Assembly: GCF_900105015.1 (NCBI RefSeq)
Contig: NZ_FNLK01000001.1
Coordinates: 1 to 32,000 of the forward strand
Direction: 5' to 3'
DNA length: 32,000 bases
Origin: Schaalia meyeri
Lineage (GTDB): Bacteria; Actinomycetota; Actinomycetes; Actinomycetales; Actinomycetaceae
The notes beneath the pieces are model-generated. The model saw nothing but the letters and a program-made list of their open reading frames with translations, ran no database searches and had not been told where the DNA came from. The number at the start of each line of letters is the position of its first letter. Position 1 is the stretch's first letter. This document shows positions 1 through 32,000 of this stretch, one piece after another. The position numbers and the translations under genes were made by a program.

Positions 1-24
1 ACACCTGCCGGGGCTCCGCCCACG

Positions 25-792
25 ATGCCCCCTGCGGATGCACCGATGCGTGACCAGGACATCTACCGCGCAGACCTCCAAGAGCACCGGGAACAGGTTC
101 AGCGAGCCATCGACTTCGAGGAACTCCGCAAGCAAGCATTAGGAGTACGCGCAGATCTTGAGGACTGGGTGCGCAAACACCTGTTGTCGGTTCAGTCGAA
201 ACCACCGAAGTCGTTCCTGAAGTACTTTGACGAGGAACGCAACGAATATATGAGCAGACCCTGGCAGCTAGGGGTAATCGGAACTGATATTGGGTATGCC
301 ACTCGCGCCGCGTATCGGGAGGACGCCCTCGCCAGAAGCGCATCGGACGTCACCAAACTCATGAGACTCCCCGGATTAAGCCAAATACGCCCAGTTATGG
401 ACTTCAAGCTGAAGAAGGCTGTAGAAAACGGCCACCGCTATGACGCAGCTCGATCCACATCATCGAAGGTATCCACAGGAGCAACGGTCGTATCAGGCGC
501 CGTTCTTGCGTACGACATTGCAACATCAGACGAGCCGGGGAAGACTGCTGTCGCAGGCGGCGCAGGAATGTTCTTGGGAGCAGCCACAGGATCGTTGGCT
601 AGCAATTTCATTACACAACGCCTAGGGAGCGCAGCTTTGGGCGCTGTAATCGGTGGTCCTTTGGGCCTCGCTGCAGGCTTCGTGGCCACCGCAGCCACTT
701 CAGCAGCTTACGACCAGATTCCTCTGGAGTATCGTGAGCGTGTCGACAACGCCCTGTGGCACTGGCCGTACTACATCGGGATGGGGTGGTGA
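25..792 (+). CDS. Glycine-zipper membrane protein, probably the C-terminal part of a larger protein; candidate pore-forming polymorphic-toxin C-terminal domain
   Basis: The frame is open from nt 1 with no stop before the ATG at 25, so the gene may start left of the window. The N-terminal part is charged and helical (RDQDIYRADLQEHREQVQRAIDFEELRKQ). Residues ~172-228 (nt ~538-708) are consecutive GxxxG repeats: GGAGMFLGAATGS...GSAALGAVIGGPLGLAAGFVATAATSAAY. It ends PLEYRERVDNALWHWPYYIGMGW*. The stop TGA (790-792) lies 1 nt before the GTG of the next gene. Confidence 0.6.
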   Translation: MPPADAPMRDQDIYRADLQEHREQVQRAIDFEELRKQALGVRADLEDWVRKHLLSVQSKPPKSFLKYFDEERNEYMSRPWQLGVIGTDIGYATRAAYREDALARSASDVTKLMRLPGLSQIRPVMDFKLKKAVENGHRYDAARSTSSKVSTGATVVSGAVLAYDIATSDEPGKTAVAGGAGMFLGAATGSLASNFITQRLGSAALGAVIGGPLGLAAGFVATAATSAAYDQIPLEYRERVDNALWHWPYYIGMGW

Positions 793-793
793 C

Positions 794-1636
794 GTGCGCT
801 GGCACCCATATATTCACCTAACCCTGAAGAGCGCACCGCCAGATCCCCAGAGCCAAGATAAGCAGGCATATGGCTATTGGAAGAATGCGGTTCTTGTCCT
901 GTTTTTTTCGGTTGCACTTACCCTCACTCTTTACGCATCCTCCATGAGGAAACCTATTGACCCCCGTGCGGTAATGTTCGTCTGCTTTCCGCTATTTATT
1001 TTTACGCAACTCCCTTTCTTGGCTGAAAGGAGCGTGCGCCCCTTCGCCCCGTCTCGCCCTCGATACGAGGGTGGTGCCATCGTCATACCAGGAAACCGAG
1101 AGTCCATCGCTCGCATCATCAGTGCGTATTTTCTGGGGATAGCAGCCGTAGCAGTACTGGTATACGGCTTCGTGACCCACTACCCCCTACAAGCTGCAAC
1201 ATACGCGGCGGTAGCGCTATTTGTGATCTACTGGGACGGGACTCGTCGTCCGATTTCGGATCTGTTGATCGCTTTGCGCGACAGGCAAACGACCACGCTC
1301 ACGCCCGAAGGGATCTCCTTTCACTTCCCACAACCACCATCCATTGAGGAAAATGACCACGACACGGATGTGACGATCCTCTGGAAAGACAACGTACATG
1401 TCTTTTCAATTATCCACGACGACTTGAACCTCTTCGGCAACACAACACACCCCGGCCCCTGGAGCATCTGCTCCCACCACATCGGCATCACCTACACCGG
1501 GCTCGATACCCTCATGCGACACTTCAACGACCACCCACAGGACCGCCCACTCCTCGCCACACCCAACGGCCTCGACCTGGTCAACCAAATCCTCACCAAA
1601 GCACACAAAACCATCACCAACCCCACAAAACAATAG
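794..1636 (+). CDS. Polytopic membrane protein (about 4 TM helices plus ~130-aa soluble C-terminal domain), paralog 1; candidate immunity protein
   Basis: The GTG at 794 sits in the junction TGGTGACGTG and is preceded by GGGATGGGGTGG. The track ORF 653..1636 overlaps the upstream gene, and similarity to the paralog starts exactly at VRWHPYIH. Hydrophobic segments: NAVLVLFFSVALTLTLYA, AVMFVCFPLFIFTQLPFLA, IARIISAYFLGIAAVAVLVYGFV, LQAATYAAVALFVIYW. The C-terminal domain is beta-rich (TTTLTPEGISFHF...VTILWK...HIGITYTG). Length is 280 aa, identical to paralog 2. Confidence 0.7.
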   Translation: MRWHPYIHLTLKSAPPDPQSQDKQAYGYWKNAVLVLFFSVALTLTLYASSMRKPIDPRAVMFVCFPLFIFTQLPFLAERSVRPFAPSRPRYEGGAIVIPGNRESIARIISAYFLGIAAVAVLVYGFVTHYPLQAATYAAVALFVIYWDGTRRPISDLLIALRDRQTTTLTPEGISFHFPQPPSIEENDHDTDVTILWKDNVHVFSIIHDDLNLFGNTTHPGPWSICSHHIGITYTGLDTLMRHFNDHPQDRPLLATPNGLDLVNQILTKAHKTITNPTKQ

Positions 1637-1643
1637 AAAATAC

Positions 1644-1766
1644 ATGGACGCCACGCCGCAAAAAACGCATCTCCAGGTGACCCCATCCGCCCGGCATATT
1701 CCAAACGACAAACGTGTCGACAAGGCCCTGTGGCACTGGCCGTACTACATTGGACTGGGGTGGTGA
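1644..1766 (+). pseudogene. Orphan 3' relic of the upstream glycine-zipper gene (40-codon ORF keeping only the tail RVDKALWHWPYYIGLGW)
   Basis: By hand: ATG 1644 ... TGA 1764-1766 gives MDATPQKTHLQVTPSARHIPNDKRVDKALWHWPYYIGLGW. The last 17 codons (1713-1763) are near-identical in nucleotides to 739-789. The same TGGTGACGTG stop/start junction follows. There is no TM or glycine zipper and only a weak RBS. Confidence 0.45.
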
Positions 1767-1767
1767 C

Positions 1768-2610
1768 GTGCGCTGGCACCCATACATTCACCCACCCCAT
1801 AAGGACATACCGCCAGATCCCCTGAGCCAGGACAGACACGCTCGACGGTACTGGATGGGCGTCGTCATCCTCGTCCTTGTCAGCTTGGCGCTGCCAACAG
1901 GTGCCTACGCCTTCGGGCTGGCAGACCCCACCTACCCACCGACCGTGATGCTCCTCCTGTCCTTCCCTGGCGCGGTAGCGGCATCACTCCCACAGCTCAT
2001 CGAAAGGAGTGTCCGCCCCTTCGCTCCCTCCCGGCCTCGATACGTCGATAGCGCGATCGTCATACGAGGAAACCACGACTCGATCGCCCACATGATCAGC
2101 GTTTACTTGCTGGGAATAGCGGCCGCAGCACTACTGATATACGGCTTGATCACCCGATACCCCCTGCAGGCAGCAACCTACGCCGGATTGGTAGTCTTTG
2201 CGCTGTACTGGGATGGGATCCGACGCCCCTTCTCAGACCTGCCGATGGCCCTGCGCCACAAACAGACGACCACGCTCACACCCGAGGGAATCGTCTTCCA
2301 CTTCCCTCCGCCCCTATCGTTTGAAAGCCACGAGCGCGACGCGGAAGTGACGATCCTGTGGAAGCAAGGCATCCACATTGAGTCAGTCGAGGAACACATC
2401 ATCTATCTCAGCAACCTCTCGCACGAAGGCCCATGGGACCTCTGCGCCGACCACATCGGCATCACCTACACGGGCATTGACGCCATCATGCGCCACTTCA
2501 ACGACCACCCACAGGACCGCCCACTCCTCGCCACACCCAACGGCCTCGACCTGGTCAACCAAATCCTCACCAAAGCACACAAAACCATCACCAACCCCAC
2601 AAACAAATAG
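1768..2610 (+). CDS. Polytopic membrane protein, paralog 2 of 794..1636; candidate immunity protein
   Basis: The GTG at 1768 is exactly 974 nt after the GTG at 794. It is 280 aa and collinear with paralog 1 without indels. Shared blocks: ERSVRPFAPSRPRY, YPLQAATYA, QTTTLTPEGI, VTILWK, HIGITYTG, and an identical C-terminal ~36 aa. The TM1-TM2 region and the middle of the soluble domain are strongly diverged. Confidence 0.7.
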   Translation: MRWHPYIHPPHKDIPPDPLSQDRHARRYWMGVVILVLVSLALPTGAYAFGLADPTYPPTVMLLLSFPGAVAASLPQLIERSVRPFAPSRPRYVDSAIVIRGNHDSIAHMISVYLLGIAAAALLIYGLITRYPLQAATYAGLVVFALYWDGIRRPFSDLPMALRHKQTTTLTPEGIVFHFPPPLSFESHERDAEVTILWKQGIHIESVEEHIIYLSNLSHEGPWDLCADHIGITYTGIDAIMRHFNDHPQDRPLLATPNGLDLVNQILTKAHKTITNPTNK

Positions 2611-2619
2611 GAAATCCAC

Positions 2620-2769
2620 ATGAGCACCAAGAAACGCGTCCTCATTACGATCATCGTCGCCGTCCTCGTCGGAATCGTCATCTTCCCCATGCTCCCCCTC
2701 GAATATCGGGAACGCATTACCGCCATCCTCACCCACCCCCTGTACTACCTCGGCCTGGGACGCTGGTAA
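2620..2769 (+). CDS. 49-aa single-pass membrane mini-protein carrying the same C-terminal tail motif as the glycine-zipper protein
   Basis: By hand: ATG 2620 ... TAA 2767-2769 gives MSTKKRVLITIIVAVLVGIVIFPMLPLEYRERITAILTHPLYYLGLGRW. It has a KKR anchor, one TM helix, then PLEYRER-x8-HPLYYLGLGRW. That parallels PLEYRERVDNALWHWPYYIGMGW at the end of 25..792. It is too short for the ORF track, and GGAAA lies 6 nt upstream. Confidence 0.45.
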   Translation: MSTKKRVLITIIVAVLVGIVIFPMLPLEYRERITAILTHPLYYLGLGRW

Positions 2770-2779
2770 CCCCTAGCCC
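2732..2779. repeat. 48-bp direct repeat, copy 1 (3' end of the mini-ORF plus CCCCTAGCCC)
   Basis: CCCACCCCCTGTACTACCTCGGCCTGGGA[C]GCTGGTAACCCCTAGCCC. It differs at one base (C/T) from 3765-3812, which lies 1033 bp downstream. Confidence 0.9.
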
Positions 2780-2857
2780 CACGGTCAATCGCGAGCCGTT
2801 GGCACATACGGGGGATTCTCCGGCGAAAAGTTCCGATCGCGGTGGCACACTGAGACC

Positions 2858-3739
2858 ATGACCGACACGAACACGCTCAAGACAGCCCCGGCCTCGTCCC
2901 TGCCAACCCTCGCCATCACCGGCGCCTCCGGGAACGTCGGTGGGACCGCCGCGCGCACCCTTGTCGCCCGGGGGAAATCCCTGCGCCTGCTGGCACACAC
3001 GCCCTCGCGGGCCCCCAAGCTGCCCGGTTCCGTCGCCGTTCAGTGCTCGTACGAGGACACCCCGGCCTCGCGCGCAGCCCTCACCGGCGTCGATACCCTC
3101 TTCATGGTGTCGGCACCCGAGAGCGAGCACCGCCTGCTCAAACATCTCGCGTTCGTCGACGCAGCTGCCGCGTCAGGCGTGCGACACATCGTGTACCTGT
3201 CGTTCATGAATGCGGCCCCCAACTCGACGTTCACGCTGGCACGCACGCACTTTCACACGGAGGAACACATCAAGGCCTCCGGCATGACGTACACGTTCCT
3301 TCGGGACAACTTTTACGCGGACTTCTTTTCTGCCCTGCCTGACGAGGAAGGCCGTATTCTCGGGCCCGCCGGGGACGGGCGCGTTGGCGTGGTCTCGCGC
3401 GAGGACGCGGGTCGCGTGGCAGCCGGAGTCCTCGCAGAACCCGGCAAATACGAGAACCAGACGCTGGACGTGACCGGCCCGCAGGCCCTCACCCTCGACG
3501 AGATCGCGCAGGTCCTCACCCGCACGACGGGCCGTCCCGTCGTATACGTGCGCGAAACCGTTGACGAGGCGTATGAATCCCGCAAAAAGTGGCCCGCCGC
3601 CCAGTGGGAATACGACTCGTGGGTGTCCACATACACGTCGATCGCCGCAGGCGAGATGGACGTCGTCTCCACGACGGTCCGCGACGTGACGGGCCACGAA
3701 CCCCTAAGCTTTGAAGATGTAGCGCTCGGCCAGGCCTGA
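2858..3739 (+). CDS. NmrA-family / atypical SDR NAD(P)H-binding protein
   Basis: N-terminal Rossmann motif LAITGASGNVGGTAARTLVARG. The ~290-aa length and overall pattern (VDTLFMVS..., VRHIVYLSF) are typical of NmrA/YtfG-like NAD(P)H-binding proteins. Confidence 0.8.
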   Translation: MTDTNTLKTAPASSLPTLAITGASGNVGGTAARTLVARGKSLRLLAHTPSRAPKLPGSVAVQCSYEDTPASRAALTGVDTLFMVSAPESEHRLLKHLAFVDAAAASGVRHIVYLSFMNAAPNSTFTLARTHFHTEEHIKASGMTYTFLRDNFYADFFSALPDEEGRILGPAGDGRVGVVSREDAGRVAAGVLAEPGKYENQTLDVTGPQALTLDEIAQVLTRTTGRPVVYVRETVDEAYESRKKWPAAQWEYDSWVSTYTSIAAGEMDVVSTTVRDVTGHEPLSFEDVALGQA

Positions 3740-3764
3740 CGAGGGGGACACCCCCATTTTATCG

Positions 3765-3812
3765 CCCACCCCCTGTACTACCTCGGCCTGGGATGCTGGT
3801 AACCCCTAGCCC
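3765..3812. repeat. 48-bp direct repeat, copy 2 (non-coding relic HPLYYLGLGCW*, overlapping the stop codon of the ROK gene on the other strand)
   Basis: Same 48-mer as 2732-2779 with one mismatch. No start codon lies upstream in frame. The relic is in frame with, and 27 nt after, the TGA of the NmrA-like gene. The CTA at 3806-3808 inside the repeat is the stop of the minus-strand ROK gene. Confidence 0.9.
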
Positions 3813-5128
3813 AGCCAGGAAGCCGGATCATCCACCAACGCATCCAGCACGCGATACGCAGCACCCCGCACCGTCAGGGAGGCCGAATCCGGCAGCACTT
3901 CCACCACGGGCAACGACCACGGTGCCTGCAGCGTGCGTGTCGCGATCTCCGCCCGCGCGGGCTCCAACAGGGCCACGCTCAGCTCAGCGACCGCTCCCCC
4001 CAACACCACGTGCGGGATGTCCATCGCGTTAATCACCCCGGACAGCACACGCCCCAACGCCGCACCAGCCTCCGCCAGCACGGAACGCGCGTACGCCGCG
4101 TCCGCTGCACGCTCCCCCGTTCCGGGCCGTTCAGCCACGGCCTCGTCGATCAGGCCAGCGCACCGCAGGATCCCGCGCGCCCCCGAACCCGGGGAAGCAC
4201 CCACGCGTCCCGCCAGCGCGCGCACGCCCACGTACGCTTCCAAACACCCGCGCGCACCACACCGACACAGCGGCCCGTTCGGGTCCACGCACATATGTCC
4301 GATCTCGCCTGACCAGGAGCGCGCGCCGCTCATCGGGCGGTAATCCACGATCACTCCCGCGCCGACGCCCACTTCGCCCGACACGTACACGAACGACGGC
4401 GGGCCGCCCGCCACGCCCGGACGCGAATAGGCCACCGCGTATGCCGCCAAGTCCGCCTCGTTTGCGACCACCACGGGATGCAGATCGCCCAAGGGAGCCA
4501 GCAGCTCCTCGTGCGGCACGTCCCGCCACCCCAGGTTCGGGGCCAGCGCCAGCATCGTTCTAGAAACCAGGCCGGGCAGCCCGATGCCCGTCCCCAAGAA
4601 CAGGGCCTCTTTGGGCAGGGACTCGTCCATCATGGTGCGCGCCTCGCGGGCCGCGAGCGCCATCGTGTCATCCGGTGAGCTGTCGGCAAAATCCTGGGTG
4701 ACGCGGCGGTGGGCCAGCTCCTCCCCGGTCAGATCCACCAGCATCACGTCGAGGCTCGCGACGTCGATCTCCACGCCCAACGCGGCCGCCCTCCCCGCCG
4801 CTGGGGTCAGACGGTTCGCGGGTCGGCCACGGCTTCCATCCTCGCTCGGCTCCAGCTCACGGACGAGGCCCCCGCCCACCAGGTCATCAACGAGGCGTGA
4901 GATCGTCGCCCGCGTCATCCCGGTTCGCTGCGCCAGGCCCGCGCGCGTCACGTCGCCCGGGGAGGCTAAGATTTCGCGCAACACCGTCGACAGGTTCGAT
5001 GCGCGCACGTTTTCCGACTTCACACCCTGGCCTCTCGTGGCCCCGCCGCGCTCTGCCGGACGCTGCGCCACGGCCGCGCTGCGGCCGCGACAGATTGGGT
5101 CGTCGATGGAATCGGAACGGGTCGGCAT
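3806..5128 (-). CDS. xylR: ROK-family transcriptional repressor, xylose-repressor-like
   Basis: N-terminal winged HTH (NLSTVLREILASPGDVTRAGLAQRTGMTRATISRLVDDLV). ROK sugar-kinase-like domain with the zinc motif GHMCVDPNGPLCRCGARGCLEAY. It is divergent from xylA-xylB. The start is uncertain; an in-frame GTG near 5023 is an alternative. Confidence 0.85.
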   Translation of the reverse strand: MPTRSDSIDDPICRGRSAAVAQRPAERGGATRGQGVKSENVRASNLSTVLREILASPGDVTRAGLAQRTGMTRATISRLVDDLVGGGLVRELEPSEDGSRGRPANRLTPAAGRAAALGVEIDVASLDVMLVDLTGEELAHRRVTQDFADSSPDDTMALAAREARTMMDESLPKEALFLGTGIGLPGLVSRTMLALAPNLGWRDVPHEELLAPLGDLHPVVVANEADLAAYAVAYSRPGVAGGPPSFVYVSGEVGVGAGVIVDYRPMSGARSWSGEIGHMCVDPNGPLCRCGARGCLEAYVGVRALAGRVGASPGSGARGILRCAGLIDEAVAERPGTGERAADAAYARSVLAEAGAALGRVLSGVINAMDIPHVVLGGAVAELSVALLEPARAEIATRTLQAPWSLPVVEVLPDSASLTVRGAAYRVLDALVDDPASWLG

Positions 5129-5302
5129 GCATTCAGGCTACCGTGTCGAGGGTTGGTACACGGATGGACGGCGCTGGTAGCATCGGGCAGCCCCGGGCCA
5201 TATCGACGAGGTGGTCGCACGGGTCCTCGTCCCGTTTCTTCAGCGTTCAAGCCGGTCAGCACGGCCATCGCGCCGCGCGGTCCTTGCAGTGGTGACACGC
5301 TC

Positions 5303-5331
5303 TTGACGAACGCACCACCACGTATTATGTT
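5303..5331 (+). promoter_or_regulatory. Candidate xylA promoter inside the only AT-rich patch of the xylR-xylA intergenic region
   Basis: TTGACG (5303-5308), 17 nt, TATGTT (5326-5331). The following AT-rich stretch TTTTACCCTACAACAAATATTCTG is a plausible operator zone, but I could not find a clean palindrome. Confidence 0.3.
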
Positions 5332-5459
5332 TTACCCTACAACAAATATTCTGCGACGAAGCTAACACGTCTGTAGCGCGACGCTCATCCCCATTTCGCA
5401 CCCCGGGCATCCCGGACCATCTCACCCACCTGGACACTGACGTTTGAAAGGACACCACC

Positions 5460-6641
5460 ATGACACGCACACCCACCCGCGACGACAAGTTCTCCTTCGG
5501 CCTGTGGACCGTCGGCTGGAACGCGGTCGACCCCTTCGGGACGGGCACCCGCCCCGTCCTGGATCCCTGGGAGTACACGGCAAAGCTCGCGGAGATTGGC
5601 GCGTGGGGCATCACCTTCCACGACAACGACGTGTTTGACTTCGACGCGTCGGACCAAGAGCGCCACGATCGCGTCATGAAGGTCAAGGAAGCCGCGGACG
5701 CCGCCGGGCTGGTCATCGAGATGGTCACGACCAACACCTTCACCCACCCCGTATTCAAGGACGGGGGCCTGACCAACAATGATCGCTCGATCCGCCGTTT
5801 CGGCCTGCGCAAGATCCTGCGCAACATCGACCTGGCGGCCGAGATGGGCGCGTCGACCTTCGTCATGTGGGGTGGGCGCGAGGGCGCGGAGTACGACTCC
5901 TCAAAGGACCTGAACGCCGCATTTGCCCGCTACCGGGAGGGCCTGGACACGGTTGCCGCTTACATCAAGTCACGCGGTTACGACCTGCGGATCGGCCTGG
6001 AACCGAAGCCGAATGAGCCTCGCGGCGACATCTTCCTGCCCACGGTCGGCCACGCGCTGGCCCTGATCGCACAGCTGGATAACGGCGATATCGTGGGCCT
6101 GAATCCAGAGACGGGCCACGAGCAGATGGCCGGCCTGAACTACACGCACGCGCTGGCTCAGGCCCTGAACGCGGACAAACTCTTCCACATCGACCTGAAC
6201 GGGCAGTCAGGCATCAAGTACGACCAAGACAAGGCCTTTGGTCACGGCGACCTGGCCAGCGCATTCTTTACGGTCGACCTGCTGGAGAACGGCTTCCCGG
6301 GCGGCGGCCCCCGCTACGAGGGACCTCGCCACTTCGACTACAAGCCGAGCCGCACGGAGGGCATGGTAGGCGTGTGGGAGTCCGCGCGCGCGAACATGGA
6401 AATGTACCTGACGCTGGCGCAGAAGGCCCGCGCGTTCCGCGAGGATCCGGCGACCCGAGAGCTGCTGGAGGCGGCATCGGTTCCCGAGCTGGCTCAGCCC
6501 ACGCTCGCGGTGGGCGAATCCATCGAGGACTTCCTGGCCGACCGCAGCGCTTACGAGGACTTCGACGCTGACGCGGCGGGCGCGCGCGAGTACCACTTCG
6601 TGGAGCTGTACCAGCAGGCGATGCGTCACCTGATCGGCTGA
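5460..6641 (+). CDS. xylA: Xylose isomerase (short class I, actinobacterial type)
   Basis: 393 aa. N-terminus is [19 protein letters not shown]. Also present: [18 protein letters not shown] and [13 protein letters not shown], characteristic of class I XylA. RBS GAAAGGA lies upstream. Confidence 0.97.
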
Positions 6642-6665
6642 TCGACTGATCGGCGAGGGAGTTAT

Positions 6666-8030
6666 GTGATGAGCGTGCGGCCCTACGTGGCGGGCGTCGA
6701 TTCGTCGACGCAGTCGTGCAAGGTACTTGTGTGGGATCCGGCGAGCGGCCAGGTCGTGCGTGAGGGGCGCGCCCCTCACCCAGAGGGCACTGAGGTGGAT
6801 CCCGAGGCGTGGTGGGACGCGTTCTTAAAGGCGGTGGACGCGGCGGGCGGCCTGGATGACGTGGGCGCGCTGAGCGTGGGCGGCCAGCAGCACGGCATGG
6901 TGGTGTTGGACGAGCACGGCCGGGTGATCCGGCCGGCGCTGCTGTGGAACGATACGCGCAGCGCGGGAGCGGCCCGGGACCTGATCGCCGAGCGCACGGG
7001 CGGGGGCGACGCAAACGACGCATCGGGCGCGGCCTGGTGGGCGGATGCGACGGGTTCCGTTCCCGTCGCGTCGTTGACGGTCACGAAGCTGCGGTGGCTG
7101 GCCGATCACGAGCCCGAGGCAGCGGCGCGCGTGGCGGCCGTGTGCCTCCCGCACGACTACCTGACGTGGCGGATCGCCGGCGGCTTTAAGCGGCTGGGCC
7201 TCGAAGGTTTGGCGACGGATCGGTCGGACGCCTCGGGTACGGGGTACGTGGACCGGTCGGGTCGGGCGTATCGGCTAGATATCCTCGCCCGCGCGCTTCG
7301 GTGCGACGCGGAGCGGGCACAGCGAATCGTGCTCCCCCGGATCGCCGGACCAAACCAGGTGGTGGCCCGCGGGGATGACGCGCGCGGCTGGGGGGACATC
7401 GTGTTGGGTCCCGGTGCGGGCGATAACGCGGCGGCGGCGCTGGGCGTTGGGTTGACGCCGGGGTCGGCGCTGCTGAGCTTGGGCACGTCGGGCGTGGTTG
7501 CGGCCGTGTCGGACCGCCCGGTCTCGGATGCGTCTGGCCTGGTGACGGGCTTCTCGGATGCGTCGGGGCGCTGGCTGCCACTGGCGTGCACGCTGAACGC
7601 GTCGCGGATTATCGACGCCATGATGCGGGTGACGGGCCTGGGGTACGCGGAGTTTGACGAGGCCGCCCTGTCCGTCCCGGACGCGGGCGGGCTGCGGCTC
7701 ACCCCCTATTTCGAGGGCGAACGTACTCCGAACCTGCCGGATGCGACGGCGACGCTGGAGGGAATGACGCTGGCGAATTGCGACCGCGCGCACGTGGCCC
7801 GAGCGACCATCGAGGGCCTGCTGACGCTCATGCGCGGCGCGCTGGACGCGGTTAGGGCACAGGGCGTTCCCGTCGAGCGGGTGCTCCTGGTGGGCGGGGG
7901 CGCGCGCTCACACGCGGTACAGGCGCTGGCCTCGGAGGCGCTGGGTGCCCGCGTGGATATCCCGAGCCCCGGAGAATACGTGGCTCTGGGGGCGGCGAAA
8001 CAGGCGGCCGCTCTGGACGAACGAGGCTAA
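6666..8030 (+). CDS. xylB: Xylulokinase (FGGY family)
   Basis: N-terminus is VAGVDSSTQSCKVLVWD. Also present: GGQQHGMVVLDE, LWNDTRS and the C-terminal LVGGGARS motif. It lies immediately downstream of xylA. The start is GTG 6666 or ATG 6669. Confidence 0.93.
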   Translation: MMSVRPYVAGVDSSTQSCKVLVWDPASGQVVREGRAPHPEGTEVDPEAWWDAFLKAVDAAGGLDDVGALSVGGQQHGMVVLDEHGRVIRPALLWNDTRSAGAARDLIAERTGGGDANDASGAAWWADATGSVPVASLTVTKLRWLADHEPEAAARVAAVCLPHDYLTWRIAGGFKRLGLEGLATDRSDASGTGYVDRSGRAYRLDILARALRCDAERAQRIVLPRIAGPNQVVARGDDARGWGDIVLGPGAGDNAAAALGVGLTPGSALLSLGTSGVVAAVSDRPVSDASGLVTGFSDASGRWLPLACTLNASRIIDAMMRVTGLGYAEFDEAALSVPDAGGLRLTPYFEGERTPNLPDATATLEGMTLANCDRAHVARATIEGLLTLMRGALDAVRAQGVPVERVLLVGGGARSHAVQALASEALGARVDIPSPGEYVALGAAKQAAALDERG

Positions 8031-8240
8031 ACCTGACTCCATGCCGCTTGGGTGGAGATCGTTTATCTGGATGGGTTTTCCGTTGATAGCCGGTGGCGGT
8101 TTTGGCGTGCCCGAGGACCTGTCCGCCCAGGAGAATAATGGGAGGCGAGGTCCGCCTGTGCACAAACGGCGCGGCGGGGTCCCCGTGAACGCGTCCGCTT
8201 CTTGTGTGCGCCGCAGCTCTCGTTGACCCGGCGACCGTCG

Positions 8241-8274
8241 CCCGGGGGACGTGGCCACCGCCTCGTCCCCCGGG
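8241..8274 (-). terminator. GC hairpin downstream of the ABC permease gene (candidate terminator)
   Basis: CCCGGGGGAC (8241-8250) and GTCCCCCGGG (8265-8274) form a perfect 10-bp stem with a 14-nt loop. It sits between convergent xylB and mmsB. There is no U-tract. Confidence 0.3.
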
Positions 8275-8328
8275 CCTGTGCCCTGCGCGCCACCAATGCC
8301 AGCGGCTACCACCAGCACGGCCGCGGCG

Positions 8329-9534
8329 CTACCCCTCGGCGCTGCGCGCCTTGTTGAGCTGGTCGAATGCGATGGCGATGACCAGCACCAGGCCCTTGAT
8401 GGCCTGCTGCCAGGCGGAATCCACCGTCATGATCGACAGCCCCATGTTGAGCACACCCATGAAGAGCGCGCCGATGATGGTACCCGATATCCGCCCGATG
8501 CCGCCCCACACGGCGGCGCCGCCGATGAAGCAGGCCGCGATGACGTCCAGCTCATAGTTCAGGCCGGCGGCGGACACCGCCGCGCCCGCGCGGGAGGTCG
8601 TGACGATGGCGCCGATAGCGGCCAATAACCCCATGTTGACGAAGATCCAAAAGTTGATGGACCGCACGGAGATGCCCGACAGCTTCGCCGCCTCGCGGTT
8701 GCCGCCCACGGCGTAAATGTAGCGCCCGAAGGTCGTCTTGTTGAGGACAAAGGCGTAGACCAGCACCAGGACCGCGCAGATCACGAGGACGAAGGGCAGG
8801 CCGATGGCGGAACCCGACAGGATGAAAGCGAAGGCGATGACGAACACGCCGACCCCCACCATTTTCACGACGGCCAGCCACAGGGGCTCGACGACGAGGC
8901 CGTGCCTGACCAGGGAGGCACGCCTGCGCAGCTGCGACACAGCGAACACGGCGGCCAGGACCACGCCGAGCACGACGGTGAAGACGTCGTAGACACCGAT
9001 GTAGCCGAACCATCCCAGGATGCCCGCGTTGGAGATCTGGACGAACCCGGCGGGCAGGGGCGCGATCGTCTGGGGGATGAGGACGATCGCCAGGCCGCGG
9101 AACAGCAGCATGCCAGCCAGGGTGACGATGAACCCTGGGATTCTCACGAAGGCTACCCAAAAGCCCTGCCAGGCTCCCACGGCCAGGCCGATCGCGAGCG
9201 CCAGCACGACGGCCAAGCCCCACGGCAGGTTCCACTGCGCCATCGCGATCCCCAGCACGCCGCCGATGAAGGCGATGAGGGATCCGACGGACAGGTCGAT
9301 GTGGCCGGCAATGATGATCATCAGCATACCGATCGCCATGATGATGACGTAGGCATTCTGCTGGATCAGGGAGGCGACGTTGTTGCTGCGAAGCAGCCTC
9401 CCACCGGTCATCACCTCGAAGAATATGACGACCGCGACCAGCGCCAGCGTGATCCCGTATTGGCCCAGATCGATTCTTTTCAGCCACGAGGTCTTTTCGG
9501 ATGGGACCGCGGCTTCTGCGGTTTGTGTGCTCAC
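8329..9534 (-). CDS. mmsB: Multiple-monosaccharide (CUT2) ABC transporter permease, XylH/GguB/MmsB-like
   Basis: 401 aa and about 10 hydrophobic segments. It resembles XylH/GguB-type permeases. GTG start at 9534 with an AAGGAG RBS. It is the last gene of the SBP-ATPase-permease operon. Confidence 0.9.
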   Translation of the reverse strand: MSTQTAEAAVPSEKTSWLKRIDLGQYGITLALVAVVIFFEVMTGGRLLRSNNVASLIQQNAYVIIMAIGMLMIIIAGHIDLSVGSLIAFIGGVLGIAMAQWNLPWGLAVVLALAIGLAVGAWQGFWVAFVRIPGFIVTLAGMLLFRGLAIVLIPQTIAPLPAGFVQISNAGILGWFGYIGVYDVFTVVLGVVLAAVFAVSQLRRRASLVRHGLVVEPLWLAVVKMVGVGVFVIAFAFILSGSAIGLPFVLVICAVLVLVYAFVLNKTTFGRYIYAVGGNREAAKLSGISVRSINFWIFVNMGLLAAIGAIVTTSRAGAAVSAAGLNYELDVIAACFIGGAAVWGGIGRISGTIIGALFMGVLNMGLSIMTVDSAWQQAIKGLVLVIAIAFDQLNKARSAEG

Positions 9535-9547
9535 GGCAGAGACTCCT

Positions 9548-11089
9548 TCAGTTCTCTTGCATCATGTGGGACATGAGGATTTCTTGGGTGGCGTCCGCGC
9601 GCTCCACCTCGCCGGTGATGCGCCCGTAGCTCAGGGTGTAGATGCGGTCGCACAGGCCCAGCAGCTCCACCAGTTCCGAGGAGATGACCACCACGGCTTT
9701 GCCCGAGTCGGCCAACTCGTTGATGAGGGTGTAGATTTCGTACTTCGCGCCGATGTCGATGCCGCGAGTCGGCTCGTCCAGGATGAGCACATCCGGTTCT
9801 GTGAGCAGCCACTTCGACAGCACGACCTTCTGCTGGTTCCCCCCGGACAGGGTCTCGACCGCAACATCCACGGAGCGTGCTTTCGTGCGGGTCTTCGCCC
9901 GTTGCGCCTCGGCCAGCTGGTACTCCGTGATGTCGGAGATGACGCCCGCCGTGGAGACGCGGTCCATCGACGCCGACGTCGCGTTGTGCTTGATCGAGGC
10001 GATCAGGTTGAGCCCGTAGCGCTTCCGGTCCTCCGAGGCGTAGGCGATCCCCGCCTCGATGGCCGCTTTCACGGACGTGACCTCGATGCGCTTGCCACGC
10101 AGGTAGAGGTCCCCGGACTCGTAGCGGCCCCACGAGCGCCCGAAGATGCTCATGGCCAGCTCGGTCCGACCCGCCCCCATAAGGCCCGCGATCCCAACGA
10201 TCTCCCCCGCCCTGGCCGTGAGGGACACGTCGTGCAGGGCCCGGCGGCCGTTGACGGGGTTGACAACCGACCAGTTCTCCACGCGGAGCACCTCGTCGCC
10301 GATGTGCGGCTCGTGGTCGGGGAACCGATTCTCCATCGCGCGCCCGACCATGTCGCGGATGAGGGCGTCCTCCGTGATCTCCCCGCCGGCGCGCACGTCG
10401 TGGGTCCTGATGGTCTGGCCATCGCGTATGACGGTGACGCGGTCGGCGATGGATCGGATCTCCGACAGCTTATGCGAGATGATGACGCACGAGATCCCGC
10501 TCTGCTTGAGCCCAACGATGAGGTCGAGCAGTTTCTGGGAGTCGTCGTCGTTGAGGGCGGCCGTGGGCTCGTCCAGGATGAGGACGCGCACCTCCTTGCC
10601 CAGCGCCTTGGCTATCTCGATGAGTTGCTGCTTGCCGACGCCGACGTCGCTGACCCTCGTCGAGGGCGACTCGTCCAGCCCGACCTTCGTCATGAGTTCC
10701 TTTGCCTCGGCGTTGGTGCGATCCCAGTCGATGACCCCGTGGGTGGCGCGCTCGTTGCCCAGGAAGATGTTCTCCGCTATCGACAGGTGGGGCGAGAGAG
10801 CCAGCTCCTGCTGAATGACGACGATGCCGTCTTTTTCGGAGTCCTTCACGGATCGGTAGATGGCCTCGCGGCCGTCGAGGAGGATCCTGCCCTCGTAGGA
10901 CCCGTGGGGGTGGACGCCGGAGAGCACCTTCATGAGGGTTGATTTGCCGGCGCCGTTTTCACCGCAGATCGCGTGGATCTCGTTTTCCCTGACGTCGAAT
11001 GTCACGTGCGAGAGCGCTATGACGCCCGGGAAGCCCTTGGATATGTCCTCCATCTTCAGTATGACGGCGGACTGTGCTTGCTCTGTCAT
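9548..11089 (-). CDS. mmsA: Multiple-monosaccharide ABC transporter ATP-binding protein (two fused NBDs), XylG/GguA/MmsA-like
   Basis: Walker [10 protein letters not shown], signature LSGGNQQKV, and Walker B ILDEPT in both halves. Start trimmed to [20 protein letters not shown] (ATG 11089, GGGAGAA RBS). The longer track ORF has an R/G-rich extension. Confidence 0.93.
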
Positions 11090-11152
11090 GGGGTTCTCCC
11101 AACCTCGGGGTGCGCCGGGGAGCGTGCCCCGGCGCACCGCGGGGTCATTGAT

Positions 11153-12277
11153 TTACTCGAGTCCGATGTCCGACGCCGTGTAGTACCCCGAGTCCACGAG
11201 GACCTTTTTCACGGTGTCCTTCGTGACGGTCTGGGGCGTCAGCAGGTAGGTGGGGACCACCTTCACGCCGTTGTCGTACGTGGTGGTGTCGTTGATGTCG
11301 ACCTGCTGGCCGGACACGATCTGGTCGATCATCGACGCGGTCTGCTCCGCCTCGAGTTCGGTGTTCTTCAGCACGTCCATCGCCTGTTTCCCGGCGATCA
11401 CGTTCTTGATGTTTGCCTTGTCGCAGTCCTGGCCGGTGATCAGGGGGTAGTCCGGTCCCGGCGTGTAGCCGGAGCCCTCGAGCGCCTGTGCAATGCCCAG
11501 GGCCAGCGAGTCGTTGGGCGACAGGACAACGTCCACCGTGGTGCCGTCGGAGTAGAAGGAGTTGATGCGGTTCTCCATCTCGGCCTGCGCGTCGTCCGAG
11601 CTCCACCCGAAGATTCCGATGGACTGCCACTCGTCGTTGGTCTTGGGCGCCTTGCCCGACCGGACCTGGAGCGTGCCGTTCTCCACCAGCGGGAGCAGGA
11701 CGTCCCACGCCCCGGCGAAGAAGTACTTCGCGTTGTTGTCGTCCGGCGACCCCGCGAAGGGCTCCAGGTAGATGGGCTGTGTCATGGACGACACCTGCTC
11801 CTTGATGTACTCACCCTGCAGCTGCCCGACCCTGTAGTTGTCGAAGGTCACGTAGTAGTCGACGCTCTCAGTGGCGTTGATCAGGCGATCGTAGGCGATG
11901 ACCTTGATGCCCGCGTTGGCCGCCTTTTGCAGGACCGGCCCCAGGGCGGTGCCGTCGATCGAGGCGACGACGAGGATTTTGGCCCCCTGGGTGATCATGT
12001 TTTCGATCTGGGTAATCTGCTGATCGACCTTGTTGTCCGCGTACTGCAGGGACGTCTGGTAGCCCTTCCCCTTGAGGATATCCTCCAGGTGGGAACCGTC
12101 GCGGTTCCACCGCTCCAGGGACTTCGTGGGCATCGCGATCCCCACGAGGGTGTCCGAGGCGCTGGCCCCTCCCGTGCCCCCGGCGCCATCGCCCCCGCGC
12201 TCGGAGCTGCACGCCCCGAGCCCGGCGAGGGCGATGGCACACGTGGCGGTCACTGCGAATAGTCTGATGGGTTTCAT
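11153..12277 (-). CDS. chvE: ChvE-type multiple-sugar-binding lipoprotein (CUT2 ABC substrate-binding protein)
   Basis: Start trimmed to MKPIRLFAVTATCAIALAGLGAC (ATG 12277, AGGAGG RBS, lipobox L-G-A-C). The blocks IAMPTKSLERWNRDG...LQYADNKVDQQITQIENMITQGAKILVVASIDGT...IKVIAYDRLI closely resemble ChvE / multiple-monosaccharide binding proteins. Confidence 0.92.
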   Translation of the reverse strand: MKPIRLFAVTATCAIALAGLGACSSERGGDGAGGTGGASASDTLVGIAMPTKSLERWNRDGSHLEDILKGKGYQTSLQYADNKVDQQITQIENMITQGAKILVVASIDGTALGPVLQKAANAGIKVIAYDRLINATESVDYYVTFDNYRVGQLQGEYIKEQVSSMTQPIYLEPFAGSPDDNNAKYFFAGAWDVLLPLVENGTLQVRSGKAPKTNDEWQSIGIFGWSSDDAQAEMENRINSFYSDGTTVDVVLSPNDSLALGIAQALEGSGYTPGPDYPLITGQDCDKANIKNVIAGKQAMDVLKNTELEAEQTASMIDQIVSGQQVDINDTTTYDNGVKVVPTYLLTPQTVTKDTVKKVLVDSGYYTASDIGLE

Positions 12278-12501
12278 GGTGTGTCCTCCTGGCATCGTTG
12301 CCGCGGCGGCCCGTCGCCGCCGTCGTTCGTGGTGGGATGTGTGCGCGAATGTGGTGCCACGGGCCCGCGCGCACGGTTGCGGTGTTCTCGTGCGGGTGGT
12401 GGCATCCGTCGCGTTAGCGCACGGTTGCGACGTGTTTCGGTAGTGGTGCCCCTCTGCGGGTGGCATCTGCCTGCGCGAGGGGGGCGGGCCGGTTGGCCGT
12501 T

Positions 12502-12815
12502 TCAGACCCCGAGCAGCAGCTCGAGACTATACATCTCGAGCCCCTCGTAGTCGTCCTCGGCGATGAGTGCGTCGATAACAGAGGTCGAAGAGGGCTGCCT
12601 TGTCCTCCTTCAGCCGCACGACGCGCGGGGAGTTCTCCAGGTGTTTGAAGCCGAAGCTATCGCCTGTCGAGCGCATCGCCGTGACGCCGATCTTTGCGAA
12701 GCTCGACCTTCCGCGCACGGTGAGCGGCTGCCCGATCTGCGGCCCGCAGATGTCGGCCCCCGCGGCGATATTCCACGGCCCGATCGTGTACTTGACCTGG
12801 TCATCTGTATCGTGT
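12502..12815 (-). pseudogene. Frameshifted remnant of a small unidentified gene between the ABC operon and the second ROK gene
   Basis: Protein-like, GC3-rich minus-strand translation: DQVKYTIGPWNIAAGADICGPQIGQPLTVRGRSSFAKIGVTAMRSTGDSFGFKHLENSPRVVRLKEDKAALFDL. It continues only after a frame change as VIDALIAEDDYEGLEMYSLELLLGV* (TGA at 12502-12504). The only nearby ATG (~12810) is in yet another frame. At least two frame disruptions are therefore needed. Confidence 0.4.
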
Positions 12816-12982
12816 CCTCACTCCGCCGCCCGGGAACGCGGCGCTGCGTACCCATCGGGGCGTGACGGTTGACGGTTGAAACGAACACTGAATAATGTTC
12901 TACGCCGAAACTATAACAGCAACAAAGACCGTGTCAACTGATTTCCGCACAATCATATTGTTTGTAGACTAATCTTGTTGCC

Positions 12983-14263
12983 ATGGCATCCCTGCGATCC
13001 CCCCTCGCCTACGGATTCGCCGGCGGTGGAGCCGTCGGCCAGGCCAACGTGCGCCAGCAGAACCTGGCGCTGCTCAGCCGCGCCATCTACGCCGCCGACG
13101 CGCCGCCCACCCGCGCCGCCCTCACCTCGTCGACCGGACTCGGGCGAGCGACCGTCTCCCGTCTCATCCAGGAGCTCCTCGACTCCGGCTTTGCCCACGA
13201 GCAGGATCCCGGCGGCGCCACCGGCCGGGGGCGCCCGGGCACGCCGATCGCGCCGGCCACCCGGACGATTGCGGCTCTGGGGCTTGAGGCCAACGTCCAC
13301 TTCGTCGCAGGCAGGGCGCTCGACCTCGCGGGGAATACCCTGGCGGAGTTTCGCCTCGACAGCGCCGATACGGAGTCTGATCCAGCGAGGACCCTGCGCC
13401 TGCTCGGCAGGTCCGCGGCCGCGATGGCGACGAACCTGCGCGCGACCGGCACGGAGGTCATTGGCGCGCGCCTGGCCATACCCGGCCTGCTTAACGCCGC
13501 CGACCAGCGCCTCGTGGTGGCCCCCAACCTGGGCTGGTCGGACCTTCACCCCGTGGCCCTGCTCGGCGAGGAGTGGACGGTGTTGGGGGTGCCCACCCTC
13601 ACCTGCAACGATGGCGACCTCCAGGGCCTCACTGCCGCCTACCAGCGCCCCGGCAAGCTGTTGGCCGACGGGGCCTTCTTGTACGTCTTCGGCGATGTGG
13701 GGGTGGGCGGGGCCATCATGGATCGCGGCGCGCCCCTTAGGGGCACCCACGGCTGGGCCGGGGAGGTCGGGCACACCACGGTCCACGCCGACGGGCCGAC
13801 GTGCAAATGCGGATCGCGCGGCTGCCTCGAGGCCTATGCGGGTCAAAACGCGCTGCGCCGCGCGGCCGGGCTGACCCCGGACGCACCCGTCGACGCCCTC
13901 ACCGCGCGCCTGTCCGACGGCGACGAACGCGCGGCCAGGGCCGTCGAGGCGGCGGGCGAAGCGCTGGGGATCGTCATCGCGATAGCCGTGAATCTCCTGG
14001 ACGTCCCCCGGATCGTGTTCGGCACGTCGCTGGGCGTCCTGCTGCCCTGGCTCACGCCGTCGATCACCCGCGAGCTGCGGGCCCGCGTCCTTGGCCACGC
14101 CCGCAGGGAGATCGCGCTCGAGGCCTGCCCCGTCACCGTGCTCCCCGCCTGCACCGGCGGCGCCCTGGAGGTCCTCAACGCCGCGATCGCCCAGCCCGCC
14201 GCTTGGATCCACCGGCACGAGGCCGCGCAGGCCCCGGAAAACACCCAGCAGGAAACGGATTAG
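12983..14263 (+). CDS. ROK-family transcriptional regulator (second copy)
   Basis: HTH region NLALLSRAIYAADAPPTRAALTSSTGLGRATVSRLIQELL. ROK zinc motif GHTTVHADGPTCKCGSRGCLEAY. It is divergent from the chvE-mmsAB operon. Confidence 0.88.
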   Translation: MASLRSPLAYGFAGGGAVGQANVRQQNLALLSRAIYAADAPPTRAALTSSTGLGRATVSRLIQELLDSGFAHEQDPGGATGRGRPGTPIAPATRTIAALGLEANVHFVAGRALDLAGNTLAEFRLDSADTESDPARTLRLLGRSAAAMATNLRATGTEVIGARLAIPGLLNAADQRLVVAPNLGWSDLHPVALLGEEWTVLGVPTLTCNDGDLQGLTAAYQRPGKLLADGAFLYVFGDVGVGGAIMDRGAPLRGTHGWAGEVGHTTVHADGPTCKCGSRGCLEAYAGQNALRRAAGLTPDAPVDALTARLSDGDERAARAVEAAGEALGIVIAIAVNLLDVPRIVFGTSLGVLLPWLTPSITRELRARVLGHARREIALEACPVTVLPACTGGALEVLNAAIAQPAAWIHRHEAAQAPENTQQETD

Positions 14264-14412
14264 GAAAATCCCTGCCTCATTCGCCATTTACGCTCTACAA
14301 CCGAACATAAATCCCGAAGCGGGAAGTGCGCGCTCTCTCAAGGCCCCGGGCGGCCCGCTCTCCTCTCACTTCGCGCGGAGATTGAGGGACTAAAACGCCC
14401 CTCCCCGCAACC

Positions 14413-14455
14413 ATGTCAATAATATGTTGAAGCAACTTCAACATATTATTGACAT
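14413..14455. promoter_or_regulatory. 43-bp perfect palindrome (20-bp arms, 3-nt centre), AT-rich; candidate operator
   Basis: ATGTCAATAATATGTTGAAG-CAA-CTTCAACATATTATTGACAT, checked base by base. It lies 72 nt upstream of the YheO-like gene and overlaps a TTGACA -35 element. Confidence 0.6.
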
Positions 14456-14478
14456 ACGGGGAGTATCACATGTATTCT
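14449..14478 (+). promoter_or_regulatory. Candidate promoter of the yheO-like/patB/nhaC operon
   Basis: TTGACA (14449-14454), 18 nt, TATTCT (14473-14478), about 50 nt upstream of the ATG at 14527. Confidence 0.4.
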
Positions 14479-14526
14479 CAGTGCCACTGATCGGCAACGA
14501 CGTCAATCCTGCACCGAAAGCACACC

Positions 14527-15249
14527 ATGGCTACACCGCACGAAACCGCACAACAGCGGCCGGACGAGCATGAGCGCCTGCTCTCGCTCCTCGTTCAGCT
14601 GGCCAGGCCTCTCCAGGCCAGCATCCCCGGCCAATCGGAGGTCGTCATCCACTACCTCCCTCAGCTGCCCAACTCGATCGTCGCCATCGAAGGCGACGTC
14701 ACGGGCAGGCGCGTCGGAGACCCCGCAACGAACACACTGCTGGAAGCAGCCGCTCAGGGGCAACTGAAAACGAACATCGGGTACACGACACGCGCGCCGG
14801 ACGACCGCACGCTCAGCTCGTCGACGGTGATCGTCACGGACTCCTCGGGCGAAGGCGTGGCCGCACTGTGCATCAACCGTGACGTGACCAAGCTGCTTAA
14901 TGCCCAAGAGATCATCCGAGAACTGCTGCCGGAGGGGGAGGAAACCCCGGCCTCGTCGAGCAGCGTTCCGCCAGCGCAGGCGCGCGAAAACACCGACGAA
15001 CGCTTTGTGCGTGACGTTGACGAGCTGACGCAGCTCCTCCTGCACGAGGCCGTCACCGAGCAGGGCGCCGACCCGCAGAAACTGACGCGGGAGCAGCGTG
15101 TAGCGGCGGTCGTCTCCCTAAAAGACAGGGGCTTTTTCCTCCTGCGTGACGCGGCCGAACAGGCGGCGTCGGCCCTTGGAGTCTCGCGTTTTACCATCTA
15201 CAACTACCTCAACGAGAGCGTTGATGAGGAGGATGAATCACATGTTTGA
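14527..15249 (+). CDS. YheO-family transcriptional regulator (PAS-like sensor plus C-terminal HTH)
   Basis: 240 aa. N-terminal YheO/PAS_6-like region: LLSLLVQLARPLQASIPGQSEVVIHYL...SIVAIEGDVTGRRVGDP...ALCINRDVT. C-terminal HTH: REQRVAAVVSLKDRGFFLLRDAAEQAASALGVSRFTIYNYLNE. Confidence 0.8.
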   Translation: MATPHETAQQRPDEHERLLSLLVQLARPLQASIPGQSEVVIHYLPQLPNSIVAIEGDVTGRRVGDPATNTLLEAAAQGQLKTNIGYTTRAPDDRTLSSSTVIVTDSSGEGVAALCINRDVTKLLNAQEIIRELLPEGEETPASSSSVPPAQARENTDERFVRDVDELTQLLLHEAVTEQGADPQKLTREQRVAAVVSLKDRGFFLLRDAAEQAASALGVSRFTIYNYLNESVDEEDESHV

Positions 15250-16423
15250 TGAGTCGATCAGCCGCTGGGGTACGCACAGCGCCAAGTGGGATTTGCTGGC
15301 CGCTCACCTCGGGGAGGATGCCCTGTCGCTGTCCGTGGCGGACATGGAGTTCGCGACGTGTCCCGCGGTGTCGCGCGCGATCAGCGACGCGTGCGCGGCG
15401 GGTATCTTCGGCTACACTGAGGTTTTCGACGATTTCCGCCAGGCCGCGCGGGGGTGGCAGGAGCGCCGCCACGGGTGGCGCCCCGAGACGTCGGACGTGC
15501 ATTTCTTCCCTCGCATCGTCCAATGCGTGTCCGCCCTGTGTTCGATAGTCCTGCCCGAGGCGTTGGGCAGGCCGCCCAGGGTCGTCACCCTGGACCCGGC
15601 GTACGGTCCCATCCTCGAGGTCGTGGAGCGCGCCGGGTGCGAGCTGCGCAGGGTGCCCCTTACCCTCTCCGGCGACACACCCAGCATCCCCGAGGCCTCG
15701 TTCGCTGCGGCCATGCGGGACGCGGACCTGCTGCTGTGGTGCAGCCCCCACAACCCGACGGGCCGCGTGTGGACCCCGGAGGAGCTCGACCTGGTTGCCT
15801 CGCTCGCGCTCACGTACGACGTCCTGGTTCTCTCCGACGACATTCACGCCGATTTCCAGCGCCCCGGGCGGGGCCGGTACATTCCGCTCGCCACCCGTTC
15901 GCCGCAGCTGTGGGACTCGGGCCGCCTCATTCAGTGCGCGTCCCCGGGAAAGACGTTTAACACCGCCGGGCTAGAGGCCTCGGCGATCATCGTGCGCGGG
16001 CAGCTCGGGGCGCAACTGGAGGAAGCGAAGCGCCTCATGGGGCTGCACAACCCGAATTTCTTCGCGATTCCGGCGACGATCGCCGCGTGGAGCAAGGGCG
16101 ACGAATGGGTGGATCGGCTGTGCCAGCGGATCGATGCCAACCTGGACGTCGCGGCCGCGCGCCTGCGGGCACGCCTCCCCCGCGCGCGCGTCATCGACCC
16201 CGATGGGACGTTCCTGGTGTGGGTGGATGCGCGCCCCTACCTCGGCTCGTCCGCCCTCCTTGACCAGGCCGTGGCGCGCGCCAGGGTCGCCGTTTCCCCG
16301 GGGGAGGACTTCGGAAAGGAATACGGAGGATTTTTCCGTATCAACGTGGCGCTCCCGGAGCGGGATCTGGAGCGCGCGCTGGACCGTCTGTGCCAGGCTA
16401 TCCTCGCGCTCTCAACTCACTAA
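15242..16423 (+). CDS. patB: PatB/MalY-type PLP-dependent C-S lyase (cystathionine beta-lyase family aminotransferase)
   Basis: Start trimmed to MFDESISRWGTHSAKWD (ATG 15242, GAGGAGGA RBS, 8-nt overlap with the regulator's stop). The RWGT.S.KWD N-terminus, SPHNPTGRVW and SP.KTFN (PLP-lysine region) are typical of the MalY/PatB subfamily. Confidence 0.85.
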   Translation: MFDESISRWGTHSAKWDLLAAHLGEDALSLSVADMEFATCPAVSRAISDACAAGIFGYTEVFDDFRQAARGWQERRHGWRPETSDVHFFPRIVQCVSALCSIVLPEALGRPPRVVTLDPAYGPILEVVERAGCELRRVPLTLSGDTPSIPEASFAAAMRDADLLLWCSPHNPTGRVWTPEELDLVASLALTYDVLVLSDDIHADFQRPGRGRYIPLATRSPQLWDSGRLIQCASPGKTFNTAGLEASAIIVRGQLGAQLEEAKRLMGLHNPNFFAIPATIAAWSKGDEWVDRLCQRIDANLDVAAARLRARLPRARVIDPDGTFLVWVDARPYLGSSALLDQAVARARVAVSPGEDFGKEYGGFFRINVALPERDLERALDRLCQAILALSTH

Positions 16424-16471
16424 ACCGTCTCGCGCGCCGCCGCGCGAACACAACCATCGAAAGGAACGTAG

Positions 16472-17923
16472 ATGTCAGACACCACAACGGAGAAGCGGAC
16501 TCGCCGCACTCCGTCCCTCCTCATCGCAGCGATACCTGCGGTCACACTGATCGTCCTGCTGGGGGGCGGCTATATCGCGGCGAGCCTGCCGGTCGAGCCG
16601 CTCCTCATCGCCTCGGCCGTCGTCGCTGGGATTGTCGCGATTTCCCTGGGCTACACGTGGGATGAGATCATCGAGGCGATCGCCGAGAAGATCGCGAAGA
16701 CCATGCCGGCGATCCTCATCCTGATCGTCGTCGGCGCACTGATCGGCACGTGGATGGCGGGCGGGACGATCCCCATGCTCATCTACTACGGTCTCAAGAT
16801 CATTAACCCGCAGTTCCTGGCGCTGATCGCCCTGGTGGTGACGGCCATCGTCTCGCTGTGTACGGGCACCTCGTGGGGATCCGCGGGCACGATCGGCGTG
16901 GCCTTCATGGGCGTCGCGGTCGGCGTGGGTGCGAACCTGCCGATGGTCGCGGGCGCGATCGTCGCGGGCGCCTATTTCGGCGACAAGCTCTCTCCCCTGT
17001 CGGACACGACGAACATCGCGTCGCTGGCGACGGGCGTCAACCTGTTTACGCACATTCGTCACCTGCTGTGGACGACGGTGCCCGCGTTCCTCACCTCCGC
17101 GGTCGTGTACCTGATTTTCGGCCTCCAGTCCTCGGGTGGCACGGTCCCCGAGAAGGTAGAGACGATCCTGGCCACTTTGGATTCCGCGTTCAACTGGAAC
17201 CTGCTCCTGCTGGTTCCCGTCATCGTCGTCCTGGCCGGGTCCATCATGAAGCTGCCGACGGTGCCCGTCATGCTCGTGTCGTGCGTGACCGCGATGTTCA
17301 ACGCGATTGTCTTCCAGCACGTGTCGTTTAAGGATTCCGTCGTGGCGTCGGTGACCGGTTTCAAGGTCACCATGGTGGGCAAGGCTGGATTCGCGGCGGA
17401 TTCGGTCATCAAGGACGTCACTCGCCTGCTGGAGCGCGGCGGCATGAACTCGATGATGAGCGTCCTGCTGATCTGTTTCTGCGCGATCGCATTCGCGGGC
17501 GCGGTGTCCGTGTCGGGTTCGCTGGACGTGCTGATCTCGCGTCTGCTCGCGCCCGTGAAGTCCACGTTCGCCCTGATCGCGTCCACGATCATCACGGGCC
17601 TGGCCGTCATCGGCATCACCTCCAACGGCCAGGTGTCCCTGCTGATCCCGGGCGAGATGTTGCGCGGCGAATACGTGAAGCGGGGCTTGCACCCGAAGAA
17701 CCTGTCTCGAACCATCGAGGACGCGGCGACCGTGTGGGAGCCGATCTTGCCGTGGACGTCGGCGGGCGCCTACATGGCGGGGACACTGGGCGTCGCCACC
17801 CTGTCGTACATGCCGTGGGCGATCTCCAACTGGATCGCTATCCTCTTCGCTCTCCTGTGGGGGGCGACCGGCATCGGCATCGCGAAGCTGACGCCGCAGG
17901 AACAGGAGGAACTCGAAGCCTGA
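16472..17923 (+). CDS. NhaC-family membrane transporter (annotated family: Na+/H+ antiporter NhaC; true substrate possibly an amino acid)
   Basis: 483 aa and about 11-12 TM segments. The overall pattern (GTWMAGGTIPMLIYYG, SWGSAGTIGVAFMGV, SPLSDTTN) matches the NhaC family. Confidence 0.85.
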   Translation: MSDTTTEKRTRRTPSLLIAAIPAVTLIVLLGGGYIAASLPVEPLLIASAVVAGIVAISLGYTWDEIIEAIAEKIAKTMPAILILIVVGALIGTWMAGGTIPMLIYYGLKIINPQFLALIALVVTAIVSLCTGTSWGSAGTIGVAFMGVAVGVGANLPMVAGAIVAGAYFGDKLSPLSDTTNIASLATGVNLFTHIRHLLWTTVPAFLTSAVVYLIFGLQSSGGTVPEKVETILATLDSAFNWNLLLLVPVIVVLAGSIMKLPTVPVMLVSCVTAMFNAIVFQHVSFKDSVVASVTGFKVTMVGKAGFAADSVIKDVTRLLERGGMNSMMSVLLICFCAIAFAGAVSVSGSLDVLISRLLAPVKSTFALIASTIITGLAVIGITSNGQVSLLIPGEMLRGEYVKRGLHPKNLSRTIEDAATVWEPILPWTSAGAYMAGTLGVATLSYMPWAISNWIAILFALLWGATGIGIAKLTPQEQEELEA

Positions 17924-17933
17924 TCTTTGCGTA

Positions 17934-17975
17934 AAGTTGGGGGGCGCCCTAAAGGGCGCCCCCCAACTCGTTTTT
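17934..17975 (+). terminator. Rho-independent terminator of the nhaC-family operon
   Basis: AAGTTGGGGGGCGCCC-TAAA-GGGCGCCCCCCAACT followed by CGTTTTT. It is a perfect GC-rich stem with a U-tract, 11 nt after the stop codon. Confidence 0.85.
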
Positions 17976-18050
17976 CGCAACGTTGTGGCCCGAGCACTTT
18001 TACGACTGTCTCCGCAAACGAGCCGCCTCGTTTCGTCTTAGCTGCACCCG

Positions 18051-18082
18051 CCCGCCCGGTGGGCCAACACCGACCGGGCGGG
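18051..18082 (-). terminator. Candidate hairpin terminator after the Zn-ADH gene
   Basis: CCCGCCCGGT (18051-18060) and ACCGGGCGGG (18073-18082) form a 10-bp stem with a 12-nt loop, just downstream of the minus-strand stop at 18090. There is no U-tract. Confidence 0.3.
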
Positions 18083-18089
18083 GGCTGGC

Positions 18090-19124
18090 TCACGAGAGTT
18101 TCAACAGGACTTTGGATGATCCCGTCGAACGATCGGCGGCTGTTTCGAACGCACGAAGGGCGTCGTCGATGTCGAACGTGTGTGTCAACAGGGGTTCAAC
18201 ATCGAGGCCACCGGCCAAGGAGTCGACCGCATCGGTGATCTCGTCAATGAAACGGAACGATCCGATGTACTCGAGTTCGCGCGTCACCAATTGACCAAGG
18301 GCAGCAGGTGATTCGGAGGCGGCCATGTTGCCGACTTGGATCACGCGACCGCCCCTGACGACGGAGAGGAAGATATCGCCAAGGGCGCGGGAGGCCCCGC
18401 TCGCCTCGAATGCGAGATCGACCTCAGCGGGCAGAGGAGCGCCCTCGGAGCGGTTGATGGTCTCGTCCGCCCCCATGGCCTGGGCTATGCGAAGCGCAGA
18501 CTCCGACATGTCCGCGGCGTAAATCGTTGCGGCGCCCGCGCGTTTGGCCGCGGCGACGACGAGCGCCCCGATAGGTCCCGTGCCGTTGACCAGGATCCTC
18601 TTTCCCGCAACGCTCCCCGCTCGATTGACGGCGTGCGTGGCCACCCCGAGCGGCTCGGCCACCGCGCCGTGCCGAGTGGACACGTTCGACGGTAACAATC
18701 GGATCTGGTCTTCGCGGGCCACCTTATACGTAGAAAACCCACCCTCTTCGTGGGGGCTGCACGCCGCTGAACCAAAGTAGCGGCATTCCGGCCACAGGTT
18801 GTCCCGGCCTTCGAGGTGTGGCGGCATCACGTGTTCACCGACGAGGGTCGCCGGGTGAACCGTCACCCGATCACCAACGTTGAGGGTCGTGACACCGGGA
18901 CCAATCTGATCGATGGTGCCCGCGACCTCGTGGCCCAGCGTTAACGGGTATTTCAACACGGCGGTGCCCGAAACTCCGTGGCGCCAATACGCCAGGTCGG
19001 ATCCGCAGATCCCACCCCATTCCATCTTGATGCGGACTTCACCGTGTCCGGCTTTCGGGTCGGGCACCTCGTCCACGCGAAGCTCGACGGCGCCACCGGT
19101 TTTATGAACTCGTACGGCTTGCAT
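18090..19124 (-). CDS. Zn-dependent medium-chain dehydrogenase, L-idonate / L-gulonate / L-galactonate 5-dehydrogenase-like
   Basis: Start trimmed to MQAVRVHKTG (ATG 19124), which overlaps the MFS gene's stop as TAATG. Motifs: GGICGSDLAYWRHG, LGHEVAG, and NAD fold GTGPIGALVVAAAKRAGA. The overall alignment resembles IdnD-type enzymes. Confidence 0.85.
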   Translation of the reverse strand: MQAVRVHKTGGAVELRVDEVPDPKAGHGEVRIKMEWGGICGSDLAYWRHGVSGTAVLKYPLTLGHEVAGTIDQIGPGVTTLNVGDRVTVHPATLVGEHVMPPHLEGRDNLWPECRYFGSAACSPHEEGGFSTYKVAREDQIRLLPSNVSTRHGAVAEPLGVATHAVNRAGSVAGKRILVNGTGPIGALVVAAAKRAGAATIYAADMSESALRIAQAMGADETINRSEGAPLPAEVDLAFEASGASRALGDIFLSVVRGGRVIQVGNMAASESPAALGQLVTRELEYIGSFRFIDEITDAVDSLAGGLDVEPLLTHTFDIDDALRAFETAADRSTGSSKVLLKLS

Positions 19125-20587
19125 TACATTGCATCCTCTCGGATCGTGAGATCGCGTCCAGCGATCTCCGGCATAACTAGTGAGGCAATCAGGGTTGAGC
19201 CCGTGTAGAAGGCCATGAGAATCGCGAGAGCGATCCACGACTGGAAGTAGGTGACCAGTGCCGCGGCGATCAAGGGTCCGAATCCCGCTGTGATCAAGTT
19301 GGGGATTTCTTTCGACAGGGCGAGCTGCTCATACCTGTGGGCCGAGCCGAAGCACTCGGCCATCGTGATGTTCTCCAGCGAGAACAACGACAAAACGGTG
19401 ATGTTGTGCAAAACGATGTACCCGATGAAGAACAGCAGCGTCGGGTTTGAATAGTGGGCCACGTTTCCGTTGGCCGTCGCTTCCATAATCGTGTCCGTAC
19501 CGAGGTTGTTCAGCATGAGGAGGAAGGACGGGACGATCACGACGAGCCCGAGTAATGTCACGATCGTGTACATGCGCTTTCGGCCAATGTGGTCGCCAAT
19601 CCAACCGATGAGCGGCACACTCACGAATCCGACGATGGAGGAGTAGACGACCGTGTTCGTCGTCACGGACTTCGCGAGCAGGACGTTGGCCGTGAGGAAT
19701 GTGATGAGGTATGTCTGCACCATGCCGGAGTTCCCGGACTGCCCAAAACGGAGGACGGAGGCGATCAGGAAGGCCTTGATCGACCGTGGGGTCTTCGCGA
19801 TCTCTTCCTGGACGGCGGTCCGGGTCGGGGTTTTGCTGGCGTCGCGCGACCCCGCGGACAGGGGCTGATCGTAGGCGGCTATTATCTCTTCGGTGGTCGC
19901 CTCGAAAACGGGAGTCTCTTTCAGGTGGAATCGGATATAGACGGCCAGGCCCATGACGACGATCGAGGCCAAGAACGGGATCCTCCACCCCCATGCGATC
20001 ACGGCATCGGAGCCCACGAAATGAAGCAGGACCGCCCAGATCGCAGCAGCGCCCAGGGTGCCAGAATTCGTCCCGAGGGCGACCAGCGAGGAAATGATGC
20101 CGCGCCGTTTACGGGAGGCGTACTCGGCCAGCATCACCGAGGCGCCGGCGATTTCTGCGCCCGCGCCGAAGCCCTGCACGAGGCGGAGCAGTACGAGCAG
20201 GATCGGTGCGAGGATTCCGACTTGATCGAATGTGGGGAGGGCGCCGATCAGGGTCGTCGCAATGCCCATCATCGCGATCGTGATGAACAGGACCTTGGTT
20301 CGACCGATGCGATCCCCCATGCGTCCGAAGTACCACGCACCGAGGGGTCGCGCGATATAGCCGACGCCGTAGACGGCCATTGCGGACATGATCTGAACCG
20401 CTTGTGAGCCGTGTCCAAAGAAAATGTCCTTGAAGACCAGGGCGGCCGCCAGGGAGTACAACTGGAAGTCCATGAACTCCAGTGCCGTCCCCAGCCAACC
20501 GCTCATAGCAGCCTTAACGAGGTCGCCGGTCGTCCGCGTGACTAACGGCTCGGCCCCGCGGGCGCCGACTTCAGGTGCTTTCGTCAT
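19124..20587 (-). CDS. MFS transporter, metabolite:H+ symporter (MHS) type, probably a sugar-acid/carboxylate importer
   Basis: 487 aa with 12 TM. MHS-like N-terminal motif GTALEFMDFQLYSLAA and loop GRMGDRIGRTKV. It is co-oriented with and overlaps the ADH gene. Confidence 0.85.
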   Translation of the reverse strand: MTKAPEVGARGAEPLVTRTTGDLVKAAMSGWLGTALEFMDFQLYSLAAALVFKDIFFGHGSQAVQIMSAMAVYGVGYIARPLGAWYFGRMGDRIGRTKVLFITIAMMGIATTLIGALPTFDQVGILAPILLVLLRLVQGFGAGAEIAGASVMLAEYASRKRRGIISSLVALGTNSGTLGAAAIWAVLLHFVGSDAVIAWGWRIPFLASIVVMGLAVYIRFHLKETPVFEATTEEIIAAYDQPLSAGSRDASKTPTRTAVQEEIAKTPRSIKAFLIASVLRFGQSGNSGMVQTYLITFLTANVLLAKSVTTNTVVYSSIVGFVSVPLIGWIGDHIGRKRMYTIVTLLGLVVIVPSFLLMLNNLGTDTIMEATANGNVAHYSNPTLLFFIGYIVLHNITVLSLFSLENITMAECFGSAHRYEQLALSKEIPNLITAGFGPLIAAALVTYFQSWIALAILMAFYTGSTLIASLVMPEIAGRDLTIREDAM

Positions 20588-20617
20588 TGAAATGCCTTTC
20601 TTATGCGTGTGTTAGTC

Positions 20618-20641
20618 CCGTGGCCCCCTTCGGGGACACGG
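20618..20641 (-). other. Intercistronic stem-loop between uxuA and the MFS gene
   Basis: CCGTGGCCCC-CTTC-GGGGACACGG forms a 10-bp stem with one mismatch. It sits in the 59-nt gap between the uxuA stop (20647) and the MFS start (20587). There is no U-tract. Confidence 0.3.
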
Positions 20642-20646
20642 CGCTT

Positions 20647-21720
20647 TCAGCGTGAATCTTCCTTGCTGATGGCCTCGTAAAGACCGTTGAGATAGACCAG
20701 CCCCAGCGCCCGGTCGTAGAGGGGGTAGCCCGCTCGCCCGGATTCCCCCCAGATCATGCGACCGTGGTCGGGGCGCACGTACGCGTTCGGGCAGGCGTCG
20801 TGGATGGCCCGCATGATCGCGTGCATGTCGAGGTTGCCATCGCTGGACAGGTGCGCCGCCTCTTGGAAGTGCTTGTCCCCCAGGTACCGGACGTTTCTGA
20901 CATGCGCGGCGGCGATGCGTCCACGTTCCCCAAAGCGCCGGAAAATGCCGGGAACGTCGTTCTCGGGATTGGAACCCAGCGAACCGGAGCACACGCACAG
21001 CGAGTTCGCCGCGGAATCGACGAGGCCGACGATTTTCTCCAGGTCACTCTCCTTGTTGCAAATCCGTGGAATGCCGAATAGCGGCCACGCGGGGTCGTCG
21101 GGATGGACCGCCATGCGAATGCCGACGCGCTCACACGTGGGGATAATTCCCTCCAGGAAGTACCTGTAGTTTTCCCGCAGGCCGTCCTCGGTCATCGCCG
21201 TGTATTCGGCCATCACCTCATCGAGGTGGGCCATGCGATCGGGTTCCCATCCCGGAAGGGGGAAGGAGGATCCGTCGAGGGTCGCCTTCACGATGTCCTG
21301 CGGCGTCATCCCCGCAAGTTTTTCGTGGTCGTAGTACAGGCACGTCGACCCGTCGGGGTTGACGTGGTTGAGTTCCGTGCGAAGCCAGTCGAAAACGGGC
21401 ATGAAGTTATACACGACGACCTTGATCCCGAACTGTGCCAGGTTCTCCAGGGTCGCGCAGTAGTTTTTGATGTACTCGTCTCGCGAAGGTTTGCCGAGTT
21501 TAATGTCCTCGTGCACGTTGACCGACTCGATGACCTCCACCTCGAGGCCCGCGGCGTGGACCTCGTCTACGTATGAACGGATCTCCTCCTGTGGCCACAC
21601 CTGGCCCACGGGGATCCAGTCCATCGCGCCCATCAGGCCCGTTGCGCCGGGGATTTGCTTAATGTATTGGAGTGGGATGGGGTCATACTGGCTTCCATAC
21701 CAGCGGAACGTCATTTTCAT
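20647..21720 (-). CDS. uxuA: Mannonate dehydratase
   Basis: 357 aa. The N-terminus [25 protein letters not shown] is classic UxuA. It has an ATGA overlap with the upstream uxuB. Confidence 0.95.
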
Positions 21721-23327
21721 TGTGCGAACTCCTTGTCGAGTAGGGACCGAACGGCGTGGGGGCCGACGATCATCTGGGCGAAGAACTCCTCGACCTTCGC
21801 GGCGAGGGGCGTTGTGTAGAGGTCGATTCCAAAGATCTCGGGGCGTGAGAGAATTGGTCGCAAAGCCCCGCGAGCCGTGGCGACCTCGCCGAGGCTAACG
21901 CATGAAAGCACTGAGCGAAGTTCCGTCAGGAGGGGGTCTGGGGACAGCTCGATGGGCTCGCCGTCGTCGCCGACTCCCATGAGGTACCGGCACCAGGCGG
22001 AAAAGACGAAGGGGATCGCGACCAGGTGATCGAGGCCGTGCGCGTCCGTGGCCAGGTAGGCTTTGATCGTCTCGCCGAAACGGATGGGGATCTTTTGGGA
22101 CGTGTCCGTTGCAATGCGCTGGGGCGTGTCACCGAGGAACGCATTCGGGAAACGTTCTTCCTCCACCTCCCGCAGAAAATCGTTGGGCGAGACGACTCCG
22201 GGATCGACGACGACGGGCATTCCCTCGTCCCAGCCGAGTCGGTGGACGAGGCCGGCCAGCCCGGGGTCGTGCATCTCCGCGTCGATGGTCGGTTTCCGCA
22301 GGAGCACGCCCGTGATCGCCAGGGCGGTGTGAAGGGGGTTCAGGCACGCCGTCACCTTCATGTGTTCGAAGCGATCACAGGTGCGCCTGTCCGTGAAGTG
22401 GACTCCCACCTTCTCCAGGCGGGGTCGGCCGTTGGGAAATGAATCCTCGATGACGAGGTATTCCGCTGGTTCGGTGTTCACGAAGCCCGCGAGTGGCGTG
22501 GGACCGACGTCTGTTTTGAGCGCCATGTCGTTCAGTCCCAGCGCTTGAAGGCGATTGGAGACCGCTTGGGCGGGGCGGGGGGTGATTTTGTCGATGACAG
22601 AAATCGGGAACGAGACGCGGGTTTCATCGTTGAGCCACGTCAGGAAGTCGCTTTTGACTTTGCCTCGCAGGTGCCACTGCCGGGCGATAGTGGTCACTGA
22701 GTCCTTGAGTTTGTCGCCATTGCGGGAAAAATTGTCGCACGAGAGCAGGGCCAGCGGTTCGCCGCCGGCGGCGAACCGCTGGTACAGCAGTCCGGTGAGC
22801 ATCGCCATGGTGTGTGACATCGGTTCGGCGGGGTCTTTTTCGAGGTCGTGTCGCACAGGTTCCTGGAACGATCCGTCAAGGGTTCTCAGTTGGTAGCCCT
22901 TTTCGGTGATGGTGAAGGACACGATCTGCAGCGAAGGAGTTGTAAAGAGCTCGGTTGCGCGGGCGAAATCGTCTGCGCGCCGGTAGGCGAGGCCCTCGCA
23001 GATCGAACCGATGACGGCCAGGTCGGTCTCGCCGTCGGCGTGCAGGGTGACTCCCAGCGTGAGCAGATCGAACGCCGCCAGCTGGACGTCGAGCTCGGTG
23101 GGTAACAGGGGAACTATGGCGCTGATCCCGCACTGGGGTTCGCCGAGATTCATCAGGTCTTGTGCCAGGCGCGCGATGTAGACGCGGAAAATGTTGCCCG
23201 GACCGAAGTGGGCCCAGCGCGGCTGGCGTCGGGCTTCGTCGCGCATCGCGCGAACATTGAATCGGGGCACTTCGATATCGGTGCCCGCGAACCCGTTGGC
23301 CTCTAGTGTGTCCAGCGTAAGCCTCAT
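21717..23327 (-). CDS. uxuB: Mannitol-dehydrogenase-family fructuronate reductase (D-mannonate oxidoreductase)
   Basis: 536 aa. N-terminal dinucleotide fold [13 protein letters not shown] and long-chain mannitol dehydrogenase architecture. It is translationally coupled to uxuA. Confidence 0.85.
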
Positions 23328-23351
23328 TGCTTATCCTCCATGGTTGAGCAC

Positions 23352-23380
23352 ACAAACGTTTCATACAGCGAAACGCTTGT
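23352..23380. promoter_or_regulatory. Candidate IclR/KdgR-type operator in the uxuB / iclR divergent region
   Basis: ACAAACGTTTC-ATACAGC-GAAACGCTTGT has 11-bp inverted arms with one mismatch. Related GTTTC(A/G) elements recur at 23484-23491 (TGTTTCAT, inside the small palindrome AGGATGA-N7-TCATCCT at 23474-23494) and at 23503-23513 (AACGTTTCGCA). Confidence 0.35.
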
Positions 23381-23554
23381 TTCTATTGGTTAAATCTTAG
23401 CTTACCGGGGTTGAGGGGTCAACGATGATTTTTAGCGTCTGCGTGCGCCTTCCATTCTTAATAGGGTCGTGTTAGGATGACAGTGTTTCATCCTGCCAAA
23501 CCAACGTTTCGCATAGTTGGTAAAGTGCGCGAGGTGTCTGACAAGGAGGCAGAG

Positions 23555-24355
23555 ATGGGTGGAAGGGGAGCCGAGGCTTCACGAGGGCGTGGCGAGCCGC
23601 CCGTCATTGGCTCAGTCGACAAGGCGTTGCGGGTCATCGAGCGCATGTCCCGGCTTGACGCCCGTGGCTGCGGCCTTTCGGAGTTGGCAGCCGACCTCTC
23701 CCTCAACAAGTCCAGCCTGCACCACACCCTTGCCACTCTCAAGGCGAGGCACTGGGTCGAACAGGACTCAGACGGTCGCTACCACCTCGGGCCCGCCTCG
23801 TCGGTCGTCGCCCATTGGTGGGGCGGGTCCGACAGGGTGACCGCTGCGTTGCACCCGATCCTAGAAGTCATTTGCGAGCAGTCCTGCGAATTGGTGCACC
23901 TCGGTATCCTTTCCGAAAAGTTCGTCGTGTACATGGACAAGGTCGAACCTGATCGGGCCGTGCGCGTATGGTCCCAGGTGGGAAGACGCGTGGCGGCGGC
24001 CGTCACCGCCATGGGGCGGGCATTGATCGGAGCGCAACCACAGGACACCCCTGACATCGACGCCTGGCTCACTGCCGTGCCGGACGCCCCGCCGCGTTTG
24101 CGTGGGCGGCTAACCGACGAGATCGCACGCGTGCGCACGCACGGATACGCGATTGAAATCGAGGAGAACGAGCCCGGCATCGCCTGTGTCGGCGTCCCCC
24201 TGCTGGTGGTGGGAAATCCTGTGGCGGCTGTGTCGATCACGATGCCCGTTGAGCGCTGCAGCCACGAGCGGCTCCGCGACCTCGCCGCCCTCATCATCCG
24301 TTCCGTCAACGATGCATCGCCGGAGGAAATCGCTGTGGCATCGCCACATCCCTAA
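23555..24355 (+). CDS. IclR-family transcriptional regulator (KdgR-like by context)
   Basis: Start trimmed to MGGRGAEA (ATG 23555, AAGGAGG RBS). N-terminal HTH: SVDKALRVIERMS...CGLSELAADLSLNKSSLHHTLATLKARHWVEQD. C-terminal IclR effector domain: GYAIEIEENEPGIACVGVPL. Confidence 0.88.
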   Translation: MGGRGAEASRGRGEPPVIGSVDKALRVIERMSRLDARGCGLSELAADLSLNKSSLHHTLATLKARHWVEQDSDGRYHLGPASSVVAHWWGGSDRVTAALHPILEVICEQSCELVHLGILSEKFVVYMDKVEPDRAVRVWSQVGRRVAAAVTAMGRALIGAQPQDTPDIDAWLTAVPDAPPRLRGRLTDEIARVRTHGYAIEIEENEPGIACVGVPLLVVGNPVAAVSITMPVERCSHERLRDLAALIIRSVNDASPEEIAVASPHP

Positions 24356-24390
24356 TGCACTCACAACCCGTCGCATAACAAGGAGGTCCT

Positions 24391-25023
24391 ATGCGTCTCG
24401 ATCAAATACTACGCGCCAACCCGGTGATACCGGTCGTGGTCGTCAACGATGCACAAGAGGGGGTGGACGTGGGGCGTGCCCTGGTCGCGGGCGGGATCAG
24501 CACCGCAGAGGTGACGTTCAGGACCGCGGCCGCCCCCGACGCAATAGAAGCCATGAACGGCATCGACGGGCTCGTGGTGGGCGCGGGAACCGTGCTGAAC
24601 GCGCACCAGGCGAAACGAGCGATCGAATCGGGGGCGCGCTACGTGGTGTCCCCCGGTTTTTCGGCGGACATCGTCCGCACGTGCCAGGAGGCGGGAGTGC
24701 CCGCGCTGCCCGGATGCTCAAACGCCAGTCTCATCATGGCCGCGCTCGCGATGGGCATCGATGTCGTGAAGTTCTTCCCGGCCAACATCCTCGGAGGGGC
24801 CGGTGCGATCAAGGCCTACTCGGCGGTGTTCCCCGGTCTGCGTTTCGTTCCCACCGGGGGCGTTTCCCCATCACTTCTGCCCGAGTACCTGCGTATGCCC
24901 GAAATCGCGGCATGCGGGGGCTCTTGGATGGTGCGCCGCGAACTGGTTGAGAGCCGCAATTGGGCAACAATCACCGCGCTCAGCGCCGAGGCGGTGCGCA
25001 TCGCGAAGGAGAGCGGGCGATGA
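24391..25023 (+). CDS. eda: 2-dehydro-3-deoxy-phosphogluconate (KDPG) aldolase
   Basis: 210 aa. Motifs: PVIPVVVV, AEVTFRT, GAGTVLN, VVSPG, VKFFPA, FVPTGGV. These are the standard Eda/KHG aldolase pattern. Confidence 0.93.
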   Translation: MRLDQILRANPVIPVVVVNDAQEGVDVGRALVAGGISTAEVTFRTAAAPDAIEAMNGIDGLVVGAGTVLNAHQAKRAIESGARYVVSPGFSADIVRTCQEAGVPALPGCSNASLIMAALAMGIDVVKFFPANILGGAGAIKAYSAVFPGLRFVPTGGVSPSLLPEYLRMPEIAACGGSWMVRRELVESRNWATITALSAEAVRIAKESGR

Positions 25024-26120
25024 GCATGCAGTTGCGGAGCGCACACGAGTGCACGTTCGACGTAGTCTCCCTGGGCGAGGTCATGCTGCGGTTGGATCCC
25101 GACGAGGGACGGGTGCGCACCGCCCGCATGTTCCGCGCCTGCGAAGGGGGCGGGGAATACAATGTTGCGAGAGGCCTGCGTCGTTGCTTCGGTCTCAGGG
25201 GAGCGATCGTGACCTCGCTGGTCCGCGACGAGGTGGGGCGTCTGCTCGAGGACCTCATACTCACTTCCGGTCTGGATACCCGCTTCATTCAGTGGGTAGA
25301 TTCCGATGGCGTCGGACGCGCCGCGCGCAACGGTTTAAACTTCACCGAACGTGGGTTCGGCGTGCGCGGGGCGGTGGGAACCTCCGATCGCGGCCACACA
25401 GCCATATCGCAGATGGCCCCCACCGACGTCGATTGGGACCATTTGTTCGGACACCTGGGGGTCCGTTGGTTCCACACGGGAGGCATATTCGCAGCCCTTT
25501 CCCAGCGCTCGGCCGAAGTGGCGAAGACCGCGATGTCGGCCGCAAAGCGCCATGGGACGGTGGTTTCCTATGATTTGAACTACCGTCCGTCCCTCTGGAA
25601 GGGCATCGGTGGGATCCAAAAGGCGCGCGATGTCAATCGCGAACTGGCCCGTTACGTCGACGTGATGATCGGCAACGAGGAGGATTTCACCGCCTCGCTG
25701 GGTTTCGAAGTCGAGGGAGCGGACCAGAACCTCACAAACCTCCAGGTTGACTCCTTTGAACGAATGATCATGCGGGTGCAGCAGGAATACCCGAACTTTG
25801 AGGTCATCGCGACGACCCTCAGGCAGGTCCGCACGGCGACGACCAACGACTGGGGCGCCATCGCATGGTCCCGCACGGACGGTTTCGCCCGGGCGACGCA
25901 GCGCGATGGGCTGGAGATCTTGGACCGCGTTGGCGGGGGCGACTCCTTCGCATCCGGTCTGATCTATGGGCTCATGGCCACCAGCGACATTTCTCAGGCC
26001 GTTGAATACGGGGCCGCCCATGGTGCTCTCGCGATGACCACACCCGGCGACACCTCCATGGCATCGGTCGAAGAGGTCGAACACTTGATGCGCGGAGGAG
26101 GGGCGCGGGTGCGCCGCTGA
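25020..26120 (+). CDS. kdgK: 2-dehydro-3-deoxygluconokinase (PfkB family)
   Basis: Start trimmed to MSMQLRSAHECTFDVVSLGEVMLRLDP (ATGA overlap with the eda stop). PfkB motifs: GGGEYNVARGL near the N-terminus and DRVGGGDSFASGLIYG near the C-terminus. Confidence 0.88.
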   Translation: MSMQLRSAHECTFDVVSLGEVMLRLDPDEGRVRTARMFRACEGGGEYNVARGLRRCFGLRGAIVTSLVRDEVGRLLEDLILTSGLDTRFIQWVDSDGVGRAARNGLNFTERGFGVRGAVGTSDRGHTAISQMAPTDVDWDHLFGHLGVRWFHTGGIFAALSQRSAEVAKTAMSAAKRHGTVVSYDLNYRPSLWKGIGGIQKARDVNRELARYVDVMIGNEEDFTASLGFEVEGADQNLTNLQVDSFERMIMRVQQEYPNFEVIATTLRQVRTATTNDWGAIAWSRTDGFARATQRDGLEILDRVGGGDSFASGLIYGLMATSDISQAVEYGAAHGALAMTTPGDTSMASVEEVEHLMRGGGARVRR

Positions 26121-26122
26121 CA

Positions 26123-26172
26123 CCGGCGCCCGCCTGGGGGCCGTCGGGGGACGGGCCCCAGGCGGGCGCCGG
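26123..26172. terminator. Strong GC hairpin between convergent kdgK and the RpiB-like gene (bidirectional terminator candidate)
   Basis: CCGGCGCCCGCCTGGGG (26123-26139) pairs perfectly with CCCCAGGCGGGCGCCGG (26156-26172). An inner CCGTC/GACGG extension also pairs. There is no clear U-tract on either strand. Confidence 0.55.
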
Positions 26173-26181
26173 AGATGGGCG

Positions 26182-26745
26182 TCAGTAGGCCAGGCCCCTG
26201 GGCTCCTCAGCCAGCACTGCGCTGGCGGGATCCACGACCGTAAACCCGTTGGCCTTGTAGGCCTCGTAGTCAAAGTTCTCGCACTCGTCGTACCCGATGC
26301 GGTGGTATTCGTAGAAACCGTCCCAGGCCTCGTACCCGCTGCCGAGTGAGGATTCGAGGAAGGCGTCGGCCATGGCCATCGCGGTGCGCGGGGCGACGTA
26401 GAAGGAGCCCATGGCCAACAGGTTCGCGTTGTTGGCGGCTGCGCAGCGGCGGGCGGCCGGCACGGACTCGCAGACGGCGGCGTGCACGTGCGGGACCTTG
26501 GATGCGGCGATGTGGATGCCCATGCCGGTACCGCAGAACGCAAGGGCCCGCTCGAATTTGCCTTCGGCGATCTGGGCGCCCAGGGCGAAGCCGACCCGGT
26601 GGTACATGGGGGTGGTCGCCGGGTCGGGCGTCAGGTCCGTGACGGTCCATCCTCGCTCTTCGAGGTGAGCTTTGACGGCTTCCTTGAGCGGGTGTCCGGC
26701 GAAGTCGGCGCCGACGACGACGTGCTTGTCCTCAATTGTCAGCAT
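26182..26745 (-). CDS. RpiB/LacA/LacB-family sugar(-phosphate) isomerase with a ~40-aa C-terminal extension
   Basis: VVVGADFAGHPLKEAVKAHLEERG and CGTGMGIHIAASKVPHVHAA form the RpiB/LacAB core. At 187 aa it is longer than the usual ~145-150 aa, with an acidic/aromatic tail: GYEAWDGFYEYHRIGYDECENFDYEAYKANG. It has a 14-nt overlap with the upstream permease gene. Confidence 0.8.
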   Translation of the reverse strand: MLTIEDKHVVVGADFAGHPLKEAVKAHLEERGWTVTDLTPDPATTPMYHRVGFALGAQIAEGKFERALAFCGTGMGIHIAASKVPHVHAAVCESVPAARRCAAANNANLLAMGSFYVAPRTAMAMADAFLESSLGSGYEAWDGFYEYHRIGYDECENFDYEAYKANGFTVVDPASAVLAEEPRGLAY

Positions 26746-27778
26746 GTGCTCGTCCTTTCAAGAGGTGTCGCAGTTTCGTCCAGGAGAAGAGCCCTTCGTT
26801 CATGCAAATCACGAGCAAAAGGACACCTCCCCAGATCAGGGGTCGATAGAAGTTGGAGATGGCCGGGAACATGTTCAGACCGGAGGAGAGGACCTGAAGC
26901 ATGAGGATGGAGAGCAGGACGCCGCTGAGCCTGCCGGAGCCGCCGTTGGGGTTGACGCCTCCGAGGACGACGATCAACACGGTGAGCAGCGTGTAGGAGG
27001 CACCGTAGTCGGCTTTCGCCGAATTGTAGTTCGCCAGCATGACGATGCCAGCCATGGCCGCCATGACGCCGGAGAGCACGTAGGTGCGGATCAGCAGGTT
27101 GTTGACCTTCAGGCCCGAGAAACGCGCCGCGGTGTCGTTGGTGCCCAGCATGAGGATGGTCGTGCCGAACCCGGTGAACGCGACGATGAATCCGGCCACC
27201 AGCGCGCACACCAGGAACACCAGGAGCGGGACGGGGACGATCCCAGCCACCCGCGCGGAGAAGACGGCGCCGAACGCCGGGGGCACCCCGGAGACGGGTT
27301 TGCCCTGGGTCAGGATCAGGGCGACGCCTCCAAAGAGTTCGAGGGTACCGAGGGTGGCGAGGATGGGCGGGATCTTCAAGACTGCGACGAGGAGGCCGTT
27401 GATGAGCCCGCAGAGGATGCCGACCCCCAGGGCGACGCCCAGGGCGATGAGCGCGGCAAGCATCATGGACGAGGGGGTGACGGCGCTTGCCAGGGTGGCG
27501 CGCAACGTGAGGGCCGCGCATATGGAGGTGACGTTCGCGATGGCGACGACGGACAGGTCGATGCCGGCGGTGAACATGGTGAACATGACACCCAGGCTCA
27601 TGAGGCCGAATTCGGGGAATTGGACCGCCATCGATTGCCAGGTGCGCACGGCGAAAAAGGGTCCGGGCCGCACGGCCGCGAAGAAGATGAGCAGGAGGAT
27701 AAAGACGATGACAAGGCGCGTCATGTAGCTGTCCTTTTTCAGGAAAGCGAGACGCGGAGAGGTGATGAGCGTTGACAT
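26732..27778 (-). CDS. CUT2 sugar ABC transporter permease (RbsC/LsrD/RhaQ-like), second permease
   Basis: 348 aa polytopic protein. ATG at 27778 is preceded by AGGAGGAAC. It has an RbsC-like pattern of hydrophobic segments. Confidence 0.88.
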   Translation of the reverse strand: MSTLITSPRLAFLKKDSYMTRLVIVFILLLIFFAAVRPGPFFAVRTWQSMAVQFPEFGLMSLGVMFTMFTAGIDLSVVAIANVTSICAALTLRATLASAVTPSSMMLAALIALGVALGVGILCGLINGLLVAVLKIPPILATLGTLELFGGVALILTQGKPVSGVPPAFGAVFSARVAGIVPVPLLVFLVCALVAGFIVAFTGFGTTILMLGTNDTAARFSGLKVNNLLIRTYVLSGVMAAMAGIVMLANYNSAKADYGASYTLLTVLIVVLGGVNPNGGSGRLSGVLLSILMLQVLSSGLNMFPAISNFYRPLIWGGVLLLVICMNEGLFSWTKLRHLLKGRAHADN

Positions 27779-27787
27779 GTGTTCCTC

Positions 27788-28789
27788 CTAGTGTCCGGCT
27801 CGGCGGGCGCGCATGACCTGGAGCGCGGAGACACCGGTTCCGACGATGATGAGCAGGCCCAGGGCAAAGCCCTGCCAGAATGTCGGGATCCCCATGAGGA
27901 TCATGGAGTTTTGAACGATGACGATGAGCAGCGTGCCCAGCATGACGCCGGTCAGCGTACCCTTTCCGCCGGTGATGGCGGTGCCGCCCAGGACGACGGC
28001 GGCGATGACCATCATTTCCATGCCCAGCAGGTTGGTGGGGTGCATTTGCCCCATGGAGCAGGTGCGGACCATGCCGGCCAGGGCGGCGATGATGCCGACC
28101 AGGACGTAGAGCCAGAACTTGGTGGCCCGGACCTTGAAGCCGACGCGCGCGGCCGCGCTCTCGTCGCCGCCGATGGCGAAGAGGGAACGCCCGAACATGG
28201 TGTATCGGGTGACGAAGAACGCGACAGCGAGGACCCCAACCAAGATCAGGAAGGACACGGGCATGGCCGATTGCAACCCGGAGTTTTCGTTGCGGGCGAC
28301 AAACAGGGACGCGGACCCGAAGGCCTGCATGGACTGCGGGATCGTATTGATCTGGACGGACTTCAGTGCCCCCTGCATGACACCGTTAAAGACGTTGGCC
28401 GTGCCCAGCGTGATGATCAGCGTGGGGACCGTGAGCCTGGAGGTGAAGATTCCGTTGAAAGCGCCCAAGATCGCGCCGAAGGCGGCGGCGATCAGGAAGG
28501 GGATGATGACGGGGCCGTTCCACCCGTGGTCAACCAGGATCTTGGTGGTCACGTAGACCGCCAGGGAGGCCAGCGCGGGGAAGGACACGTCAATGCCGCC
28601 GGAGACCAGGACGAGGTGCGCGGCGATGGCGAACAGGCCGGGGACGACCATCGCCCCTGCCAGGTCGACCATGTTGTTGACGGTGTAGAACTGTCCGGAA
28701 CGCGCCTGGATGACGAGCGTGAGCGCGGCGATGACCAGGAAGACCCAGAATTCGTTGGCTCGCAGCAGTTTCGTGATTGTTCGGGGCAT
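27788..28789 (-). CDS. CUT2 sugar ABC transporter permease (RbsC/LsrC/RhaP-like), first permease
   Basis: 333 aa polytopic protein. Its start overlaps the ATPase stop as TAATG at 28789. Confidence 0.88.
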   Translation of the reverse strand: MPRTITKLLRANEFWVFLVIAALTLVIQARSGQFYTVNNMVDLAGAMVVPGLFAIAAHLVLVSGGIDVSFPALASLAVYVTTKILVDHGWNGPVIIPFLIAAAFGAILGAFNGIFTSRLTVPTLIITLGTANVFNGVMQGALKSVQINTIPQSMQAFGSASLFVARNENSGLQSAMPVSFLILVGVLAVAFFVTRYTMFGRSLFAIGGDESAAARVGFKVRATKFWLYVLVGIIAALAGMVRTCSMGQMHPTNLLGMEMMVIAAVVLGGTAITGGKGTLTGVMLGTLLIVIVQNSMILMGIPTFWQGFALGLLIIVGTGVSALQVMRARRAGH

Positions 28790-30354
28790 TAGTCCTCTCC
28801 CCTCTCGCTTGCGGCGGTCGGCCTCGGCTGCGCCTTGGTGTCGTCCCTCGACCCGGCCGGTGAGCCCTCTTCGGACAGCAGCCGGGTCAGCTCCGCCTCG
28901 GTGAGGGAATCGGGATTGATCGCCTCGCTGAGTTCTCCGGCGCGCATGATGGCGATCGTCGAGCAGTTGGTGAGTACCTCGGCGATGTCGTCGGAGATTA
29001 TGACGATCGCCATGCCCTGCCCCGCGAGTTCCCGCAGGATGGAATGGATCGTGTATTTACTTCCGATGTCGACACCGACCGTGGGGCCGTTGAGGATGAG
29101 GACGGAGGGGCTGATGGCGAGCCACTTGGCCAGGACGACCTTCTGCTGATTGCCGCCCGACAATGTGTTGACGGCGCCCGCGGGGTCGGGGGTAACGACG
29201 CCAAGCCGCTCGACCCACTTCTTTTCTTCTGCCCGTATTGCTACCTTGTCGACGAAGCCCAGGGCACGCGTGAAGGCATCTATCTCGGAGATCGTGATGT
29301 TTTCACCGATGGACCGGGAAAGGAAGAGCCCTTCGGTCAGCCGGTCCTCGGGAACGTAGGCAATGCCGGCGTCGATGGCGTCGCGCACGCCCCGCAGGGT
29401 GACATCCTTACCTTTGACGGTGATGCGCCCGGAGTCGAGGGGGATCATTCCAAAGAGGGACATGGCCAATTCGGTGCGACCGGATCCCAGCAGGCCCGTG
29501 ATTCCCAGGATTTCGCCGGGGCGGACGGTGAGGGAAGCGTCGGTGAAGGCGCCGCCCACGGTGGCTCCGCGAACCTGGAGGATCGGCTCCTGGTCAATGT
29601 AGCCTCTCCGGTAGCGTTCATCGTCGAAGTCGCGCCCTGTCATGTGGCGGGCGAAGCTGGCACGGTCGAGGTCTTCCTTGGGGCAGGTGATGACCCTGTG
29701 TCCGCTGCGCAGGATCGTGAAGCGCTCGGCGATCTCGAAAACCTCCTCAAGCTTGTGGGACACGAAGAGGATCGCGATCCCCCGCGAGCGCAGATCCAGG
29801 ATGATGTCGAAGAGGGCGCGCACCTCCTTTTTGGTGAGCGCGGTCGTGGGTTCGTCCATGATGATGAGCTTCGCGTCTCCCATGAGTGCGCGGCTGATGG
29901 CGACCAGCTGCTTGTCGGCGACGGAGAGGTTGCCGACGAGCTCGTCAAGGTCGACGCTGAAGCCGATCTTGGCCACGGCCTCGCGCGCGATATCGCGCAT
30001 GTGCGAGCGGTTGACCAGTCGGGAACCTGCGGCGACTTCGCTGCCGAGCGCGATGTTTTCCATGACGGAAAGGTTGGGGAAGATGGAGAAATCCTGGTAG
30101 ATGACGCGCACTCCGGCGTCGATCGCGTCGGCGGGGGTCAGGCGCGCGTACTCGCGTCCCGCGATGGCGACCGTCCCCTCCTCCGGGGTGTGGACGCCGG
30201 AGATGACTTTGATGAGGGTGGATTTGCCCGAACCGTTTTCTCCGGCCAGGCAGTGGATTTCTCCGGGCGCGATCTCCAGGTCGATGTCGACCAGGGCTCG
30301 TACGCCCGCGAAGGATTTACTGACGTGTCGCACCGCCAGCACTGGGGTGTCCAT
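28789..30354 (-). CDS. CUT2 sugar ABC transporter ATP-binding protein (two NBDs)
   Basis: Walker [19 protein letters not shown] signature, and Walker B IMDEPT / ILNGPT. It has an unusual charged C-terminal tail: SEEGSPAGSRDDTKAQPRPTAASERGED. Confidence 0.92.
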   Translation of the reverse strand: MDTPVLAVRHVSKSFAGVRALVDIDLEIAPGEIHCLAGENGSGKSTLIKVISGVHTPEEGTVAIAGREYARLTPADAIDAGVRVIYQDFSIFPNLSVMENIALGSEVAAGSRLVNRSHMRDIAREAVAKIGFSVDLDELVGNLSVADKQLVAISRALMGDAKLIIMDEPTTALTKKEVRALFDIILDLRSRGIAILFVSHKLEEVFEIAERFTILRSGHRVITCPKEDLDRASFARHMTGRDFDDERYRRGYIDQEPILQVRGATVGGAFTDASLTVRPGEILGITGLLGSGRTELAMSLFGMIPLDSGRITVKGKDVTLRGVRDAIDAGIAYVPEDRLTEGLFLSRSIGENITISEIDAFTRALGFVDKVAIRAEEKKWVERLGVVTPDPAGAVNTLSGGNQQKVVLAKWLAISPSVLILNGPTVGVDIGSKYTIHSILRELAGQGMAIVIISDDIAEVLTNCSTIAIMRAGELSEAINPDSLTEAELTRLLSEEGSPAGSRDDTKAQPRPTAASERGED

Positions 30355-30418
30355 GTGGGGTCCTTTTCTTGCTTGCCACCGTTCGGGGCTGCCGGCCGCC
30401 TGCGGTGGTGTCGGGGTT

Positions 30419-30462
30419 ACCCGGCCATGGCCTCGTTCGTGGTGACGAGGCCATGGCCGGGT
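30419..30462 (-). other. Intercistronic 17-18 bp perfect stem-loop between the SBP and ATPase genes
   Basis: CCCGGCCATGGCCTCGT (30420-30436), loop TCGTGGTG, ACGAGGCCATGGCCGGG (30445-30461). It lies within the 128-nt gap between the SBP stop and the ATPase start. Confidence 0.6.
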
Positions 30463-30482
30463 GGCTGTCGGCTGGATTGTGG

Positions 30483-31526
30483 TCAGAAACCGAAGGAGTC
30501 AACGTTGTCCTTGGTGATCTGGATCCATCCGTTCCCTTCGAGAACCTTGGTGGATCCCGGTGAGAAGTGCATGTTCTCGTATCCCTTGACGCCCAGGTTG
30601 ACGCCGTCGGAAATATTTTCACCGTCGAGGATCTTGGTGGCCAGGGACGCCATCGCGTAGCCGGCGTCCGCGGGGTCCCACAGGGTCAGCGAGGCGACCG
30701 ATCCGTCCTGGAGGATCTGCCTGTTAGCGTTGGGCAGGCCGGTCCCGGCTGTGAAGACCTTGCCCTTGAGGCCCAGTTCGTCGATGGCGCGGGCGGTGCC
30801 GGGCGCATCAAAGGAGGAGGTGCCCAGGATACCCTTGACCTCGGGGTACTTCTTGAGGACTTCCTTGGCGGTCTGGTAGGCGGTCTCCGCGTTGTCCTGG
30901 GATTCGACGCGGGGCTCGGCCTCCAGCAGCGTCATCTTCGGGTACTTTTCCTTCTGGTGGGCGACCGCGCCGTCGGCCCACTCGTTGTGGGACGCGTTGG
31001 TGACGTGGCCGACCATGGTGGTGTAGACGCCTTCCTCGCCCATGGCCTGGGCCAGGTTATCCATGATGAACGCGCCGTATTCGCTGTTGTTAAAGGCCTC
31101 AATGTCGTACATGGTGTTCTGCTGGGAAGCGCCCTCGTGGGTGACCACCGTGATGCCCGCGTCCATGGCCTGCTTGAGGACGGGTTCGATGGCGCCCGGG
31201 TCAACCGGGACCACACAGATAGCGTCAACCCCCTGGGCGATGAGGTCCTGGATGACCTGCGCCTGCATGGTGGCGTCTGTTTCGGCGGGGCCCTTCTGGA
31301 ATACGTTCATGCCGGTGTCGGCCGCGTACTTTTTCACGCCGGTTTCCATGCGGACGAACCAGGGGTTGGTGGCGTCCTTGGGGACGACGGCGATCGTGTG
31401 GTTGCCGCCGCGTCCCCCGGACCGGTTGGTCGAGGATTGGGAGGCGTCCCCTCCCGTGCACGCGCCGAGGGTGAGGGCGAACGCAGATGCGGTGACGAGC
31501 GCGGTTGCTGCGAGATTGGGCTTCAT
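30483..31526 (-). CDS. Periplasmic-binding-protein type I sugar-binding lipoprotein (RbsB/LsrB/RhaS-like) of the second CUT2 system
   Basis: Start trimmed to MKPNLAATALVTASAFALTLGAC (ATG 31526, GAGGAG RBS, lipobox L-G-A-C). Also present: IAVVPKDATNPWF...QDLIAQGVDAICVVPVDPGA...AGITVVTHEG. Confidence 0.88.
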   Translation of the reverse strand: MKPNLAATALVTASAFALTLGACTGGDASQSSTNRSGGRGGNHTIAVVPKDATNPWFVRMETGVKKYAADTGMNVFQKGPAETDATMQAQVIQDLIAQGVDAICVVPVDPGAIEPVLKQAMDAGITVVTHEGASQQNTMYDIEAFNNSEYGAFIMDNLAQAMGEEGVYTTMVGHVTNASHNEWADGAVAHQKEKYPKMTLLEAEPRVESQDNAETAYQTAKEVLKKYPEVKGILGTSSFDAPGTARAIDELGLKGKVFTAGTGLPNANRQILQDGSVASLTLWDPADAGYAMASLATKILDGENISDGVNLGVKGYENMHFSPGSTKVLEGNGWIQITKDNVDSFGF

Positions 31527-31858
31527 TGAAGACTCCTCTGGGTATTTCAACGTCTGTGTTGTGGTTGTTGAGCAGCTGCGTCGCTGCGTTGCAACGTTGC
31601 TCCGTCGCGGCTCTGCTGCGATATTGTGTGCCGGGCACTCCCCGTCCTTGGGGGCGCGGCGGCGTGCCACCATCCTACGCCATAGGCTTGTCGTCTCTTG
31701 CCATATGGACGAAATTGGTCCGGATTGCTACCGAACGAACAGTTGTTAACAAAGCATACAGGTTTATCGAAGTGACTTCAAACTATTGGGACATGAATGG
31801 TCTGAGGAGAAAGGGTCGACGCGACACACTCCTGCGGACTACCACATATAAATACGAT

Positions 31859-31890
31859 GGCTGGAGGCGAACTCTCATTCACCTCCAGCC
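31859..31890 (-). terminator. Candidate terminator of the truncated right-edge gene
   Basis: GGCTGGAGG (31859-31867) and CCTCCAGCC (31882-31890) form a 9-bp stem. On the minus strand it is followed by the T-rich ATCGTATTTATAT. Confidence 0.35.
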
Positions 31891-31916
31891 TCGGGTATGG
31901 TCACAACGAAGCGGCC

Positions 31917-32000
31917 TCAGAGGTTTTCCACGACGGCCGCCCGAGGCCCCCTCTCTCCAGTGGCGGCATCTCGCCAGGCCTCAAGGGCGCGCAGGAAGGC
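31917..32000 (-). CDS. 3' end of an unidentified minus-strand gene running off the window
   Basis: Hand translation of the minus strand gives ...AFLRALEAWRDAATGERGPRAAVVENL* with the stop at 31917-31919. Only 27 codons are visible and no family call is possible. Confidence 0.3.
   Translation of the reverse strand, partial: AFLRALEAWRDAATGERGPRAAVVENL

Follow-up and report, generated by a model that had tools for sequence, protein, structure and literature searches.

A candidate Esx effector–immunity module with duplicated membrane immunity genes at the left end of a Schaalia meyeri contig

What does a locus encode in which a glycine-rich reading frame, open at the edge of the sequence, is followed directly by two copies of a polytopic membrane protein? 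We analysed such a locus at the left end of a 32,000-nt window (the whole stretch of DNA under study) of Schaalia meyeri contig NZ_FNLK01000001.1. A preliminary description, made from the letters of the window alone, had proposed a polymorphic toxin with tandem immunity genes. All five sequence features that it listed are present at the coordinates given, and none of its refuting outcomes open to sequence analysis was observed. Our analysis supports this interpretation bioinformatically. The left end of the window appears to contain the tail of a candidate secreted membrane-attacking toxin, a putative protective membrane protein in two copies, and a small, conserved protein that also carries a tail. 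Glycine-zipper type VII toxins with polytopic membrane immunity proteins are already known (PMC12744356, PMC7456083). Such warfare cassettes have come from staphylococci and streptococci, and none has been described in oral actinobacteria.

Layout and duplication of the locus

The locus comprises the following features:

1 to 792, + strand: 3′ part (residues 132–394) of a 394-residue candidate Esx effector; reading frame open at the left window edge
794 to 1636, + strand: candidate immunity protein I1, 280 residues, GTG start 1 nt past the toxin stop
1644 to 1766, + strand: 40-codon relic reading frame between I1 and I2, the last 17 codons of which (1716–1766) are a toxin-tail relic
1768 to 2610, + strand: candidate immunity paralog I2, 280 residues, intact, a paralog of I1
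2620 to 2769, + strand: conserved 49-residue membrane protein, starting MSTKKR, with one transmembrane (TM) helix and a PLEYRER...HPLYYLGLGRW tail
739 to 2618, no strand: tandem duplication, period 974–977 nt; first unit 739–1712, second from 1713 to the end of homology at 2618
3762 to 3812, no strand: 51-nt scar, a direct repeat 96% identical to 2729–2779, comprising the end of the 49-residue gene plus 10 nt

Extension of the contig leftward, a check that the preliminary description had proposed, places the start of the effector gene 392 nt left of the window (full gene, 6751–7935 of locus L002) and reveals two small co-transcribed genes preceding it. One encodes a 98-residue SAV_915/SseB-like protein (SAV_915 domain match of 52 bits versus a curated cut-off of 40); the other encodes a 97-residue DUF6317-like protein, in which a search for similarity to WXG100 proteins or to the effector N-terminus detected none. 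The operon order is SAV_915/SseB-like protein, DUF6317-like protein, effector, I1, tail relic, I2, and 49-residue tail protein, with stops and starts overlapping or adjacent along the operon. On the + strand, no terminator-like site lies between the module genes, save one weak match within I1, and the first such site downstream of the module occurs only past an NmrA-like gene (2858–3739). The module is a low-GC island at several chromosomal sites: it is seen in three different chromosomal contexts, and across the four loci compared its GC content is always 5–13 points lower than that of its flanks.

The effector reading frame (frame 1) ends with TGA at 790–792, and a single C (793) separates it from the GTG of I1 (794), exactly as first described. 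Gene callers put the start of I1 at CTG 824 or ATG 944; the recurrence of the tight stop/start junction in all related loci (TGGTAATG, TGGTGAGCATG, ATGGTAA) supports 794 as the true start. An immunity gene directly downstream of the effector gene, with translational coupling, is present in all loci compared.

I1 combines four TM helices with a beta-hairpin loop and a soluble C-terminal domain of ~125 residues that is conserved. Topology prediction gives four TM helices for each paralog, each also with the conserved soluble domain, and one TM segment for the 49-residue protein; the structural model of the immunity protein (pLDDT 70) has four TM helices and a beta-rich domain. The impression that this protein falls outside named families holds: I1 has no Pfam or NCBIfam match at E ≤ 1, I2 has only chance-level matches in the same databases at the same threshold, neither has a Pfam or NCBIfam profile match to DUF443 (TsaI) or other named membrane immunity families, and the immunity protein has no PDB sequence match and no fold match.

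Each duplication unit contains the tail end, the immunity gene, and the start of the small reading frame, with nucleotide identities of 85% (739–867), 75% (1025–1324), and 87% (1434–1644). The tandem copies reported earlier are thus borne out as two intact genes whose products are 61% identical (172/281); dN/dS is 0.32, and both paralogs are under purifying selection. The C-terminal 60 residues of I2 are ~95% identical to those of I1, a near-identity attributed to gene conversion. The tail relic between the copies is also confirmed: RVDKALWHWPYYIGLGW (1716–1766) matches RVDNALWHWPYYIGMGW at 15/17 residues, and the identical TGGTGACGTG junction leads into I2. The relic reading frame has no TM segment, and its ATG occupies the position at which the 49-residue gene starts after I2; in locus L009 it starts MSTRKQ (compare MSTKKR of the 49-residue protein).

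In the 49-residue protein, a single strong TM segment (KD 3.09) precedes a tail homologous (paralogous) to that of the toxin. The TM-plus-tail design noted in the preliminary description stands, but its reading as a third orphan does not: the gene has a fixed length, is conserved across 125 clusters, and is under purifying selection (dN/dS 0.19), which rules out a decayed orphan. A fourth tail fragment, missed earlier, is the scar at 3762–3812, which is orthologous to the end of the 49-residue gene adjoining the ROK gene in L009. The 51-nt repeats at 2729–2779 and 3762–3812 bracket the NmrA-like gene, which in L009 is located at the opposite side of the module.

Domain organisation of the effector

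The variable and C-terminal elements of the effector that lie in the window are:

226 to 720, + strand: hypervariable allelic cassette, residues ~207–371, spanning the middle helices and the glycine-zipper region
553 to 603, + strand: glycine zipper 1, AGGAGMFLGAATGSLAS, residues 316–332 (A316xxxG320xxxG324xxxG328xxxS332)
628 to 690, + strand: glycine zipper 2, SAALGAVIGGPLGLAAGFVAT, residues 341–361 (S341xxxG345xxxG349xxxG353xxxG357xxxT361)
718 to 792, + strand: conserved C-terminal tail IPLEYRERVDNALWHWPYYIGMGW and stop codon, the most conserved part of the effector

Rather than a housekeeping membrane protein lacking a trafficking domain, the full-length protein appears to have a WXG100/T7SS_signal-like helical domain at its N-terminus. 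Residues 21–101 give sub-threshold matches to T7SS_signal (PF21725; 18.8 bits, below the curated cut-off of 27) and WXG100 (PF06013; 18.3 bits, below the curated cut-off of 27.3); the effector also scores 18.3 bits against TIGR03930, below the curated cut-off of 44.85. In the profile search proposed earlier, the effector matches no curated Pfam or NCBIfam family above threshold, and LXG (PF04740) has no match at E ≤ 1 in these databases. The top PDB sequence matches of residues 21–86 are WXG100 proteins (E 0.05–0.5). Many homologs have PF06013 or PF21725 matches in precomputed Pfam tables, marked weak or faint in the context tables of two; among relatives, some bear the annotation 'putative T7SS-secreted protein'.

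Over its first 200 residues the effector is soluble and helical; an AlphaFold2 model has three long N-terminal helices (pLDDT 60–89) and a C-terminal half with pLDDT below 40. In particular, the N-terminus contains a helix-turn-helix whose turn bears WxG, together with a YxxxD/E motif. Specifically, W61 and G63, which along with AYAQQLDYHYRDMETIR are invariant, sit between helices 26–51 and 64–117; Y103-H-Y-R-D107 does not vary within the close family and takes the form [YWS]xxxD in distant members. Among compact structural matches PPE41 is the best, with a target-normalised TM-score of 0.61 that is not significant.

The GxxxG run that first drew attention to the open reading frame resolves into two extended glycine zippers. 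With a zipper defined as (G/A/S)xxxGxxxG or GxxxGxxx(G/S/T) (PMC12744356), the effector has 10 overlapping instances versus 1.6 expected from composition-preserving shuffles of the region (P ~0.0007); GxxxGxxxG occurs 3 times versus 0.28 expected (P 0.007), and the plain GxxxG count is weaker (5 versus 2.0, P 0.03). The motif is present in 36/36 aligned family members, and the zipper helices carry only two charges over 58 residues. Searches of Pfam, NCBIfam, and PDB sequences revealed no homology to TelE, EsxX, TspA, or the Pfam Gly-zipper families, the sole stray matches being TraT (E 0.08) and YiaD (E 0.92). The tail that follows has a pN of 0.10 versus the L009 ortholog, and residues P372, L373, E374, R378, H385, P387, Y388, G391, and W394 are invariant.

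Allelic diversity, proposed function, and alternatives

Comparison of alleles reveals mosaics with sharp borders between close strains. In near-identical backgrounds, alleles share 97–100% identity from the effector N-terminus to residue ~211 and again in the tail, but only 28–59% in between. Specifically, pairwise comparison of alleles P0001, P0002, and P0003 gives 204–210/211 identical residues at positions 1–211, 28–51/101 at 212–312, 24–34/58 at 313–370, and 23–24/24 in the tail. At the nucleotide level, the effector cassette is 33–62% identical between alleles from otherwise 97–100% identical backgrounds, and the immunity TM region is 37–70% identical between alleles from near-identical backgrounds. 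An exhaustive profile search retrieved ~428 representative clusters with nearly the same full-length effector architecture; nearly all matches are 360–430 residues long and cover the whole profile, and among the best 150 there is no clear fusion of the N-terminus alone to another payload. What varies are alleles of a single toxin type; diverse, mutually unrelated toxin domains are not exchanged behind a shared trafficking domain. The different toxin alleles P0002 and P0003 both adjoin the same immunity allele, which speaks against a simple one-to-one specificity: the pairing of toxin and immunity alleles is not strict.

The arrangement of immunity genes is not a fixed single-copy one. Related loci contain 1–3 copies: L007/L026, L019, and L021–L023 have one, and L012-type loci have two divergent paralogs. 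L017 and L018 have orphan immunity genes upstream of the module, and the module of L020 is eroded to tail plus immunity gene. In Pauljensenia hongkongensis (L024), a full orphan toxin-CT with an arm of ~80 residues 100% identical to the main gene is followed by imm3, making a textbook orphan toxin-CT/immunity module.

We consider it about 65% probable that the locus is a distal effector–immunity module of the S. meyeri Esx (type VII) secretion system, with an antibacterial, membrane-depolarising effector, I1 as cognate immunity protein, and I2 as orphan immunity protein. The helical N-terminus, with its WxG turn, a YxxxD motif on helix 2, and a long helix 3, would target the effector to EccC for export, probably assisted by one or both small partners. 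Outside the cell, by analogy with TspA, EsxX, and TelE, the C-terminal half (two glycine-zipper helices and an aromatic interfacial tail) would insert into the cytoplasmic membrane of a neighbour, and the zippers would mediate oligomerisation and dissipate the membrane potential. I1, translationally coupled to the effector, would neutralise it in the membrane by means of a variable bundle of four TM helices, while the conserved soluble domain of I1, probably cytoplasmic, would have a common function. I2 and the tail relic would be the remnant of a second (orphan) toxin-CT/immunity unit, and we propose that I2 is kept because it protects against a competitors' toxin allele. Diversity would arise by recombination at conserved blocks, namely the first ~211 effector residues, the tail together with the 5′ end of the immunity gene, and the 3′ domain of that gene.

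In S. odontolytica, the Esx system is active and deletion of eccC raises epibiont growth, while in S. meyeri W712 Esx proteins rise upon epibiont infection (PMC13622651). Distal candidate Esx substrates adjoin small helical genes; deletion of one such candidate substrate gave no phenotype in S. odontolytica, and only four Esx-dependent proteins were detected in its secretome, all from the Esx cluster, the present effector not being among them (PMC13622651). The protein might conceivably be an Esx substrate not aimed at competing bacteria, for example an anti-Saccharibacteria membrane factor or an envelope protein of the producer, with the four-TM protein as partner, chaperone, or receptor and hypervariability arising from epibiont or phage selection. 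We regard this as unlikely, although the epibiont induces distal substrate clusters, including one of seven genes (PMC13622651), toxin and immunity alleles are loosely paired, and the architecture fixed across the ~428 clusters would also fit a conserved physiological role. Immunity-like genes outlast the eroded toxin in L020, beside the relic in the window, and as upstream orphans in L017 and L018; such retention is predicted by protection against the toxins of other cells and not by a partner protein. The orphan pair of L024 and the conserved translational coupling also argue against it, and an anti-epibiont role is compatible with a need for self-immunity, so that it overlaps the effector–immunity explanation.

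Similarly doubtful is a reading in which I1 and I2 together form a heteromeric immunity complex as its two subunits, the relic tail being a by-product of unequal crossover between the toxin tail and the homologous tail of the 49-residue gene. It has a precedent in ExiC and ExiD, both of which are needed against extracellular EsxX (PMC12744356). A second species retains the two-copy layout with relic at this chromosomal site, the paralog pairs of L012-type loci are comparable, and the shared start position of the relic and the 49-residue gene, with the MSTRKQ/MSTKKR resemblance, fits the crossover. Against it are the many single-copy loci, the separate occurrence of alleles of the I1 and I2 paralogs in metagenomes, and the clear orphan and eroded units in relatives. 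That these are ordinary membrane proteins, with no link to secretion or antagonism and a glycine-rich region that is a mere TM helix pair, fits the lack of above-threshold curated family matches and of a structural match for the immunity protein, but is very improbable given the soluble helical N-terminus with WxG and YxxxD, the type VII matches and annotations of relatives, the low-GC island at several sites, and the allelic cassettes and orphan modules.

Comparison with known systems

CDI/Rhs orphan arrays consist of displaced toxin 3′ fragments, each followed by its own immunity gene; ahead of the variable part, sequence shared unchanged with the main gene acts as recombination arm. The arm has its counterpart in the ~80 identical residues of P. 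hongkongensis L024. The secretion route differs, the cassettes here all encode the same toxin type, and, unlike in CDI/Rhs, a second conserved block (tail and immunity 5′ end) follows the variable part, which allows independent exchange of toxin and immunity segments.

The S. odontolytica Esx effectors AesA and AesB share with the locus the bacterial family, the secretion system, an N-terminal helical domain, and a glycine-rich C-terminal region (PMC13622651). The AesB C-terminus comprises a disordered glycine-rich region of ~160 residues and a charged region with a GYNVP motif; AesB is encoded within the Esx cluster, and no immunity gene has been described for it (PMC13622651). In contrast, the glycine zippers of the present effector are hydrophobic, a GYNVP motif is missing, and the effector gene is coupled to that of a membrane protein.

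Tap–toxin–immunity loci are spread across Actinomycetota (PMC13444075). The Eat loci of Mycobacteriales/Actinomycetota (TapA1, TapA2, EatA, EatI) likewise have a T7SSa host, one or two small accessory genes, a toxin that joins a variable payload to a helical bundle at its N-terminus, and a downstream immunity gene, whose product has TM or lipoprotein features for targets outside the cytoplasm (PMC13444075); this gene order is present here. The EatA payload is a GH183 arabinanase; the main text of that study names hydrolase, nuclease, NlpC/P60, and TNT payloads, with neither a glycine-zipper payload nor Actinomycetaceae (PMC13444075). One accessory protein here is SAV_915/SseB-like, while the Eat accessory is a helical hairpin (PMC13444075).

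EsxX with ExiAB/ExiCD (S. aureus) and TelE (Streptococcus gallolyticus) have no sequence similarity to the effector detectable in a PDB-wide profile search, and LXG is absent here. An ExiAB-like soluble pair is not recognisable here, although the SAV_915-like protein could fill that role. In the parts of the EsxX and TelE reports consulted, no counterpart is reported for the aromatic tail after the zipper or for a separate 49-residue protein with the same tail (PMC12744356, PMC10434224). Both systems share with this locus an extended C-terminal glycine zipper, there the toxic element, and small helical partner genes upstream; in both, polytopic membrane proteins protect against extracellular toxin, and other strains have orphan immunity genes (PMC12744356, PMC10434224).

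TspA of S. aureus has an LXG-like N-terminus, versus a WXG100/T7SS_signal-like one here, and its immunity protein TsaI is a DUF443 protein that has five TM helices and is present in up to ~10 copies, versus four TM helices and a soluble domain here (PMC7456083); neither DUF443 nor LXG is among the Pfam matches at E ≤ 1. The host is a Staphylococcus with T7SSb there and an actinobacterium with T7SSa here. In both cases, a type VII substrate (a candidate one here) encoded apart from the secretion-system cluster has a highly polymorphic C-terminal domain, membrane-depolarising in TspA and predicted to be so here, and is followed directly by a polytopic membrane immunity gene (putative here) with several tandem immunity paralogs (PMC7456083).

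Module architecture and the candidate effector

On comparison of sequences, the module at the left end of the window is probably an Esx glycine-zipper toxin/immunity system (probability about 0.65). The five sequence features behind the preliminary description, which proposed a polymorphic toxin with tandem immunity genes and orphan tails, are all real, and its toxin/tandem-immunity reading is supported at sequence level; the orphan status that it gave to a 49-aa ORF is not. The parts are:

1–792 (+), 3′ part of the gene for a 394-aa candidate effector (residues 132–394)
553–603 (+), zipper 1 (effector residues 316–332)
628–690 (+), zipper 2 (effector residues 341–361)
794–1636 (+), I1, candidate immunity protein
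1644–1766 (+), relic ORF
1768–2610 (+), I2, candidate immunity protein and paralog of I1
2620–2769 (+), 49-aa gene
2858–32000, remainder, ordinary sugar metabolism (xylose and hexuronate catabolism, sugar ABC transporters)

With the contig extended leftwards, the truncated left-edge ORF belongs to a 394-aa protein (L002, 6751–7935; database name Schaalia meyeri ADJ76_07990), and this extension, proposed in the preliminary description as a search for a trafficking domain, reveals a WXG100/T7SS_signal-like N-terminus. In particular, the N-terminus has matches to T7SS_signal and WXG100, both sub-threshold; WXG100 proteins are the top PDB sequence matches of residues 21–86, with marginal E-values; and W61, G63, and 'AYAQQLDYHYRDMETIR' (a YxxxD motif) are invariant in the family alignment. 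The T7SS_signal and WXG100 Pfam families also appear in the precomputed tables of many effector homologs, and relatives carry the database names 'WXG100 family type VII secretion target', 'putative T7SS-secreted protein', and 'Glycine zipper family protein'. The AlphaFold2 model has three long helices (residues 26–51, 64–117, and 147–197; pLDDT 60–89) and a C-terminal half with pLDDT <40. A Foldseek search of the PDB with this model returned nothing significant, only generic long-helix matches, the best compact one being PPE41 (target-normalised TM-score 0.61, not significant).

Two small genes, their stops and starts overlapping, lie upstream of the effector gene. The first encodes a 98-aa protein with an NCBIfam SAV_915 domain (52 bits, curated cut-off 40), one ortholog of which weakly matches SseB; it is the best-conserved protein of the module, with 43–79% identity where the effector has 34–49%. 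The second encodes a 97-aa protein with weak, repeated, near full-length matches to DUF6317 in 3 of 6 orthologs (best E 0.022) and, by hhalign, no relationship to the effector profile. PDB sequence searches with either small partner gave no usable match.

The left-open frame-1 ORF is, as first described, rich in glycine-zipper repeats at its C-terminus, and it contains two extended zippers. The zipper motif, as defined in PMC12744356, occurs in 10 overlapping instances versus 1.6 expected from shuffles (P about 0.0007) and is present in 36 of 36 aligned relatives. Gly, Ala, and Ser make up 50% of the zipper region and 21% of the protein elsewhere, and only two charged residues occur across residues 313–368. 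No part of the effector is more conserved than the tail that follows, whose pN is 0.10, compared with 0.22 for the secretion domain and 0.49–0.55 for the variable part. Pfam/NCBIfam searches assigned none of the module's proteins to LXG, DUF443, or the Pfam Gly-zipper families.

An exhaustive effector profile search recovered 428 representative clusters, 152 of them with E ≤ 1e-10, nearly all 360–430 aa in length and matched over the full length. Members of the putative effector family share a single conserved architecture in which one segment is hypervariable; they do not combine a trafficking domain with unrelated payloads.

Immunity candidates and allelic variation

The one-base spacing between the toxin stop and the downstream start (TGA 790–792, one base, GTG 794) is as first reported, and the close coupling read into it is borne out by relatives: the tight stop/start junction is kept in all loci compared, as in translational coupling. 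Start calls for the immunity genes conflict (for I1, CTG 824 giving 270 aa or ATG 944 giving 230 aa; for I2, 239–251 aa). GTG 794 and GTG 1768, which give putative proteins of 280 aa each, are favoured as the true starts because the VRWHPYIH N-terminus and the stop/start junction are conserved.

The downstream gene is indeed present twice in tandem, with a period of 974–977 nt. I1 and I2 are 61% identical as proteins, both are intact, and dN/dS is 0.32; the lower dS in the 3′ domain (0.47 against 1.27) is a sign of gene conversion there. Neither has a relative in Pfam, NCBIfam, or PDB by profile and PDB searches, the Pfam and NCBIfam output containing nothing meaningful. The AlphaFold2 immunity model (pLDDT 70, pTM 0.66) comprises four TM helices, with a beta-hairpin in the TM2–TM3 loop, and a beta-rich C-terminal domain with three helices at its end; Foldseek found no PDB match with E ≤ 0.001. 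The positive-inside rule suggests that the hairpin and the C-terminal domain are both cytoplasmic, since arginine-rich loops adjoin both. Across 106 clusters, strong variability in the TM half contrasts with high conservation of the C-terminal domain, which carries the motif HFN.HP.DRPLLATP.G..LVN.IL. There are clear mosaics: P0122 matches I1 at 38% identity over the TM half and at 93% over the C-terminal domain.

Allelic cassettes speak for a polymorphic toxin/immunity system. Two metagenomic contigs (L014 and L016) are 97–100% identical to the window's genome up to position ~225–260, 33–62% identical over ~240–720, and again 92–93% identical over the tail; identity is 37–70% in the immunity TM half and, in L014, returns to 95–100% in the immunity C-terminal domain. 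Among three effector alleles compared, identical residues number 204–210 of 211 at positions 1–211, 28–51 of 101 at positions 212–312, 24–34 of 58 at positions 313–370, and 23–24 of 24 in the tail. Two strongly different toxin alleles (P0002 and P0003) are followed by one common immunity allele (98–100% identical), which rules out strict toxin-immunity co-variation. Recombination across the conserved tail junction therefore moves toxin segments independently of immunity segments, and toxin-immunity specificity may be broader than one-to-one.

Copy number also varies, with one to three immunity genes per locus and hence no fixed single copy. One gene is present in S. georgiae and in L019 and L021–L023; two are present in S. 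meyeri, in L009, and, as very divergent paralogs, in the L012 type; and three are present in P. hongkongensis. The orphan toxin-CT/immunity arrangement cited in the preliminary description as a hallmark of polymorphic loci is found in Pauljensenia hongkongensis HKU8 (CP017298.1; L024 7990–8475), which carries a true orphan toxin C-terminal fragment. Its reading frame opens with immunity-gene 5′ sequence. The toxin portion matches the main toxin at 100% over its first ~80 residues, diverges in the zipper part, and keeps the conserved tail; its own (third) immunity gene follows. In L020, an eroded module (about 2830–3930) keeps the SAV_915-like gene only at its 5′ end (MDTMSRNT), which runs through degenerate sequence into the toxin tail WHVPYYIGFDW*; the immunity gene behind it is intact, as is a further module immediately downstream.

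A genome scan gave only 11 loci and undercounts the family, because its peptide patterns were very strict. Three independent metagenome assemblies (L004, L005, and L006) break at window position ~2571–2575, in the repeated immunity 3′ end, so that short-read assemblies under-report copy number at this locus. Schaalia/Pauljensenia-type modules of high identity also occur in records labelled as other genera, namely Xylanimonas cellulosilytica 352_XCEL (L018), an uncultured Xylanimonas MAG (L025), and Cellulomonas flavigena (P0130); these records are probably mislabelled or contaminated assemblies.

Tail fragments, the 49-aa protein, and the module site

The reported relic of 17 toxin-tail codons does lie between the two immunity copies, with an identical junction: TGGTGACGTG. 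The start of the relic ORF corresponds to that of the 49-aa gene behind I2, and in L009 the ORF begins MSTRKQ; for these reasons it is best read as a 49-aa gene whose 3′ part recombined with the toxin tail. Its TM segment would since have decayed, with only the stretch bearing the I2 junction retained.

The 49-aa protein has the TM-plus-tail design first attributed to it, in which a single strong TM helix leads into a homolog of the toxin tail. That it is a decayed orphan is ruled out by its fixed length and its dN/dS: the family numbers 125 clusters, nearly all exactly 49 aa and 65–98% identical, some seen on hundreds of contigs, and dN/dS against the L009 ortholog is 0.19, at 80% identity where the corresponding effectors are 49% identical. 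The gene occurs only in the module subclade with the ...PYY.G.GW tail type, and Pfam/NCBIfam searches with the protein returned nothing meaningful.

The mini-protein may, speculatively, act as a decoy or antiholin. We regard as unlikely the broader proposal that the invariant aromatic tail and the 49-aa protein form an undescribed control layer for the glycine-zipper toxin. In such a layer, the 49-aa protein, antiholin- or decoy-like, would cap toxin oligomers; alternatively, it would act as a competitor at a conserved docking site for the tail, perhaps the conserved immunity soluble domain. The module might then be used against Saccharibacteria epibionts as well as kin.

A fourth tail fragment, absent from the preliminary description, is a 51-nt direct repeat at 3762–3812, 96% identical to 2729–2779. 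The two copies flank an NmrA-like gene (2858–3739), which has an 81% nt ortholog in the related species L009, there upstream of the module and hence on its opposite side. Window positions 3762–5151 align with a stretch of L009 that takes in the last part of the 49-aa gene plus ROK; 3762–3812 is therefore the scar of a former junction between the 49-aa gene of the module and the ROK gene. L017 (2560–4400) and L018 (2725–4400) carry orphan immunity genes ahead of the module, amid fragments of the NmrA-like gene and of the relic ORF (TRKQA...NNREH), an arrangement that points to repeated rearrangement here. On sequence comparison, the module site is a rearrangement hot spot.

The module is a compositional island, with GC 5–13 points under the flanks at each of four loci compared (window 1–2770, L007, L009, and L012): 55–58% versus 65–68% at three loci and 64.5% versus 69% in L007. 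GC3 is 0.64–0.75 in the five longer module genes, 0.82 in the 49-aa gene, and 0.82–0.87 in neighbouring genes. From this lower GC and from its three mutually unrelated chromosomal contexts, the module behaves as a genomic island. The first 3,900 bases of the window are identical to CP066065.1 and 99.97% identical to CP012072.1. The region 2858–32000 encodes the NmrA-like protein, ROK regulators, xylose isomerase, xylulokinase, two sugar ABC transporters, a YheO-like regulator, an aminotransferase, a Na+/H+ antiporter-family protein, UxuA, a mannitol-type dehydrogenase, an IclR regulator, KDPG aldolase, and a PfkB kinase, with no Esx machinery genes. An Rfam search of window 1–6000 found no RNA family, and a promoter scan found no sigma-70-like site. 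A possible second cluster of Esx substrates or toxins directly adjoins the module in S. georgiae (L007 10128–14790, −); its five genes encode a 103-aa protein, a 574-aa Abhydrolase_8 protein, a pair of DUF4853 proteins, and a 343-aa protein.

Relation to known Esx and toxin systems

Genetic evidence in a 2026 preprint shows that the Esx system of S. odontolytica F0309 limits epibiont growth (PMC13622651). In S. meyeri W712, Esx proteins rise upon epibiont infection; distal candidate Esx substrates adjoin small helical genes; Saccharibacteria induce several distal substrate clusters, among them the seven-gene cluster OBNOAD_00540–00546; and, as a point against the toxin/immunity model, the substrates detected in the S. 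odontolytica secretome are only those encoded in the Esx cluster (PMC13622651). Before that work, Actinomycetaceae Esx effectors were without experimental identification, and antibacterial T7SSa toxins were first demonstrated in 2026, in mycobacteria (PMC13622651). The effector is not AesB, which is set apart by a GYNVP motif and by a C-terminus that is disordered and charged (PMC13622651), and in the literature searched we found no paper pairing a glycine zipper with an actinobacterial Esx substrate.

The module is a testable candidate in a clinically abundant genus, widespread in human oral bacteria (~428 representative effector clusters). It brings a predicted mode of action, by analogy membrane depolarisation, and offers a new immunity family, a natural allelic series, and orphan immunity genes, all directly testable in S. 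odontolytica, for which genetic tools exist. It could reveal whether the Esx response to Saccharibacteria employs membrane-active effectors.

What would distinguish the module is a candidate WXG/T7SS_signal-type effector with a glycine-zipper payload, together with an SAV_915-like accessory protein, a putative new immunity family, the conserved tail, and the tail-bearing mini-protein. The kind of system is unsurprising to a T7SS specialist, given TspA, EsxX, TelE, and the 2026 actinobacterial work. Functionally among the closest are TspA/TsaI, with a polymorphic depolarising domain and tandem polytopic immunity genes (PMC7456083), and EsxX/ExiCD and TelE, glycine-zipper toxins with membrane and orphan immunity genes (PMC12744356, PMC10434224); by phylum and gene order, the match is to the Eat loci described in 2026 (PMC13444075).
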